Origin: a virus | Direction: 5' to 3' (one strand) | IMG/VR virus record: IMGVR_UViG_3300046168_000026 | Span: 1-64,000 of that record | Length of the DNA stretch: 64,000 nucleotides | Shown: positions 1 to 64,000 of the stretch, one piece after another | Layout of the letters: each line of letters starts with the position of its first letter | Numbering within the stretch: position 1 is the stretch's first letter | Translations under genes and position numbers: made by a program | The notes under the pieces: model-generated | The model's database searches: none | What the model was told of the DNA's origin: nothing | What the model saw: the letters and a program-made list of their open reading frames with translations, nothing else

Positions 1-2444
1 CCATCAAGTGATGCCGAGTTTACTAAAATATATTCTGTTTGGAATCCTGTACTATCTACTTTTTTAGCTAATAGAATTTCACCAACAGTAAACCCACTTG
101 CATTCTTAACTGACATTGTTGTGTCATTTGCAGTAATGTTTGACCCTGTTAATGTTGTTGCGTTAGTAACCCATAGTTGACCACCAACTGCGTTTACAGA
201 TTCTTTCTCAAATGTAGTTGTTCTTAGAGTACCTCTAATTCTTACATTTTCAAACTCTGCAGTTCCATTACCTTCTGAAGATATTTTCCATCCTTTAAAA
301 TTACTTGCGAAATCTTTTGTCTGTAAAATACCCTCTGGTTTCATTATAAGATTACCACCCTCAATGGATGATGTTGTAATGTCCCATCCACCAATAGATG
401 CTGATTGGAATATAGCAAATCCATCGGCGTCAATAGATGACGAGGCGTTTTGTCTTGTAGAAGGGTTTCCACTAATTTGTGCAGGAGTACGAATGTTGTT
501 TGCAGTAACTGCCCCTAAGATAGTTACACCATCTGTAATCGTACCACCTTCTATTAATACTTTTGATGCGGTTATATCACCTTGAGCTTTTAATCTTAAT
601 GAATTGTCTGATGACCTAATCTCATCTGAAACAACCTCAAATCCTGCAATAGATGCAGATGCGAATCTTGCAAAACCATCTTGGTCAATTGACGATGATG
701 CGTTTGCTTTAGTTGAAGGAGAACCATTAACTACGGCAGGAGTCCTAATTTGATTTACTGTAAGTGATGATTTTATTGTTGCGTTTGTACCAATTATCAA
801 TTGACCTGTGTTTGGGTCTAAGTGAAAGTCAGATGAACTAATTTCAATCTTACCATCCGAACCACTCATAAATTGACTACCCGGCGTACCTATAAAAAAC
901 TTCTCTGCTTTTACATCTAATAAACCACTACCTGATGTTGTGAATATAAGGTGACTCTTATCATTCTCAGATACGAACTCAAATCCGACACCTTCCATTA
1001 AGTCACTACCAACTACCAAGTTACCACTACCAGAATATATTAAAAATCCACCTGGCCCTTTTCCTTCGGATGCGGATGTAAATCCTTTATATCCAACAGA
1101 CCTTAAGAATCCACTACTTGCTCCACCGATTTCAATACCACTACCTAATGCGTTTGATATAAAAATAGAACCTGTTATTAAAGAACCCTTACCACCAATG
1201 AAAGTAGTAGAACCTGGAAATACCACATCTTCTATTATAATGAAGGTTTCCGATGGTTCGTTTTTACTATTTAAGAATTCTATTCTAATAGTCTTGGGGT
1301 CACCAATATGTTGAGATGGTATTGGTATTGTAAATATGAAGTCTGAACCATCAGTTGGTTCTATATATCGTGTTGTTGCAATTGTTTCAAAATCAGTACC
1401 AAGTCCTTGTGATTTAACAGAGGTTCTTAGTAATTCAATTTTACCTGCAACTGGGTCGGCACTTGTGATTGTAAATGTAGATACTGTTTGTAGGTTTTGT
1501 GATGTTCCTACCGATGCCGATGAAAAATATTCAATGTGAGCAGGAATTGTTGCTGCATCACTAAATCTGTACTGGTGGTCTTGACTACCCGTTATAGGGT
1601 CTTTTATTTGTAATATGTTACTACTTGATACACTTAAGATAGATGATGTAAAGTTTGTTGGTTGTGCAACACCTTTTTGTCTTGGGAAAATAGTTTGTGA
1701 TGATAAATCTAATCTTACTTCACCACCAATCATCATACTATTAAATCCAGTACCAGCCGTTTTGGTTAGAATTACATCATCACCAAAAGTTGACCTTTGA
1801 TACTTGACACTATGTGTATCTGTTGTTAATGTTAGGGTTGCGTTTCTACCCTGACCCAATTCATCTTCAGTTTCTTGATTTAATTCAAATGTACTAAATG
1901 GTTGTAAACTTGCAGATATTGATGCGAGTGGTAAAATCTTTTCATCAAAAATAATATCGGAAGAAGACCCTTGATTTACTCTTACAGGAATATCTCTATT
2001 CCATCTTACTGCGTTTCCATTTCTAGCCGTACCTACAATTGTTACTTTTGCAGTTCCAGATGCGGTATTTTCTGATGGGTCTGTTCTATCTGTATAAACC
2101 CAAATACTAACTATCTTACTTCCATCTCGTTCCTTTCCATTCATTATCTCAAAATAGATTGGATTTCCTTTTGAATCAAGAACCTCTATTTGTATTTCAG
2201 AGTTTCTTTTAAGTGAGTTGGAACCTGTTAGTCGTATTGTGTTTTTACCTGACCCAAAGAATTCGGGCACTTCCGTTACATTAAAAAATGTTGAGGTTGG
2301 ATTGGTATCCTCTACAACAGGTGGTTTCGCAGGTGAAAATCGTGGGGTCGGTCCAGACCTTGCATCTCTCAAACTCGCACTTGTTCTTGGTGCGAATTGT
2401 TTGTTTAGATTTTTCTTACCTCTTCTTCTGAATGGTATTGCCAT
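1..2444 (-). CDS. Large tail fibre/tail-associated structural protein, runs off the window's left edge (absent from the ORF track)
   Basis: ATG at 2444 with GGAGAG upstream; frame open to position 1 by manual translation (MAIPFRRRGKK...NSASLDG); FENVRIRG motif typical of phage tail proteins; Ser/Thr/Gly-rich with an internal repeat. Confidence 0.75.
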   Translation of the reverse strand, partial: MAIPFRRRGKKNLNKQFAPRTSASLRDARSGPTPRFSPAKPPVVEDTNPTSTFFNVTEVPEFFGSGKNTIRLTGSNSLKRNSEIQIEVLDSKGNPIYFEIMNGKERDGSKIVSIWVYTDRTDPSENTASGTAKVTIVGTARNGNAVRWNRDIPVRVNQGSSSDIIFDEKILPLASISASLQPFSTFELNQETEDELGQGRNATLTLTTDTHSVKYQRSTFGDDVILTKTAGTGFNSMMIGGEVRLDLSSQTIFPRQKGVAQPTNFTSSILSVSSSNILQIKDPITGSQDHQYRFSDAATIPAHIEYFSSASVGTSQNLQTVSTFTITSADPVAGKIELLRTSVKSQGLGTDFETIATTRYIEPTDGSDFIFTIPIPSQHIGDPKTIRIEFLNSKNEPSETFIIIEDVVFPGSTTFIGGKGSLITGSIFISNALGSGIEIGGASSGFLRSVGYKGFTSASEGKGPGGFLIYSGSGNLVVGSDLMEGVGFEFVSENDKSHLIFTTSGSGLLDVKAEKFFIGTPGSQFMSGSDGKIEISSSDFHLDPNTGQLIIGTNATIKSSLTVNQIRTPAVVNGSPSTKANASSSIDQDGFARFASASIAGFEVVSDEIRSSDNSLRLKAQGDITASKVLIEGGTITDGVTILGAVTANNIRTPAQISGNPSTRQNASSSIDADGFAIFQSASIGGWDITTSSIEGGNLIMKPEGILQTKDFASNFKGWKISSEGNGTAEFENVRIRGTLRTTTFEKESVNAVGGQLWVTNATTLTGSNITANDTTMSVKNASGFTVGEILLAKKVDSTGFQTEYILVNSASLD

Positions 2445-2463
2445 TTATACTCTCCATATATAA

Positions 2464-5400
2464 CTATAAATATGAAACTTTTGAGAACCCACGAACTTTA
2501 CTGATATCTATTATTTGGTCTACCATGTCTCTCGTTTTGTCAATATGACTTATTGTTACAATAAAATCAAATTGTGTCTTAAGGTAATCAAATAATAAAT
2601 ATAGAGAATTAAAGTTATCAGTATCTAAAGAACCAAATCCTTCGTCAATAGCGATAAAGTTTGGTCTTGGTAAATTAGATACATTTATTAACGCAGTTCT
2701 TATTGCGATAGAAGATATAAACTTTTCCATACCACTTGTTAATTCAAGAGGCCAGTATTCATCAGTACCATATGCGATATATGAATTGATGTTTTTACCA
2801 TCTGTATTTAGTAGTACTTGGAAGTCTACTATTGGTTGTAGTATGTTGTTTATTTCTATTTCTAATTTTGGTAATACTTCGGATATTAGTTGATACGGAA
2901 TCCCATCTCGTCTAACACACTTAAGATAAAACTCATATCCATCGTACTTGATTTCCATATCACGAAGTTTTTCTATTGATTCATTAACTTGTTGTATAGA
3001 CTTTTCTGCTAATTTTATATCAGAGTTAATCGACATTACTTCTTCGTTAACCTCGGATATTTTGTCTTTTAAAGTTTCTCGTGTGTTTTTAAAAGAATCA
3101 ATTCTTTCATTTACTAACTTGTTGTGTTCAACTGCTTGTTGTTGCTTATTTGCTTTGTCAATTGTTTTAGATAAAGTCTGTATTTCGGATTTGTAGTTAT
3201 CTACCAACTTAATACACTCATCATAAACCTTTGTTGCATTTAACCACTCTTTACCCAAATCCAATTGTTCATCTACCAATGATTCATAGTCTTGTAGTTG
3301 GTTTCTAACATCAAAGTCATTTCGGTCTTCTAATACTTTTATCTTAGTTTTAATTAACTTTTCATATTTTGAATTTTGACTCTTAATGTCTTTTTGTAAT
3401 TGTTCTGCTTGTTTAGCGAATGGTGTATTTTTATTCTGTACACAATGTTCACAATTGTCATCAAAGGTCAATTGCCCAATACCATCTAAGTGAGACCTCA
3501 TATGTTTTAAGTCTAACTCAATGGTCTGAGATTGTTTTTCTAAATCATTAAATTTTATATTTAAAGTTTCATACTTAATATTCTTACCTTTAAGTTCTTT
3601 AATATTTAATTTCTTTAATTTAGATTCTATATCTTTTTGTTTGGCTTCGATATCATTAATCTGTAATTTATTGAAATCACATTCTGAGTTTTGATTGTCT
3701 AAAAGAACTTTGACCTCGTCTAACTTAGATTCTAAGGTTTCGATATCACCGATATCCTCGACTGGTTTTAAAGTTCTCATTTCAAACTCCATTTTCATAT
3801 TGGTGTTATCTAACTTTAATTCGAGTTCATCTTTTCTTTCTTGTAACTCATCTAAAGAACCTGTGATTGATGTTAGAGATTGTTCTGCTTCAATTAACTG
3901 ACTTGGAAAGTCTTCTTTCTTATATTCTCTAAGTAATGTGTTCAACTCTCTAATCTCTTCACTTGCTATCGTCCATAAATCTTCGAATACATCCATATCC
4001 AAAAATTGTGCTAATAGTTCTTTTCTTTCCTTTTGAGATTTTTCTATGAACCCACTACTATTAGATTGTGTTGACATCGCAGTTAAAACAAAGTCTTCAT
4101 ATGTTCCAATGTACTCACGAATGATTGCATTGGTCTCTCTTCTTTGTTCACCATTAAGTGATTGTCTTTCACCATCTACAATACGATAAAACTCCACATC
4201 AACTTTTACAGTTCCTCTTTTTGGACTTTTCTTTGCTTTTCGTTCTATAAAGTATTGTACATTATTTAATTCAAATTGGAACTTACAATCAAATCCCATT
4301 TTAGAATAGTTTAGAACATCCTCTGCTCTGATTGTCCTTGAACATTTATCAAACATACAAAAAGACAATGCGTCCCATAGAGTTGACTTACCACTTGCGT
4401 TTGGTGCGAATATCCCATATGCACCTTTCATGTTAGTAAAATCAATTACATTGTTAGTACCATACGAGAACATATTAGAAAACTCAAATCTTCTTGGAAT
4501 CCAAGTTGAATTACTAATAACATTATGTTTACCGAGTTTATCGTTTATGTCATTATTAATCTGAGTAACTACTTCAAGTTGTTCTTTTGTAAGATGGTCA
4601 GTCTCTTCTAAATATTCAGAAATTAATTTGTTTTGAAATCCTGTATCTCTTACATTTTGTAAAACTATTGATTGGTGTTCTACATCTCTTTTTCGAGTAA
4701 GAACTTTCTGTACTGTTAGTTCTTGAACATCCCTACCTTTTTTTATTTCTGCTATAAGTTTGTTTAGTTGTGATGTCTTAGTATCTTTTACCCTTACTCT
4801 TATTCTTGGTTTATTTGGAATGTAGTTATCAGATACTATCTTACCATTCTCAATATCAATAGTAACATAACCATAATCATTGTGAACTTCGATAAACTTA
4901 CTTTGTAAAGTTTCCATGTCCCAAACTAAAATACCATGCTTTGGATATTTAGCCTCACCATGATTTTGAACTATAAGTGAACCTGGATATTTTATATGTG
5001 AATTACCCATTACTGAATTATTAGGTTTATGAATATCACCTAATAAAACTAAATCAAAATCAGTAAAGTGAGATACCTTAACATTTTTGTTTTGAATCAC
5101 AAATCCATGTTCCGTTTCTATATTATCTACGGGGCCATGGAATACACCAATTCTACCATTATTCTTTTTATAGTCTTTTGCTTGTGGGAATCCTTCAGAA
5201 GTATCCCATATTGATTTATGTATAAATGTATAACCACCAATACCATAACCACCTGTATCTCTTAGGTAGTAAAGGTTTTTGTGGTCTAATGCTTTCATGA
5301 TTGGACTGAGTGCATCAAGTCTTGATGTGTTGTTTAGATTTGCATCGTGATTACCAGGAATTACAATAGTTGGTAATAAGTCTGCTAACTTACAAAAGAA

Positions 5401-5634
5401 TTCTTGAGTTAAATCTACAACCTCAGGTGACATATCTGTTTTTGCGTGAACAATATCACCTGCAATATAGATGATATCATTTTCACCCATAGTAGATAAT
5501 ATGTGTCCATACAATTGTGAGAATACCTCACGATACTCTTTATGTCTTTTTAGATTTCTAATATGAACATCGGCAATATGATATATCTTATCAATTTTCT
5601 CAACACCGATGTCGATGTATTTTATTTTTCTCAT
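2464..5634 (-). CDS. Fused SbcD(Mre11/gp47)-SbcC(Rad50/gp46) recombination nuclease-ATPase
   Basis: N-terminal phosphoesterase motifs ADVH, GDIVH, GNHD, FHG, GDIH; Walker A APNASGKS; coiled coil with CEHC zinc hook; LTSGME signature; IAIDEGFGSLD Walker B/D-loop; ISH H-loop. Confidence 0.92.
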   Translation of the reverse strand: MRKIKYIDIGVEKIDKIYHIADVHIRNLKRHKEYREVFSQLYGHILSTMGENDIIYIAGDIVHAKTDMSPEVVDLTQEFFCKLADLLPTIVIPGNHDANLNNTSRLDALSPIMKALDHKNLYYLRDTGGYGIGGYTFIHKSIWDTSEGFPQAKDYKKNNGRIGVFHGPVDNIETEHGFVIQNKNVKVSHFTDFDLVLLGDIHKPNNSVMGNSHIKYPGSLIVQNHGEAKYPKHGILVWDMETLQSKFIEVHNDYGYVTIDIENGKIVSDNYIPNKPRIRVRVKDTKTSQLNKLIAEIKKGRDVQELTVQKVLTRKRDVEHQSIVLQNVRDTGFQNKLISEYLEETDHLTKEQLEVVTQINNDINDKLGKHNVISNSTWIPRRFEFSNMFSYGTNNVIDFTNMKGAYGIFAPNASGKSTLWDALSFCMFDKCSRTIRAEDVLNYSKMGFDCKFQFELNNVQYFIERKAKKSPKRGTVKVDVEFYRIVDGERQSLNGEQRRETNAIIREYIGTYEDFVLTAMSTQSNSSGFIEKSQKERKELLAQFLDMDVFEDLWTIASEEIRELNTLLREYKKEDFPSQLIEAEQSLTSITGSLDELQERKDELELKLDNTNMKMEFEMRTLKPVEDIGDIETLESKLDEVKVLLDNQNSECDFNKLQINDIEAKQKDIESKLKKLNIKELKGKNIKYETLNIKFNDLEKQSQTIELDLKHMRSHLDGIGQLTFDDNCEHCVQNKNTPFAKQAEQLQKDIKSQNSKYEKLIKTKIKVLEDRNDFDVRNQLQDYESLVDEQLDLGKEWLNATKVYDECIKLVDNYKSEIQTLSKTIDKANKQQQAVEHNKLVNERIDSFKNTRETLKDKISEVNEEVMSINSDIKLAEKSIQQVNESIEKLRDMEIKYDGYEFYLKCVRRDGIPYQLISEVLPKLEIEINNILQPIVDFQVLLNTDGKNINSYIAYGTDEYWPLELTSGMEKFISSIAIRTALINVSNLPRPNFIAIDEGFGSLDTDNFNSLYLLFDYLKTQFDFIVTISHIDKTRDMVDQIIDISKVRGFSKVSYL

Positions 5635-6566
5635 ACATTAAAAAGCTGATACTCCATTAACTTTCTTAAGTCTAATGATGGTGTATCATAAATTTTTTGG
5701 TTTATATTTTCATAACCCATATCGGATGCGTCTTCCTCTCCCATATCAACCAAATGCGTATCTATCCCATACGACATAAACTTCTTTGAAAGACCTATGG
5801 CATTAGATAGAGCATCGGAATCTAAACAAATATACAACTTTTTTACTTTATTTGCAACTATTTTCTTTTCTAATTCCGATTGGATTGATTTTCCGAATAA
5901 TGGTATTGCGTTTCTTCGTATTGCGATTGCGTCAAACGCCCCCTCACATAATACCAATGGTGTATCCCAATTTATTAAAAGGTCAAACCCTATAATGTTT
6001 TTAGATACCTTTGGATTCTTATGTTTAAATTTGCCTTGATAGAATGACCTACCTACAAAAAAGTTTAGCCGGCCTCTGTCATCATACGATGGTATAATAA
6101 TCTTATCTTCATATTCTCCTGTTTCACAATATCCAATATTGTATTTAATTATATCTTCGGGTCTCAATCCCCTTTTTAACAAATAATTTAATGCGTGTTT
6201 ATACTTGAAAGAATCTGACTTCTTATAAAGTGGTTTAAATTCCTTTGGTAATTCTACTTGCTCTACGATAGTATCAGTTTGATAATCTGAATTGTATCGA
6301 TTTACCCTACTGAATATACTATTGTACTCATCCCATGTTGATTTGGATACACGAAGTTTCTTGAATAAGGTTTTAATTGTACGACCCTTTTCATCCGATA
6401 TCCAACAATGCCATGGATTCTTACCATCAGAAGTAATCCTAATGTTAATCTCTAACTTAGGTTTGTAGTGGTCAACAAATGGTGAGTAAAACGCATAGTT
6501 ATCACCTGATGTTCTCTTGGATTTACCAAGAACGGACTCCAATAATTGCAGTAGTCTATCTTCCAT
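5631..6566 (-). CDS. DNA primase (DnaG/gp61-like TOPRIM)
   Basis: IIIP...FFVGR, CEGAFD, CLDSD TOPRIM motifs; degenerate N-terminal zinc ribbon. Confidence 0.85.
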   Translation of the reverse strand: MEDRLLQLLESVLGKSKRTSGDNYAFYSPFVDHYKPKLEINIRITSDGKNPWHCWISDEKGRTIKTLFKKLRVSKSTWDEYNSIFSRVNRYNSDYQTDTIVEQVELPKEFKPLYKKSDSFKYKHALNYLLKRGLRPEDIIKYNIGYCETGEYEDKIIIPSYDDRGRLNFFVGRSFYQGKFKHKNPKVSKNIIGFDLLINWDTPLVLCEGAFDAIAIRRNAIPLFGKSIQSELEKKIVANKVKKLYICLDSDALSNAIGLSKKFMSYGIDTHLVDMGEEDASDMGYENINQKIYDTPSLDLRKLMEYQLFNV

Positions 6567-6595
6567 TTAATATAAAGTTACCTTAATATACGAAA

Positions 6596-7030
6596 TTATT
6601 TCGAGAATGCAAAGAAATTTTGTGAAGGTTTTTCATCTATCCATTCTTGTGGGATTTCCTTCTTTGCCCATTTGAACCCATTCTTCTCACACCACTCGGC
6701 GTAAGTAGTTTTAGAACCTTTGTATATTTTACCATTTGGTGATTGTAATACAAACCTTAAATCCATCTCTGGATTTTGTTCTTTTATTAATAAATGTTTT
6801 TTTCTATCTTCAGGTAAAAACCACCCCTTGGATTCTATATAGATTCCATTTGGTAATTTAAAATCTGGTTTGTAAGTATGGTATGTTGCTGGTATTGTAT
6901 ATGATACTTCGTGTTTTTCATATTCACCATCGATACCTTGAGCTTGAAGTTGTTCATCAATTCGTGTCTCAAGGCCGGACTTATGTCCTTTTTGTTTTTG
7001 GATGTGACTCCAATTGCCTTTTTTATTCAT
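6596..7030 (-). CDS. T7 endonuclease I-like Holliday junction resolvase
   Basis: SGLE, YKPDFKLPNGIYIESKG, DRKKH, YAEWCEKNGF motifs. Confidence 0.88.
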   Translation of the reverse strand: MNKKGNWSHIQKQKGHKSGLETRIDEQLQAQGIDGEYEKHEVSYTIPATYHTYKPDFKLPNGIYIESKGWFLPEDRKKHLLIKEQNPEMDLRFVLQSPNGKIYKGSKTTYAEWCEKNGFKWAKKEIPQEWIDEKPSQNFFAFSK

Positions 7031-7032
7031 AA

Positions 7033-8754
7033 CTATTCAAAATCTAATCGAATATCAATCGTTACATCAACATCCTGTCGTTTCTTTAATGGCGAACCTA
7101 ATTTACCTATTGCGAGTAAATCACCCGTATCATTGTATAAACCTACTGATGTTATATATGGTCTGAAATCTGACCCTGTTACAAACGCTTTTAATTCGTG
7201 ATTATCTTCTGTACCACCTTTTCTTAAAGTGTTGTTTTGTGATACATTATATTCATTTTTCCCAATCTCACATAATATGGATTGCATTTCTATTTTCTTT
7301 GTTGACTTATATGTAAACTCATATCCCTTGTCTGTATAATCAAAGTCACCATTTCCTAAGAAACAATTTTGATATTTGGGTCTTGGGTCTGTTACTACTA
7401 TTAATCCTTTTTGATAATATACATAACCAACATCTCGTGTTTGATATGCCGACCCACTTATCACATGATTGTTTGATAAAGAACCTACATGCGCAGGTGT
7501 TAAATGTCTATTATAAATTCTGACCTCATCTACTGACCCACTTGTTCCTGTGAATTTTCTTAATCCCCCATTGTCACACATTATAGTAATATCAGCTTCA
7601 TTGGAGAATGTTCGTCTTTGTGATGTTATTACATTTCCAACTAAAGTACCATCTATATAAAAGTTAAATCTATTTTGTAATGGATTAAATGAATTATTGT
7701 GCGTTACTATAATATTATGCCAGTTATTATCATTATACTTTGTAGATGAACTTAAAGTCATTATAGGTTTTTTGTCTTCCCTACCATCACTATACTGAAA
7801 AACTATCTGTCCGTTTTTTGCACCTGCCGTTTGATTGTGTACACTAATATCAAATGGGAACTGTCCATCTGTTGAAGTATCTAATCGTCTCGTGATTGAT
7901 GGTGCAGTTGAATACGGGTCTACTTTTTGATTTGATTTCTTTATAAGAGTATTAGTAGTATTATCTGTAAAAGATTGGCTTGGCGGTAACTTTACCCATA
8001 AAGAAATACCAAAGTCATTTTGTGGTGTAAAGAAAGTATAATGGGAAGTTCCCATTGTTGTATATAAATGGGATTGTTGTGTCATATGTACACCATACCC
8101 ACTTGAACTAACTTCTCCTGTTGTAGTAATACCAGGAACAACTTTTGCTTTACTTATGTAAACATCTCTTCCATCAGGCCCATCGTCTTTAGACTTTTTG
8201 TAAAATGTATTAAATGTACCATCTTGAAATCCTAAGTAAAACTTTAAATTCTTTTTAGGTACAAAGTTAGTATTGTCTATTACCGTATCGTATAAGATAC
8301 CACACTCGTTTGTATGTTTTGATTCACTTAAAAATAAAGAAGAAGATGCGGCTAATTTAGAATGGTCTGTTACTGTTACTGAACCTGGCTTTATACCCAA
8401 CCCAAATTTATTTTGAGGTATTGATATAATAGATGCAGTTGGATGTAACAAGTGACCACCATGCCCACCTTTAAAACAACTTGCGTCAATTGTACTCCAC
8501 ATAATTTTCTGTGGAATCTTATTCATAACAGGAACTACTGCTCTTGATTGAGTAAGTAAGTCACTATCAAATTGTATGCCTTGATGTTTAGATTCAGAAA
8601 CTTCTGTTCGAATACCATTTGGTGATATTCCTCTAAATGTAGATATTTCAAAAGATGATGAATGATTAGTATCAGTCACCACATAATTTTTATATGCCGT
8701 ATAGGGATACTTGGTTATCCCTTGGTTGAATATCCTTTTGAAAACTTGACTCAT
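7033..8754 (-). CDS. Virion structural protein with LamG/concanavalin-A-like domain
   Basis: ISLWVK...WHNI...FYIDG...GSVDEVRIYNRHL LamG pattern; C-terminal YITSVGLYND...LLAIGKL shared with the next gene. Confidence 0.7.
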   Translation of the reverse strand: MSQVFKRIFNQGITKYPYTAYKNYVVTDTNHSSSFEISTFRGISPNGIRTEVSESKHQGIQFDSDLLTQSRAVVPVMNKIPQKIMWSTIDASCFKGGHGGHLLHPTASIISIPQNKFGLGIKPGSVTVTDHSKLAASSSLFLSESKHTNECGILYDTVIDNTNFVPKKNLKFYLGFQDGTFNTFYKKSKDDGPDGRDVYISKAKVVPGITTTGEVSSSGYGVHMTQQSHLYTTMGTSHYTFFTPQNDFGISLWVKLPPSQSFTDNTTNTLIKKSNQKVDPYSTAPSITRRLDTSTDGQFPFDISVHNQTAGAKNGQIVFQYSDGREDKKPIMTLSSSTKYNDNNWHNIIVTHNNSFNPLQNRFNFYIDGTLVGNVITSQRRTFSNEADITIMCDNGGLRKFTGTSGSVDEVRIYNRHLTPAHVGSLSNNHVISGSAYQTRDVGYVYYQKGLIVVTDPRPKYQNCFLGNGDFDYTDKGYEFTYKSTKKIEMQSILCEIGKNEYNVSQNNTLRKGGTEDNHELKAFVTGSDFRPYITSVGLYNDTGDLLAIGKLGSPLKKRQDVDVTIDIRLDFE

Positions 8755-8768
8755 ACTTCATCGCTTTA

Positions 8769-10118
8769 TTAGAAATCTAATTTAACTTTTATTAAAATTT
8801 CATTAGAGAAAGATTTCAATAGAGGTTTAGAAAGTTTAGCAATTGCCAACAACGAGTTGTCGTTATTATATAAACCAACACTTGTGATATAAGTTTTAGG
8901 GTCACCGATATAAGTAGTTTGTGCTAACTTACCTTCTGAACCTGAAATATATGTTGGGTTATTACTAAAGTTATACTCTGCATTTTTAGCTCTAACAAAA
9001 TAAAATGTAGACTTTATCTCTTCTTCATTTCTTGCTTGGAATCCGTTTGCAGCATCTGCAGCCGCAGCTCCACTAATTGCCGTAAACAATCTATTGTGGT
9101 TTTGATTATCTGCTTGTGTTCTAACTGTTCCTAAAGATGCTGATGTGTCGAGTAATGCTGCACTTAATACAATGATACCATGTTGTGGATAAACTTCACC
9201 GAATACTCTTGATGAGTTTTGGATTCCGTTTAATAATGAACCACTTACAATATTGTATTTAGTTTGTCTTGCGTTACCTGATTGGTCTCTATCACCACTA
9301 TCGTCAATTAACCTTAACATATCGTTTCCGCCAGAACCTGAGATACATAGTTCCCAATTTCCAGGGTCAAGTCTATCTTTTAATCTTGCTCTGTTTATTG
9401 CGATTGCGTAGACATCGTTTTGGTTCGTGTCATTAAATCTAAAGAACTTTTGAGAAGATGGTAATAAGACTTGTTGTAGTTGTGAGTAAATCGCTGATGA
9501 AGGTGAATCTTCATTCGTTCCTGCTGACCCACTACCAGCGTAGTGACCATATGAGATTGAGAACTGAGGTTCGTTTGTTGATACAGTCGGGTCGCCATTA
9601 TAGATTTCATAATAATATGCTTTTTGGGTAGCTGATTGAAATGACGATGTATGGAATACTGTTAGTTCACCACTATTACCACTCCACAATCCTCGTGTTA
9701 CTCTTTTAGTTCCGCCTTCTACAATATCTTCATTTGTAAATGCAGTATATACTTTACCACTACCGAAGTCGTATGCACCTGCTCCGATTACTGGTGTGTT
9801 GTTATTTTGGTTGTCGTCTCTTACTATATCTACAACTGGGTCTGTAACTACTACTGAACCACCACCTGTGTTTCCACTTGTTACACCGACAGATACTGAT
9901 GAACCACCGCCACCGCCGCCTCCATTTTGCATGAAGACTTGACCGCCGAGTCCGAGGTTACCATAATAAGGTTGGTCTCCACCCATGCCGTAGTTACCAA
10001 ATCCACCCTCAATTAATCCACCATTATAACCATTGAAGTTAATTCCCATGCCGCCGAAACCCAAGTTTCCTGAATTTCCGAATCCGTAACTACCACCATA
10101 ATTGTTAAATACTGCCAT
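8769..10118 (-). CDS. Virion structural protein (baseplate/tail region) with Gly-rich N-terminus
   Basis: C-terminal YITSVGLYNND...LLAIAKLSKP paralogous to 7033-8754; structural cluster context. Confidence 0.6.
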   Translation of the reverse strand: MAVFNNYGGSYGFGNSGNLGFGGMGINFNGYNGGLIEGGFGNYGMGGDQPYYGNLGLGGQVFMQNGGGGGGGSSVSVGVTSGNTGGGSVVVTDPVVDIVRDDNQNNNTPVIGAGAYDFGSGKVYTAFTNEDIVEGGTKRVTRGLWSGNSGELTVFHTSSFQSATQKAYYYEIYNGDPTVSTNEPQFSISYGHYAGSGSAGTNEDSPSSAIYSQLQQVLLPSSQKFFRFNDTNQNDVYAIAINRARLKDRLDPGNWELCISGSGGNDMLRLIDDSGDRDQSGNARQTKYNIVSGSLLNGIQNSSRVFGEVYPQHGIIVLSAALLDTSASLGTVRTQADNQNHNRLFTAISGAAAADAANGFQARNEEEIKSTFYFVRAKNAEYNFSNNPTYISGSEGKLAQTTYIGDPKTYITSVGLYNNDNSLLAIAKLSKPLLKSFSNEILIKVKLDF

Positions 10119-10129
10119 AATCTATTCCT

Positions 10130-10774
10130 CTATGCGTTTGATGTTACTTTAGGCGTTACCGTTACATCAATCTCAGCTCTACCACCTGTTTCATTACCAA
10201 TGATAACAATTCTTGTAGAAGTTGTTTGATTGATTGGTAAGTTTGTAGTTGGTTGAAATTGAAATGCAGTTCCTGTTACAGAAATTGCTTTTGCGGTTGC
10301 GTAAGTGTTAATATTAATAATTGCAGATTGTCTACCAGGTACTGCCCCTAATCCTGCGATAGTACCGACATCACTATTTAATAGTATTGCAGTATATCCT
10401 AAGTTTTCATTACCACCATTTTTGGTTACCACATTGATTGGTACAAGAATACTTTCCTCAGCAACATTAATCGATGAGATTGATGTTTCTAAGAATGGTA
10501 ACTTAATAGTACTCTTTGGTAATGATAATAATTTATATTTCATTAGATATGATTCATCAGTAATTGCCTCTAACACAGGCATATTCTCTATAACGATACC
10601 ATAAAAATCACTACCTAATGAGTGTGCTGGATTCCAAAGGTCGTAATCAACCTCATCGTCAGCCAATGCAAATTGTGTTATTGCAAATTTGTCTCTGCCT
10701 TCAGCTAATAGCTCTCTACCCTTCTTGGTAAGTATTGCGTCTACTGTTACAGATGAATTATCTAAAAATCCCAT
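10130..10774 (-). CDS. Virion structural protein (baseplate/tail-fibre attachment type)
   Basis: ILTKKGRELLA...ITQFALADDEVDY pattern; late-promoter-like motif upstream. Confidence 0.6.
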   Translation of the reverse strand: MGFLDNSSVTVDAILTKKGRELLAEGRDKFAITQFALADDEVDYDLWNPAHSLGSDFYGIVIENMPVLEAITDESYLMKYKLLSLPKSTIKLPFLETSISSINVAEESILVPINVVTKNGGNENLGYTAILLNSDVGTIAGLGAVPGRQSAIININTYATAKAISVTGTAFQFQPTTNLPINQTTSTRIVIIGNETGGRAEIDVTVTPKVTSNA

Positions 10775-10857
10775 AGTTGTTTCCTCTTTTACTTATATAA
10801 ATATAGTTTTTTTTATTTTTAAATCATTTTTCTAATATGATTCTAATTTTATCTATT

Positions 10858-13800
10858 TTAACCACCTCGGCGATTGTTTCTTATAAACCCACCTAAAGTT
10901 GTATTTGGACTTGCAGCCCCTGTTGAATTAGGATTGGTTTCATTAAAAATCCCACCTTGTTGGTTTGGTCGTTGTTGTCTGCCACGACTTCTGTTTATCA
11001 TATCGTTAGCAGCATTTGTGTTAATACGAACTCCACTACCATTTGGTGTAGTTGTTGTAGTTGTTTGCGTACCTCTTGGTCTTGCTCTTACAACAGGGTT
11101 TGTTGTACCTAAACCTAAACCAGGCAAACTTCTAAATATATTGTTTTCTACTACAATTGTTTTCCCTTTAGACTTTACCTCATTATTATTGTTACTGAGA
11201 ATGTGTTGTTTTACACTTACTAAAGTTTCTGGGTCTGCAATTTTAATTGTATCCGGCAAGTCACCTTTAACTTCATCACCTTTTACTACATCATCAGTAT
11301 TGTATACTAATACATCTGATTCTACTTGAGTTACTATAACAACAGGTGAATTATCAGGAGTATCAGGAGATTTAGTTGTCAATGAATCACTTGATATTTT
11401 ACATCCTTCAAAAAATAAGTTCTTTAAGTTACCTGTTAATCTATCATCTTGAATTTGTGAAAAATGGTATGATGCCGAATTTGCGAATTTAATTCCCAAT
11501 GAAGCACTAACATCATTAGAATAAAAATACTTTGGTTCTAATGCGTACCTCGAAGGTCTTGAATTCAAGATTGTTGACCCCGTTGGTGAATATTCCCAAT
11601 AACCATTTGAACCTGTAAAGTATGCACCAGATGCCGTATTAAATAATGCGATGTCGGTGAACTTATATATTGATGGTTTAAATGGGTCTCGTTCAATACT
11701 TGAAGTATAAGTTAAATAAGAACCTGATACAACATTCAGTACACTAATTCCAGGTGCCTCATATTGATGTTGTGTGTAATCAATATTATCAGGTCTTTTG
11801 TAATTGTTTCTTTCAAAGACATGAGGTTCAATCATTATACCTTTATGCCAATCTGCTCTCGCAGGTACAAGTTGCCTCATACTATCAAAGACAGACATAT
11901 CATATCTTGACAACATTCCTATTATAATATTAAGAGCCGTTCCTCTATTATATTTTTGGAAATAGTTTCTTGCTCTAAAATCTAATAAATCATACCCGTC
12001 AATATTTCTAACATCAGTATCACCAATTAAATCATCAATCTCAAAATATCCTTCTGATGCGTAAATATCAAAGTTTACAGTATCAGTTGTTGAAAAGTAA
12101 GTTCCTAATAAGTTTGAATCATTTGGAGCTCTATCGTATTGACTTACTTCATTTGATGTATCTCTTTGTAGTGGTCCTTGTAATGATGATGACTCTACCC
12201 TTACTTTATTATTACTAAGGTTTAAGGCGCCTGCTGATGGGATTGATACAAAGTATGTATCAACTTCACCAGAAAGATTATCTGGCTGACCATGTTCATA
12301 TGACGCTGATAATATAAATCCTCTATCTGAAGATGTGAAATGTTGATTAGGGTGTCTTGATTGAATTGACCCACTAACATTATTAAATACACTATCAGGG
12401 AATATTCTATAAAGAACATTCTCATACGATGTATCTAAATCTAAATCAGTTGTGTTGGCGTCAGAATAATATGCTTCTCTATTTGCCGCATGTCCTTCGA
12501 GAACCTCAGATGCTAATTTTGTTTTGTAATATCTAATCTCTTGAATACTTGCAGTTGAGGTTGTTCCAAGGTAAGGCGACATCAGTTTGTTGTTGTCTGA
12601 TGAACCACTTGAGTTCCAAATAAAGTTCCAATTATTATTAGTTGTTGATGCGGTTGCGTGAACTAATACATCACCAAAGTCATCTACATATGTAGCCCCT
12701 AAATGATATCCACCCGATGCAGATGAAAATCCTATAACAACATCTCTCTCTTGTACATACGGGAAGTAATCTGAACTTACTGATATTACTGGTGAACCAC
12801 CTCTTAGTCTTACTCTGGCTTTCTTTGTTGCTCGTTGGTAATCCCAATGTAAGTCAATCTGACCACCATCTTTTTGATTTAATCTAAATACCGTATGATT
12901 ATCTGTTGGAAGTTTACCAACATACTCAATAGTCTTTGGTCTAATATTGTTTATAGTATCCCAAATATGTTCACTTCTATTTTTACCATCTAATTGTAAT
13001 TTGTAAACATATCTGTCGTGTTCATAAATGTTCTTTTGAGATTCTATTCTTGGACCACCATATTCTCTAATCTTTAAGAATGAACTTGGTATTCCGTATG
13101 ATGATATTAATGTTTTAAATGAACGAGCCGTACCTTTTGTCTTGTAAATACCTGGCAGGTTATTTAACAATCGTCTCCAAGTCTCTTGTACAATTTCTTT
13201 AGTTGGTTTAGAATACAACGACCCTGATTGTTGTGGAGTACCATTTTGGTCAACACCAAATTCATATTGCCATAAACCTGTATCTGCATATCCATTATAT
13301 AGTTTCCAACCAAATGATTCTGCTATTATGGATATTAGGTCATTTGCTAAACCATCTGCTGGGTGTTCTTCTCTTTCATTGATTGTTGTCAATGATTTTA
13401 TGTAGTTCCAAGAAATGTCAAAATGTTGTCCCAACATATCTACAAATGTTTGATACTCTTCATTAAGTTTATCATCATTTATATTTACAGGAATAACACT
13501 TCTTAATTTTGTTGGGTTTTGGTGGTCATATAAAGAGGCACTTGATATTGTCTCAGTTAACCACGAAGTACCTTGACTCGATGTACTATGATACAATACA
13601 TCTGGATTTCTTGTTTCTTTTGGATATGGATTAATAGTAAATGCTGAAGATGAGTGGTGAGTATAAATCTGTGCTTCATGATTGTAATACAACCAATACT
13701 CAAAGTCATCAAATGTACCTATAAGTTCTAATTTTCTTCTGTTAGATGAAGATATGTTTGTTAATGCCTCAGAACCACTTACATTATTTAATACACCAAT

Positions 13801-15234
13801 TCTTCTATCAAATGCCTCAACTTGTTGTAACTTATAATAAAAGTTTCTAACTCGTTCTTCTGCTGATGAGAAGTTTACAAAGTTTTTAAAATCAGAATAA
13901 TCTATATTTAATTTTACATTTCCAAGAGAACCACTAAAATATCTATCTATTATTTTTTGTTGTGTAGGTGCGCCAGAGTCTAATAAACTACTCCATGTTT
14001 CGTAGTCACTACTTGCACCACTACCATCACCTAAATCTATATTAAAGTTTGGGTCTGAGAAAAACTCAGTATTGTCTTCACCTAATTCGTTAAATACTAT
14101 AACTCGTTCTATGTAAGATTTTTGTAGTTGTGCAGATGTTCCAATTGTATCATTTACATTTATTTCATCTGGCAGTGGACTATAAAGTTTTAATATAGCG
14201 GTGTCAACTGAAGTTACCGTCATGTCGAGTCTTTTGTACTGCATACTCCAAAAACTTGGAGCACTTAATGGTACACCAACTCCACCACCTGGACTTCCGT
14301 TGTTCCAAACACCTGCCAACTCTACTGACTCTCTAATACCATTTTCAGTAACATCTAATGGTAACGACCCTGATGTTGATACACTTCCTAAAGAAAACTT
14401 TCGTACCCAACTTAAAGTAGTGTCGGGGTTTTGTTTAAGTTTAAATTCATCAAATCTACCAGTAACCTCAAAATGCCAGTTGCCTGTAACAGGAGCGGTT
14501 TGTTCTGTTTTCTTTCTTACGATTACTTCAGTAAATGTATTGTAGTCCGATTCACCATCTAAATTCAATGAAGCTTCAATACCACCCGATTCAACTGGAA
14601 ACCAAATACTATCTTGCGTATCACCTGGTGGATACGGTAAGTAGTCTTGTACTTCACCGACAATTGTACCATCAAATGCGGCGTTGATAATTGGTATTAA
14701 ATTATTCTCACCAAGATTAAGCATCAATGGTGTGTAAGTTGTACTTGGGTCTGTAAATGAGTTTGCTTGTATTTGTTGATTTTTTCTATACAATGATGCA
14801 AATGCAGAAAGACCATCTTGAATAAATCCTTGAGAACCAATTACTTTAATTTCTTTTCTGTCTCCTGATATTTCTACAATCTTTAGGTTTGATAGGTTGT
14901 GAAGGAAATTATAAACTATGTTGTATGTTCCTTGATTGAACCCTGCGGCTCTAATATCTGACTCTGGTTTTACATATACAGTATAACCATTTTGTTCATC
15001 ACCAATTTTTTGGATATTTCCATTTGTACTTGCGACAAGAGTTGCACCTGCGTAGAAGTGTTTTTCAACTATGGGAGTTGATACTCCTGGAACACCAACA
15101 ATGTCAGCATCTCTAAGAGGCACTCTGATTTGACCACCATCAAGTATTGCTTGGTCACCATTATCAAAAACTTGACCATAAACTGGTTGTCTTGATAAAA
15201 CCTCTTCTTGATTATAAAATCTATCTAATGCCAT
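10858..15234 (-). CDS. Very large baseplate/tail structural protein
   Basis: 1458 aa; YKTKGT motif typical of baseplate wedge (gp7/gpI-like) proteins; context. Confidence 0.6.
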   Translation of the reverse strand: MALDRFYNQEEVLSRQPVYGQVFDNGDQAILDGGQIRVPLRDADIVGVPGVSTPIVEKHFYAGATLVASTNGNIQKIGDEQNGYTVYVKPESDIRAAGFNQGTYNIVYNFLHNLSNLKIVEISGDRKEIKVIGSQGFIQDGLSAFASLYRKNQQIQANSFTDPSTTYTPLMLNLGENNLIPIINAAFDGTIVGEVQDYLPYPPGDTQDSIWFPVESGGIEASLNLDGESDYNTFTEVIVRKKTEQTAPVTGNWHFEVTGRFDEFKLKQNPDTTLSWVRKFSLGSVSTSGSLPLDVTENGIRESVELAGVWNNGSPGGGVGVPLSAPSFWSMQYKRLDMTVTSVDTAILKLYSPLPDEINVNDTIGTSAQLQKSYIERVIVFNELGEDNTEFFSDPNFNIDLGDGSGASSDYETWSSLLDSGAPTQQKIIDRYFSGSLGNVKLNIDYSDFKNFVNFSSAEERVRNFYYKLQQVEAFDRRIGVLNNVSGSEALTNISSSNRRKLELIGTFDDFEYWLYYNHEAQIYTHHSSSAFTINPYPKETRNPDVLYHSTSSQGTSWLTETISSASLYDHQNPTKLRSVIPVNINDDKLNEEYQTFVDMLGQHFDISWNYIKSLTTINEREEHPADGLANDLISIIAESFGWKLYNGYADTGLWQYEFGVDQNGTPQQSGSLYSKPTKEIVQETWRRLLNNLPGIYKTKGTARSFKTLISSYGIPSSFLKIREYGGPRIESQKNIYEHDRYVYKLQLDGKNRSEHIWDTINNIRPKTIEYVGKLPTDNHTVFRLNQKDGGQIDLHWDYQRATKKARVRLRGGSPVISVSSDYFPYVQERDVVIGFSSASGGYHLGATYVDDFGDVLVHATASTTNNNWNFIWNSSGSSDNNKLMSPYLGTTSTASIQEIRYYKTKLASEVLEGHAANREAYYSDANTTDLDLDTSYENVLYRIFPDSVFNNVSGSIQSRHPNQHFTSSDRGFILSASYEHGQPDNLSGEVDTYFVSIPSAGALNLSNNKVRVESSSLQGPLQRDTSNEVSQYDRAPNDSNLLGTYFSTTDTVNFDIYASEGYFEIDDLIGDTDVRNIDGYDLLDFRARNYFQKYNRGTALNIIIGMLSRYDMSVFDSMRQLVPARADWHKGIMIEPHVFERNNYKRPDNIDYTQHQYEAPGISVLNVVSGSYLTYTSSIERDPFKPSIYKFTDIALFNTASGAYFTGSNGYWEYSPTGSTILNSRPSRYALEPKYFYSNDVSASLGIKFANSASYHFSQIQDDRLTGNLKNLFFEGCKISSDSLTTKSPDTPDNSPVVIVTQVESDVLVYNTDDVVKGDEVKGDLPDTIKIADPETLVSVKQHILSNNNNEVKSKGKTIVVENNIFRSLPGLGLGTTNPVVRARPRGTQTTTTTTPNGSGVRINTNAANDMINRSRGRQQRPNQQGGIFNETNPNSTGAASPNTTLGGFIRNNRRGG

Positions 15235-15805
15235 TCTTTAAATCCAAAAACTTACCATTATAAATATTTTCTCTCATTCGTTTCTTTACTTTAGAAGTTG
15301 TATAGTAATCGTACCCTTCTATTTCGTATAGACCCGTTGTCAATTCAGTTACATTTAAACTATCAGGCAACATTCTTTCTTGTAGAGTAACCCCGTTAAA
15401 TGTTTTTAAACTTCGTTTATGATTCTTAACTCTTTTAAACTTGTTTCTTGCTTTAGATGGTCGTTCACATTTGTTTCTAAGACCTAAGTGGTCTTGCCAT
15501 AATGCCTCATTTGACCATTTAATATCAATAAACATATTTCTTTGGAATCCTAAAATCATAGCCGTATCTAAAATATGTTTTAAGTATTGATGATTTTTTA
15601 TTTCATTTCGTAAAACAATATCTACATCCATAGTTGGAATATTTGCACCATAAACATTTTCTGCAAATGCACCAACCAAATAAACTTTATAGTCTGATAA
15701 ATCAACTTCTTTGTTAAAGTTGTTCCACCACCCTTTAAACTTATCGTACCTTGGTCTTTCCCATGGTGTTGTAGTTTCGATATTTCCTATTTTAAAATAA
15801 AACAT
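15221..15805 (-). CDS. Putative Pol-beta-superfamily nucleotidyltransferase
   Basis: VYLVGAFA-x9-MDVDIV and downstream FIDI fit the hG[GS]..DxD..D layout. Confidence 0.5.
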   Translation of the reverse strand: MFYFKIGNIETTTPWERPRYDKFKGWWNNFNKEVDLSDYKVYLVGAFAENVYGANIPTMDVDIVLRNEIKNHQYLKHILDTAMILGFQRNMFIDIKWSNEALWQDHLGLRNKCERPSKARNKFKRVKNHKRSLKTFNGVTLQERMLPDSLNVTELTTGLYEIEGYDYYTTSKVKKRMRENIYNGKFLDLKNGIR

Positions 15806-15813
15806 ATTTTTTC

Positions 15814-16422
15814 CTATGAATCTAAGTATCCACCACCACCAAACATACCATTATAATATGGGTTGTTAGGGTTGTATGTTGTTTGATTTCCACTTCCTGC
15901 TCCAGCTGGCGAACCTGCGGAGAATGGGTCATCGGTTACGACTCCACCACCACTTGTACCACCACCTCCTGAAGAGTTACCACCAGTTGTTTGACCTGTC
16001 GATGTTCCTATAAAATCATTGACTTGTGTAGGGAATGCATCGGGTGGGAAACCATATCCATTTGGAACTCGTGTACCATCATCTAATTGAGCAATCGGTG
16101 GCCAAGGAATTCCCTGCTGACCTTGGATTTCAGTAAAAGGTCCTGATAAATACATAGAACCCAATCGTGCTCCCATCCTAGCTCTTTGTTGAACTGATTG
16201 ATTTGGAACAATTCCTCTTTCTGGAAAACTTAATTCTTTTATTTCAATGTCAAGATTATTAGTAACATCTGATTGTTGATATCTGGCTACTTTTGTTTTT
16301 GAACCATCATCTTTATCAACAAAGTAGATATTACCATATTGTTCCCCCTGTTGTTGAATGGGGTACGATACTATCTGTCCTCTGACATTTCTGTTTATAT
16401 CTCTTATTCCTTGTACACTCAT
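15814..16422 (-). CDS. Hypothetical structural protein with Gly/Asn low-complexity tail
   Basis: ORF coupled to its neighbours in the structural cluster. Confidence 0.5.
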   Translation of the reverse strand: MSVQGIRDINRNVRGQIVSYPIQQQGEQYGNIYFVDKDDGSKTKVARYQQSDVTNNLDIEIKELSFPERGIVPNQSVQQRARMGARLGSMYLSGPFTEIQGQQGIPWPPIAQLDDGTRVPNGYGFPPDAFPTQVNDFIGTSTGQTTGGNSSGGGGTSGGGVVTDDPFSAGSPAGAGSGNQTTYNPNNPYYNGMFGGGGYLDS

Positions 16423-18497
16423 TATCGTACTACCTTAAAGTAAAAGTTGTCATCGTAATATTTTATGTCACTTCCTTGGTCAACCCTAAAACAGAATTTA
16501 TAAAATCGTTCAGGTTGTAATCCGTTAAACCAAAAATTGAAATAGTTACCACTTGCGTCACAACTTAACTTTGTGTAGTTTGTATCGAATGGAATGATAA
16601 CTTGTTCGGTTTGGGAATCTACTACTGAGTAATATGATGTAGTTGGTAAATATTTTATCGTCTTTAAAGGTGACGATTCAAATGTCCTTGTTGGATATCG
16701 GTCTCTACCAAATACTCTAATCTTAGCTTTAGAACTTTCTTTATATTCTGTTGAAAGATTCTTCACATATAATATAAGGTCATCGCCTGTTAGTGCGTTT
16801 AGAGACCCTGTTACAAATGTAGAATCATCCCACCTTGCTTCTAATACAGGTGGATAGATTGTATGAGTATCAGATGAAAAGAACTTTATTGAACCGAATT
16901 TTTTATCTGATGCTTCATCATTGTTAGACTTTTTAATAATAAGTCCGTTGTTAACCCTTGTACCATTAATCATTTCGTTTACATACTCTGTAACTGGCAC
17001 ATCCAAATTGTCAGTTGATTTTGTAAACACTTGTTTGTAATGTGTGCCTGCACTATAAGATGATGTGAACCATGTTCCACCACCACTTGTTTTAGCAAAC
17101 GATGCTTCCCATAATGTATCATGGAATGCTGACCCTGTTAGGTCATGGTCTGTTGATAATATTTTAAAGTTGTCAATAGATGCACTTGATTGTATTGAAC
17201 TTCCACTTGCAAAGTATGACCATCTAAATAAATGTTGTCCTGATTCTCTTGCTTGGAATTTTACTGTTGGTGTAAAACTTGATGTAATATATCTTATTGC
17301 ATTATCAAAATCGTTAACATCAACTAATCTACCTGTTGGTGTTTGTATTGTAAACTCAACACCCAATGATTGGCCTTCTGCATTTACTCTTGGAAAACTT
17401 CCTGTGTCTATTGAAAAACTGGCAGTATAGTTTCTACCTTCTTGTAATGAAAACTTTCTATTTAAAGTTGCCCCACCATTGTTGGATGCACTTATATTTA
17501 AAATATCGTTAGCTATAAAGGCTGACCCTGTAATTCCTTGTGTGTTATCTATTCCCTCATTTATAAAATATGTAGATGGTAATCCACTTACATTTACAGA
17601 GAACTGGTCATTTACCAATGTTGATGAAGGTTCATCTTTAAAGAATAAGAAATTGTCAATTGAACCTGCTGACCCATCCGAACCATTTTGGTCAAAGAAA
17701 GAAAATTGTAATTTATGAAGTCCAGAAGCACTTGCCGTAAATGCCATTTTATATGTTGCGGTTGATATTAGTGATTCTTGGAATCCTGCAATCTCGTTAT
17801 TTAATAAATCCCCTGAAGGGTTTACTACATTGAAGTCAACGCCTGATAAGGACTCTCTGTTGAAATCAAATTCTACTTTGTATATTTGCCCTGCATCTAA
17901 TGACGCTGATAAGTTTGCCGTACCACCACTAAACTCAGATGCCGACATTGCCATCTTACCACCTGAAACAAATAACAATGGTTCATCACCATTTTGTCCA
18001 TTAATTTTATCTACTAACTCAAACCCACCAAGACCTGATACAAAGTCTATTGAGGATATTAATGAGTTTATTAAACTTGAATCTTTTATCTCACCAACCA
18101 ATGCACCTGTTACATCCCAAGTTTGACCTGTATTAGGTTCAACCCACGAACATCCCTCTTCGTGATGTGGTGTATCTGCTTCTTGCCCTAATCCCTCTAC
18201 CCATGCTTGTTTGATTGGATAAACAAACAATTCGAAATCTTCTTGTAAGTCTGCACTTTCAACATTCTCTAATCGTAATCTATATTCAGGTGATGTTATT
18301 GTTCCATCTGAAACTGAACTTGAGATTTCAGCTAAGTCGAATTGAACCAATGCCCTACTATTTCCTAACAAGTTAGTATTAGATGGGTCATACAATTTAT
18401 TGACCTCAAGAATTTGGTCTTTACCTGTATTCTGGTCCTTACGATTTGAATCTTCGTAAATTGTAGTATCTTTATTTGCGTATATTCTATAAATCAT
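16422..18497 (-). CDS. Structural protein with two tandem carbohydrate-binding-like beta domains
   Basis: KDTTIYE...RALVQFD N-terminus; two internal repeats each ending SIDNF. Confidence 0.6.
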   Translation of the reverse strand: MIYRIYANKDTTIYEDSNRKDQNTGKDQILEVNKLYDPSNTNLLGNSRALVQFDLAEISSSVSDGTITSPEYRLRLENVESADLQEDFELFVYPIKQAWVEGLGQEADTPHHEEGCSWVEPNTGQTWDVTGALVGEIKDSSLINSLISSIDFVSGLGGFELVDKINGQNGDEPLLFVSGGKMAMSASEFSGGTANLSASLDAGQIYKVEFDFNRESLSGVDFNVVNPSGDLLNNEIAGFQESLISTATYKMAFTASASGLHKLQFSFFDQNGSDGSAGSIDNFLFFKDEPSSTLVNDQFSVNVSGLPSTYFINEGIDNTQGITGSAFIANDILNISASNNGGATLNRKFSLQEGRNYTASFSIDTGSFPRVNAEGQSLGVEFTIQTPTGRLVDVNDFDNAIRYITSSFTPTVKFQARESGQHLFRWSYFASGSSIQSSASIDNFKILSTDHDLTGSAFHDTLWEASFAKTSGGGTWFTSSYSAGTHYKQVFTKSTDNLDVPVTEYVNEMINGTRVNNGLIIKKSNNDEASDKKFGSIKFFSSDTHTIYPPVLEARWDDSTFVTGSLNALTGDDLILYVKNLSTEYKESSKAKIRVFGRDRYPTRTFESSPLKTIKYLPTTSYYSVVDSQTEQVIIPFDTNYTKLSCDASGNYFNFWFNGLQPERFYKFCFRVDQGSDIKYYDDNFYFKVVR

Positions 18498-18508
18498 ATT
18501 TTAACCCT

Positions 18509-20431
18509 TTAAAATAGTGGTACTACTTTTCCTCTAATATCTTGTTCTGGGAATTTTATCTCAAATATAGATGGGTCTTTAGGTGGATATACAACTCCCT
18601 TTCTTGTTGCGGTTACAATATCATATCGTTTGTTGGAATAACTTCCACCATACTTGTTAATGACTTGTAAACCACCAAGACCATCTTTATCAGGTCGTAC
18701 CACACTTTGTACCCCATCCACTTCATCTAACATTACATATATATCAGATAATAATATCGGTTGATTAATACTTCTTTTATTAATTGTAAAATAGTCCTTT
18801 ATCTTTTGAATACATTTTAAAAGTACATCATTAGAATTAAAGTTAGGTTTAACTACGATTTCAAAATCAATACCTACATTTACAATGTAACCATCTTTAA
18901 TATTGATTGCGTCAGTTAATATTCTATAATACGATAAATAATTTCTTAAATTTTGTTTAGTTGCCGGATTTAAAACTGTTAACTTTTTGTTTGCGTCATA
19001 TCCTAAACAATAAAAGTTTATAGCTAATGGATTTAAAACACTTTCGTTTGTTAACGGACCATCATCAAGTGGTGTCTTGATTTGAAAATCAGGAGCAACA
19101 AATGCTTTTGCTATTGAACCGAATTGTGGTGGTAATGCGTATGCTCTTACTAAGTAATCTTCTCGTGTCACATTTCTATTCTGTGCACTAAAATAAGCTT
19201 TTGCGTTTTCTCTTACCTCTTCAATCTCTTCTTCAAACTTACCACCAACCGCAGGTCTCTCATTTATTACTGCGATGGATTGTTTGATTTCGTTAAACAA
19301 CGCCGAATCTAATCCTATGCCTGTTGTTTCTATTTCAACCTCGGCTACTTGGTTTAGGTCACCTGCGATTACATTATCAATTACACCAAGACCAACTCTG
19401 TAAGTTACTGTTAGTTCTTGATTTGCAGGAGCGATTCCATATGTTTTACTATATAAAAAGTTTGATGGGTCTAATCCTTGATTTAGATTTCCATTTGCGT
19501 TATATAATGCAGAACCCACATTGTCTGGATTAGGAAGTAACTCTTCATCTGCGTTTGCAGATACGCCTGCACCAAACTGAACTATGATTTCACCCTCATC
19601 ACTTATACGAGTTATATATCTTTTAGGAACTCTTTTTAGTTTTAGTAAAGCGGGTGTATCATTACTAAATGCAGAATATGTTAATGAGTAGTCTGCCGTA
19701 TTTGGACTTTCTGTAAATACAGTATCTTGGCCAAGGTAATCTACCTTAGTCCAAGTTTCACCATCATCGTCTGTTATTTTGATTACATCAATTAACCCAT
19801 CCTCATCTTGAAGTTTTATCTTGTCATAAATCTTTGGTGAATCAAATGTAAAAGTCTGAGTCTTTTCTTTACCACTTGTTGCCTGTACATATTTCTTTAA
19901 AAGATATTTTACAGGTAAGTTTGTACTATCATCTACTTGGTATACTGATATTTCAGTTGGGTCAAACGATGATGAGTAATTAAATCTAATTTTTTGATTT
20001 GTACTAAACTCGATATCACCATTTGATTCTGCGATTATTTTTGCACCTTCTTTTATATTTAATGCGTATCTAAAATCTGGTCTTACATTTGCACCACTAC
20101 CAATTGCTGGTACTAATTGGAATACTGCCATATTTGTTGTTGCGGGTACATTTAATTTTGGTTTGTATCCATACGCCTGTGATATTGCAAATATGTTTTT
20201 CTTTTCTTGTGCTTGTTCTAATATAGATTCTCTAAGTTGAACATCAGTATAATATGAAAGTACATCCCCAACATATGAAGATAGTTCCAACATCATCATA
20301 CCTGGAGAGGACTCGTTAAAGTCGTTAAAAGTTTGAGGGAAATAAGTTTTTGTAAAGTCTACAAGATTCTGTCTTATAGAACCAAACTCTCTTCCTATTA
20401 ACTTAACATCTTTTTTAATTTTATCTGCCAT
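18509..20431 (-). CDS. Baseplate wedge protein (T4 gp6/baseplate-J-like)
   Basis: FNDFNESSPGMMMLELSSYVGDVLSYY, AYGYKP, QNRNVTREDY motifs. Confidence 0.85.
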   Translation of the reverse strand: MADKIKKDVKLIGREFGSIRQNLVDFTKTYFPQTFNDFNESSPGMMMLELSSYVGDVLSYYTDVQLRESILEQAQEKKNIFAISQAYGYKPKLNVPATTNMAVFQLVPAIGSGANVRPDFRYALNIKEGAKIIAESNGDIEFSTNQKIRFNYSSSFDPTEISVYQVDDSTNLPVKYLLKKYVQATSGKEKTQTFTFDSPKIYDKIKLQDEDGLIDVIKITDDDGETWTKVDYLGQDTVFTESPNTADYSLTYSAFSNDTPALLKLKRVPKRYITRISDEGEIIVQFGAGVSANADEELLPNPDNVGSALYNANGNLNQGLDPSNFLYSKTYGIAPANQELTVTYRVGLGVIDNVIAGDLNQVAEVEIETTGIGLDSALFNEIKQSIAVINERPAVGGKFEEEIEEVRENAKAYFSAQNRNVTREDYLVRAYALPPQFGSIAKAFVAPDFQIKTPLDDGPLTNESVLNPLAINFYCLGYDANKKLTVLNPATKQNLRNYLSYYRILTDAINIKDGYIVNVGIDFEIVVKPNFNSNDVLLKCIQKIKDYFTINKRSINQPILLSDIYVMLDEVDGVQSVVRPDKDGLGGLQVINKYGGSYSNKRYDIVTATRKGVVYPPKDPSIFEIKFPEQDIRGKVVPLF

Positions 20432-20442
20432 GTTGTATTACC

Positions 20443-20877
20443 CTATGCTATTGATAGACCACCTTGTTCATCTATCCCTACTATAATTATCTTGTTTGCT
20501 CCAGTTTCTCCTACTGAAAATGAAAATGAAAAGTTTACTCTGTTATTATCTGCTTCAGTATCAACTCTAATTTCTCTCATTTTAATGTAAGGTAACCAAA
20601 ACTTAATATCTTTTTCAAGTCCACCTTTTAATCTTTCGATTAATTCGTCTGTTATATTTTCAAAAAGAAATGAAGGTAAGTCTGTTCCAAACAAAGGCTG
20701 AAAGGGTCTCTCACCCTTTCTTGTAAGTAATAAGTTTTTAAGATTCGATAATGCCTGTTCTTCTGTTGTCATCGTACTACGAAATATTGGAGCACCACCC
20801 AATGGGAATGGAATCCCAATTGCAGTATTCTTTTTTAAATCTAATGGATTTATTTTTTTCGTAGGTCTTGTAGCCAT
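20443..20877 (-). CDS. Baseplate gp25-like protein
   Basis: NLKNLLLTRKGERPFQPLFGTDL...FE motif. Confidence 0.88.
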   Translation of the reverse strand: MATRPTKKINPLDLKKNTAIGIPFPLGGAPIFRSTMTTEEQALSNLKNLLLTRKGERPFQPLFGTDLPSFLFENITDELIERLKGGLEKDIKFWLPYIKMREIRVDTEADNNRVNFSFSFSVGETGANKIIIVGIDEQGGLSIA

Positions 20878-21323
20878 TATACTCTACCCTTCTTCTTGTT
20901 TATTGCTTTCATTAAACCTGAATAATCTTTTGTTAATGCGTTTCCTACACCAGAACTCATCACTGCGTTTACATCAACCGCTCTACCATCAGAATCTTTT
21001 GTTGGTATCATTGATTGTGGTGTTGGTGAACTACTGAGTCCCATCATAGATGACATAGTTGCTCTATCCATTCCTTGTGCATTATTTGCAGTCATAGTTC
21101 CACCACCCATTGTTGGCCAATGGTCAACTGTTTCATTTAATAGGTCTGAGAATTTCCCACCCTTAAATTTAACATTTGGCTTCTTAACCTTTTTTGTTGG
21201 TTGTGGTGTACTCATTTCTTGAATAATAGATTCACGAATGGCAAGTTTCTCTTTTGCCACCTGCTTCTTTACTTCTTCTTTTATTAACAATCGTATTGCT
21301 TTTACAAATTTATTAGTGTCCAT
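20877..21323 (-). CDS. Hypothetical phage protein
   Basis: ORF; several I/L-x-E motifs; TKDYSGLMKAI C-terminus. Confidence 0.55.
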   Translation of the reverse strand: MDTNKFVKAIRLLIKEEVKKQVAKEKLAIRESIIQEMSTPQPTKKVKKPNVKFKGGKFSDLLNETVDHWPTMGGGTMTANNAQGMDRATMSSMMGLSSSPTPQSMIPTKDSDGRAVDVNAVMSSGVGNALTKDYSGLMKAINKKKGRV

Positions 21324-21346
21324 AATAATAAATAGTTTTATTTTAA

Positions 21347-22405
21347 TTAATTTTTCATTAAATTTAACTCTGTCGTTATTTTAGCGATTCTTGCTTTGAT
21401 TCCAGTACATTGTCCTTTCAATGCACCACCTGCGGAAGCAAGTGGGGCGTTTACTCCTACATATTTGTTAGGTGTTGTACTAATGTTTGGAATAGCTCCA
21501 TTTGAAGCAAATCCACTAACCGCATTATTTAACGCATCGAGTTCGTTTTTAATTTCGTCTATTTGTGTAAACATATTATCCATCGCAGCTTTCCATGCTG
21601 GTGTTGATATATTCACATCTTCTGTTCCTGCCAATATAACTCTATCCTTTTTAGCATTTAATAATACTCGGTCAGAGTTAACCATAAATTGTGGGTCACC
21701 CCATAGGTTAGCAGGTGTTACTCCTAAAGAAAATGGATGTGCTTGACTTAAGGATATAGTTTGTTTGGATGTCATATATAATGAAGTATCATCCTCATCA
21801 ACTTCCTCTATAACAAACTTATTCCAACCACTTGAATTTTGAGTATTTCTTAGTATTGTAATTGGTGATGTAGAGTCACCTTTCCAACTTGGTTTTTCAG
21901 TTGTCTTAGCACCAGCTGGAGTATATCCAAGTCTGATTGATTGTCCAAACCTTCCTTCAACTATCACATCACCACTAAATGGTTGTAGTGCGGATACACC
22001 ACCCACCTCTTCAAATCCAAAATCAAATTGAAAAGGTTTAGTAGAACTTGCTTGTGGATTACCTGCAGATGCTTCTGCATATCCACCCGAGTCAGCTCCA
22101 TCACCTTCAAGTGTTGTATATCCTGATGGTAATGCGTTATGATTTGTATTCCTTTGTAATGACAACGGAGTTACATAATACATTCGTGTTCTACTTGATA
22201 GTGCGTTGGAATCAGGACCTCTTTCATTAATAAGGTATACCATTTCCCCTGCAACGGGTACTCTTTTTATGTTGGTATCCAACGGCCATGCAATTTTTTC
22301 AACCTTAGTTCTACCTGATGCCATATTTACTTCAACCTTAATTGAGTAAAGTAAATCGGAATCAGAGTCTTGTAGTTTTACTTCTGTAACGAGACCTGTG
22401 GCCAT
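21347..22405 (-). CDS. Baseplate hub/spike-related protein (gp5 OB-fold-like N-terminus)
   Basis: PVAGEMV, GDVIVEGRFGQSIRLG, NSDRVLLNAK; adjacent to gp25 and gp6. Confidence 0.55.
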   Translation of the reverse strand: MATGLVTEVKLQDSDSDLLYSIKVEVNMASGRTKVEKIAWPLDTNIKRVPVAGEMVYLINERGPDSNALSSRTRMYYVTPLSLQRNTNHNALPSGYTTLEGDGADSGGYAEASAGNPQASSTKPFQFDFGFEEVGGVSALQPFSGDVIVEGRFGQSIRLGYTPAGAKTTEKPSWKGDSTSPITILRNTQNSSGWNKFVIEEVDEDDTSLYMTSKQTISLSQAHPFSLGVTPANLWGDPQFMVNSDRVLLNAKKDRVILAGTEDVNISTPAWKAAMDNMFTQIDEIKNELDALNNAVSGFASNGAIPNISTTPNKYVGVNAPLASAGGALKGQCTGIKARIAKITTELNLMKN

Positions 22406-22764
22406 TATACTTCTCCTGCTTCTTCTTTAGGTAGGTCTTTTTCAACCTCATCTATGGCGTCCATCAATTGTCTTTTCTCTTCATCAGACAACATATAGTT
22501 TCCACCATCGGTGTTATTATCTTTCATCATTCGTTGAACAATTGCTGCAAGTTTTATTAATGCGTCATCGTTCCTAACGGATATGTCGAGATATTCCTTT
22601 ATTAAAGGAACAACTACTGAGGCATCATTTAGATTCTTGACCATTGGTTCAAGTTGTGCAATCAGTAGTTTTATTTGTCGGTCTTTCTTTTTCTGATTAG
22701 AATAAATGTCAGCCATTACATCTGAAAAAGATTTACCTTTAAAAATTTCATCGTCTTTGGTCAT
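22405..22764 (-). CDS. Conserved hypothetical phage protein
   Basis: Helical ORF, translationally coupled. Confidence 0.55.
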   Translation of the reverse strand: MTKDDEIFKGKSFSDVMADIYSNQKKKDRQIKLLIAQLEPMVKNLNDASVVVPLIKEYLDISVRNDDALIKLAAIVQRMMKDNNTDGGNYMLSDEEKRQLMDAIDEVEKDLPKEEAGEV

Positions 22765-23479
22765 TGAATTCCTCGATTCTATGATTTATTTCTAAGTGTC
22801 CTTTTGATACAAAATCGATGTACAACTCTTTATATACATTTTTTAATTTACCAATTACTTTTGTAATATATTGGGTTTGAACACCAGTTCTCTCTCTAAT
22901 AAGTATGTAAAGAGCCTTTTTGTTGTAAGAATATAAATCATGTCTTGTTCTAAATAGTTCTGTAACTGAGTCTGCTATTTTTTGTTCTCTATCTTTAGAA
23001 AACAACTTGTATAGATTTGCGTCAACATATCTAACATAGAAATCAAAAAAGTCTGCTATTGATTCTTTTAACTCCTTATCGTAAACTTCGTTACCTATAT
23101 TTCTTGAACTATCAATATACTTTACTTCGGTCTTTTGTTTCATTCTTTGATAGTTCTGATTATTCTCATTGAATAAATAGTTTCTTGCTACCACAGTAAA
23201 ATAAGAAAACGCCCTACCATTAGCTCCATTAAATTTATGAATCTTTTGGTTTAGGAACGCAACAACATTAGCTTTGACATCATCATATGGGACATCGAAA
23301 TAATATGTCTTATATGTGTGAATAACATTTTCAGCTAACTTGTCAAATGGATAGTGAATAAATCTATTGTAGATTTTATTCTTCATCTTATAGTCGTCTG
23401 AATTGTTGTATGCGTTAATAGCTATTTCAGTAATCTTCGTGAAATACCTTTTACTCCTTTTCCTTCGTTTCCTCGGCAT
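22748..23479 (-). CDS. Phage late sigma factor (gp55-like)
   Basis: YFTK...AI..YN and KF...AFSYFTVVARNY region-2 motif; start probably MPRKRR. Confidence 0.7.
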   Translation of the reverse strand: MPRKRRKRSKRYFTKITEIAINAYNNSDDYKMKNKIYNRFIHYPFDKLAENVIHTYKTYYFDVPYDDVKANVVAFLNQKIHKFNGANGRAFSYFTVVARNYLFNENNQNYQRMKQKTEVKYIDSSRNIGNEVYDKELKESIADFFDFYVRYVDANLYKLFSKDREQKIADSVTELFRTRHDLYSYNKKALYILIRERTGVQTQYITKVIGKLKNVYKELYIDFVSKGHLEINHRIEEFNDQRR

Positions 23480-23738
23480 AATAATTTTCAAGTTTTTCTA
23501 TGATTGTATATAACTGCTTAAATACAAATCCAGTTTCATCATCATTTTCAAATGCTCCTTTAGTATCTAAGTCCTTCATCTTTTGCATTGAGTCATCTAT
23601 TTCCTTTGCAAAGTCAGATATAAATTTTTCCTGTTCTTCAACAATTTCTTCAGCAGCTTCATTCTTTCTCAGTAAATTCCAAGTAGTGAATGCAAATACT
23701 ATTGTTGTTAAAGACAATATAATAATTGTTTGTACCAT
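23451..23738 (-). CDS. Hypothetical membrane-anchored coiled-coil protein
   Basis: N-terminal TM helix; GAFENDDETG. Confidence 0.5.
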   Translation of the reverse strand: MVQTIIILSLTTIVFAFTTWNLLRKNEAAEEIVEEQEKFISDFAKEIDDSMQKMKDLDTKGAFENDDETGFVFKQLYTIIEKLENYYAEETKEKE

Positions 23739-23742
23739 AATT

Positions 23743-24534
23743 TTAATCTTCTACGATATCTTTAAATGCATCAAATACTTTTTTAGTATCCTCAGTCGAT
23801 GTCTTTGAGGTATTAAATGTATCTGATAATTTCCCTTTTGTAGATGGTCTTCCGTTTGGATTACGAGTTGACTTTACTGGTGCCATCTCTTTTTGCCATC
23901 TTTCATACTCATATCTAGCTGCATTGATATCTGCTTGATGCATGATATGAGGTAGAGGTGTTTTAAGGGTTTGGTCTTTATTGAAAGTAATATAATACTT
24001 TTTATTAGACTCGTCATACAACCCATCTGTAAGTTGTATTCCTATCCACTCCTCTTCACTACACTTAACTCCAAAATAGTTTAGAAGATAAAAACTTCTA
24101 AGACTATGGTCCATATAATTTAGGTTTGGATTTGTTTTGTAAATCTTACCTTGGTTTTTAACATGCCACTCGGAGTCGTTTTTAATATAGTGGTCTTCTT
24201 CAACCGAACCAAGTTTACCTAAGTCGTGATGTAACGCCGTAAATATAAGAGACTCTTTACTGAGTCCTTCTAAATCAAGACCCCACTTTTCTTGTAGGTC
24301 ATATATACTAAGTGCGTTTCTTGTAACTCTAAGTACATGGTCAATGTATCCACCAGGAAATGCATTATGATAATGTTCAACTGATGATGCAGGTGTATAA
24401 ATTATTCTCTCTTCAAAATGGTCATACATTTTGTTTAGTGATTCTAATCTCTCACCTGTAAATGTTTGGTTGATTAATTTTCTAAATTTTTCGTAATTAC
24501 TTACTAATTCTTCTGCAGTAAAAAAGTTTGTCAT
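23743..24534 (-). CDS. HD-domain phosphohydrolase (YhaM-like)
   Basis: HYHNAFPGGYIDH, LHHDLGK, HQAD. Confidence 0.8.
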   Translation of the reverse strand: MTNFFTAEELVSNYEKFRKLINQTFTGERLESLNKMYDHFEERIIYTPASSVEHYHNAFPGGYIDHVLRVTRNALSIYDLQEKWGLDLEGLSKESLIFTALHHDLGKLGSVEEDHYIKNDSEWHVKNQGKIYKTNPNLNYMDHSLRSFYLLNYFGVKCSEEEWIGIQLTDGLYDESNKKYYITFNKDQTLKTPLPHIMHQADINAARYEYERWQKEMAPVKSTRNPNGRPSTKGKLSDTFNTSKTSTEDTKKVFDAFKDIVED

Positions 24535-24535
24535 T

Positions 24536-25204
24536 TTATATTATTTTATCTATTATTCCAAGTTCTAATGCTTGTTCTGAAGATATAAAGTAATCATTGG
24601 ACGATATACTTTCCCAATGCTCTTTATCTTTCTTTGTACACTCATCCATAAGTTGATTACAATCACTTTCTAATTCTTCACTAAATTTAGCATTTGATTT
24701 TACATCACTTAATTTACCTACTACAACAGTAGACAATTGGTGTACCATAATCTTTGAGTGTTTGGATGCCATACGAGTACCCGTACCACACGCCAGTAAT
24801 AATGCTCCTGCGGACATCGCAGCTCCCCTAACAATGATATTGTATTTGATACCTTGTTTTTTCTGAGACCTCATAAAGTCAATTAACCCAAGAGTTTCAA
24901 TCACATCACCGCCTGGTGTATTCAATAAGATATTGAATGTCTTAACATCGCCACCATTAAGTTTGTTTAGTAATCTTGATTTTGATATAACATCAAATGT
25001 CATACCAGATTGGATTTCACCTTCTATAATAATAACATTATCTTGAGTGTCTATTCCATAATCAAAATGTCTGAAGTGTTTTCTATCAGGGTCTTTGTCT
25101 GGTGCTGATGCTTGTTTTCTTTCAGCCTCAGTTAACTCTTTATCATATCTAACTTCAAGTTCGTCTTGACTTGTAGTTGTCTCATTTCCGTATAATTCGT
25201 CCAT
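24536..25204 (-). CDS. clpP: ClpP-family protease subunit
   Basis: NTPGG, GAAMSAG (Ser), MVHQ (His), NDYF (Asp), ALELGIID. Confidence 0.85.
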   Translation of the reverse strand: MDELYGNETTTSQDELEVRYDKELTEAERKQASAPDKDPDRKHFRHFDYGIDTQDNVIIIEGEIQSGMTFDVISKSRLLNKLNGGDVKTFNILLNTPGGDVIETLGLIDFMRSQKKQGIKYNIIVRGAAMSAGALLLACGTGTRMASKHSKIMVHQLSTVVVGKLSDVKSNAKFSEELESDCNQLMDECTKKDKEHWESISSNDYFISSEQALELGIIDKII

Positions 25205-25271
25205 AGGTTTAATTATAATTTATACTAATATACAACATTTATTTGTAATTACCAAATCTTATTGATGTTAT

Positions 25272-26390
25272 TTAAAGATTTCTCCATGCAGCGGTCTTCG
25301 TAGTACCCTTAGTTATATTTGCAGAAGGTATTTTTTTAATTACAGGTGGTACATTCTCACCATATAGTTCTTTTGCATCTTCGTTTGGTACAAATCTAAC
25401 TTGCTCATTATCATCAAAAGTTCTTACTTGATTTTCTGGTTGACTTTCTTCCAAAACTTCTTGTACTTCTTCTTGCTGAGGTTCTGATGGTTCTTCCTCA
25501 TCTTCTTCAACAATGGGTTCGTGATAATCACTATCAGGGGTAACCCCACCATTCCCATCATGTATAATATTGTCTGTGCCGTTGTCATCTTTTCTTCCTA
25601 ATAATTTATTTAATGCAATTACCATAGCGATTGCTAATGGGTCAAAAACAAATACTATTAATAATGTAAACCAATTAACAATTACATTCATTGGTTTCTT
25701 AGTTAACTCTGCCATATATCTAAGTGGACCTATCTCAGCCGCCACTTCGTTATTTGATTCAATATCTAATACTTGTAATTCAAGTTTTGTAATTGAGTCA
25801 GTTAATTGTTCAAGTTTCACATTTATACCTGCCCTTGTTTCTACCGCGGTATTTAATTCTTTCGTTAACAACTTTCGAGTTGAGGAAGATTGTGTTGTAA
25901 TAATTCTACCCAATGTATCTGTATATTGTATTCTGTTATTAGAGATACCATTCCTCAAATCAAGGATAGATTTTGTTAAATTACTTTTTTCTATATTGTA
26001 ATAATCAAGTTGTTCTTGGAATCGGTCTCTCTTTAACTCAATTACTTTAACTTGTTTTTCTACAATTCCCAATTGGTCTGCGGTTGTTTGATATGCCGAT
26101 GTTAAGAATCCGTAGATACCTAATGATGTAATCACCATCAGTATACCAACTGCAAGAGTTAGATACCACTTCATCCATCCTGCTTTACTCCAATTATTAT
26201 GTAGGTATGATGCGGTCACAAGTTTTGCTACTTCTAATGCAGCTGCCATAATAATAACCTCAAACCTGGCTCCTGCGAACAAAGAACTCAATCCAAATAC
26301 TGAATAGTAAGCTGCAGAACCTGCTACTGAGAAGGTACTGATAATCATTAATAGGACGAACCCATTTGACCTGTTGAAAAGTTTTTTCAT
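25272..26390 (-). CDS. Multi-pass membrane/coiled-coil phage protein
   Basis: AYYSVFGL, LEVAKLV, ITSLGIYGFL, EIGPLRY, VFDPLA motifs. Confidence 0.6.
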   Translation of the reverse strand: MKKLFNRSNGFVLLMIISTFSVAGSAAYYSVFGLSSLFAGARFEVIIMAAALEVAKLVTASYLHNNWSKAGWMKWYLTLAVGILMVITSLGIYGFLTSAYQTTADQLGIVEKQVKVIELKRDRFQEQLDYYNIEKSNLTKSILDLRNGISNNRIQYTDTLGRIITTQSSSTRKLLTKELNTAVETRAGINVKLEQLTDSITKLELQVLDIESNNEVAAEIGPLRYMAELTKKPMNVIVNWFTLLIVFVFDPLAIAMVIALNKLLGRKDDNGTDNIIHDGNGGVTPDSDYHEPIVEEDEEEPSEPQQEEVQEVLEESQPENQVRTFDDNEQVRFVPNEDAKELYGENVPPVIKKIPSANITKGTTKTAAWRNL

Positions 26391-26550
26391 TTTTTTTCCT
26401 AAAAATTGGTTTTACTAACTTTTAAAATTGTACTTATATAAGACAAAGTCGCTAAGTCGCTAAGCTTCACCCGTACTTAAGTACTCTATAAATATCAAAA
26501 GTAAAAATAATAAAACAAATAAAAACAAGCTTTCCCCATAGTTGTGCCCT

Positions 26551-27453
26551 TTAGTGTCTACTAAAATTGGAAAGATAATTTAGAACAGTCAGTTCTTTTG
26601 CCTTAGCTTCAACCACAATATCAAGGTCATGACCATAAGTTTTGATTTCAGAGTACAAATAATCTGAATGTGCCTGTGCTCGTGCAGTCTCATCCTCAAG
26701 TGTTTTTGACTCAGAGTAATGAACAACTGGTTTGATATCACCCCAAGTGGACATCGCCAACTCCAATGCTTCTTGTTCTGATAACCCACCTGTATTGAAT
26801 GTATGGTGGTGATAATCAAAGACAATTGGAATGCCAGTCCTTTCGTGTATATACATTAAGTCCTTGACAGAATACATACTTGCCTTGTCATCATTCTCAA
26901 CAGTAAGTCGTGTCTGAACAGATTCAGGCAACTTCTCAAAGTTTTTACAGAACCTATCCATAGCGGACATCTTATCACCATACACACCATTACAATGAAT
27001 ATTGATTTTGTTGTAAGGAGTACGAGACAATCCCATCAAGTCAAATATCTCACCATGAATAGTTAAGTCTCTAAGAGTATTGTTTACTACTCGTTCATTT
27101 GGTGATACAAGAACATTGAATGGGCCAGGATGAGATGTGATTCGTTGACCATACTTTTCTGCCAGATTACCTGCTCCCTTGAGGAGTGTAGATATCTTAC
27201 GATAATCAGGCATATCTGATAACTTGAACTCACTAGCCCAAGGAACTAAATCAGAGGTCATACGGAATAGATTGAATCCGTTCTGATGATTCCACTTGAT
27301 AATCTCAATAAGGTCTCTTGTGTTTTGTAATGCGAGGTCTGATGACCTTGTGATTCCTTCCTTAAGGAATGTTCGTTTAATCATACTACGATTTGTAGTA
27401 ATCTTGTTTTTGCGTAGTGTCATATTGATACACGCGTAACCTAAGTTTGTCAT
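26551..27453 (-). CDS. uvsE: UV-damage endonuclease
   Basis: LGYAC, HPGPF, ENDD, FDYHH, HYSES, AHSD, EAKAKE. Confidence 0.92.
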   Translation of the reverse strand: MTNLGYACINMTLRKNKITTNRSMIKRTFLKEGITRSSDLALQNTRDLIEIIKWNHQNGFNLFRMTSDLVPWASEFKLSDMPDYRKISTLLKGAGNLAEKYGQRITSHPGPFNVLVSPNERVVNNTLRDLTIHGEIFDLMGLSRTPYNKINIHCNGVYGDKMSAMDRFCKNFEKLPESVQTRLTVENDDKASMYSVKDLMYIHERTGIPIVFDYHHHTFNTGGLSEQEALELAMSTWGDIKPVVHYSESKTLEDETARAQAHSDYLYSEIKTYGHDLDIVVEAKAKELTVLNYLSNFSRH

Positions 27454-27507
27454 TTTTTATTATTTAATTATTATACAATATACGAAAATTATTTTACAAT
27501 TCCAAAT

Positions 27508-27954
27508 TTAAAAGTTACCATCCGCAACTTGAAAACAAGTAATACCATTCGCTCTCCACATATCAACAACTTTGTTTCTATCATCGAATGTACAGAGAAC
27601 ATTGTCTTTACCAATATCATTTAACCAATCTTGTTTTAAGATATCATCGGGAGTAAAATCCTTCAAAGGTCTCATAAACAATCTGCTCCAAGGAACTTTG
27701 TGTTTGTTTAACCACGACTTGGTAGTGTGAATAGTACCTTTACTTCTACCACTAAAGATAATAACCTTGTGGTCAGTAGACGCCAACATCTGTGCCATCT
27801 TTATAACAGGTATATTAGGTTTATCCAAACTAATATTTTTAGGGTCAAAGAATTTGTCCCAATCTAACTTACCATTTGGTTTAGTAGATATCTTTCTTCT
27901 ATCATCGATAAGAGCGAGAGTACCATCTAAATCAAAAATTACTATGTTCTTCAT
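27508..27954 (-). CDS. HAD phosphatase (PseT 3'-phosphatase-like)
   Basis: FDLDGTLA, SGR, LFMR, FDDRNKVVDMWR. Confidence 0.85.
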   Translation of the reverse strand: MKNIVIFDLDGTLALIDDRRKISTKPNGKLDWDKFFDPKNISLDKPNIPVIKMAQMLASTDHKVIIFSGRSKGTIHTTKSWLNKHKVPWSRLFMRPLKDFTPDDILKQDWLNDIGKDNVLCTFDDRNKVVDMWRANGITCFQVADGNF

Positions 27955-27971
27955 ACTATTAAACTTTACAT

Positions 27972-28031
27972 AGTAAAGATAATAAAAAAAGGGGACTCTG
28001 GCAAGCCCCCTATGTTAAGAAATTGTTAAAT
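27972..28031 (-). promoter_or_regulatory. TTAACA-N5-TTAACA + Bacteroidota-type promoter, copy A
   Basis: TTTAACAATTTCTTAACAT...CTTG...TATCTTTA. Confidence 0.65.
27984..28010 (-). terminator. Intrinsic terminator overlapping a promoter
   Basis: Minus strand GGGGCTTGCCAGAGTCCCC followed by T7. Confidence 0.6.
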
Positions 28032-28229
28032 CTCATCGTACTCTACATCTGTAACTTCTTGGAGAAAATAGAAGTAACCATCACTTCCTCTGAGTACCAT
28101 ATCGCAGTTTAGATATTCTTTCCATGTTTCCACAATCGGTCTTCTTTCTTCATGGATTTTTCGAATGATTAAATATAGCGTATCATTATGTTGTAACTTC
28201 TTATATCTAAACCACGAATATGCTGACAT
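28026..28229 (-). CDS. Hypothetical protein
   Basis: ORF; stop codon lies within the repeat element. Confidence 0.5.
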   Translation of the reverse strand: MSAYSWFRYKKLQHNDTLYLIIRKIHEERRPIVETWKEYLNCDMVLRGSDGYFYFLQEVTDVEYDEI

Positions 28230-28234
28230 CTAAA

Positions 28235-28585
28235 CTACTTAACTTTTACTGTAATATTCTTTGCTTTCCTATCCTCATACTTTGGAATCTCAATATTAAG
28301 AAGACCATCCTTACAAACGGCTGATGTAGAACCTAAGTCGAAAGACTCGTGAATCTTATACTTTCTTTCAAGTTTACGATTATCCTTTTCAGCTTTGATT
28401 AAAAGATATCGGTCTTCAGTTTTCACATCAACATCTTTGTTTGATAGTCCAGGAACTTCCAACTCAATTTTCAAAACATCATCCTTAACCCAAGATGTTG
28501 GTGTTGAAATACTTTTTGCATCGGTGTCCCAATTTAACATTGAATCCATAACAGTATCAAAATTGCTATAAAATAAATTTGTCAT
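28235..28585 (-). CDS. Small heat-shock protein Hsp20
   Basis: ELEVPGL...A.CKDGLLNIEIPK alpha-crystallin motifs. Confidence 0.85.
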   Translation of the reverse strand: MTNLFYSNFDTVMDSMLNWDTDAKSISTPTSWVKDDVLKIELEVPGLSNKDVDVKTEDRYLLIKAEKDNRKLERKYKIHESFDLGSTSAVCKDGLLNIEIPKYEDRKAKNITVKVK

Positions 28586-28631
28586 AATAACCTTTTTTTA
28601 ATTAAACATTAATTTCTTTGATTATTATAGT

Positions 28632-28704
28632 ACCAATTGTGTACCAAATGGATTTGTATGACAAAATGTTAGTTTTGTAAGGTTATAGTATGACAAAGTG
28701 TCAG
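28632..28704 (-). promoter_or_regulatory. Paired TGACA-N3-TGTCA-type palindromes and a sigma54-like element upstream of hsp20
   Basis: ATGACAAAGTGTCAG (28690-28704), ATGACAAAATGTTAG (28658-28672), minus-strand TTTGGTACACAATTGG. Confidence 0.4.
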
Positions 28705-29102
28705 TTTAAGGATATAGCTGGTCCTTGTTTTATGACACGATACTTTCTTGTGTCCTCGAAACTCTCTTCAAGTTCTAACATTAAACCATCCATTTGAAAC
28801 ATTCGGATAGTATCATTCATCATCTTTTCATTATCACAAGTTATCCAAAGAGAATCGAAATCAAGTATAACACTAACCTTTGTAGTTTTTGGTTTGTCTT
28901 CGGGCTCTGGAATGAATTCGAACATAGGTTCATCGAAATCCTCATCTTCGAAATCATCGTCCTCAAGTTCACCATAAAGGTAGTCATGCATATAATAGAC
29001 TTTCGTCATATCATCTAAACTCATGAAGTAATTAAATTCTGGCTCGTCCCATTCCATGATACTCCTTTTATTATAAGTATGACTCATGGTTTGTCTTTCC
29101 AC
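28701..29102 (-). CDS. Hypothetical acidic protein
   Basis: ORF; true start may be downstream. Confidence 0.5.
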   Translation of the reverse strand: MERQTMSHTYNKRSIMEWDEPEFNYFMSLDDMTKVYYMHDYLYGELEDDDFEDEDFDEPMFEFIPEPEDKPKTTKVSVILDFDSLWITCDNEKMMNDTIRMFQMDGLMLELEESFEDTRKYRVIKQGPAISLN

Positions 29103-29506
29103 AATTTATTTAGATATTCTAAACCTTCTTTATTGATAATCGTATTATCTGCTTTTATAAAATCAATGTAGATATCAATTATGGTTTGTACAAACTCGCT
29201 GGTAAACCTATCCTTCATCTGGTTAAGTTTTGCCCCCATATTAACAACATAGTTAGTATCAGGCGCCTGCTCTGAGTCTATAAGAGAATGAATCTTGTTC
29301 TTAGCGATTGTGTAGTAGGGTTCTTTTTTAGCGACAACAACATCCCTAACTGATGCGACATAGGTTTCAAGGTCAGACTTCTCACCAAGCGTATCATCTG
29401 CCAACATATCAAATATGTCGGATGACGCGAAGTTCAAGTAATACTTGTCGTGCCTACGAGACTCCATTATCGAGTCTGAACAGAAAGGTAAATTTTTATC
29501 ATTCAC
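29084..29506 (-). CDS. Hypothetical protein
   Basis: ORF in tandem array. Confidence 0.5.
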   Translation of the reverse strand: MNDKNLPFCSDSIMESRRHDKYYLNFASSDIFDMLADDTLGEKSDLETYVASVRDVVVAKKEPYYTIAKNKIHSLIDSEQAPDTNYVVNMGAKLNQMKDRFTSEFVQTIIDIYIDFIKADNTIINKEGLEYLNKLWKDKP

Positions 29507-29518
29507 TAATAAAAGATT

Positions 29519-29815
29519 TTATAATCCTAATCTATATTTTTTCTTAGACAACTCAACTGCCTCAAAACAAGTCATGGCTAATTTATTTAACTCGGCCATT
29601 GTTACTTCAAATTCCTTATTGTCTATCTGAATGTAACCTACCTTAGTAGCTCCATGTGGGTGGTTTGAGAAATCAAATTGTTCGTGTACACGAAAATCTA
29701 AAGTGTTGTAGATATTTCCGTACTTCTTTTCGTTTCGTTCCTGTCTTTCTTGAGGAACTCCAAATGAGTGGTTTACATTACCAAGCCTCAATTTGGTTTT
29801 ATTATACTTTTTCAT
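29519..29815 (-). CDS. Hypothetical protein
   Basis: ORF with TATTTAT upstream. Confidence 0.5.
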   Translation of the reverse strand: MKKYNKTKLRLGNVNHSFGVPQERQERNEKKYGNIYNTLDFRVHEQFDFSNHPHGATKVGYIQIDNKEFEVTMAELNKLAMTCFEAVELSKKKYRLGL

Positions 29816-29870
29816 AAGTAACTAATTGTTGGTTATATACCAATAAATAGTTTTCTCAATACTAATAAAG

Positions 29871-30173
29871 TTAATTTTTCTTACGATTTCTTCGAGAAAT
29901 TCTATCAAACTTTTTTTCATCGAATTTCATGTCTTGTTTAAGTGGGTGTGTTCTGTTAAAATGTTGCTCTATCTGACAAGACCTACTTGCCCAATACCAT
30001 GCATCATACACCTTCGATTGTGGTGGGATAAATAACTCTTCACCCACCACAGTACCAATACCACTCGATATGTAAAACATACCACTTGAATTCATTTGAA
30101 CCTTTGCGTTAGGATACTTCTTCCTAACCTTTCTTTGGAATGACTTAAACTTCCTCGTCTGAACTTTGTCCAT
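29871..30173 (-). CDS. Hypothetical basic protein
   Basis: ORF. Confidence 0.5.
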   Translation of the reverse strand: MDKVQTRKFKSFQRKVRKKYPNAKVQMNSSGMFYISSGIGTVVGEELFIPPQSKVYDAWYWASRSCQIEQHFNRTHPLKQDMKFDEKKFDRISRRNRKKN

Positions 30174-30384
30174 TTACTTTGTTTTTTAAATTCTTAGTAA
30201 GACCTTTATGAATATGGCAGGTTGACAATTCCTTATTTACAGAACATCTGTCAACCTTCTTACCATTTTCAAGGAGTACTTCATATACCAAACCTCGTTT
30301 TAGTTTAGTTCGCTTCGTCACCATTCCAACTCTAAAGTGGCCGTTTACTTTTAATATAACACTATCTCCTTTTTCGAATACCAT
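30145..30384 (-). CDS. Hypothetical SH3/KOW-like small protein
   Basis: FEKGDSV...GMV...YEVLL pattern. Confidence 0.45.
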   Translation of the reverse strand: MVFEKGDSVILKVNGHFRVGMVTKRTKLKRGLVYEVLLENGKKVDRCSVNKELSTCHIHKGLTKNLKNKVNGQSSDEEV

Positions 30385-30584
30385 TACTTTATAACCTTAA
30401 TTATTTTTGTCTCAATTACAGAACCAACTTCGAACTCAATTCCTGAACCTTCGAAATCCTTTGTAACTTTCACCTCTGCGTCTGTAACAGACACTGCGTT
30501 AACAACATATTGTTCAGTTAACTTTTTTACTTTACCTTTGTCATCTGTGTGATGTACTTTTACTTTTGCGATGTAATACTTCAT
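30384..30584 (-). CDS. DUF4494-family protein
   Basis: KVK..D.KGKVKKLTEQYVVNAVSVTDAE motif, a family I associate with Bacteroidota and their phages. Confidence 0.7.
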   Translation of the reverse strand: MKYYIAKVKVHHTDDKGKVKKLTEQYVVNAVSVTDAEVKVTKDFEGSGIEFEVGSVIETKIIKVIK

Positions 30585-30593
30585 AATTTAATT

Positions 30594-30812
30594 TTAATTG
30601 TTTAACATATTATCTAATTCTTGTTCATCAACAAGTTTATATTCCCCATTTGGATTTTCCGAATGAGCGTCTTCATATATAGTGTGGTAGAAACTCACGA
30701 AGTGTCCTTCACCGATATCTACCTTTCCTGCAGGTATCACTACATACCCATAGTTCTCCCCTTGGTCTTGCCAATACTTAGCATCCCTTGGGAATTCATT
30801 TAATTTTGCCAT
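30594..30812 (-). CDS. Hypothetical protein
   Basis: ORF. Confidence 0.5.
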   Translation of the reverse strand: MAKLNEFPRDAKYWQDQGENYGYVVIPAGKVDIGEGHFVSFYHTIYEDAHSENPNGEYKLVDEQELDNMLNN

Positions 30813-31143
30813 TTTTCATTTTTTTAATTAATGTTCCTAAATCTCTACCTTTGTCGGTAGTCTTGTATGCTAACTTACCATCTTCATTGACTACCATACT
30901 AACCAATCCTTTGTCTACTAAATTAGACAACGCCATATCAGTTTCGTATCTTTGATATGATTGGTAAGCGTCCACAATAACCTCAGATAGAAAGTCTTGT
31001 GATTGTGATGTTTTTAAACCTTGTTTGATATAGTCTGCGAACACATCCCAATCGTTTATATCAAAGTTACCTTCCATAAGTTCTGAGACTATTGTTGAGG
31101 TAAACTCTCTAAGTTCTGATTCACTCCACCTCATCTTGTTCAT
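30796..31143 (-). CDS. Hypothetical protein, winged-helix-like C-terminus
   Basis: LSNLVDKGLV...YKTTDKG. Confidence 0.45.
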   Translation of the reverse strand: MNKMRWSESELREFTSTIVSELMEGNFDINDWDVFADYIKQGLKTSQSQDFLSEVIVDAYQSYQRYETDMALSNLVDKGLVSMVVNEDGKLAYKTTDKGRDLGTLIKKMKNGKIK

Positions 31144-31309
31144 CTTTAAATTCTACTAAACTATCTAAATATTCCATTGAATCAGAACTGCCTATTAGAC
31201 AATCCACCTTCGGTCCGTTGTATCTATTCAACACCGACTCGGCGCCCCAATCTTCAACCATCTTTTTAAGTTCTTCTATGGTTGGTAAATGTACTTTATT
31301 AAATCCCAT
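31121..31309 (-). CDS. Hypothetical protein
   Basis: Start re-called at MGFNKVH to avoid a long overlap. Confidence 0.5.
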   Translation of the reverse strand: MGFNKVHLPTIEELKKMVEDWGAESVLNRYNGPKVDCLIGSSDSMEYLDSLVEFKDEQDEVE

Positions 31310-31580
31310 CTTTATTTTTTTTATCCCAAAAATGTTTCTCGTTTTCTTTTCCCATCTTCTTGATTGAATCCCATTTCTTTTTATCAATAGTATCACCTCT
31401 AAGTGACGCGTCAAGGAAACTTATCTTTTTTAATTCATGTGAATTTAAAGGTCGACTCTTTGTTTTTAGATATGCTGATTTTGAATCGAGATATTCTAAG
31501 AACCAATCAAAATTATGTTGAGCCATCTCGTCAAGTTCTTTATCCGTAAGTGGATTTTCAGGGTCGTACTTTGTAGTCAT
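31299..31580 (-). CDS. Hypothetical protein
   Basis: ORF behind a host-type promoter at about 31586-31617. Confidence 0.5.
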   Translation of the reverse strand: MTTKYDPENPLTDKELDEMAQHNFDWFLEYLDSKSAYLKTKSRPLNSHELKKISFLDASLRGDTIDKKKWDSIKKMGKENEKHFWDKKNKDGI

Positions 31581-31601
31581 AACTTTAAATATACAAAAAT
31601 T

Positions 31602-32048
31602 TTACTTATTTACCAAACTTTGTCTCTTCAATCTTTCAACGAGATAGAACTCATAGACTTGTTCTGCGTCCATTAGTCTACTCTTCATAACCTTATTCCA
31701 AAGACAAAATCCAAATTCTTTTTCTAATTCTTTTTTAAGAAGGTCTAATGTTTTTATTTCGTCACGATGACCTTCTTCATCTAATTTATTTGCTCGGACA
31801 TTTTTCATATAAGACTTTTGCCTAGCCTCATTCACATATCCCCAATAGTCATTTGAATTTGGATTCTTGTAGTAACCTTCCATTACCTCATCGTAAATGG
31901 CAGAGGCCAGCTGTCTTGCTGCCTCTGCCTCTGAGTAATAATGAGAGTAATCGAAATCACCATTGTTAATTCTTTCTATCAAGGATTTTTTTACTGATAG
32001 TTTTTTCTTCCTACCATTTGTCCACCATCTAAATTTGTTATATCCCAT
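31602..32048 (-). CDS. Hypothetical protein
   Basis: ORF. Confidence 0.5.
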   Translation of the reverse strand: MGYNKFRWWTNGRKKKLSVKKSLIERINNGDFDYSHYYSEAEAARQLASAIYDEVMEGYYKNPNSNDYWGYVNEARQKSYMKNVRANKLDEEGHRDEIKTLDLLKKELEKEFGFCLWNKVMKSRLMDAEQVYEFYLVERLKRQSLVNK

Positions 32049-32051
32049 ATC

Positions 32052-33314
32052 TTAGTAAGGAGATTCTACTTCATCAGTATTAAACAAATCTTCATTCTCT
32101 GGAACCTCACCCAAAAACTTTTGGATGAATTGTTTCATATAAACTCTTTCAGACTGAGCCCCACCACTTTGGTCAAACATTGGGTAGATAGTAATCTCAG
32201 CAGCTTCACCTAATTCGAAACCATCGTAGAGTAGAGAACCAATCTCAACTGCCGTTCTCGTAGACAATGCGTTACTAAGTTTTGGATTTTCAGACATCAA
32301 GTCACCTCTTGTCATTGAAGTAATCTCAGCAACATTAGACAAAATGTTTTCATCAACCGAAGGATACATCATTTGAAGAAGTTGAGTTTCCTCTTCGTGA
32401 GTTAGAGTGTCCATTTCGATAACAGTAAATCTGTCTAACATCGCTCTGTCAAGAGCTCTTGTAGCGGTGTACTCATTACCGATGTTAGCCGATGCGATGA
32501 ACGAAACACCATCAGCGACCTTGACAACAGGAGCGTTAGCCGCTTCATCTAATCTCAAGTATCTTTGACCTTGGTCAAGAACCGTCATTAGAATATTGTG
32601 AGCCTCAGGGTGAGCTCTCGTCAACTCATCAAGGATGATAACAGTATTTGGTGTTTGAATCGCCTTAACAAAAGGTGAAGTGTTGAACACCGTACCTTGT
32701 TTGGAATCGAACTGAGTGTTACCAATCAGAGTTGTTCTTGGGTCTTGAGTAGAACCAAGGTTGATGATGAAGGTGTTGTAACCTTCGAGTGAATTAGCCG
32801 CTGCTTTAGCCGCCATAGTTTTACCACAACCGGCAGGGCCAGTCATCATAATGTTTTTACCTCTAAGAATGTTTCTTACTAAGTACTTCCACTTTAGGGA
32901 CTGCATGAATAACATCTTAGGTTTTAGACCTTCTGACTTTTCGTGAATGAAACTAAGAACATCAGAAGTCATCGCTTCAGTAGCGACAGAGACAGGTTCA
33001 GGTTTAGAATACTCAAGAGCGACAAGACCGCCATTAGGAGCGGTGAAGTTACCAACTGGCTCAAGGTTTTCTTCTACCTTAGATGCCGGAACTCTTGTGA
33101 AGTCAATCTTACCATCAGTTAGTCTACCACTAACTCTAACTTTGAACCCATACTTGTCGGGTCTTTTGAAGGATTGTCTTACCCTTTTGTAAAGGTTAGT
33201 ACCTTCTTCATTGAACTCAGGAATCAAGAACTGCTTTCCTGCCGAATCTTCAAATAGAAACTTTCCATCTACTTGAACAATCTTTCCGAATACTGATTTT
33301 TGTGCTTTCATCAT
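32052..33314 (-). CDS. MoxR/CbbQ/CobS-like AAA+ ATPase
   Basis: GPAGCGKT, IILDELTRA, SANIG, LDRAMLDRF, STR. Confidence 0.88.
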   Translation of the reverse strand: MMKAQKSVFGKIVQVDGKFLFEDSAGKQFLIPEFNEEGTNLYKRVRQSFKRPDKYGFKVRVSGRLTDGKIDFTRVPASKVEENLEPVGNFTAPNGGLVALEYSKPEPVSVATEAMTSDVLSFIHEKSEGLKPKMLFMQSLKWKYLVRNILRGKNIMMTGPAGCGKTMAAKAAANSLEGYNTFIINLGSTQDPRTTLIGNTQFDSKQGTVFNTSPFVKAIQTPNTVIILDELTRAHPEAHNILMTVLDQGQRYLRLDEAANAPVVKVADGVSFIASANIGNEYTATRALDRAMLDRFTVIEMDTLTHEEETQLLQMMYPSVDENILSNVAEITSMTRGDLMSENPKLSNALSTRTAVEIGSLLYDGFELGEAAEITIYPMFDQSGGAQSERVYMKQFIQKFLGEVPENEDLFNTDEVESPY

Positions 33315-33358
33315 TTTTACTTTTTAATTATTAATTACTCTTATTACTTATTACTCTA

Positions 33359-33419
33359 CTAAAGTACGACATTAATTTGACAATTCCAAATTTCTAATGT
33401 TAAGAAATTGTTAAATTTT
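33359..33419 (-). promoter_or_regulatory. TTAACA-N5-TTAACA promoter element, copy B
   Basis: AAAATTTAACAATTTCTTAACATTAGAAATTTGG...CGTACTTTAG. Confidence 0.75.
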
Positions 33420-35558
33420 CACCTCGAACTTTTTATTTAATGTTTTGGCTAACTGAGTCATGTTATCAACATTGATAAACTCTGAGTCCTTTCCGTACAT
33501 TTCCTCAAACTGAGTCTTACTACTTCCATAGTATCCATCAGAGATAAAGTAAGATAGGACACCGACACCTGCGTTTCTAACTTTCTTAACTTGGTCAGCC
33601 GTATGTTTTACTGCGTAGTCACCACCATAACTAATTTCTTTGTTGTCAAAGCCAGGCCATCCATCTGAGAAATTGATTAGGTAACTTTCTACGCCATTTT
33701 TTGTATTGGTCAACTCTTTTAGAATCGCTTCAAAACACAACCCTTCAGGAGTAGTTCCACTTGGTGAAATGTATTTAAACAAGTTTACAATTTTAGAAAA
33801 CTTATCTTTTCTTGAATCATATGCAATCATCATTAGAGGTTGACATCCACTTCCACTATTGTAGTAGATACCTCTATAAGAAATCACTACATTCATATTG
33901 TCGGTCATCGATGCCGCCTTTGCAATCGCTACGGCTGCCGTTTGAGTGTTGTACCACTTGTCACCACCCATAGAAGAACTTGCGTCAATCGAGATGTGTA
34001 CTAAACAAGGAGTCGCCGTATTGATATTGATTTGGTCAAAGATTTGGAAGTTACCGAAACCAATCTCGTGTAACATTCTACCATTTAACTTACCACTCTT
34101 CATTCTTGGAGTGTTGTCGATTCTCTCTTCGTTTCTTGTCTTAAGTTTCTTACCTAAGATAGTTCCAAGTGTAATACCTTTTCTAACTGCCGTATCGTTT
34201 GAATCAACTCTCCAACTTCCTAAGTGACCAATCATACCTGAGTCAATCAATGATTGATTTACATTTCTGATTACATAGGTCTGAACACCTTGAGATTGAT
34301 TTCTCCAATAACCTTGGTCAAGTCCTTTGCCTGTAACCTCAGTTTCGATATCAGCTTTATCAAGAACATCGATTTTCTTTTTGTCAGCCTTAGTGATTGT
34401 AGTTTTTTTGATATCACCATCTAAGAACTTCTTTTGTTTCTCGATAGCGTTATCTAACATTTTCTTTTGTTTATCATTCAAAGGTTGGTAGTCACCGCCA
34501 GCACCATTCTTGTTACCGAGGCCAGTTGGTTGAGGACTACCTTCTTCGGTAGAACCATCATCCTTACCATCATCACCCTTAGAGTCTTTACCTTTACCAC
34601 TTCCGTTACCTTCCATTGGTGAACCATCAGAAGTTGGATTGTCATCAGAAGACATCTCAGACTTACCATTAGTATCATTGTCATCACCACCCATTTCTTT
34701 TTCAGATGACTTAGATTCATACTCAGCGTCTTGTACATTTTCGTGGATAATCATATAAATCTGACCTGCCACTTCGAGTGCGTCATTTGATGTTCTTAGT
34801 CTTGAAATATTTTTAAGGTCAAGAAGATTCCAAATCTGTTTCAATCCTTTAAGAGCTTTGAGGTCTCTGTTAGAGTTAGTGATGTTAATCAATCTAAACA
34901 TATAAGAATCCCAAGTCTCGTCTCTATGTTCTGAAGACTTAAGACCTTTGTCCACTACATTAGAGTGGAAGTACTTGTTATACATTGACTCATAGTACCC
35001 TCTATAACCAGGCGCTGATTTGTAAATGTAATTGTCAATTCGTCTGTCCTCAACATAGTTAAGTAAATCTTTTAACTTACTTACAATGTCTCTTCTTTTT
35101 GACCACCATGCGGTAGAATACTCATCACCATCTTCAACCATTTGAATATATGATGATAAAGTTTTTACCCAAGGTAACATAGATTTTGGAAACCCTTGAA
35201 GACCATTGTTGTCCATCAGAGTTTTTAACATTTCGAAGTCAGTAAGTTTGATGTGAGAACCTTCGTGAAGTGCTAACCCAACCACAGGGTCGAATTCTTT
35301 GTCATTCATTTTAGCTGATATAACAACCTCTTTACCATCGGTGTAACTATCATCACCCCTACCATTAAAGGTAACGGGAATAGGTTGGCCTGTAACGATA
35401 CTAACGAAGTTACTGATTGACTTTTTGTATGCCATCAACTTCATTAAGTCATTAGACTTCTTCTCAATTTTGTTAGGTTCATTATCCGTATCCCATATTG
35501 ACTTGTCAAGCCAGAAGGAAGAATAATTCATGTGGTTTGTATTTCGCATAATTCTCAT
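33411..35558 (-). CDS. CobT-like protein: N-terminal zincin metallopeptidase plus C-terminal VWA domain
   Basis: LHEGSH and NYVEDRRI; acidic linker; MIDAS DASSS, GTTPE, FSDG. Confidence 0.82.
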   Translation of the reverse strand: MRIMRNTNHMNYSSFWLDKSIWDTDNEPNKIEKKSNDLMKLMAYKKSISNFVSIVTGQPIPVTFNGRGDDSYTDGKEVVISAKMNDKEFDPVVGLALHEGSHIKLTDFEMLKTLMDNNGLQGFPKSMLPWVKTLSSYIQMVEDGDEYSTAWWSKRRDIVSKLKDLLNYVEDRRIDNYIYKSAPGYRGYYESMYNKYFHSNVVDKGLKSSEHRDETWDSYMFRLINITNSNRDLKALKGLKQIWNLLDLKNISRLRTSNDALEVAGQIYMIIHENVQDAEYESKSSEKEMGGDDNDTNGKSEMSSDDNPTSDGSPMEGNGSGKGKDSKGDDGKDDGSTEEGSPQPTGLGNKNGAGGDYQPLNDKQKKMLDNAIEKQKKFLDGDIKKTTITKADKKKIDVLDKADIETEVTGKGLDQGYWRNQSQGVQTYVIRNVNQSLIDSGMIGHLGSWRVDSNDTAVRKGITLGTILGKKLKTRNEERIDNTPRMKSGKLNGRMLHEIGFGNFQIFDQININTATPCLVHISIDASSSMGGDKWYNTQTAAVAIAKAASMTDNMNVVISYRGIYYNSGSGCQPLMMIAYDSRKDKFSKIVNLFKYISPSGTTPEGLCFEAILKELTNTKNGVESYLINFSDGWPGFDNKEISYGGDYAVKHTADQVKKVRNAGVGVLSYFISDGYYGSSKTQFEEMYGKDSEFINVDNMTQLAKTLNKKFEVKI

Positions 35559-35574
35559 TTTTTAATCTTACAAT

Positions 35575-35636
35575 ATAAAGATAAGACATTTTTGTCTAAT
35601 TGCCAAATTTCTAATGTTAAGAAATTGTTAAATTTT
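35575..35636 (-). promoter_or_regulatory. TTAACA-N5-TTAACA promoter element, copy C
   Basis: Repeat-to-TTTGG core identical to copy B. Confidence 0.75.
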
Positions 35637-35768
35637 GCCTTTATGTTTTTCTTTACGAGTATAGTGTTTCTTGCTTTTATGAGGCATTGGAACCCTGAGT
35701 GAATCTCTCCACTCTTGAAAGGTAAGGGTTACCTTCTCTAATTTGATATTTTTATCTGATTTAGCCAT
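35628..35768 (-). CDS. 46-aa basic protein with ArfA-like C-terminal motif (absent from the ORF track)
   Basis: MAKSDKNIKLEKVTLTFQEWRDSLRVPMPHKSKKHYTRKEKHKGKI between two promoter copies. Confidence 0.55.
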   Translation of the reverse strand: MAKSDKNIKLEKVTLTFQEWRDSLRVPMPHKSKKHYTRKEKHKGKI

Positions 35769-35793
35769 AATGCCTTATCTCTTTCTTTACTAT

Positions 35794-35852
35794 GTAAAGA
35801 TAGTGAATTAAGTTGGTATTGCCAAACTTTAAATGTTAAAATTTTGTTAAAG
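35794..35852 (-). promoter_or_regulatory. TTAACA-N5-TTAACA promoter element, copy D
   Basis: CTTTAACAAAATTTTAACATTTAAAGTTTGG...TATCTTTAC. Confidence 0.7.
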
Positions 35853-35878
35853 TTTTCAACACTATATGTTAATAACTA

Positions 35879-36229
35879 TTATAGTTTACCTTCGTCTCGT
35901 AGATTTTGACGAATTTTTGTAGCAGATATATCGTGAATATCGCCTGGTGGGATGTGTTCTATTATCTCGTAACCAACACCCCGACCATAGTTTACAGATT
36001 CAATATCAGGTATTATTATTATTCTAACTCTACCATCATGTATAAGGTCTTGAAGTTCTATATGTAGATTCTCGTATACTTCTTGTGGTGTATATGGTTG
36101 GTTCTCATTCGGTTCAACATCACGAATAGCAACACAAACATTCTTACCTTCGTTTAATCGTTGGTCGATTAACCATCGGTGTCCTTTATGCCAAGGTTGC
36201 CATCTACCTATGAATAGTGAGTACTTCAT
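35879..36229 (-). CDS. Small HxGH nucleotidyltransferase, candidate minimal ATP sulfurylase
   Basis: GRWQPWHKGH, ISATKIR; overlaps cysC. Confidence 0.7.
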   Translation of the reverse strand: MKYSLFIGRWQPWHKGHRWLIDQRLNEGKNVCVAIRDVEPNENQPYTPQEVYENLHIELQDLIHDGRVRIIIIPDIESVNYGRGVGYEIIEHIPPGDIHDISATKIRQNLRDEGKL

Positions 36230-36641
36230 TTAATGTTTGTATTGGTAGTTTATCATCGGTACATAACCATATATCATCTGTACCTATTTCCATTGCGTCT
36301 GTATGGTAGTGTTCTCGTCCTCTAACTTCTTGTGTAAATAAGTAAAACATTTTAGGGTTTAAATCTAATAGTTCATCTCGTACATCTTTGTATGGACCAA
36401 CAACTGATATGACTACATGAAAGTTTTTATGGTGAAGGAATCTGGCAATAGTAGTAACCTTTCTCATATTGTTCTTACGACCCTCTTCACTATAATCAGT
36501 ATTACTAAATACCTCTCTCATAAAATCACCATCGATATGTATTACAGGGTTACCAATGGTCTTATACTCGAAGTGTTCTTTTAAAAGTTTTGCTATTGTT
36601 GTCTTACCTGCGCCGGGCTGACCATAGAACCAATATATCAT
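36204..36641 (-). CDS. cysC: Adenylylsulfate (APS) kinase-like
   Basis: GQPGAGKTT, IDGD..R, YS.EGR..N, P...VRD; shortened lid. Confidence 0.75.
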   Translation of the reverse strand: MIYWFYGQPGAGKTTIAKLLKEHFEYKTIGNPVIHIDGDFMREVFSNTDYSEEGRKNNMRKVTTIARFLHHKNFHVVISVVGPYKDVRDELLDLNPKMFYLFTQEVRGREHYHTDAMEIGTDDIWLCTDDKLPIQTLNEVLTIHR

Positions 36642-37267
36642 TCGTACAACCAATTGTCAAGTTCTTCGACTTGAATTAAACCTAAGTCTTCTTCTCGATT
36701 TGCATCCATGATATTAAACTCATAAAATGGATTGTGTCTTTGTACGAGTGGTGTATCCATAAAGAAATTATTTTGAACAATACCAATACCCCAATCAGTA
36801 TCTACTACGCAAACCTTTAAATCTGTTCTACTTGTTCTTAACTCATAGATTGCTTTCCATACCGTACCATTCCATTCTCTATATTCACCATCCACCAAGT
36901 AGTCTTCTCTTGCCATAAAAGAATTTGGTGGATTACAATCGTGTAATAATATGTAACCATTTGGATTTAGATATCTAAGAGAATTGTGAATGTCTTTTTT
37001 TACCTGATAAGATTTGTGTAACCCATCTATGAATACAACATCGAATCTATCATTAGGTCTTCTATCATCCATGAATCTAAAAAACTCATCAGATGTCATC
37101 GTATGGTCAACAGGATTTTCTTCGAACTCAACGCCAGGGTCTACACCCTCTTTGTGTTCACATTGTACTTTGTCAAAACAATGAGTAGGGTCACATACAC
37201 CGATTTCAAGATACTTTTTAAAATCGTTCTCTTTTATTAGTTTGTTTATAATATCAAATCTATACAT
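36638..37267 (-). CDS. Class I SAM-dependent methyltransferase (Methyltransf_24-like)
   Basis: YLEIGV, GVDP, FIDGLH, LHDCNP; start re-called at MYRFD because the longer ORF runs through tRNA-Glu. Confidence 0.8.
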   Translation of the reverse strand: MYRFDIINKLIKENDFKKYLEIGVCDPTHCFDKVQCEHKEGVDPGVEFEENPVDHTMTSDEFFRFMDDRRPNDRFDVVFIDGLHKSYQVKKDIHNSLRYLNPNGYILLHDCNPPNSFMAREDYLVDGEYREWNGTVWKAIYELRTSRTDLKVCVVDTDWGIGIVQNNFFMDTPLVQRHNPFYEFNIMDANREEDLGLIQVEELDNWLYE

Positions 37268-37281
37268 AATAAAATTTATTG

Positions 37282-37353
37282 TAGCCCCTAGGAGAATCGA
37301 ACTCCTCTTTCCAGGATGAAAACCTGGCGTCCTAACCGATAGACGAAGGGGCC
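37282..37353 (-). tRNA. tRNA-Glu(TTC)
   Basis: GGCCCCT...CCAGG TT TTC AT CCTGG...TTCGATT...AGGGGCT A. Confidence 0.93.
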
Positions 37354-37363
37354 AGTATATTAG

Positions 37364-37435
37364 AGCGGAAAGGTGGAACTGCCCCACCATCTCCACATTG
37401 GTAATGTGGCGAGTTTCTTTTAACTCTTTTCCCGC
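37364..37435 (-). tRNA. Non-canonical tRNA-Gly-like RNA (anticodon ACC)
   Basis: GCGGGAA AA GAGTT AAAAGA AACTC G CCACA TTACCAA TGTGG AGAT GGTGG GGCAGTT CCACC TTTCCGC T. Confidence 0.75.
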
Positions 37436-37439
37436 TTAG

Positions 37440-37511
37440 AGCGGAAGGTTGGAACTGCCCCAACTCCTTTGTACTGGATGTACAACGACTTTCTTTTAAG
37501 TCTTCTCCCGC
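37440..37511 (-). tRNA. Non-canonical tRNA-Gly-like RNA (anticodon TCC)
   Basis: GCGGGAG AA GACTT AAAAGA AAGTC G TTGTA CATCCAG TACAA AGGA GTTGG GGCAGTT CCAAC CTTCCGC T. Confidence 0.75.
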
Positions 37512-37522
37512 GATTGTTTACA

Positions 37523-37553
37523 CAATATACAAAATAAAATTGACATGGCCAAA
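37523..37553 (-). promoter_or_regulatory. Host-type promoter directly upstream of the tRNA-Gly-like pair
   Basis: TTTGG...TGTATATTG ending about 11 nt before G1. Confidence 0.6.
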
Positions 37554-37560
37554 TTTTTAG

Positions 37561-37634
37561 TGGAGAATATCGGAGTCGAACCGATGACCTCTTCGGTGCA
37601 AGCGAAGCGCTCTAGCCATCTGAGCTAATTCCCC
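37561..37634 (-). tRNA. tRNA-Ala(TGC)
   Basis: GGGGAAT...CTTCG CT TGC AC CGAAG...TTCGACT; G3:U70 pair. Confidence 0.93.
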
Positions 37635-37643
37635 AATAAAGAT

Positions 37644-37913
37644 TTATCCTTTTAACAATTCCTTTTCATCCGATTCGGATACAGGAATGTCGTGACCATA
37701 TTCTTTACCAAAGTTTTTAGTAAGTACCGACAACTTGCCAGTTGCGGATTCTAACTTACCTAATAACTTATCGATTTCTTCTGTGTGTTGTGGATGTTCA
37801 CCTATCGCAACAGGTGATTCAAAGTAGATTGATAATGTCGCCCTTGCGTCCATTATTTCTGCAGTATACTTTGCCTCTAAGGCTTGGTATAATCTTCTTG
37901 ATAATTTACTCAT
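37644..37913 (-). CDS. Conserved phage hypothetical protein
   Basis: Y...PVAIGEHPQ motif common in T4-like phages. Confidence 0.6.
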   Translation of the reverse strand: MSKLSRRLYQALEAKYTAEIMDARATLSIYFESPVAIGEHPQHTEEIDKLLGKLESATGKLSVLTKNFGKEYGHDIPVSESDEKELLKG

Positions 37914-37961
37914 AACAAATTTGTTTTTAATAGTTAACTTTATATAAATATAATTTTATTT

Positions 37962-38261
37962 TTAATCAACGCTATATAGATTATATTTTAGCGTTATCTC
38001 TTCATCACTTGGGATTGGTCTAAGTGTAAACAACATTAGATTCCCATCGATATCTTGTCTTACTTCACAATTGGGAGTATCACTATGATTTATGAATCCA
38101 CCCAATGGTGTTCTGATATATCCGTTTTCAAACTTATCGTTAGGTATATGAGTGACTCCTATGAATCTTGCGTGTGGTAACGACTCGGTTGAATACAATC
38201 CTAACCCTTCAATTTCAGATTGTTTAATTGTAACTTCTTTTGGTAGTGGTCTATATGTCAT
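37962..38261 (-). CDS. SET-domain protein
   Basis: S.IEGLGLY, FINHSDTPNC, EEITLKY. Confidence 0.85.
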   Translation of the reverse strand: MTYRPLPKEVTIKQSEIEGLGLYSTESLPHARFIGVTHIPNDKFENGYIRTPLGGFINHSDTPNCEVRQDIDGNLMLFTLRPIPSDEEITLKYNLYSVD

Positions 38262-39009
38262 GTGGTTGGGTTAATGAGTTATTATACATCTCTGTTCTGT
38301 ATTGTACACCGACACATTCATTCAATGCGAATGTAATCAAGTCTTTTTCAAAGATATAGTTGAGGTCTGTTCGTGGTGTTTCACAATATAATGCAGGTAG
38401 GAATTCGTCAATAACAAATATCATTTTTTTATACTTAGCTAAATGATTCTCTACTAACTTTTTAATTCCGTTCTTACTTAACAACAATGCGTGAGTTTGA
38501 TATGAGTAGCCAGGTTTACATATCATATCATCTATTGGAGTATCTTGAACACCTTCAAATCCTGTTTGAAGTAATCTACCTAAATAAAATAAATCATAGT
38601 TCATAGATTTTACTTTATCAAGTTGTGACCAATCCATAGGTTTTTCAAATACAAAGTCATCTTCATATACAAGTATATTATCGTATCCATTCTTATATGC
38701 ATCTTCCCATATAGCGATATGAGATAGTGTACATCCAATCTCACCCAATGTGACATCTCTTTGCCAGTAACGATTAGCATTATCTTTTACATAGACATCA
38801 CTTGTATTTAAGTTCCAATCTTTATATGCTTCAATCCCCATCAATTGCATATGATGAGTTGTCAACTTCCTACCATCAATACCAAGTACTTCAAATGGAA
38901 CTTCATGTGGTAGTCCAACCTTGTCTATCTCTTTTAGAATAGATGCGATGTGTTCATCACTCCAATCTAAACTAACAATGTATATTTTATCTATCGCCTT
39001 TTCGGTCAT
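38251..39009 (-). CDS. Glycosyltransferase family 25
   Basis: IDG, GEIGCTLSHIAIW, VYEDD, IDEFL. Confidence 0.85.
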   Translation of the reverse strand: MTEKAIDKIYIVSLDWSDEHIASILKEIDKVGLPHEVPFEVLGIDGRKLTTHHMQLMGIEAYKDWNLNTSDVYVKDNANRYWQRDVTLGEIGCTLSHIAIWEDAYKNGYDNILVYEDDFVFEKPMDWSQLDKVKSMNYDLFYLGRLLQTGFEGVQDTPIDDMICKPGYSYQTHALLLSKNGIKKLVENHLAKYKKMIFVIDEFLPALYCETPRTDLNYIFEKDLITFALNECVGVQYRTEMYNNSLTQPHDI

Positions 39010-39112
39010 GTAACTCCTGTTGTAGTTTCTGAATTTGTAGTTTGTCCTTTTGAGTTTGGGGTCTTTTCATTTTCAACTCAAGAATCTTCGCAATGATTTC
39101 TTTATCACTCAT

Positions 39113-39463
39113 TTAGTTTTTCTTTTTTAATTGTGTTAGTATATCAGTTACAAACTCACCTGCGTAAACCTTAGAACCAACACTCCACTTAGTGTTAAAT
39201 GTTTCAGCCACAGTCAACGCATCCCCACTTCTATATTGTTTGTCGGTTTTAAAATCATAGATGGTAAAACATGCGCCGTCCATTTCTCTTTTAAAGACCC
39301 ATTGTTTTTGAACCTTACCATCAGCACTTGGTTCATTGAATGTCGGTTCACCGAATGCTTGAATTAATTGTTTATAAGACCATCCAATAAGATAATCCTT
39401 TTTACTCGTCCCATCACATAAGGTGGACGCTAGTTGTTTGTCTCGAATTAAATTGTATTTCAT
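39113..39463 (-). CDS. Conserved phage hypothetical protein
   Basis: Y..L...FGEP...DGKV..QW...FTIYD pattern. Confidence 0.55.
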   Translation of the reverse strand: MKYNLIRDKQLASTLCDGTSKKDYLIGWSYKQLIQAFGEPTFNEPSADGKVQKQWVFKREMDGACFTIYDFKTDKQYRSGDALTVAETFNTKWSVGSKVYAGEFVTDILTQLKKKN

Positions 39464-39540
39464 AGTGTGTTTTTTTTAATTTTTTCGTGTGAAAAGGAAA
39501 CTTCGTTTCCACCTTGCACCTTTGCACCTTGGCGGCTTAG

Positions 39541-39771
39541 TCACTTTTTCATATTGTCGAACCACGATTTCCAAAAGTTGTACCAAAATATCCATGCCGT
39601 TATCGGCCATAGAAGGAACGACCAAACCCTTTGTTCGTTTGAGGGGTTGTAAGGTTGACTCAATGCTCCCTTTCTATCTGCCCAATCCAATATAAGATTT
39701 ATTATGATTGTACTGATACATCCTACTATGATATACATAGATATATAATCAAATGTTGTTAATGTGTTCAT
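39541..39771 (-). CDS. Small membrane protein
   Basis: Two hydrophobic helices, LLWP. Confidence 0.5.
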   Translation of the reverse strand: MNTLTTFDYISMYIIVGCISTIIINLILDWADRKGALSQPYNPSNEQRVWSFLLWPITAWIFWYNFWKSWFDNMKK

Positions 39772-39893
39772 ATTATTAATTTAGTTATCTATAATTATCT
39801 GAATCGGATATAGTTGTACATAGGTTCTTTTGGATTACTCGTAGGTACGATACCTTGTCTATACGCTGGAGTATTAGTATCATATCTTTGAAT

Positions 39894-40037
39894 TCACCAA
39901 AATTTATACCATGGTTTCGGTCTCAACTCAATCTCATCTATCAACCACTTCAATCTCTCACCTGCCATCATTGAACAATCCGATTCACATAACTCTGCGA
40001 TTTGTTTCAATTGTTTTACTATCTTACTATTATCCAT
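39894..40037 (-). CDS. 47-aa protein ending KPWYKFW
   Basis: Manual translation MDNSKIVKQ...RPKPWYKFW. Confidence 0.45.
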   Translation of the reverse strand: MDNSKIVKQLKQIAELCESDCSMMAGERLKWLIDEIELRPKPWYKFW

Positions 40038-40536
40038 GTGATGATGAGTATGCCGAGTTCGTTGCTTTCTCTAACAACCAACTTGATGATTGAACTTTAT
40101 CTCCAAGATTCCATACCATATCTACTCCCATAGAATTACAATAGTCCTCTTCTGGTACATTACCTTGTCCTCTATCACCACCATTTCCAAATGCCATAGG
40201 TAGTTTATCACCAATGAATCTATCATTAGTTCTATCTTTATAATCTCTACGGAAGATATTCACCGCAGAATAAATTCCATCACACACAGATTTATCACCT
40301 GCACTTCTTGGATTACATATAATAGTTTTAGTTACTCCCTTTATACGAGACATAATATATTCTCGTTCTTTCTCATCCATAAAAGGTTTCCCTTTCTTTT
40401 GAGTTAACCAATGGTCGTTATTTAGAATCACCCAAACTTCATCTGCCATCTCATGAGCTCTCTCAATCATTTCGAGATGTCCTTTATGTACGGGGTCAAA
40501 ACCACCACTAACTAACATTACTTTAAACTTCTTCAT
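40030..40536 (-). CDS. Cytidylyltransferase-family protein
   Basis: SGGFDPVHKGH, NGGDR, KVQSSS. Confidence 0.85.
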   Translation of the reverse strand: MKKFKVMLVSGGFDPVHKGHLEMIERAHEMADEVWVILNNDHWLTQKKGKPFMDEKEREYIMSRIKGVTKTIICNPRSAGDKSVCDGIYSAVNIFRRDYKDRTNDRFIGDKLPMAFGNGGDRGQGNVPEEDYCNSMGVDMVWNLGDKVQSSSWLLEKATNSAYSSSHG

Positions 40537-40705
40537 CTAATGCCTGTTTAATTTGTGTTAATGCTATTTGATATGAGTCAACCTTACCTAAGTCTTTATC
40601 TTCTTCTTGTAACTTACTGGCTAACTGCATTACTTCTAATCGTATACCACATGCGTGTGCTTCGAATAGTATCTCTTCTATATGTTCTTCGTTATTCCAA
40701 CTCAT
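40523..40705 (-). CDS. Hypothetical protein
   Basis: ORF. Confidence 0.45.
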   Translation of the reverse strand: MSWNNEEHIEEILFEAHACGIRLEVMQLASKLQEEDKDLGKVDSYQIALTQIKQALDEEV

Positions 40706-40786
40706 AGTGATTCCATGTATTGATGAATTAATATTGATATCCCAACAACTGCCATTACTATTAAAGAAACTTTAATCCCAAAGAAA

Positions 40787-41035
40787 CTACTTTCGTATTG
40801 TTGTCGACTTCTTCCTTGCCTTAGCTCTATATCTTCTCTTGTCATTTCTATTTTTTCTTTTGTCGTGTTCTACAATTTCTTTATCCCAATTGTTATGTCT
40901 GTTATAATAACCTCTCAACTCAGGGTCATTTTCCATATCCCTTCTTTGAGAAGTATGCCCCCATCGTATTGCGTATAACAAACCAAACAAGTATAGTGAG
41001 AATATTACGAATCCTATTATAAACATTCCTACCAT
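40787..41035 (-). CDS. Small membrane protein
   Basis: N-terminal TM helix, basic tail. Confidence 0.45.
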   Translation of the reverse strand: MVGMFIIGFVIFSLYLFGLLYAIRWGHTSQRRDMENDPELRGYYNRHNNWDKEIVEHDKRKNRNDKRRYRAKARKKSTTIRK

Positions 41036-41244
41036 TATCTTCTTCGTTTATAGTTATCGTTTCTTCTCTGTCTAATGGCTACTGATGCTGCTAGTATTGA
41101 TGGTACCCAGATACCAACAAATATCCCTTCTAACTTCAACCCACTAAACCATAGTGATACTGAATATAAGAATGATATGAATGCTAAAACTATTGGATAG
41201 TATACTTCCCAAAAGTCCATAATTAATTTTAATTTCTTTTTCAT
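41035..41244 (-). CDS. Small membrane protein
   Basis: SVSLWF...GIFVGIWVPSIL. Confidence 0.5.
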   Translation of the reverse strand: MKKKLKLIMDFWEVYYPIVLAFISFLYSVSLWFSGLKLEGIFVGIWVPSILAASVAIRQRRNDNYKRRR

Positions 41245-41250
41245 ATTCTT

Positions 41251-41655
41251 TTAATTTGAATTTAATGCGTAATCACTTACCTTTGTAAATAGCCATGCTT
41301 GACCTGCCCCACCTGCGGAGTCTGGCTTCATAACTACCATTTTCATTCCCTTTAGAAAGAACATCAATCTATATTCCTCATTTTCTTTTTGGACATATAG
41401 ATACTCTTCTTCTATTGTGAATCTTCCTGTTGCGGTTTCTTTACCATCTTCTGTATGTGATACTCTTACAAAAGTGTCAGCCGAATCCCCATAGTTCATA
41501 TACAGAATACTTGACCCATCCCACGATGACCAAGTTCCATAAATGTTTTCATTCGATGATTGGAAACCCATCTTAGGTTTCTCATTCTGTGCGTGTGTAT
41601 TAAGACAATATGTTAGTGTCAATAATACAATCATAAATGTGTAAATCTTTTTCAT
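41251..41655 (-). CDS. Secreted lipocalin-like beta protein
   Basis: Signal peptide ending THA-Q; IYGTW motif. Confidence 0.45.
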   Translation of the reverse strand: MKKIYTFMIVLLTLTYCLNTHAQNEKPKMGFQSSNENIYGTWSSWDGSSILYMNYGDSADTFVRVSHTEDGKETATGRFTIEEEYLYVQKENEEYRLMFFLKGMKMVVMKPDSAGGAGQAWLFTKVSDYALNSN

Positions 41656-41942
41656 TACATTAATGTTTTAATAAAGTGGATGGTCCATGCCATTAGTCCG
41701 TTCAGTTGTAATACAACTAAGTTCCATTGTTTCTTAACAAATACTTGAACTAATACACAAATAAATCCTATTATAAATAATACGGGTTCAACAGTCCATT
41801 GTCCTGCCATCAAGAATCCTGCTCCCATATAACCAACTCTTGATGACATCCTTTCGGATGCCGTAAGCTTTCTTTCTTTAACGAGAGTCTCTAAAAACTT
41901 TCGCCATGCTTTTATCCTTAAGGTTTTCTTTTTAGATTTCAT
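41655..41942 (-). CDS. Small membrane protein
   Basis: Hydrophobic helices, KQWNLV. Confidence 0.45.
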   Translation of the reverse strand: MKSKKKTLRIKAWRKFLETLVKERKLTASERMSSRVGYMGAGFLMAGQWTVEPVLFIIGFICVLVQVFVKKQWNLVVLQLNGLMAWTIHFIKTLM

Positions 41943-42519
41943 ATCCTAAATCTCTTCTAATATCTTTTTTAACAACTTGTAAATACTTCCATCGTTTCTT
42001 ATCATTCACAAATGGTACAGACCAAAATTGTTTTGTCTTACGCCATCTTGAAAATTTCCATCCAAACACAAATGAGAATACACCTAGCACCAATCTCAAC
42101 TTGACTGAGTTGAGATATAAGGTTCTAACAGGTAGACTTGGTGCTCCATGTGTGATGTAGGTTCTAACTTTCTTATCCTTTAGGAATGGCTTTGGATATG
42201 CATATAGTTTAGTAAAGTTAACAAACTTATATGCGAACCCTGGCGTCAATACTTCGTCAAAAAATATTTCCATTCTTGGAGTTAATCTAAACCACCATAC
42301 AGGTGATATAAAATAAATTCTATCAGACCATGTTATTAAGTCTTGATAACCCTTCATTAATTTAGTTCTTGGTGTACTATAATTGTCACGATATAAATCA
42401 ATGATTTTAAGTTGTTCTTTATCCTTATGCTTTTTCAGTTCTCGTTTAAGAGTTTTGAGAATACCATTGTAACAGAATGACTTCTTGTCAGGATGTCCTA
42501 TAACTATTAGATTCTTCAT
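41932..42519 (-). CDS. NAD(P)H-dependent oxidoreductase (Flavodoxin_2/MdaB-like)
   Basis: GHPDKKSF, DLY, PVWWF, FDEVLTPGFAY, THG. Confidence 0.8.
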   Translation of the reverse strand: MKNLIVIGHPDKKSFCYNGILKTLKRELKKHKDKEQLKIIDLYRDNYSTPRTKLMKGYQDLITWSDRIYFISPVWWFRLTPRMEIFFDEVLTPGFAYKFVNFTKLYAYPKPFLKDKKVRTYITHGAPSLPVRTLYLNSVKLRLVLGVFSFVFGWKFSRWRKTKQFWSVPFVNDKKRWKYLQVVKKDIRRDLGYEI

Positions 42520-43403
42520 TAGTTGTTTAAAGGTGCTTTAATTCTTGGGTGTGACTGATAGTTGATTAATTCATAATCAAACTCCCCATTCATTATATCT
42601 ACATTAGATACCTTTAGTTGTGGTAAGTCATAACCAATTCTTGTTATTTGTTCTTTTGCTTGTTCAATATGATTATTGTATATGTGTACATCACCAAGCG
42701 AACCAATCAGTTGGCCAGGTTTGTATCCAGTTTCTTCACATAGTAATAGTAATAGTGTACCATACGATGCTATGTTGAAAGGTAACCCAAGGAAGACATC
42801 AACGCTTCGCTGATTCCATTTAAGTGATAACTTGTTTTCTGAGTCTACATAACATTGGAATCCATAATGACAGGGAGGTAGTTTCATTAAGGAAAGTTCT
42901 GAGACATTCCATGCGCTGACAAGGTGTCGTCTTCCATGTGGGTCTTCTTTCAATGATTTAATTAAGTTTTTAATTTGGTCATGACCATCCCAATTCTTCC
43001 ATTGTTTACCATAGATAAATCCAAGGTTACCCCATTGTTTTGAGAAGTCATCATCCTCTAATATTTTTTGTTCGAATTCTTTGACATCGTATTCAGGGTC
43101 TTCTAAGTCCCAATGATGTACTCGTTCATATACTTTGTATGCATCGCCAGTCCAGATGTGACAATTGTTTTGTAACAAGTATCTCAAATCAGTCCTACCT
43201 TTTAAGAACCATTTAAGTTCAGTCATCACAGATTTGACTGCCATCTTCTTGGTAGTTAACAAAGGAAACCCGTCACACATACAATGTCTGATTGTGTAAT
43301 CAAATAAAGATTTAGTTCCGTAGCCAGTTCTGTCGGGCTTATCGTAACCGATATCTAAAATTTCGTCTATTAGGTCTATGTATTGACTATCTATTCTATT
43401 CAT
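42519..43403 (-). CDS. thyA: Thymidylate synthase
   Basis: DRTG, FPLLTTKK, LPPCH, QRSVD, GLPFNIASY, GDVHIY. Confidence 0.95.
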   Translation of the reverse strand: MNRIDSQYIDLIDEILDIGYDKPDRTGYGTKSLFDYTIRHCMCDGFPLLTTKKMAVKSVMTELKWFLKGRTDLRYLLQNNCHIWTGDAYKVYERVHHWDLEDPEYDVKEFEQKILEDDDFSKQWGNLGFIYGKQWKNWDGHDQIKNLIKSLKEDPHGRRHLVSAWNVSELSLMKLPPCHYGFQCYVDSENKLSLKWNQRSVDVFLGLPFNIASYGTLLLLLCEETGYKPGQLIGSLGDVHIYNNHIEQAKEQITRIGYDLPQLKVSNVDIMNGEFDYELINYQSHPRIKAPLNN

Positions 43404-43452
43404 GATTCTATATTACATTGTAATATACAAATTTATTTTGACTTATCCAAAT

Positions 43453-43731
43453 TTATTTTTGGTTTTTTGACTTGAATCTTTTTGCTTCGGATGTTTTACT
43501 ATGTTTAGTCTTTCTACCCTTGACTCTTTTACGCCATCTTTCAAACGAACTTCTCTTCAGATTCTCTCTCATAATCTTACGGACATCATTCTCTTTGATT
43601 CCAAACTGATGTTCAATCGCCTCAAAGGGAGTCCTATCTTCCCATGCCATTTCTATGATTCTATCTATATCTAAAGTGTAACTCATAACCGATGATAGTC
43701 CCGAGTAGGAACAATTAAATTTTGATTCCAT
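43453..43731 (-). CDS. TIGR03643/DUF2805-family protein
   Basis: IDRIIEMAWEDRTPFEAI..QFG...WRKRV.GRKTKH. Confidence 0.8.
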   Translation of the reverse strand: MESKFNCSYSGLSSVMSYTLDIDRIIEMAWEDRTPFEAIEHQFGIKENDVRKIMRENLKRSSFERWRKRVKGRKTKHSKTSEAKRFKSKNQK

Positions 43732-43906
43732 GTTTCTTTTTATATTTTTCTAAGAATGATTCACCAACTCCGACATCTAATATCTTACTGCCGATTGGTA
43801 TCTTTGTACTACGAGGAGCCAGTAACTTATCGACATGAACATCGAATGACTCTACTCTAACCTTCCTACCTCGTGGTGGGATGTATGCTACTATTGTTGT
43901 ATTCAT
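43715..43906 (-). CDS. Hypothetical protein
   Basis: ORF. Confidence 0.45.
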   Translation of the reverse strand: MNTTIVAYIPPRGRKVRVESFDVHVDKLLAPRSTKIPIGSKILDVGVGESFLEKYKKKHGIKI

Positions 43907-44033
43907 AATGAATTATTTTTATACATAAAGATATCATCTACTATATAGTTTATGTTTAGATGAGCTTGTTTAATGTCACCATTATCAATTAGCTCTTTAA
44001 CTTTTTTTAGTCGTTCTATTATTTCTTGTCCAC

Positions 44034-44339
44034 TCATCTTGCAGAAGGTATTGGGTTGTGTATAATTTTTAAATGTCTATTGTCTAAATGAATTATTTCA
44101 CCTAAGTGAAGTTCCCACTTGTCCGTAAGTTTTTTATCGATACACTCGACTACCATATGTGTGGGGTTCTTGTGATATGCGTACTGAAAGTATATGTACT
44201 TGATGTCTTTATCCTTCAGTCGTTTGGTCCAATAGGGTGTGTTGTCTCTGTACTCTATTGGTTTAGTCCCATTCATGATTCTTTCAAATGGGTCTCTCAT
44301 CAAAACTAAATGTAAAACTTCTTTATCTTTCCAAATCAT
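44034..44339 (-). CDS. ASCH/PUA-like domain protein
   Basis: LHLVL...FERI.NGTKPIEYR...YW..RL. Confidence 0.7.
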   Translation of the reverse strand: MIWKDKEVLHLVLMRDPFERIMNGTKPIEYRDNTPYWTKRLKDKDIKYIYFQYAYHKNPTHMVVECIDKKLTDKWELHLGEIIHLDNRHLKIIHNPIPSAR

Positions 44340-44500
44340 TTTAACCAGGTTAATAATATGTTAATTGAAATTAGTATGTTAGTAATCACCGCCTGTAATA
44401 TGATTAATGTTCTAAACCTTGCAATTCTATCTGCTTCTTTGTCATCCTCACCAATCTTCTCACCTAAAGCTTTCGCCCATAGTCGCCACAACTTCTTCAT
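44336..44500 (-). CDS. 54-aa membrane protein (WRLWAKALGEK type)
   Basis: Manual translation; coupled to both neighbours. Confidence 0.5.
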   Translation of the reverse strand: MKKLWRLWAKALGEKIGEDDKEADRIARFRTLIILQAVITNILISINILLTWLK

Positions 44501-44736
44501 TATTTCCAAGGTAACATTGTTAGTCCTACTTTATTTAGTAGGAACTCCATTATAATAACAAAGGTTAAACCACCTATTATTTGCCATGCCCAAAACTTCC
44601 AACCTGTCAATCCTTCTTGCCACTTACGGAATCGACTTTTCTTAGCCCACTCGTATACTCCTAACTTAGAATTGATTTTGTTTGCCCACCATCCGATATC
44701 AAATAGGTTACCAAACATGATTAGTAGTTTTCTCAT
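44500..44736 (-). CDS. Small membrane protein
   Basis: Trp-rich with a TM helix. Confidence 0.45.
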   Translation of the reverse strand: MRKLLIMFGNLFDIGWWANKINSKLGVYEWAKKSRFRKWQEGLTGWKFWAWQIIGGLTFVIIMEFLLNKVGLTMLPWK

Positions 44737-44858
44737 TTCTTCTTTTTCTTTTTTGGAATTACATTTCCGTTCTCGTCAACCACAGGTGCGATTTTTATTT
44801 CATAAAAAATCCATAACCAAATAACACCTAATGTTATAAATACTACTTTTGCCATAAT

Positions 44859-45275
44859 CTAATCTTTGTATCTTTTTTTCTTTGGTTGGAATATAGGTAT
44901 CGTTACCGACATACTTACTCCACCAAGAGTTGTAGCGAATATATCTCTTTCATCGAAATCACCACCCCTTATATTATCAAGTAATTCTTTTGCAACTCCT
45001 GCAGCCAATGATGTACATAAGCCAGTTATCATCGCCCTCTTTTTATCTTGATGTTTATTGTAAGACCATGTGTAACCTAATGCTGATGTAACTACCCCTG
45101 CACTAAAGTGTAATTGTTTATCATTTTCTTTTAACAATACAAATGGATTGTATGTTGTTTGACCAAACATTGTGGTCTTAATAAATAATATAAGTGTAAT
45201 TATGAATAATGTTCTCAAGATGATTGCCCCTATTTGTTTGAGATTCACTACAACTTCTTTACTATATATATTCAC
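44859..45275 (-). CDS. YfiM/DUF2279-like membrane protein
   Basis: DKQLHFSAG...AKELLD...D.RDIFATTLG. Confidence 0.65.
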   Translation of the reverse strand: MNIYSKEVVVNLKQIGAIILRTLFIITLILFIKTTMFGQTTYNPFVLLKENDKQLHFSAGVVTSALGYTWSYNKHQDKKRAMITGLCTSLAAGVAKELLDNIRGGDFDERDIFATTLGGVSMSVTIPIFQPKKKRYKD

Positions 45276-45393
45276 TTTTTGTTATTACTATTTGTTAATA
45301 TAATATTTTTTATATAAAACTCTACCCCCTGCGCGTAGTATCATTTCATCGCCTGTGACGACTTACGGGGTTCGAGTTAAAGTTTGTTTATTC

Positions 45394-45585
45394 TTATAGT
45401 TCGTTTATCTGTCCTTGGCCAGTCCTATCCACATTGAAACCAATAACAGGTTTGTATCCAGTCAACTTGTTTTGATGTTGTTGAATCAGTTGTTTAGTTA
45501 GTACTAACTTCTCAACATCCTTTTCCGTTTCTATCCAATCCATGAATAGTTTAGTTAACATATAATTTTTAATTGTTTTAATCAT
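45394..45585 (-). CDS. Hypothetical protein
   Basis: ORF. Confidence 0.45.
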   Translation of the reverse strand: MIKTIKNYMLTKLFMDWIETEKDVEKLVLTKQLIQQHQNKLTGYKPVIGFNVDRTGQGQINEL

Positions 45586-45688
45586 AATTTTTAATTTTTA
45601 TTTATAGTGTTCGTCTAATAACATCATAGCGACCTCTTCACTAATCATGTTTTCGTTATATAGTTTCCAAATTAATTTTGTCATAATA

Positions 45689-46087
45689 TTAAATAAATAA
45701 TTTGTAATCCTTTTCAGCTTTGGTAGCCGCTACCTCATATGGGTGAGACACATAGTCGTGACCCATATTGTAATATCTCTTAAACCAAATTGGTGATTGT
45801 AGATAATGTTGGTACTCGTGAATCAGAGTCTCGACTATCATCTTTCTACTTTTCATATTAGGATAGTAGATAGTAATCTCATTCATCATTGAACAATACT
45901 CAGCGTGACAACCATCCTCATCACCTTGAGCACCTTCTTCACCACTATACTTTTCGTATATGTTTTTGTGAAGTTCTACATAAGGAGTACATTCTTGAAA
46001 CTTGGAAAAGCCATAATGCTTTTCAATCTTAGGATAAATTTCCTCAATTATCTGTTTTACTTTTTTTTCTGTCATAGACTTAATCAT
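45689..46087 (-). CDS. Small zincin metallopeptidase-like protein
   Basis: TLIHEYQHYLQ...HPYEVAA. Confidence 0.7.
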   Translation of the reverse strand: MIKSMTEKKVKQIIEEIYPKIEKHYGFSKFQECTPYVELHKNIYEKYSGEEGAQGDEDGCHAEYCSMMNEITIYYPNMKSRKMIVETLIHEYQHYLQSPIWFKRYYNMGHDYVSHPYEVAATKAEKDYKLFI

Positions 46088-46096
46088 TATTACAAT

Positions 46097-46158
46097 ATAA
46101 AAGTACGCAAAACATTTGACTTTTCCAAATTTTCAATGTTAAGAAATTGTTAAATTTT
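46097..46158 (-). promoter_or_regulatory. TTAACA-N5-TTAACA promoter element, copy E
   Basis: AAAATTTAACAATTTCTTAACATTGAAAATTTGG...CGTACTTTT. Confidence 0.75.
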
Positions 46159-47550
46159 ACCTACAATCTTTGGACCTGATAGAGCCATCTCTACATAACC
46201 AAACTCTGGATACCTAAGTAGGTGTTCCATCTCGTCATAGTAAACCTTGTCCAAGTGTTGTGGTCTCGTTAACCTCATCCATAACTTAGTCCAGTTCTTC
46301 TGATTCTTAATCGTGTTGTGATATACAACTACTTTGATTCGAGTCTGTACTGACTTCCCACTAGCGATTCTCTGAACTTGTTCACTAATGTACTTGTCCA
46401 TCCATCTATCAAGAGTCGGTGCACCTGATGCGCCATAGATAACAAACACATCATCGTTAGTTAGTCTTGCAACTTTCTTCAAGACTAAATCCTTGTGAGT
46501 GTCTTCGTAATCATAAACCATTTGATTACTATCTTCCAACTTCTTCTTGTCGAGGTTGTCTTGTACTTTGTCAAATACACCATCAACTTGTCCTGATGTT
46601 AATCCCATCAACATGAATCGTTGTCTCATACCAATAGTCTTCCACGAGTGTCCTGCCTTGTGGTGTTCCATACACTCATCAATAGCATCTTGTTTACTGA
46701 ATGACTTACCTACATTAAAGTCTGCGTTGAGGTTATTACCCAACATCTGAACTTCAGTCTCTTGCATCAGAGAGTGAATGTCCTCATCAAGTATGAGACA
46801 CTTTATCATAGTGTTCTCGGTGTGACCGATGTTCTCATCTCTCGTCTTCCAATATGCAGTCCTTGTGTGATTACCACTAATAAGGATTAACTCATAAAAC
46901 TGACCATTGATAGTGACATCCTTTAATAATACAGGCATATCGTAGTTACCGATTTTGTTTCTTAACCTATCAACAATCTTTGATAGATTGTCGTGGTCTA
47001 TCTCAAGTTTACGAACTTGCCACTTATCTGTGTGGTACAAATCCTTGACAGACATTTCAACAATGTGTGTCTCGTTAATGTATTCAAGTTCTGAATCTAA
47101 GATGAGGTTGGTGTGTTTACGAAAGTCATCGAGTTCCACCATCAAGGTGTTTACTAACTTCATGTTCAGTTCCTTCTTACCAGGATGACCATTGTGTTTG
47201 TTGTAGTACTTAGGATTGTTCTTAGCGTCAACCTTTGTCAACAACTCATACTCAACTTGTTTACACTCTTCTACCGAACCCCAATATAGGATATGGTATT
47301 CGAATAAACCAACTGCGTCACTTGCGAGAAGTTCTTTGAACACTTTGTTAGTAGATGATGTACCATAGAGTTTGTTACCTTCTTTGTGGTAACCAATGTA
47401 AATCATCTTGTCTTGTGTATTGACTATCATATACACATAAGAGTTACAACCATTTTTTGTACGAGGCCCTTCAGGTCGTAAGAAGATTTTGGGCCTTGTG
47501 GTATCGTCAAACATTAGTTCGAGATTCCATCCATTAGCTGTTCTAGCCAT
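46150..47550 (-). CDS. GIY-YIG (Seg-like) domain fused to a ParB/Srx-like domain
   Basis: YVYMIVN..D.MIYIGYHK...E...YYN; PVLL...LISGNHTRTA. Confidence 0.6.
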   Translation of the reverse strand: MARTANGWNLELMFDDTTRPKIFLRPEGPRTKNGCNSYVYMIVNTQDKMIYIGYHKEGNKLYGTSSTNKVFKELLASDAVGLFEYHILYWGSVEECKQVEYELLTKVDAKNNPKYYNKHNGHPGKKELNMKLVNTLMVELDDFRKHTNLILDSELEYINETHIVEMSVKDLYHTDKWQVRKLEIDHDNLSKIVDRLRNKIGNYDMPVLLKDVTINGQFYELILISGNHTRTAYWKTRDENIGHTENTMIKCLILDEDIHSLMQETEVQMLGNNLNADFNVGKSFSKQDAIDECMEHHKAGHSWKTIGMRQRFMLMGLTSGQVDGVFDKVQDNLDKKKLEDSNQMVYDYEDTHKDLVLKKVARLTNDDVFVIYGASGAPTLDRWMDKYISEQVQRIASGKSVQTRIKVVVYHNTIKNQKNWTKLWMRLTRPQHLDKVYYDEMEHLLRYPEFGYVEMALSGPKIVGKI

Positions 47551-47640
47551 AATTTAAGTTTTAAAATTTATAATTAACCGCCTGCCTTTCTGACAAACTT
47601 AGTACTAATATACAACAATAAAATTTAACTGGCAAGCTTT

Positions 47641-47979
47641 TTAGATAAAACTTTTAAATAAAGTTGAGGTGTGACCTTCTTCCCACCCTTTATCTTTATA
47701 AAACTGATGTGTAGTAGGAAGGCAATATGTAATTACTTTATATCCTTTTAGATTTTCTTGACACCATTCCCATCTTACATCCCATAACATTTTGTAAATA
47801 CCATTACCTCGGTACTTCTCTTCTACATATGCGTTTGCGAACTTGATGGTATTGTCAGATAAGAATAATAGAGAGTTCCAACCAATAGCTTGATTGTTAT
47901 ATAACGCAATCCATCCACACTCGTCCTTCGGAGTGGGTACAGACTCGGGCAACTTGTAGGGTACTATCGTTATATTCAT
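47641..47979 (-). CDS. GNAT acetyltransferase
   Basis: YV...YRGNGI, FYKDKGW. Confidence 0.75.
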   Translation of the reverse strand: MNITIVPYKLPESVPTPKDECGWIALYNNQAIGWNSLLFLSDNTIKFANAYVEEKYRGNGIYKMLWDVRWEWCQENLKGYKVITYCLPTTHQFYKDKGWEEGHTSTLFKSFI

Positions 47980-48036
47980 TCTCGTTTCTCATAAAGAAAT
48001 AAATATATGGAAAAGTTATTAACAGGTTATTAACAA

Positions 48037-48903
48037 TTAGTTTCCACCTCGTTTACTTGAAGATACATTTGAACGCCCACCTGATGACCTTGAACTATTA
48101 TTTCTTATAACAGGAGTACTCGTGTTTATCCTTGTTGGATTTTGACGAGGTTTCCAATTGTTGTTCGATGGTGGATTAACTCTGATGTTGTTATTAGTAT
48201 GAGTTGGTTTTACATATCGAGTCCCATCTTGAGGAACTACATAATTGTTTACAGGAATGTTATTGTTCCTACTCCATCTGATAACATTATTGATTTCTCT
48301 ATTTGCATTTGAGTTAGGTCTTACTCTGTTAACTCTATTGGTATCTTGAATGTTTTGGATTCGAGAACCTCTATATCCGTTTATGTATGAGTAGTTATTA
48401 TTACTTGCAATCATAGGGTCGTTATAATGAGAGTATCCGTAGTGATTCCAACCAGAGTACCAACCTTGTGGATATGGATAATACCATTGGTAGTATCGGT
48501 GATGTCTAACATGAAACGGATGATACCATCCAAACCAAGGATAGTTGTACGCCCACTCGTTCCAGTATTGGTGTGAATTAAAATAAAAATCAAAAGATGT
48601 TTGAGGATACCATATACCATTATAACGAGGATGTCTATTATACCAATACATAGAGTAAGGTTGATTACTCATGTACTGAGCAAAGTCCCATCTAAAGTTA
48701 AAATCAGTTCTTAGTTTTCTTCTCAGTTGAAATAGATTAGATATAGTATCTATCTTTGTTGAATCAGGAACTACAATAGTATAATCGTTAGTTCTGTAAA
48801 TACCATCAATGTTACCAGCGGTGTTAAGAGTACTATATTGAAATTGTAATCCACAACCACTTAGTAACAAGACGATAAAAATAAGTTGAATAAGTTTTCT
48901 CAT
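48037..48903 (-). CDS. Lipoprotein with aromatic/Asn/Arg-rich low-complexity region
   Basis: Lipobox LLSG-C; W/Y/H-rich middle; SR-rich tail. Confidence 0.65.
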   Translation of the reverse strand: MRKLIQLIFIVLLLSGCGLQFQYSTLNTAGNIDGIYRTNDYTIVVPDSTKIDTISNLFQLRRKLRTDFNFRWDFAQYMSNQPYSMYWYNRHPRYNGIWYPQTSFDFYFNSHQYWNEWAYNYPWFGWYHPFHVRHHRYYQWYYPYPQGWYSGWNHYGYSHYNDPMIASNNNYSYINGYRGSRIQNIQDTNRVNRVRPNSNANREINNVIRWSRNNNIPVNNYVVPQDGTRYVKPTHTNNNIRVNPPSNNNWKPRQNPTRINTSTPVIRNNSSRSSGGRSNVSSSKRGGN

Positions 48904-48931
48904 ATAATGATAAATATGAGAATTTTATTAA

Positions 48932-49111
48932 TTACATCTTAAAGGTAAGAATGTTAGACTTTAAACTATAAGACTTAGCAGGTACACCGAATCGCCAGAA
49001 ACAATACTTTGTTGCCTCATCCACTTCGGACTTTGTTATGTTACCTACCTTCTTATACATTACCACCTTTTTAGACTTCGGTTTCCAAGTTACATTTACA
49101 CCTTTTAGCAT
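48932..49111 (-). CDS. 59-aa hypothetical protein
   Basis: Manual translation MLKGVNVTWKPK...ILTFKM. Confidence 0.45.
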   Translation of the reverse strand: MLKGVNVTWKPKSKKVVMYKKVGNITKSEVDEATKYCFWRFGVPAKSYSLKSNILTFKM

Positions 49112-49162
49112 ATTATTGATTTATTAATTGACATCTCATTATGGGGAGATGAATACCCTTAG

Positions 49163-49248
49163 TACCGATGGGCGGATTCGAACCGCCACGAACATTACTG
49201 CTCAAAGGATTTTAAGTCCTTCGTGTCTACCAGTTTCACCACATCGGC
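49163..49248 (-). tRNA. tRNA-Leu(TAA)
   Basis: AAGGA CT TAA AA TCCTT; long variable arm; TTCGAAT. Confidence 0.93.
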
Positions 49249-49256
49249 ATCTCGTG

Positions 49257-49330
49257 TGTTCCCAATAGGACTCGAACCTATGACCTAATCATTATGAGTG
49301 ATTTGCTCTAACCAACTGAGCTATGAGAAC
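49257..49330 (-). tRNA. tRNA with CAT anticodon (Ile2 more likely than Met)
   Basis: AATCA CT CAT AA TGATT; no initiator features. Confidence 0.85.
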
Positions 49331-49341
49331 GACAACGATAG

Positions 49342-49415
49342 TGAACGAGACAGGATTCGAACCTGTGACCGTCTGCTTAGAAGGCAGATGCTCTATCCAA
49401 CTGAGCTACTCGTCC
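49342..49415 (-). tRNA. tRNA-Arg(TCT)
   Basis: TCTGC CT TCT AA GCAGA; A20 in D loop. Confidence 0.93.
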
Positions 49416-49434
49416 ATGATTTCAAAGAACATTA

Positions 49435-49482
49435 CTAATATACGGCAGGAATGTTAAAAATCCAAATGGGAGATGTTAAAAT
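49435..49482 (-). promoter_or_regulatory. Promoter of the Arg-Ile-Leu tRNA cluster (single TTAACA box)
   Basis: TTTAACAT...TTTGG...CGTATATTAG. Confidence 0.6.
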
Positions 49483-49569
49483 TTTCGTGGACATCAAAGA
49501 TACTAATACTACTACATAGGTATAGACTAATAATAATCCAGCTAACAATTATAAGGTATAGTATATAGA

Positions 49570-49797
49570 CTAATAAAACATTCTATTCCAAGTTAACCAA
49601 GAAGGTTCACTAACCAACTTAGTAGAAAGAACATTCGAAGGAGCAAGTACTACATTTCTCTGAACAACACATCTATTACCATCCTTACTCACACTAACCA
49701 ACTTATTGTCTCCACAATAGTCTTGACCGATAGCTGACCTTAACTCGCCAATCTTATCAAACCCATCAATAGGGTCACTTATACTTAAGTTTATCAT
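49570..49797 (-). CDS. Hypothetical protein
   Basis: ORF with A-rich leader. Confidence 0.5.
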   Translation of the reverse strand: MINLSISDPIDGFDKIGELRSAIGQDYCGDNKLVSVSKDGNRCVVQRNVVLAPSNVLSTKLVSEPSWLTWNRMFY

Positions 49798-49941
49798 AAT
49801 TTTTAATTTTTACTTTTTTAAACACTCAATCGTATCGAGAAGCAATTCCCCCATTGAGCTTGGATATCCTTTTCATATCTCAGGGGAGCTTAATCCCTCA
49901 ACTACTTCGGACCTTCATTGAGCTCTCACTCAATTACAATA

Positions 49942-49998
49942 CTAAGATACGCAAACAATATTGAATTTCCAAACTTTTAATGTTAAATAATTGTTAAG
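49942..49998 (-). promoter_or_regulatory. TTAACA-N5-TTAACA promoter element, copy F
   Basis: CTTAACAATTATTTAACATTAAAAGTTTGG...CGTATCTTAG. Confidence 0.7.
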
Positions 49999-51180
49999 TT
50001 TTCAACAAAGTTATTAACATTATACAGAATGAGCTAGGAATAAGTGGGCTAATTCAGTAGAATACTGGCTCAGAGGGGACTTTCCTATGGACTAAAAAAC
50101 CGACCCCGGTATAAGAACGGCTCACAGGCGACTGTAACTTGCTGATTACCAGTGGATTACACGAAAATACCCGCCCCCCTCGCTCAGTCACATGCGTTCC
50201 TTCGCTCCGTAGGCCTGTGATTTCCTCGTCCACTTCCCCTACCTCATCTGGCTCAGAGGCCTGAATAGGGTTAAATAAGGTTAAATTCTGCCTTGGGTGT
50301 CTCTCCCTATACCTATGTATCCGTATATACTCCCCTTTTTAGCTACTTTTTTTTTATATCACTTTTGCTTTTAGTGTCACCGCAGGGTTTTTTAAACCAG
50401 GCCCCCCCATAAAGATACGAAAAATATTTTAAATGGCCAAATAAAAAGTGTTAAATCGGCAATAAAGTTATCAACATGACACGATGTCAGTTGCGTTGAG
50501 GGCAAAGTTATTAACAATTTTATTAACAATTTAAAGTTATTAACAATTAAATGCTAACAGTATGACATAATGTCCGACTTATCAGGCGGTGACATAACCC
50601 CTTGAGCGTCAACGCTTTAGACCCCTTTAGTTAAAGTAACCCTCGAACATGACATAATGACCGAATTTTTATGGCTAAAAAGGGCAAAATACCCCCTAAA
50701 AATACTTTTCCCTCAGGAAATTTTGGTTTGCCGCGAGAAACGGACTTGTGCCTGTCTATAATTGTGGTAAATTTAGACCCATAGGGGTTATCTAAGTAGA
50801 GTTTAACAGAATTGTGGGAAATGTTAATGATTTAGCGCTGAAATCCCTTTACCTCATCTTATCCCTCATCTTCCAATAAAGAAATAGACGCATTAAATAA
50901 GGTTAAAATTATATGGTGTTTACCATAAAGTGGGAAAAAGTGGTAGAAAAGGGTGGAAAAGTCCACATTTATTTGTCGAGATAATGGAATAGTCGGTTCA
51001 TTACGAAATAGAACGCTAAAAGGATTCCGATAAACTTAAGTAGTAGAATCATACTGATATAAGTAGGTAGAAGAGCATAAAAAAAGTCCTCAAAGACTTG
51101 TCTGAGAACTTGTTTCGATGACTTATATGAGTAAATATTAGGGAATTTTACCCTTGTTAAAAGTTCGTGGGTAATTAAGG
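49999..51180. other. About 1.2 kb non-coding, motif-dense region; candidate origin, packaging site or decoy locus
   Basis: No ORF of 60 aa or more; six TTWTYAACA 9-mers, three TGACA-N3-TG(T/A)C, two IHF-like palindromes, an AAAGTGG 10-bp-period array, C-rich to G-rich switch. Confidence 0.55.
50409..50455 (-). promoter_or_regulatory. Host-type promoter firing into the non-coding G-rich tract
   Basis: TTTAACAC...TTTGG...CGTATCTTTA then GGGGGGG. Confidence 0.55.
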
Positions 51181-51183
51181 ACT

Positions 51184-51399
51184 CTACCCTACGATAATTG
51201 TCTTACCTTGATTCCAGCTCTCTATATGGTATCTGAAGTCGTGTAGGTCGAGAAACTCGTGAACTATTCTCCTCATCTCAGGGGAATTACCATGAATGAT
51301 TTGTGTGTCAAGATAAGGTTTGTCGTACCCTAAAAGGTTTTGCTCTAAAATAGAACTAGCGTCCTTATGTCTTATACCATGTAAATCTATTATCTTCAT
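51184..51399 (-). CDS. Smr-domain-like protein
   Basis: IDLHG...IIHG...NQG. Confidence 0.7.
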   Translation of the reverse strand: MKIIDLHGIRHKDASSILEQNLLGYDKPYLDTQIIHGNSPEMRRIVHEFLDLHDFRYHIESWNQGKTIIVG

Positions 51400-51425
51400 A
51401 GTTTCCTAACATTCACACCCTACAA

Positions 51426-51695
51426 TTATTTATTCCATTCATCATTGAAATAAGTGTCCCTTGGGCGTTTAACCTCATCTCTATTGTCTATGATATCATC
51501 ACTAAAAAGAGATTTAGGCGCCTGATAGAATTTAGACTTCTTATCGTCAAATGTGTAAGCTTGAAAAGAAATTGTTTCCAATTGGGTACGATACGCTTGA
51601 TAAAATGGATTGTGATATTGTATTGTCTTTATACCCTTATCCGTATGTATCGTTATAATACCCTCGTTATCTATTGTGATTGATTTAAGTTCCAT
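51426..51695 (-). CDS. Hypothetical protein
   Basis: ORF. Confidence 0.45.
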   Translation of the reverse strand: MELKSITIDNEGIITIHTDKGIKTIQYHNPFYQAYRTQLETISFQAYTFDDKKSKFYQAPKSLFSDDIIDNRDEVKRPRDTYFNDEWNK

Positions 51696-52072
51696 AATTA
51701 GCTATATTTACTTTATCGTGTTTTGAGTCACCGCAAGGTTGTCGTGGGTTGGGATATCCATCAAAGCCAGAAGAGATTAACCAACATCGCATATAAGAAA
51801 CATTTTGGATTCATTCAAAATTTTCTTTCGACACACGATATCGTCCCATCTCGGAAGGTCGATGTACCCTTATTATTCTTGGTTAGTTTGTAAGTCTTTA
51901 TATATATCGTCTTCGGAAATGTCGATTGACATATCGAATCCTATATGGGGTCTTTGGGCGTTTTGTGCAAACCACATTCCTACATCACATAGAGAATCTA
52001 CGATTGACCCTGATACTACTTCTTTAACTTCTTTCTTGCTCTTGTTTCCTACTTGTTTAAATGACACTTCTT

Positions 52073-52474
52073 TTACTCCGATTTCTTGTTTAAAAATAAT
52101 TGATAACTTCCTCTAATAATATATAGTATTTTTTTTGTTATTGGCGTAAAGTCATAATCACTTATTTCATCTAAAGTAATCCACTTGACTTTTTGGTGTT
52201 CATTTAGTCTTGGTTTACCACTCTTGTATTTGATTAAATACGGATATACCATTAACCCATGGAGTTCTCTTTCTGGAATGAGATAATATGTTTTTATCTC
52301 TATATCCAACTCCTCTTTCCACTCTCTTACGATTGCGTCATCGGGAGATTCACCTTCTTCTACTTTTCCACCAGGCAGTTCCCATTTATTGGGAAATTTT
52401 GGGTTTGATTCTAATCTCTGACCTATAAGGAATTTATCCTCGTCCAGTAAAGTCCCACATACTATCTTCATCAT
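52073..52474 (-). CDS. NUDIX hydrolase (MutT/NudG-like)
   Basis: WELPGGKVEEGE...AIVREWKEEL. Confidence 0.88.
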   Translation of the reverse strand: MMKIVCGTLLDEDKFLIGQRLESNPKFPNKWELPGGKVEEGESPDDAIVREWKEELDIEIKTYYLIPERELHGLMVYPYLIKYKSGKPRLNEHQKVKWITLDEISDYDFTPITKKILYIIRGSYQLFLNKKSE

Positions 52475-52631
52475 TGTCCTTACTATCTTGTCGGATTATT
52501 CCGAGGTCCTTATAGTTGAATGGTAGGTCGTATTTCTTACACATGACAATCATTACTTCTACTGCTTTTATCATCTTTTTCGTTCTTGTATTCCACAAAA
52601 ATGATTGCATTATATTGTCATCCATAATCAC
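52434..52631 (-). CDS. Hypothetical protein
   Basis: ORF. Confidence 0.4.
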   Translation of the reverse strand: MIMDDNIMQSFLWNTRTKKMIKAVEVMIVMCKKYDLPFNYKDLGIIRQDSKDNDEDSMWDFTGRG

Positions 52632-53260
52632 TATCTTCTTATATTAGGTATTTGAAAGTCTGACCAATCTCTACCTTTTAGGTTTTTATTATCGAAGTAG
52701 AATGTCCACTCGTGTTGTCCTGCCCATATTTGTTTTGTGAATCCACTTGGTATAAGTGCTCCACCCTCAACATATTCGGGTTCATTATCAAAGTGTATTG
52801 TTACATTCACTTTCACCTCTTCAAATACCTTGGATAAGTCTCGTTCAAATCTTTCGAGTTCTTTCCATGGTCCTCTGTTTAGTGATTCGTGTTGTAATGC
52901 ACAATTTAGATAATTAAATGTTTCTCTGAGTGTTTCCCTATCATAACAATTGAATGCTGCTGCGGGTGCCATATGACCTTTGTCATATACATTTGCTTTA
53001 TAGTCATTATTGTCTGAAGTTATATATCCCTTTGGTTTCCAAAAATCCATCCCACTTCTACTGATTTCTCCTGTTGGACACATTATCTTATATGTGACTT
53101 GAAGTGGTTGTTGATAATCTTCACTATATACAACATCGTAGAGTTCACCATCATAATGTTTGATTTGTGCATTTAATGTTGTTGCGAAACCGATAAAAGT
53201 AAAATATACCAATGCGAAATACATTAGTACATTTATAGAGTCAAATTTGTTGTTTTTCAT
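52631..53260 (-). CDS. Secreted DNA/RNA non-specific endonuclease
   Basis: Signal peptide; YDKGHMAP, TF.Y.N..LQ...LNRG.W..LE. Confidence 0.85.
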   Translation of the reverse strand: MKNNKFDSINVLMYFALVYFTFIGFATTLNAQIKHYDGELYDVVYSEDYQQPLQVTYKIMCPTGEISRSGMDFWKPKGYITSDNNDYKANVYDKGHMAPAAAFNCYDRETLRETFNYLNCALQHESLNRGPWKELERFERDLSKVFEEVKVNVTIHFDNEPEYVEGGALIPSGFTKQIWAGQHEWTFYFDNKNLKGRDWSDFQIPNIRR

Positions 53261-53410
53261 TTCCTTGCTAAAACTTTATACTTAAGTGGTGGTCTGTTTC
53301 TCTGATATTGATTCATAGTCCACCTAAGTCTATCTGTCTTTACTATGAATACATTATCTTCACCCTCTTCTGGGTTAATGTAGGTTATTTGTACTTTGTA
53401 TGATATTTTT

Positions 53411-53929
53411 CTAGCCATCGAATTCTAATTTTCGTTCAAAATATTGGGCAGCGTCCTGTATTTCAGGATTCTGTTTGATTGTTTGCATCGCAATCATATC
53501 TTTCATTTTAGTCGTTGACCATCCATGAGCTCTTGTTGTATACACAACTCTCGGTGGTAGGTCATCACCTGTAAAAGACTTGTTGATATAATCCTCACCT
53601 AAGATTCTTACATCGGGTTTAAAGAACTTAATTAAGTCATAAAGTTCTTCTTCTGTTTGATATACATATACTTCATCGATATATTGTATTGCCATCAATG
53701 TTCTATATCTTTCGTATAGTGGTATAACTGGTTTGTACTTTGATTTCCTATGAAGACTTGGGTCTTTCTGAAGAAATACTATAAAGTGGTCACAATGTCT
53801 TTTTGCTTCTTGAAAGGTATAAATATATCCAGGATGTATTAAATCAAAGTTACCTGCCACACATCCTACTATTTTTCGTTTACCTCTCATAGCTACATTG
53901 AATCTTTCTTTTTCTAAATCTTTATCCAT
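53411..53929 (-). CDS. Cytidylyltransferase (TagD-like)
   Basis: GNFDLIHPGY, ER, GEDY, RAHGWSTT. Confidence 0.8.
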   Translation of the reverse strand: MDKDLEKERFNVAMRGKRKIVGCVAGNFDLIHPGYIYTFQEAKRHCDHFIVFLQKDPSLHRKSKYKPVIPLYERYRTLMAIQYIDEVYVYQTEEELYDLIKFFKPDVRILGEDYINKSFTGDDLPPRVVYTTRAHGWSTTKMKDMIAMQTIKQNPEIQDAAQYFERKLEFDG

Positions 53930-54263
53930 AAGTGTTTAATTGAGCATTAATTTTATCTACTAACTTTTGATGTTTATTCAATCCATCATCTGTTAGTGTA
54001 GTTTTTAATTGTTCTAACAACTCAACAACTCTTCGTTTACCTCTGACTTTGGCGAACCCTCTGTTTTCTCTTTCTACTTGATATAAAAGAAATGCGATTT
54101 CGTCAGTTTGTCTCAACTTAGTTTCATATTTACTGATTCTTGAGTCTACCATTCTATTATCCGTTGAACTCCAATGTGGAACATATCCTTTGTACAACTC
54201 GTCCAATCTACCCTTGAGATATTGAATCTCCATCAGTTTGTTTAGTGTCTTTCTTTCCATCAC
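53922..54263 (-). CDS. Hypothetical protein
   Basis: ORF. Confidence 0.45.
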   Translation of the reverse strand: MMERKTLNKLMEIQYLKGRLDELYKGYVPHWSSTDNRMVDSRISKYETKLRQTDEIAFLLYQVERENRGFAKVRGKRRVVELLEQLKTTLTDDGLNKHQKLVDKINAQLNTYG

Positions 54264-54899
54264 TTAATAGTTTTGCTTCTTCTTTTTGTAAATCCTTTGG
54301 TAAATCTTTATTCTTTACCTTTAGTTTAGTTTCTTCTTCTACTCGGTTAACACAATATAGTCGTTGTTCTTTGTTTCCTTTACCCCATAACCATCCAATA
54401 GTCCCTTTGATTTCTTCAATCTCAGTTGAAATCCTATTTGTGTTGTTATTGAGTATTTTTTCATCATTTTTATCTAATTTGTAATTCACATCGAATTTAC
54501 CTGCCAATTCTAACATCGTTGCCAAATCTTGTTTTTCATATGCGTCTTTTACTGACTGAAAAATCTCATGTCCATCTTCTAATTTATCAGGATGAGTTTT
54601 GGCAGCAAGTCTCTTATAGAGATTCTTTACCTTTGTTGGCGCATTTTTGAGAAGCTCCTTTTGTCTGTCAAGTTCTTTTTGTCGTTCTTCTTGCTCTCTC
54701 TTTGCGTTTTCAAAGTGGGTTGCTGGGTTTTCGAAATTCGTCTGATTATTATCATTATTAGTTTTTACTGCTTTATCGTAGTACTTCTTAAAATAAGAAT
54801 CAAAATCTTCTGTATACTTTTCAAAATCATCCTTGACATCTTCAAGTTCTAATTTTAAGTAATCTAATTTTAATTTTAATATCTTAAGTTTTCGGCTCA

Positions 54900-54900
<1 letters not shown>
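54208..54900 (-). CDS. J-domain (DnaJ-like) coiled-coil protein
   Basis: KNLYKRLAAKTHPDK...F..VKDAYE; directly after groEL. Confidence 0.75.
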
Positions 54901-56501
<1,601 letters not shown>

Positions 56502-57110
56502 TTATTTACCTTTTTTTTGTTTTTCTCTTGCTTGTTTGATTTGTTCTGCTCTCCATTGTGGTTGTTTACCTCTAAGATTACCTCTTAGATTATGAAAACA
56601 GTTATAACATAAAAATCTGATATTATCTTTTTTGTGATTTGTCCAATCATCGTCCATATGGTCAAGAATCAGAGGAATTGTTCCATCTGTAACTCTTTTC
56701 TCATTGTAACCACAATTGTGACATTCATGCGGAAATTCTAATTCAGGTTTATGTGCATTATTAATTAGTCTCTTCTTTAGTAAGAAAACAGGATACTTAG
56801 GATGTTTACCATCTAATATGTCATTCAATGCGTATTTACCTTGAGTTACATTATATGGTTTCTTAACACCCTTACCTCTTTGATTCTTGTGTAAGTCCCA
56901 AAGATTTTTACCTGATTCTTCGTCTTTGTATAATTTAGAATATTTTTGATATGTAGTCAACGACACATTTAAGAATCTCGCTGCGCCTGAATTTGACTTG
57001 GAGTTCTTCATCGCATACCGAATCTGTGCTTCAGTTAGGTTCAAAGGAGTTCGTCCTTTTCCTAATACATAACCATTTGGCAATTTAGTACCCTTTTTCA
57101 TATCCTTCAT
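56502..57110 (-). CDS. HNH-type protein with N-terminal HTH
   Basis: AARFLNVS; CHNCG...LDHMDDDWTNH...NIRFLCYNC. Confidence 0.75.
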   Translation of the reverse strand: MKDMKKGTKLPNGYVLGKGRTPLNLTEAQIRYAMKNSKSNSGAARFLNVSLTTYQKYSKLYKDEESGKNLWDLHKNQRGKGVKKPYNVTQGKYALNDILDGKHPKYPVFLLKKRLINNAHKPELEFPHECHNCGYNEKRVTDGTIPLILDHMDDDWTNHKKDNIRFLCYNCFHNLRGNLRGKQPQWRAEQIKQAREKQKKGK

Positions 57111-57127
57111 TTATATATAAATATGGT

Positions 57128-57352
57128 CTACCCATATTTTTCTACTATACTCTCTAAAAATTGGAATTCTCTGAAAGTTAGCGTTTGTTGATTCTTTTGA
57201 ATCTTTTCTTTTAAATCGTGTAATCTTTTCTTGTCTCTATATGCAAATAATCCTTTTATATGTTTTGGATTTGAGTAGACTATATCTTCTGCAACCCTAA
57301 CAAAGTGAAAGTGTCTGTATAATTCTCTTTTAATTATTTTCATTGTTTCCAA
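57128..57352 (-). CDS. Hypothetical protein
   Basis: ORF. Confidence 0.45.
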   Translation of the reverse strand: METMKIIKRELYRHFHFVRVAEDIVYSNPKHIKGLFAYRDKKRLHDLKEKIQKNQQTLTFREFQFLESIVEKYG

Positions 57353-57687
57353 AATAATTGTACTGCTAATAAAGTAGATGCCAATACCAATGATACTGCC
57401 ACCTTTGGTGTTATTCCTTGTTTAAAGAAATATGCGACTCCGAATGCGTATACTACCATTCCGATTGAAAATCCTAAAAACCTTGCTGGCCATAGTTGTC
57501 CATCAAACCCCTCTACTGCGTATTTAGTTCCCCATATATATAAAAATGATATAGGTACACCACATATTGCCAGTAGAAGTGTATTATCTTTGAACCAATC
57601 CCATTTGAATTGTCCGTTTAACTGAAAGAACACTGCGATGTGTCCTAACAGAAACCAAACTATACTCATCAATACACTCTTATTCAT
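57340..57687 (-). CDS. Four-TM SMR/DMT-like membrane protein
   Basis: Four hydrophobic helices; LWPARFLGF. Confidence 0.55.
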   Translation of the reverse strand: MNKSVLMSIVWFLLGHIAVFFQLNGQFKWDWFKDNTLLLAICGVPISFLYIWGTKYAVEGFDGQLWPARFLGFSIGMVVYAFGVAYFFKQGITPKVAVSLVLASTLLAVQLFWKQ

Positions 57688-58001
57688 TATGCATTGATTT
57701 TCATTAAGATTTCTTGCTCTCTATATAGATTTAGCTTTTCACCATCTAATTTTAGTTGAACACCTGTATTTGGTACGATAACATTATCACCTACTTGTAG
57801 TTTCATAGGTATTTTTGTACCTGTTGTAGTATGTATACCACTACCAACTGCGAGTACCTCACCCTTCATTTGTTCTTTATTAGACTCGGGCTTGTACAAC
57901 CCACCTTTGGTCTTTTCGTCTTCTTTAATAACTCTGACTAATACATAGTCATTTAATGGTTGGTATGTTTTCCACCATAGTTTTTTTTCTGTTTTCGCCA
58001 T
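57687..58001 (-). CDS. groES: Co-chaperonin GroES
   Basis: PLNDYVLV, TKGGL, GEVLAVGSG, VGD.V. Confidence 0.92.
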   Translation of the reverse strand: MAKTEKKLWWKTYQPLNDYVLVRVIKEDEKTKGGLYKPESNKEQMKGEVLAVGSGIHTTTGTKIPMKLQVGDNVIVPNTGVQLKLDGEKLNLYREQEILMKINA

Positions 58002-58062
58002 AACTTCTTTCTAATTTGATTACAATATACAACATTTATTTGATATTGCAAAATGTTTTTAA

Positions 58063-58329
58063 CTATTTTTCGTTTCTTCTCAAGATTTCCACAAGCAGTC
58101 TTAAATCCTCTAAGTCATTAAAAACTATTGATGTGTCTACAATCTCTACTTCTAATTCGTCTTCCCATTCGTCTTCTCGGTTTGATTGGAGTTCAATCTC
58201 ACCAACCACCAAGGTATAAAAGGTTGGACTTTCTACATTCTGAAATATACCTTCTACATTAACATTTTCATGAGAAGGTTCTTCACGCTCAAACCCTAAA
58301 TCAATTAGGTCTTGCTCTGTCATTGTCAT
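58063..58329 (-). CDS. Hypothetical protein
   Basis: TEQDLIDLGFE. Confidence 0.5.
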   Translation of the reverse strand: MTMTEQDLIDLGFEREEPSHENVNVEGIFQNVESPTFYTLVVGEIELQSNREDEWEDELEVEIVDTSIVFNDLEDLRLLVEILRRNEK

Positions 58330-58338
58330 ATTTTCCCC

Positions 58339-58539
58339 TTATCTAACTATATCAAAAGATACTACGCCATCACAATCCATACAGAACTCTGTGTCTATTC
58401 TTCCTCTAACACATGAATCATGCTCCCAAAGATATACTGGATTCTGAGAATCACATTCACATTTAGGACCTGTACAACTTAGTTGACTAAATCTTTTGAG
58501 TCTTGGATGTTTAATCCATTCGTCTTTTAAATATACCAT
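58339..58539 (-). CDS. Small zinc-ribbon-like protein
   Basis: CEC...CMDC. Confidence 0.45.
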   Translation of the reverse strand: MVYLKDEWIKHPRLKRFSQLSCTGPKCECDSQNPVYLWEHDSCVRGRIDTEFCMDCDGVVSFDIVR

Positions 58540-58541
58540 AA

Positions 58542-58907
58542 CTATATGTTTACATCACCAAAACCACCATTTTTATTAACGATGATTCCTTTGGCTCTTA
58601 CCTCATCAGGATTTTTATCACTACTATTGTTGATTAGAATTCTCTCAGCTCTACCGATTCCCATAACTAATTGGTGGAATGGTATCCCTAATATATCCAT
58701 CTCTTGAATAGTCTCGTGTCTTAGTGACTCAGGTCTTGCCGTAGTCAATACAATATGATGACCTTCTTTGAACCACTTTACCATCTTGTCTACCACACCT
58801 GGCAGAGCAACAGACTTGAAAGGGTCAAGGTCTTCGAAATTTACTTGATGTACTAAAGTCCCATCTATATCACTAAAAATTGTTTTTGTTTTTATCATAG
58901 GTTTCAA
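58542..58907 (-). CDS. HAD-family protein (capsule/EcbF-like)
   Basis: DIDGT, LTTAR, LVMG. Confidence 0.75.
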   Translation of the reverse strand: MKPMIKTKTIFSDIDGTLVHQVNFEDLDPFKSVALPGVVDKMVKWFKEGHHIVLTTARPESLRHETIQEMDILGIPFHQLVMGIGRAERILINNSSDKNPDEVRAKGIIVNKNGGFGDVNI

Positions 58908-58918
58908 ACTTTTACATT

Positions 58919-58980
58919 ATAAATGTACGACAATTTTTGTTAATTGCCAAACTTTTAATGTTAAGAAATTGTTAAATTTT
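58919..58980 (-). promoter_or_regulatory. TTAACA-N5-TTAACA promoter element, copy I
   Basis: AAAATTTAACAATTTCTTAACATTAAAAGTTTGG...CGTACATTT. Confidence 0.75.
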
Positions 58981-59620
58981 ACCAATTTTCTCTTCTAAAG
59001 TGTTCATCATCCCAAGCCCAACTTAATAGTCGAGTCTCTTCGACATCGTGTAGTACGATGGTTTTATCTGTCATTTTATCATCATAGAAATATTCATAAC
59101 CAAAACAACCTACATCTGCGTCAATTACTTGTATGATTCTATCTGAAAATATTTTACACCCATTTGCCCATTGAATGTCGGAATAAGTAGTTAATAATTC
59201 TTTTATCATTCTTGAGTTAGGTGCTGACCCATATACTGCACAATCAAACAAAGTATTATTTTGTTGTGTTGGTTTTAATCCTGTAAAGAATGTTATATTT
59301 TCACCAAGTTGATTCATACATAAATCAAAATTTTGAACTGGCTTTGCATCTGCATCAACATAAATTCCACCAATTTCATTTAGTAGTAAACATCTAATCC
59401 TATCACAAATGAATGCCCATTTATATAACTCTGGGTTTTTTAAGTAGTTTGTTAGGAATGGGTCATCGCTATATTTTTCAAAAACTTCATTGCCCCAAAG
59501 TTTACATTCGTAATTTGGATTTACTATTGGCATCGCATCCGTAAACTCTTTGATATGTTCGGGTATGGGGTTATCACCAACCCATAGTTGATGTATTATT
59601 TTTGGTATTTTTGTATTCAT
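58979..59620 (-). CDS. Glycosyltransferase, DXD-type (GT32/OCH1-like)
   Basis: IPKIIHQLW, DRIR..LL...GGIYVDAD. Confidence 0.85.
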   Translation of the reverse strand: MNTKIPKIIHQLWVGDNPIPEHIKEFTDAMPIVNPNYECKLWGNEVFEKYSDDPFLTNYLKNPELYKWAFICDRIRCLLLNEIGGIYVDADAKPVQNFDLCMNQLGENITFFTGLKPTQQNNTLFDCAVYGSAPNSRMIKELLTTYSDIQWANGCKIFSDRIIQVIDADVGCFGYEYFYDDKMTDKTIVLHDVEETRLLSWAWDDEHFRRENW

Positions 59621-59805
59621 ATTTCTAAATGTCCTAATTTTTCGTGTAATCTTTTCATATGTTTACAAGGTGAATATGGTCTAAACTCCCTTGCTTTACA
59701 TTCACAATCTGTTATTCGGTAATCAGTTACAGTTACATTGTAGTAAGACAATTTACCTGTCTTCTTGTTACGACTACCCATTTCTCTATACTGCCACTTC
59801 CTCAT
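59617..59805 (-). CDS. SWIM zinc-finger protein
   Basis: CEC...PCKH. Confidence 0.7.
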   Translation of the reverse strand: MRKWQYREMGSRNKKTGKLSYYNVTVTDYRITDCECKAREFRPYSPCKHMKRLHEKLGHLEI

Positions 59806-60073
59806 TGTCTATTTTTTTCATTAGTAAATCATACGACAATTCAGTTGGTTCTTGAAATAGAACCTCATGGTCACGATACTCAAACTTTTCCAAGTCATTG
59901 GATTGTTCCTTAACTATCTCAGTTAATTTACCTTCCAAGTCATCAGTATACATTACAACATCCGTTGCCACTTCCATTGTGAACTGATGTCCACCTTTTG
60001 GTTTCCAATGAGTTCGTCCCTCATGGAATCCATAATTCTCATAATACTGAGTATCAATTACAATCTTTGCCAT
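59786..60073 (-). CDS. Conserved phage hypothetical protein
   Basis: TQYYENYG...WKPKGG. Confidence 0.55.
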   Translation of the reverse strand: MAKIVIDTQYYENYGFHEGRTHWKPKGGHQFTMEVATDVVMYTDDLEGKLTEIVKEQSNDLEKFEYRDHEVLFQEPTELSYDLLMKKIDNEEVAV

Positions 60074-60075
60074 AT

Positions 60076-60264
60076 CTAATAAACTATAAAATCTGTTAAC
60101 TCTTCACCGATACCGACTCCATTTTTAGTTATCTCATAACTGGGGTCCATACCTGAACTAATTACTGAATCAACTAATTGTTGAATCGTGTCAAAACTTT
60201 TATCATAATAAGAACAATCTAAACTATACATATCTTTTATTTTTAACATGGACATACTATCCAT
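60076..60264 (-). CDS. Hypothetical protein
   Basis: ORF. Confidence 0.5.
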   Translation of the reverse strand: MDSMSMLKIKDMYSLDCSYYDKSFDTIQQLVDSVISSGMDPSYEITKNGVGIGEELTDFIVY

Positions 60265-60395
60265 AGTGAAACATATAACAAACCAAACATACCACCCAAA
60301 AAAAGGACAGATAAAATTGCGTCTATTGGATTTTCTTTTATAGCTTCGATAGCTTCTTTATTGAATTCGTACCACTCTTTCATATTTCTTATTTT

Positions 60396-60623
60396 TTATG
60401 CGAATGAACCGCTATTGATAAAAGGACTAACAACTCCATATTCTTGGTGACTCAAAGCGTCATACCAATCTGATGCCACTTCGTCTTCTTTCAAAGATAT
60501 TGGACAATCAAAGTCTGGCTTGTTGTTAACAAACGCCGGATAAACAATTCCTGTGTTGGTATCAACCCAACTTCCTACTGATTTTAATTCTACTAAATTC
60601 ATAATTTTTAATTTATTTTTCAT
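60396..60623 (-). CDS. Hypothetical protein
   Basis: ORF behind promoter copy J. Confidence 0.5.
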   Translation of the reverse strand: MKNKLKIMNLVELKSVGSWVDTNTGIVYPAFVNNKPDFDCPISLKEDEVASDWYDALSHQEYGVVSPFINSGSFA

Positions 60624-60650
60624 TTATTATTAACTCTTAATCTTACACTA

Positions 60651-60711
60651 CTAATATACAACATTTATTTGATATCGCCAAACTTTTAATGTTAAGAAAT
60701 TGTTAAATTTT
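60651..60711 (-). promoter_or_regulatory. TTAACA-N5-TTAACA promoter element, copy J
   Basis: Same core; TGTATATTAG. Confidence 0.75.
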
Positions 60712-61282
60712 GAAACGCTTTCTCAACCTTAACATACTCTTTATCGGTCATGTAAGTCTTATTGTGGGATAAAAATCCTTCGATTGTACTCCAAACTTGA
60801 TTTACTGCTTGAGATTCTTCGTTCCAAGAGTTTATCCAATATTCAACTGAACCCCACTTTGGTTTGTTATTACAGAAAACATAAGATGGAAAATACTTCA
60901 ATTCAGTTCCATTGTCAGTACAAGTATCATAGTCATTGTATTCGTACATATCAATCATACCATTGAAAGAACCACCTTTAAATATCTGAGAGAAGTTCTC
61001 TATTTGTTCGTAAATATTTTCATCAACCGATGAACCATCTGCGTTAGATACATTCACATCAACTGATGAACCACCACTATAAGTTTTGGAGTTACTCCAC
61101 ACTTTTATTTCAGGGAAGTTTTTCTTGACATATTGTTTGATAACTGATGCTGAATTCTTAGCATTCATATGGATGTAATCTTTTTCTTCAGAATACCAAT
61201 TGTCTTGGTTCTTTTTGATTAATGCTGATTGTGGTAACTCGTAGTTCACACCTTGGATTGTTAATTTGATTTTTTTACTCAT
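60692..61282 (-). CDS. LPD29-like (large polyvalent protein-associated domain) protein
   Basis: IKQYVKKNFP.IKV..S..YSGGSSVDV...F..GSFNGM.D.Y. Confidence 0.6.
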   Translation of the reverse strand: MSKKIKLTIQGVNYELPQSALIKKNQDNWYSEEKDYIHMNAKNSASVIKQYVKKNFPEIKVWSNSKTYSGGSSVDVNVSNADGSSVDENIYEQIENFSQIFKGGSFNGMIDMYEYNDYDTCTDNGTELKYFPSYVFCNNKPKWGSVEYWINSWNEESQAVNQVWSTIEGFLSHNKTYMTDKEYVKVEKAFQNLTIS

Positions 61283-61324
61283 TTTTTATTTATTTAATTA
61301 TTACTCTTATCACTTATTACACTA

Positions 61325-61385
61325 CTAAAGTACGACAATTAAATGAGAAATCCAAATTTTTAATGTTAAGAAATTGTTAAATTTT
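61325..61385 (-). promoter_or_regulatory. TTAACA-N5-TTAACA promoter element, copy K
   Basis: Same core; CGTACTTTAG. Confidence 0.75.
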
Positions 61386-62010
61386 GCTTTATTTTGAATT
61401 TTTTTAGTGGTTTTTCCCAAAAATCATAGATTTCATCCTTTTTATACCCAAATTTGATGTAATCGTTGTTGAATCGTTCCCAACATACTTGCCTTAAATG
61501 AGTTTCGTCAAAATAAATGGGTGGATATTCAGTTTTACCAACAAATGGTACTTGAAAATCATCTGGCATAAACCACAATTCTTTTAAATCTTCTTTAATA
61601 TTTTCTGCTCTGATAAGTAAATCTATCTGTTTTGATGTATTATTTATTAAATCCCAAAGATTCCAACCATTAACCCAATCTTCTGTCATAGATTGTAGAC
61701 ATTCTATTGGTCCATTTGATGGGTCAATCATTTCGTGTCGTTCACCACCATACCCATACTTCCAATAACTTAACCATCTATAATATGGGTGTCTAATACT
61801 TGCAATATGAATGTAATCATCACCTGCTTCTTCAGGCCAATTGTTTACATGAGTAAAATCGGATGGATGTTCATCAGAAGGCCAATCAGGATTCAAATCA
61901 CAATATTCTAAGAAAATATCTCGAACAGACCTTGACGCTACCTTAGCGGGAGCAGTCCATACGAATTTATACTTGTGACTTATGTTTGCACCTCTGTTTT
62001 TAAAATCCAT
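61366..62010 (-). CDS. Sulfotransferase family 2-like protein
   Basis: 5'-PSB-like FVW..PAKVASRSV; 3'-PB RHPYYRWLSYW; IRAENI; D...FGY. Confidence 0.72.
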   Translation of the reverse strand: MDFKNRGANISHKYKFVWTAPAKVASRSVRDIFLEYCDLNPDWPSDEHPSDFTHVNNWPEEAGDDYIHIASIRHPYYRWLSYWKYGYGGERHEMIDPSNGPIECLQSMTEDWVNGWNLWDLINNTSKQIDLLIRAENIKEDLKELWFMPDDFQVPFVGKTEYPPIYFDETHLRQVCWERFNNDYIKFGYKKDEIYDFWEKPLKKFKIKQNLTIS

Positions 62011-62592
62011 TTACATTTCCGTATTGAAGAAGAAAGTCTGAAATAGTCTACCATCGTATTGGTCTCTACCAAAGTAGTCTAATGAAGCGTGAAAGTAATC
62101 ACCTCTATAAATTACTAATCGATTGTATACATTTGCCAATCTATCAGTCATTTCCCATTTTGTATAGTCTTGAGAATCTTTGTATATTTCATTCATCAAT
62201 TCATTGTCAGGAGTTCCGTCTGCCTTATATGGATGACTGGTCAACCCAGTTGCCTTGTGTTTAAATAAACCCGTTCCTGCGCTTAATGGGGCGTTTGGTG
62301 TTAAATAACAAACACCTGCCCACCTTGTAGTGTTGTCTGCATGAATCCAAGTTCTGTCACCTTGTGTTGTATATTGATATGCTCCTGTGTATTCGTCTCC
62401 CCAATCTGTAACTCTACCCCATTGTGGTGATATAACAGATTCGATAGTATCTGTTATTGATTCATTTAAAAATGGTATTGTTCTTTGACCTGGGTAATTA
62501 CCTCGTACTCCGAAGTCTTGTGATAATGCGAATTGTCTTACTTCGTCAGGATTTGAGTAGAAGTTTTCAATAATGAATGCGTTTACTTCCAT
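62011..62592 (-). CDS. 2OG-Fe(II) oxygenase-like (DUF6445-type)
   Basis: NFYSNPD.VR, YPGQR, WIHAD, YL.P, NRLVIY...H...RL.Q.FF. Confidence 0.78.
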   Translation of the reverse strand: MEVNAFIIENFYSNPDEVRQFALSQDFGVRGNYPGQRTIPFLNESITDTIESVISPQWGRVTDWGDEYTGAYQYTTQGDRTWIHADNTTRWAGVCYLTPNAPLSAGTGLFKHKATGLTSHPYKADGTPDNELMNEIYKDSQDYTKWEMTDRLANVYNRLVIYRGDYFHASLDYFGRDQYDGRLFQTFFFNTEM

Positions 62593-62608
62593 AACTTATT
62601 TATTAAAT

Positions 62609-63517
62609 TTATTTCATGTTTTTAGTTATACTATCGGGAGCGTTCTGAGACACCCAATTAAATAACTTTGATTTCCATACTTTTTCAGGTAATATTCCTT
62701 TACCTTCTCTCTTTACTGGTAATGATAAGAATCCTTTTGCAATACCTTCAATATTATTTCCATCAGCATCTTTGTAAAATACCGTATGTTGTGGATTATT
62801 TAATATCACATCAACCCTACCATTTAGTCCATTTGGCATTGCCTTTGTTACAAGACCCCAAACAGTATTTGATGCACCTTCATGAGTTTTTAATAGAATA
62901 TCCTCAGGCACCATTCGTTCTCTTTGTCTATTATTATCAAGTGCGGTTACATAATTAGTAAGAACCCATGTTAAGTGTACATTTTTAGATTCATATCCAG
63001 CTTTTTTTAACATAGGAATTATACTTGTAATATCTGTAACATCCTTTGCCGTAATATCAAACATAATATTAGGAAGTGTTTCAGGATTATCTTTACCTAC
63101 TAATAGTTTTTCTAATGAATTATCTTTGATACCTGTTGCTTTTACTAACTGATGTAATGCTCTAACATGGTCAGGTTTCTTTAATTGTAAGTTTCTTAAC
63201 TGAAATCCTTGTGATTGAATGTTCCTAATGATTTCTATTTCTTTTGCTGGTATATTTTTACCATACTTTTTCAATATAGAATCAATATCTAATTTACCCA
63301 TTCTATTTAGAATCTGAAGTTGTTTTTTCATTTTATCAACATCACGAACTTTGAATGCGGTATTATCTATAAAATGTGAACCTGAGAATCCTTTACCACT
63401 ACCTGCACCACCTGCCAAGAATACAACTTGACCATATGGTTTTCTTTGATTATATACAATTAACTTTTCGTCTAATTGTTCTTCTGTTAGTATCTCTAAA
63501 ATAAAGTCTTTAATCAT
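62609..63517 (-). CDS. P-loop kinase (zeta-toxin/AAA_33-like)
   Basis: LAGGAGSGKG, FDIT, N..R.R.VP. Confidence 0.7.
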   Translation of the reverse strand: MIKDFILEILTEEQLDEKLIVYNQRKPYGQVVFLAGGAGSGKGFSGSHFIDNTAFKVRDVDKMKKQLQILNRMGKLDIDSILKKYGKNIPAKEIEIIRNIQSQGFQLRNLQLKKPDHVRALHQLVKATGIKDNSLEKLLVGKDNPETLPNIMFDITAKDVTDITSIIPMLKKAGYESKNVHLTWVLTNYVTALDNNRQRERMVPEDILLKTHEGASNTVWGLVTKAMPNGLNGRVDVILNNPQHTVFYKDADGNNIEGIAKGFLSLPVKREGKGILPEKVWKSKLFNWVSQNAPDSITKNMK

Positions 63518-63740
63518 TTTTTCCCCTTAATGGAAATCGTTTACTACGATTATCGTAATTTTCTTTTTGGTATGGAAACATACGATTCAATCTATCTTGG
63601 CGTTTTTTACACCCACAATCTTCTTTACCTGCGACCTCGGCAATCTTTTCAGCCAACTTGTCTAATTTAGTTGCTGATGTGATTTTCTTGATTGTATCAC
63701 CTACACCTTTTGATTTTTCATTCCACTTCATAAGTTTCAT
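63510..63740 (-). CDS. Conserved phage hypothetical protein
   Basis: GVGDTI...DCGCKKRQ..LN..FPY. Confidence 0.6.
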   Translation of the reverse strand: MKLMKWNEKSKGVGDTIKKITSATKLDKLAEKIAEVAGKEDCGCKKRQDRLNRMFPYQKENYDNRSKRFPLRGKND

Positions 63741-63954
63741 CTATCTCTACGCTGAATCCATCTTTACGAAACAACTCGTATAAGTCTTCAACCATTATTA
63801 TGTCCCCAGTATAAATATCACACTTTCCATTATTATGTACAATGTTTGCAACTGATTGCCCTTGCGTCATTGGAAAGGACAAGTATTTTCTCAAAACACT
63901 CACAACTTCGTCAAATGTATGAATGTCATCATCTAACAAATATAATTTAGCCAT
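63718..63954 (-). CDS. clpS: ClpS adaptor-like protein
   Basis: L.L.DDDIHTFDEVV..L...A.IVH..GKC. Confidence 0.75.
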   Translation of the reverse strand: MAKLYLLDDDIHTFDEVVSVLRKYLSFPMTQGQSVANIVHNNGKCDIYTGDIIMVEDLYELFRKDGFSVEIDETYEVE

Positions 63955-64000
63955 GATTAAAGTTCATATTGAATAACTTGTTTAATATCATACTTTTGTT

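Follow-up and report, generated by a model that had tools for sequence, protein, structure and literature searches.

Two tandem tRNA-Gly-like RNAs in the phage DNA analysed here probably act as private, non-ribosomal glycyl donors for hypermodification of the phage DNA, as judged from their sequence conservation and their co-inheritance with genes for Mom-type and DruA-like GNATs. The analysed stretch (the window) comprises 64,000 nt and is the first 64 kb, with the same numbering, of a marine phage genome of 176,264 bp (G000; 34.5% GC, 97% complete). The initial annotation had suggested RNAs that are charged but donate their glycine outside the ribosome, in a modification pathway of the phage, and the core of this proposal is supported by the conservation of the RNA family and by its joint loss with tRNA-dependent GNATs. 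The RNAs, their promoter and their neighbours are as follows.

37440..37511, minus strand: RNA 1, tRNA-Gly-like, anticodon TCC (loop CAUCCAG), 72 nt, no encoded CCA
37436..37439, minus strand: spacer between RNA 1 and RNA 2, 4 nt, CTAA
37364..37435, minus strand: RNA 2, tRNA-Gly-like, anticodon ACC (loop UUACCAA), 72 nt, no encoded CCA
37522..37553, minus strand: promoter of the Bacteroidota sigma-A type (TTTG, 20 nt, TAnnTTG-like box)
37560..37634, minus strand: canonical tRNA-Ala(TGC), next gene upstream, also present in RNA-negative relatives
37281..37353, minus strand: canonical tRNA-Glu(TTC), next gene downstream, also present in RNA-negative relatives
35879-40536: surroundings of the tRNA cluster, with GT25, SET-domain, Methyltransf_24, APS kinase and cytidylyltransferase-like genes, patchy in relatives

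The two RNAs are real tRNA-Gly-like cloverleaves. Each folds with stems of 7/4/5/5 bp (z = -3.8 for RNA 1 and -4.4 for RNA 2, relative to 200 shuffles), in agreement with the two 72-nt cloverleaves 4 nt apart that the initial annotation had described. Its further observations were reproduced as well: both RNAs keep G1:C72, C2:G71, G3:C70, C35, C36 and U73, both have A8/U14 and the T loop GGCAGUU, and they differ from each other by compensatory changes stem by stem. The D loop had to be corrected, as G18 is lost but G19, also thought to be missing, is kept (A18-G19 in standard numbering). The anticodon loops can indeed zip shut, with the 32:38 pair closing the loop to 5 nt. RNA 1 has C32, A33 and G38, allowing a 6-bp anticodon stem, and RNA 2 has U32-A38 where the RNA family has C32-G38, a compensatory change by which the 5-nt loop of the ACC copy is likewise closed.

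Standard searches miss both RNAs. Default ARAGORN called neither of them, the Rfam tRNA model scored the ACC copy alone and at 23.6 bits, under the 29-bit cut-off, and Rfam families other than tRNA gave no score above the gathering threshold. RNA 1 reached 98.7 bits with our model R1, which was partly built from RNA 1 itself. An overlap of RNA 2 with a reading frame was considered and discarded: a mechanically called ORF (36638-37396) enters RNA 2, but the methyltransferase that it contains starts at the ATG at 37264.

The element TTTG in the promoter upstream of RNA 1 is the -33 element of Bacteroidota sigma-A-type promoters. The second box matches the -7 box of flavobacterial sigma-A, whose consensus is TAnnTTTG (PMC9723704). 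The motif occurs in 19 minus-strand (coding-strand) copies in the genome, with 0.45 being expected by shuffling, and promoters of this class also precede MomA, MomB, the DNA polymerase and the clamp operon. The initial annotation was thus right that a promoter lies at 37553, but this is a local promoter of a common class and not a special one. The Gp23 capsid protein is most similar to that of Microcystis phage Mel-JY01 (57%), followed by those of an uncultured jumbo phage (53%), of Flavobacterium phage Immuto (52%) and, at 37%, of Rhodothermus phage RM378, which fits a Far-T4-like phage. The Far-T4 group has been tied to Bacteroidota (PMC7198788), and two lines, this Gp23 affinity and the flavobacterial-type promoter, suggest that the host is probably a member of the Bacteroidota. 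A GC-rich stretch without long ORF (window 50050-50410, minus strand) lies directly behind another promoter of the same class (50441); it has no Rfam match and is a possible ncRNA or origin.

Homologues of the RNAs were identified by pattern scans, one IMG/VR scan yielding 13 contigs and another 44 stretches. At least 119 metagenome stretches matched, some of them by chance; a separate, loose pattern gave mostly chance matches. The family comprises more than 100 variants from aquatic metagenomes. Cultured phages gave no match, and none of the three pattern matches in GTDB genomes folds as a tRNA. In an alignment of 32 diverse members 98% of the cells are paired and double changes occur in 13 of 24 pairs; the covariation score was reached by none of 500 shuffles, and slid registers came nowhere near either. 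This double-sided covariation across the family bears out the earlier view that the structure is under selection. At 32:38, 31 of the 32 members have C-G and the ACC copy of the window has U-A, leaving the loop closed in all 32. Among 47 variants found with the model, G1, G3, A8, G10, U14, C35, C36, A37, G45, U51, A63, G71, C72 and U73 never change; U (36) or A (11) stands at position 34, and position 33 varies freely (A 27, U 18, G 1, C 1). The odd bases A8/U14 that the initial annotation had pointed out are kept by the homologues, in 47/47.

The published set of glycine identity and folding elements includes G1:C72, C2:G71, C35, C36, U73 and G10-Y25:G45 (PMC9976931). In the RNA family these elements are either invariant or present in 45-46 of the 47 variants. 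Translating tRNAs almost always have U8/A14, G18, U33 and a TΨC loop. Here the set U8:A14, G18-G19, U33 and U54-U55-C56 is disrupted throughout, with A8/U14 in 47/47 variants, A18, mostly A at position 33, and G54-G55. The affinity for EF-Tu was predicted from a published table of T-stem pairs (PMC3239215), giving -9.5 or -8.1 kcal/mol for the family, whose weak T-stem (G49-C65, U51-A63) is not predicted to bind tightly. The same table gives a mean of -10.8 kcal/mol for bacterial tRNA-Gly(UCC) and -9.5 kcal/mol for the staphylococcal non-proteinogenic tRNA (PMC3239215). Ordinary tRNA-Gly is present in many carriers of the RNA family, and the tRNA-Gly(GCC) of these phages is predicted at -10.1 to -11.2 kcal/mol. 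The RNAs are thus predicted to bind EF-Tu weakly; a weak T-stem is, however, also found in some otherwise normal-looking phage tRNA-Gly(TCC), which counts against the donor reading.

The genes that accompany the RNAs through the phage group lie outside the window, next to the replication genes, and related loci have swappable slots at the corresponding places.

G000 91890-93080 (L026:3891-5081), minus strand: DruA-like GNAT (DruA/DUF4338), between the putative clamp and clamp loader
G000 96373-97161 (L026:8374-9162), minus strand: MomA, just upstream of the DNA polymerase
G000 97148-97900 (L026:9149-9901), minus strand: MomB, in tandem with MomA
L236:13277-14530, 8788-9969; L182:13919-15409; L217:13304-14935; L218:13294-14940; L246:13668-15152: swappable slots flanking polymerase and clamp in related loci

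The RNA is present in all 12 long records that have polymerase-linked Mom genes and the tRNA cluster (G000, G002, G005, G006, G016-G020, G060, G062 and G086), these records being related and several of them near-identical. Neither G035 (94% complete) nor G081 (93%) has Mom, DruA or the RNA, although both retain other tRNAs, and the polymerase of G035 is 86% identical, closer than those of most RNA-positive records. When all 258 minus-strand ORFs were profiled without bias, only MomA, MomB and the DruA-like gene were found in 4/4 RNA-positive and 0/2 RNA-negative near-complete relatives, the MomB match of G086 being a cross-match to the single Mom of that genome. Counting RNA against Mom (12/0/0/2) gave a Fisher p of 0.011, uncorrected for kinship. 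The RNA-negative genomes amount to these two near-complete ones plus one inferred, with fragments elsewhere. A probable third joint loss is suggested by a pair of contigs that come from a single sample, do not overlap and are both nearest to G018, one of them lacking Mom/DruA and the other the RNA. An exact polymerase look-up for longer Mom-negative contigs returned none over 51 kb. Some RNA-positive lineages (G086) have no MomB, so that the more constant partner is MomA or the DruA-like protein.

Several observations count against a strict coupling. The Mom and DruA-like genes are about 55 kb away from the RNAs rather than adjoining them, the copy numbers of RNA and Mom are unequal, and G074-G076 carry a third Mom type without the RNA, the polymerase region of these records being missing. 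The Mom-carrying Polaribacter phage P12002L gave no match to the RNA model, which, together with the use of host tRNA-Gly by Mu Mom, indicates that a private tRNA is not required. In the named records W01/W02 the RNA-model search scored no candidates, so that absence there carries little weight. The genes around the tRNA cluster, from which the initial annotation had drawn its pathway context, were rejected as partners: the presence of GT25, Methyltransf_24, CysC, cytidylyltransferases and SET does not track the RNA, and GT25, methyltransferase and CysC are present in RNA-negative G035 and absent from RNA-positive G086 and G060. A small GNAT (47641-47979) was likewise rejected, as among six relatives it occurs only in RNA-negative G035.

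The initial annotation had advised a search for Fem/GNAT/MprF-like transferases; FemAB, MprF (LPG_synthase_C) and Acetyltransf_6 gave no match in the 97% complete G000 genome, whereas MomA and MomB emerged on reading the genome as a whole. Both belong to the Mom family (PHROG E 7e-46 and 6e-53; Pfam E 3e-47 and 2e-45; also matching PDB 8bv8) and both keep the equivalents of R111 and S124 of Mu Mom. These residues are needed by Mu Mom (PMC13219725), which moves glycine from Gly-tRNA-Gly to adenine N6 and works with ordinary host tRNA-Gly, all three isoacceptors being used. The DruA-like protein has a clear GNAT fold and shares ~10-13% identity with Mu Mom; structure searches ranked Mom first in both cases (Foldseek E 1.2e-3; VIA Z 10.5, rmsd 4.0, 173 aligned), with other GNATs within 1 Z unit.

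In ~80 related polymerase loci Mom and DruA occur together in 44 and are both missing in 18, with no discordant locus, and the Mom-less state is spread over about eight separate lineages. In several lineages without Mom and DruA the same slots carry TAGT glycosyltransferase, ABC-ATPase-GNAT or DNA-methyltransferase-like genes. These replacement genes suggest that the Mom/DruA slots carry interchangeable DNA-modification enzymes. The slots also hold proteins of 494-548 aa without Pfam match, which are candidates for DNA-modification enzymes of a new type. An extra Mom-like gene (L176:12523-12972) lies right after the polymerase in a strain 99% identical in polymerase, and this third Mom type looks mobile. 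In G000, GATC and ACGT are practically missing (observed/expected 0.00) and CTAG is rare (0.09); the avoidance of ACGT is not seen in G018, G006 and G086, and genomes with and without Mom could not be told apart by their avoidance of palindromes.

On the reading that we favour, donor RNAs for DNA hypermodification, the RNAs would be transcribed from a host-sigma promoter of the class common to the replication and Mom genes, excised and provided with CCA by host enzymes (no match to a CCA-adding enzyme was found in the G000 genome), and glycylated by host GlyRS via G1:C72, C2:G71, C35, C36, U73 and G10-C25:G45. The weak T-stem, the lack of a TΨC loop and of G18, and the closed 5-nt anticodon loop without fixed U33 would exclude them from EF-Tu and the ribosome. 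The resulting free Gly-tRNA pool would feed the replisome-linked Mom-fold GNATs, that is, MomA and/or the DruA-like protein, and MomB where present. These enzymes may glycylate bases of the new phage DNA, most likely at adenine N6 as Mu Mom does, which would protect the DNA from host nucleases, the donor RNAs sparing the tRNA pool of translation. Far more tentatively, the Mom-fold enzymes, including DruA/DUF4338, might prefer the phage RNAs over host tRNA-Gly and produce a base modification beyond the 6-NcmdA of Mu, a step that we consider possible but doubtful.

Other functions of the RNAs have to be weighed against this. They could be glycyl donors for a product other than N6-modified adenine, with DruA/DUF4338 or a Mom paralogue glycylating another base, RNA or protein. 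The perfect linkage of the Mom and DruA-like genes, because of which the profile is unable to separate the two, leaves room for this, as do the low identity of the DruA-like protein to Mu Mom and the fact that we found no report in the literature of an activity for the DruA/DUF4338 family. However, the DruA-like slot holds DNA-modifying enzyme types in other lineages and MomA and MomB keep the essential residues of Mu Mom, making another acceptor unlikely. Somewhat less likely still are decoys, the alternative offered by the initial annotation, or regulators that soak up tRNA-cutting defence nucleases or GlyRS and have no donor role. The rapid change of the anticodon stems and of positions 33/34 within a conserved shape would suit such a function, as the RNAs could thereby evade anticodon nucleases or bait them. 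But it gives no reason for the joint loss with Mom/DruA genes 55 kb away, and one would expect the bait for a nuclease to resemble an ordinary anticodon loop rather than a closed one without U33.

A role in translation is about as improbable as that of a decoy. The RNAs would then be odd but working tRNAs, with U34/A34 superwobbling over the GGN box, that refill a tRNA-Gly pool drained by Mom or needed for glycine-rich, collagen-like phage proteins. The anticodons ACC and TCC match the dominant Gly codons of the phage genome (GGT 2403 and GGA 979 of 3810), no ordinary tRNA-Gly was found in G000, and the refilling of a drained pool also predicts co-loss with Mom. Against this, the family as a whole has given up U33, U8:A14, G18 and U54-U55, all its members have a weak T-stem, the 32:38 pair closes the anticodon loop in 32/32 members, and many carriers have a normal tRNA-Gly beside the RNA; moreover, staphylococcal tRNAs with a 6-bp anticodon stem and an altered T loop do not translate (PMC7826273). 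That the RNAs are degenerating tRNA pseudogenes, as their being missed by ARAGORN and scoring below the Rfam cut-off might suggest, has next to no probability and is refuted by the double-sided covariation in all four stems, in line with the fixed length and the invariant odd bases in dozens of lineages.

The donor reading has a close parallel in the staphylococcal tRNA-Gly(UCC) NP1-NP3, which are glycyl donors for FmhB/FemA/FemB (PMC7826273; PMC3239215). Both groups keep glycine identity, have an altered T loop, a 6-bp anticodon stem with 5-nt loop and a weak 51-63 pair, share a predicted EF-Tu affinity of -9.5 kcal/mol, and occur in several copies, often next to a normal tRNA-Gly. The RNAs described here, however, are phage-encoded and have A8/U14, whereas the staphylococcal RNAs keep a thiolated U8; they have U51-A63 instead of A51-U63, lack a fixed U33 and include ACC anticodons; and the phage genome is without a Fem enzyme, the presumed acceptor being DNA and not peptidoglycan. 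By analogy, the phage RNAs may thus work like the staphylococcal ones but outside that lineage. From canonical bacterial tRNA-Gly (RF00005), with which they share the cloverleaf, G1-C72, C35, C36, U73 and G10-Y25:G45, they differ by the lack of U8/A14, G18, a fixed U33 and a UUCRA T loop, scoring under the Rfam cut-off.

On the enzyme side the parallel is phage Mu Mom (PF25680, PDB 8bv8), which has two full-length homologues here with equivalents of R111 and S124 and whose known co-substrate is Gly-tRNA-Gly (PMC13219725). Mu has a single, late-expressed Mom that scavenges ordinary host tRNA-Gly, and no phage-encoded donor tRNA is mentioned in the accessible part of the paper. The present phage, in contrast, has two Moms and a Mom-fold DruA protein in a replisome cluster under host-sigma promoters, covarying with private tRNAs. 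The Dehalococcoides ssrA islands contain a tRNA-Gly-like 'pseudo-tRNA' inside a mom homologue, published in 2011 without function (PMC3146451). This RNA is also conserved, tRNA-Gly-like, physically tied to mom and missed by annotators, and its anticodon 'DCC' includes ACC and TCC; unlike the phage RNAs it is 76 nt long and lies within the mom gene itself, on an integrative island, the likeness being drawn from its description.

We found no report in the literature of phage-encoded donor tRNAs for Mom, the Dehalococcoides RNA being the nearest precedent (PMC3146451). What appears new here, on sequence evidence, is a full-length RNA family far from the enzymes and linked to them by co-loss, not adjacency. 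As of 2020, staphylococci were the only organisms in which non-ribosomal tRNAs dedicated to wall synthesis had been detected (PMC7826273), and the use of Gly-tRNA by Mom, from the host, was established only recently (preprint 2023, paper 2026). If the donor reading is correct, EF-Tu-averse phage tRNAs co-inherited with DNA-modifying GNATs would avoid competition with translation while a 176-kb genome is modified during replication, and they would be natural scaffolds of GlyRS-chargeable, ribosome-excluded tRNA. Should Mom-fold/DUF4338 enzymes also prefer the phage RNAs and install a base modification beyond that of Mu, DUF4338 would gain a biochemical function, non-ribosomal tRNAs would comprise a second natural class that acts in trans from far away in the genome, and the phages would supply their own glycyl-transfer pathway at the replisome, orthogonal to translation. 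A widespread RNA gene of abundant aquatic Far-T4 phages escapes annotators, and the RNAs would be ready substrates for probing Mom specificity and DUF4338/DruA activity.

Several related RNAs deviate from the family. Those at L499:1501-1572 (= L425:4297-4368) and L449:5152-5223 agree with the family in acceptor, stems and A8/U14 but have UUCAAAU or UGCGAUU as T loop; these apparent intermediates suggest that the family came from a normal tRNA-Gly. G022 and G023 have a more distant version scoring 39-44 bits, a shorter Gly-like RNA of 69-70 nt with T loop GGCAGCA (L264:1501-1570 in G022; L263:1501-1569 in G023, just after a GOLLD RNA). Both phages are Mom- and DruA-positive, with the three GNAT genes adjacent to one another. 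A sister clade keeps a second odd tRNA-Gly(TCC) in ~14 loci, often beside a normal tRNA-Gly (L403:6989-7059, L404:6667-6738, L416:3053-3123, L420:6771-6841), in which the D and T loops are normal, the anticodon stem contains two mismatches and the T-stem is very weak (G50-U64, U51-A63; predicted -8.1 kcal/mol). Several of these records carry the third Mom type (~212 aa), and this tRNA is possibly another non-ribosomal donor. Finally, several Mom-domain matches in long frames are accompanied by three unusual tRNA-Gly-like genes in the uncultured jumbo phage LR756508.1 (484 kb; L484-L486).

Follow-up and report, generated by a model that had tools for sequence, protein, structure and literature searches.

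What is the function of the longest internal stretch without long open reading frames (ORFs) in the genome of an uncultured marine phage, and why does it carry sequences that resemble binding sites for host proteins? The window analyzed here, meaning the whole stretch of 64,000 nucleotides, represents the first 64 kb of a viral record of 176,264 bp (IMGVR_UViG_3300046168_000026; 97% complete) with a G+C content of 34.5%, in which 206 of the 217 long ORFs are located on the - strand. The gap at positions 49798-51183 is the genome's longest internal stretch free of long ORFs; it is flanked by a 71-aa ORF (51184-51399) and a 75-aa ORF (49570-49797), and its near neighbours encode GroEL, a NUDIX hydrolase, a nuclease and Hsp20. 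A sequence-only reading had described the region as a non-coding kilobase packed with several kinds of sites for host proteins, and had proposed that it serves as a replication origin, as a packaging terminus or as a decoy for host regulators. Our analysis demonstrated that the sites are real, occur more often than expected, are conserved and correspond to classes of sites in the host; host protein binding, the firing of the promoters and the direction of control are what we infer from these matches. Since look-alikes of three host sites are found beside promoters of the host type, the phage probably ties its own transcription or replication to the cell-cycle and stress controls of its host, or interferes with them. 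Among the readings considered, we favor a promoter control region that answers to host regulators, to which we assign a probability of roughly 40%.

Genomic Setting and Conservation of the Gap

No sequence in the GenBank phage collection matched the phage at the DNA level. The nuclease encoded beside the gap is common to eight viral contigs (84-88% identity), and scans with DNA patterns added 14 more marine metagenome contigs as relatives. In all relatives, which form two clades, an ORF-free gap of 1.1-1.3 kb is found at the same place, and the alignments consist of invariant islands separated by variable spacers. Because only these islands are conserved, one large structured RNA spanning the kilobase was rejected. 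The TTATYAACA boxes, the ATGACA-N3-TGWC palindromes and the AAAGTGG array are enriched, clustered in the gap and kept in approximately 20 related marine phage contigs, and their arrangement, with the MraZ boxes followed by the palindromes and TTATYAACA boxes, a promoter and a G-rich core, is common to the two diverged clades (Table 1). One relative, L026, carries an insertion of about 100 nt before the G-run that is very rich in G+C and contains many short inverted repeats; the motif patterns matched no palindromes in L026, although its MraZ block, boxes and core are retained. As side observations, the 71-aa ORF showed a weak match to the Smr domain (E = 4e-4) that stayed under the Pfam cut-off, and positions 1-2463 of the window are also poor in long - strand ORFs, with gaps of 363, 750 and 417 bp and small + strand ORFs.

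Table 1. Positions of predicted features in the gap and on its downstream side.
Feature	Position	Strand	Description
Intrinsic terminator	51077..51111	-	11-bp stem and T-run; terminator scan; closes upstream operon (71-aa ORF)
Conserved 27-aa micro-ORF	50969..51052	-	Present in 12 of 12 relatives examined
MraZ-operator look-alike	50917..50956	+	Two perfect AAAGTGG boxes, 10-bp period; third box degenerate; conserved flank
Two single TTGTGG(T/G)AAA boxes	50760-50772, 50810-50822	+	50 bp apart; repeat search, alignments, motif map
Three hsp20-type palindromes	50649-50661, 50562-50574, 50476-50488	+ (as listed)	86-87 bp apart; GWCA-N3-TGTCAT on - strand
Four TTATYAACA boxes	50468..50545	+	One orientation; probable DnaA boxes; 27-100 bp upstream of P2 -33 element
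Promoter P2, Bacteroidota type	50407..50444	-	TTTGG at 50441, 19-nt spacer, TATCTTTA at 50417-50410
A-rich block, then ATAGGTATA-AGAGAGA block	50300..50362	-	Both conserved (alignments); within predicted transcript
Conserved G+C-rich core	50040..50191	-	No conserved ORF; about 20 contigs
Core: G-run and TATTTTC	50179-50163	-	
Core: CAGCA-loop hairpin	50153-50131	-	
Core: hairpin Hc	50110-50099	-	
Core: invariant GGAAAGTCCCCTCT		-	
Core: hairpin Ha	50067-50055	-	
Promoter P1, full early-promoter repeat	49941..50019	-	TTAACA-N5-TTAACA, TTTGG 49973, -7 box 49949-49942
tRNA-Arg, tRNA-Met, tRNA-Leu genes	49162..49415	-	ARAGORN and Rfam; downstream of gap

The description of the region as non-coding holds only in part, because the 27-aa micro-ORF at its upstream end is conserved. 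Its predicted product consists of a single hydrophobic helix and the C-terminal motif MNRxFxYLD(K/R), the changes among relatives are synonymous and conservative, and its end lies 23-27 nt ahead of the MraZ-box block. The 5' arm of the intrinsic terminator is kept in clade-1 relatives, and the 3' arm together with the T-run is absent from L026, L027, L028 and L038. With a predicted terminator, a putative membrane micro-ORF and two candidate promoters of the Bacteroidota type inside it, the gap is also not inert.

The switch from C-rich to G-rich sequence that had been noted is present locally, the + strand being C-rich at 50100-50250 and G-rich at 50700-51150, and reflects motif content, not a replication-type skew. 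Over the 176 kb the cumulative GC skew falls monotonically with no inflection and thus gave no sign of an origin, which is a weak test because the genes lie on one strand and one-strand transcription dominates the skew. The IHF-like sites that had been reported proved to be at chance level, with 6 matches against 9.6 expected under the strict pattern, 12 against 12.3 under the relaxed one (WATCAANNNNTTR or WATCARNNNNTTR), and one site in the gap. As to the exact repeats, both the 15-mer and the 12-mer exist and are unique to the stretch, but they are lineage-specific: the nearest relative of the phage shares them, and the other relatives have not kept them.

Host-Type Sites in the Phage Gap

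The AAAGTGG array listed in the sequence-only reading was found at 50927, where AAAGTGG-N3-AAAGTGG has its single occurrence genome-wide. The 40-bp block is invariant in 14 relatives and represents the most conserved block of the region; its third box is offset by 1-3 bp, and in relatives the block is always found together with the G-rich core. The TAA spacer of the phage boxes is the spacer typical of Flavobacteriales MraZ boxes. The two single TTGTGG(T/G)AAA boxes, of which the upstream one is retained by all relatives, are located 110-190 bp from the AAAGTGG pair and may represent extra half sites of the MraZ type.

When bacteria were scanned, with one genome per species, for three AAAGTGG boxes at a 10-bp period, at least 120 loci were obtained. 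Among the matches listed, an ORF with the N-terminal motif of MraZ starts at most 300 nt downstream in 107 of 120 loci, with 3-70 bp between array and MraZ, and most of the other 13 listed loci are cut by contig ends; all five ORFs sampled downstream of arrays were assigned to MraZ by Pfam. A MraZ gene was not found in the phage genome, and alignment of the relatives revealed no conserved promoter beside the AAAGTGG block on either strand. Since such a promoter is lacking and P2 is about 450 bp away, the phage block looks like an orphan operator look-alike. At least three AAAGTGG boxes at a 10-bp period with no mraZ-like ORF after them were present in 72 viral contigs (L196-L267), several of which are 130-250 kb in size, compared with 20 in the reversed control, an enrichment that is modest and inflated by related contigs. 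MraZ-type arrays, or iterons resembling them, may recur in phages, and in the literature we found no published case of a phage with a MraZ operator.

Palindromes of the form ATGACA-N3-TG(T/A)C had been placed at 50476, 50562 and 50649 and likened to sequences upstream of hsp20. These positions were correct, and the link to hsp20 was borne out. The motif ATGACA-N3-TGWC occurs four times against 0.49 expected; three of these copies lie in the gap, where two or three are kept in most relatives, and the fourth is located upstream of an ORF called HSP20 by Pfam, as part of a tandem pair that stops about 8 nt before the -33 element; over the whole genome, the - strand motif is limited to these four. 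Among 61 Flavobacteriales genomes, two carry the tandem palindrome, in both cases directly upstream of an HSP20 gene (Pfam), with a tandem spacing of 32-33 nt and with 8-10 nt to the -33 element TTTGG, the same as at the phage hsp20. Given that the tandem palindrome precedes hsp20 in the phage and in two hosts, the palindrome is, judged by this placement, a host-type operator of small-heat-shock genes. The copies in the gap are separated from the -33 element of P2 by 35, 125 and 210 nt.

The third class comprises DnaA-like 9-mers, which had been reported at 49999, 50011, 50468, 50508, 50520 and 50537 and were recovered at these six positions as + strand TTWTYAACA within 550 bp. In the window, TTWTYAACA is present in 26 copies, compared with 10.6 +/- 3.1 expected, and four of the 11 copies of the stricter TGTTRATAAC in the 176 kb are in the gap, where they form the phage's largest cluster. 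No perfect TTATCCACA boxes were found in the region. Relatives retain three or four of the boxes, and in two relatives the canonical TGTGGATAA stands in for some of them at homologous positions. TTATYAACA boxes were also found upstream of the phage early promoter at 35850. In addition, two TTATTAACA boxes, 11 bp apart, were observed at 48016-48035 upstream of a gene for a 112-aa GNAT acetyltransferase (47641-47979, - strand), and this upstream gap looks like another phage promoter with a host origin-type box.

Comparison with host genomes showed that the boxes repeated in the oriC-like gaps of Flavobacteriales are of exactly the variants TTATTAACA and TTATCAACA; these long intergenic gaps are filled with four to ten boxes each. 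In three of the four Flavobacteriales genomes tested, the box-cluster gap coincides with the minimum of the cumulative GC skew and with a switch in gene orientation; in G003, the GC-skew test failed to support the box gap as oriC. Probable oriC regions are located at about 125.1-125.5 kb in G001:C71, at 56.27-56.67 kb in G035:C1 and at 55.9-57.1 kb in G023:C22, and the G001 gap and the syntenic gap of G003 lie upstream of what we take, from N-terminal residues read by eye, to be an rpiB-like gene. In one host the canonical TGTGGATAA occurs among the TTATYAACA boxes. Tandem canonical boxes were absent from five host genomes, and TTATTAACAA as a single site is not enriched genome-wide in the hosts, enrichment being restricted to pairs and clusters. 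Clustered DnaA boxes were not found next to dnaA in the hosts, which is expected because the oriC of Bacteroidetes is usually far from dnaA (PMC4755523). The matches to host oriC gaps therefore place the DnaA-like designation on a better footing than the count of mismatches had suggested. They suggest that TTATYAACA is the oriC box of Flavobacteriales, and it is probably their DnaA box, to which DnaA would bind.

Direct pairs of TTATYAACA, 20-21 bp apart, numbered 20 in 41 Flavobacteriales genomes, compared with one in the reversed control. Eleven such pairs, each from a different genome (among L173, L174, L176 and L310-L321), lie about 100 nt upstream of the gene for HU (Bac_DNA_binding), which suggests that HU is controlled by the protein binding the origin box. 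Likewise, TTATYAACA abuts the first MraZ box in 15 host mraZ promoters of the Flavobacteriales type. The pairs at HU and the boxes at mraZ promoters therefore indicate that TTATYAACA is a promoter element besides an origin element. Three near-identical box pairs separated by CGAAAG, and lacking any ORF closer than 350 nt, were also observed in one flavobacterial genome (G044:C1 at 1931, 278094 and 1729689); these may be located upstream of repeated operons, possibly those of rRNA. In summary, the assertion that the region gathers sites resembling those of host regulators stood for three classes (initiation, division and stress), which were matched to host contexts, and fell for IHF.

Predicted Promoters and the Conserved G-Rich Core

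P2 is a partial copy of an early-promoter element of the Bacteroidota -33/-7 type that is repeated about ten times in the genome. A promoter at the position of P2 is kept in relatives, and transcription from P2 would start near 50403. P1 has one or two boxes of the TTATYAACA type upstream (50011, 49999); its predicted target is the 75-aa ORF in this phage and directly the tRNA-Arg gene in L011 and L012.

Downstream of P2, the A-rich block (50362-50336) is followed by a variable G+C-rich part and then by the core of 150 nt. The core is confined to this phage group, and a covariance-model search of the window and of more distant relatives revealed no second copy. In hairpins Hc and Ha together, five compensatory pairs were counted, compared with 0-1 in slid controls, all five of which trace to a single clade split, and the G-U pairs fit the - strand. 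The CAGCA-loop hairpin and a G+C-rich hairpin before the G-run vary in sequence and have kept their ability to pair. The minimum free energy of the core relative to shuffled sequence gave no thermodynamic structure signal (z = +0.65), and with the Rfam 15 covariance models no match better than chance was obtained for the gap (E up to 10). These results lend modest support to a functional transcript, or to hairpins formed in single-stranded DNA.

Several other candidates were rejected for this part of the gap. A protein hidden in the core was discarded because the frames (59 aa here, 44 aa in clade 2) differ between the clades and are broken in six relatives. An RNA resembling RNase P, SRP or tmRNA, for which GGAAAGUCC and AGAUGA had been considered, was rejected on account of the wrong order of the elements, no P4 partner and no Rfam match. 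The idea that the repeated CUGAGCCAG pairs with 16S rRNA at its 5' end was rejected because clade 2 has a covarying stem in place of the motif. A 13-mer present both in the A-rich block and in a host oriC gap is frequent in A+T-rich DNA and was dropped. As a separate observation, ATACATAGGTATAG (50300-50320), which is part of the predicted P2 transcript, has a near-perfect inverted copy at about 49510-49530 between the 75-aa ORF and the tRNA-Arg gene; the copy is partly retained in relatives, and the two might pair into a processing stem that encloses the unit, or match by chance.

Discussion

In the reading that we favor, a terminator and a gene for a 27-aa membrane micro-protein would be followed by operator look-alikes for three host regulators, and this operator block would lie upstream of P2, a promoter of the host sigma-A type, from which a conserved, ORF-free, G-rich leader would extend toward P1, the tRNA genes and early genes. 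Host regulators bound to the sites would set the strength of transcription of this unit, and its output would track the replication, division and stress state of the host. Such a promoter control region is consistent with the location of the sites, which on the coding (-) strand directly precede promoters of the Bacteroidota type, with the order of sites kept in two clades, and with the occurrence of two of the site classes at other phage promoters (those of hsp20 and the GNAT gene, and the early promoter at 35850). It also agrees with the additional role of TTATYAACA as a promoter element at HU and mraZ in hosts, with a phage that has no MraZ of its own, and with a transcribed core that is conserved, non-coding and equipped with two hairpins showing compensatory changes. 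However, the MraZ block is an orphan remote from P2 with no conserved promoter next to it, the TTATYAACA boxes face away from P2, the reverse of their orientation at host HU promoters, and the palindromes are farther from the -33 element than at hsp20. Moreover, three regulators acting on one promoter would be unusual, and the leader shows no thermodynamic structure signal.

The readings may overlap, and a phage replication origin that is assisted by DnaA and primed by transcription comes second, at a somewhat lower probability. DnaA would bind the box cluster, the P2 transcript would run through the A-rich block into the G-run, an R-loop ending at the U-tract would prime leading-strand synthesis, and the downstream hairpins would aid loading of helicase or primase. 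An origin would be in line with the TTATYAACA clusters that mark oriC-like gaps in most of the Flavobacteriales genomes tested, the largest phage cluster being located here, as well as with the same order of promoter, A-rich block and invariant G-run plus TATTTTC in all relatives, with an RNA that would be G-rich over a C-rich template, and with the position in the longest internal ORF-free gap. However, there are only 4-6 boxes in a single orientation, compared with opposed arrays in host oriC gaps, the local G+C content is 28-36% at its lowest, compared with 11-17% in those gaps, the skew, dominated as it is by one-strand transcription, shows no inflection, and the boxes are also present at other phage promoters. 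We know of no T4-like phage that uses DnaA, and of no role for MraZ or hsp20 operators at origins. A decoy, or sponge, combined with a timer of copy number appears unlikely. Phage DNA copied a hundred-fold or more would drain MraZ, the hsp20 regulator and DnaA from their host targets, with the consequence that expression of the host division operon and of heat-shock genes would change and re-initiation at oriC would be blocked, while phage genes with the same operators (hsp20) would be released, representing a timer that counts genome copies. Such titration could explain why the most conserved element, the MraZ block, has no conserved promoter beside it, and why the palindromes are evenly spaced and placed unlike the copies at hsp20 promoters; the absence of MraZ from the phage, the close match to host sites including the TAA spacer, and the triple AAAGTGG arrays without mraZ in other viral contigs point in the same direction. 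Yet the sites are few per genome, with 2-3 boxes of the MraZ type, three palindromes and 4-6 boxes of the DnaA type, each class of site is linked to ordinary phage promoters as well, the excess of viral arrays over the control is modest, and no precedent was found in the literature.

Even less probable is a free-standing gene for a structured non-coding RNA next to the tRNA genes, for which the upstream sites would be secondary and which could be likened to the stable RNAs of the T4 tRNA region or to ROOL and GOLLD RNAs. The 150-nt core with its own promoter, placed directly upstream of a tRNA gene in L011 and L012, the covarying hairpins and the variable G+C-rich hairpins before the G-run would fit such a gene, but the core matches no Rfam family, folds no better than shuffled sequence, owes its compensatory pairs to one clade split and is limited to this phage group; furthermore, no terminator follows it, and in clade 2 it runs into an ORF. 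The remaining readings together were given very little weight. A packaging terminus (pac or cos), or merely decayed genes, is highly improbable: the long gene-free stretch and phased T-tracts in CCAC repeats might be taken for either, but the record ends elsewhere, no terminal repeat is reported and no packaging-specific feature was found, and decay is contradicted by islands conserved at the base level between variable spacers, with 1-nt indels and no shared frame. As to the functions originally proposed, the skew provides no indication of an origin, and no result speaks for a packaging terminus. The sequence-only reading had not considered the host-type promoters next to the sites, which would drive a conserved non-coding segment and tRNA genes; a sponge accounts for the other phage promoters with the same site types no better than ordinary promoter control does.

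The borrowing of single host factors by control regions and origins of phages is well known; in the literature we found no phage region that gathers look-alikes of host origin boxes, division operators and heat-shock operators. If host proteins bind the gap, it would provide a testable case of a lytic marine phage that reads or jams the cell cycle of its host via DNA sites alone; if the decoy reading were true, host division, stress response and chromosome initiation would be reprogrammed as phage genes are released. On the host side, the presence of TTATYAACA in HU and mraZ promoters suggests a link between replication initiation and division control in a major marine group.

Each class of site can be compared with a known system. 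Similar to mraZ and dcw promoters, the phage has direct (A)AAGTGG repeats at a 10-bp period. In PMC8475190, the MraZ site of Mollicutes is given as a series of AAAGTG[T/G] direct repeats, and E. coli is stated to have 'MraZ boxes' upstream of the dcw cluster (citing Fisunov 2016 and Eraso 2014). In contrast to mraZ promoters, the phage array is accompanied neither by a mraZ gene nor by a conserved adjacent promoter; it has only two perfect boxes, the third being degenerate and offset, and it is located on the strand opposite to the phage genes. The palindromes belong to the GACA-N3-TGTC class of Flavobacteriales hsp20 promoters, which is also found at the phage's own hsp20, but differ from these promoters in the 86-87 bp between copies and the greater distance to the promoter. 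Like the DnaA boxes of oriC and of DnaA-controlled promoters, the phage 9-mers are clustered and one or two changes away from TTATCCACA; unlike those of host oriC, they share one orientation and sit upstream of a promoter. By analogy, the cluster may also be compared with the titration locus datA of E. coli. Finally, the succession of a promoter, an A/T-rich block and a G-run with a T-tract would resemble T4 oriF and oriG, ColE1 RNA II and mitochondrial CSB II, to which the phage, unlike any of these, adds putative operators for host regulators.
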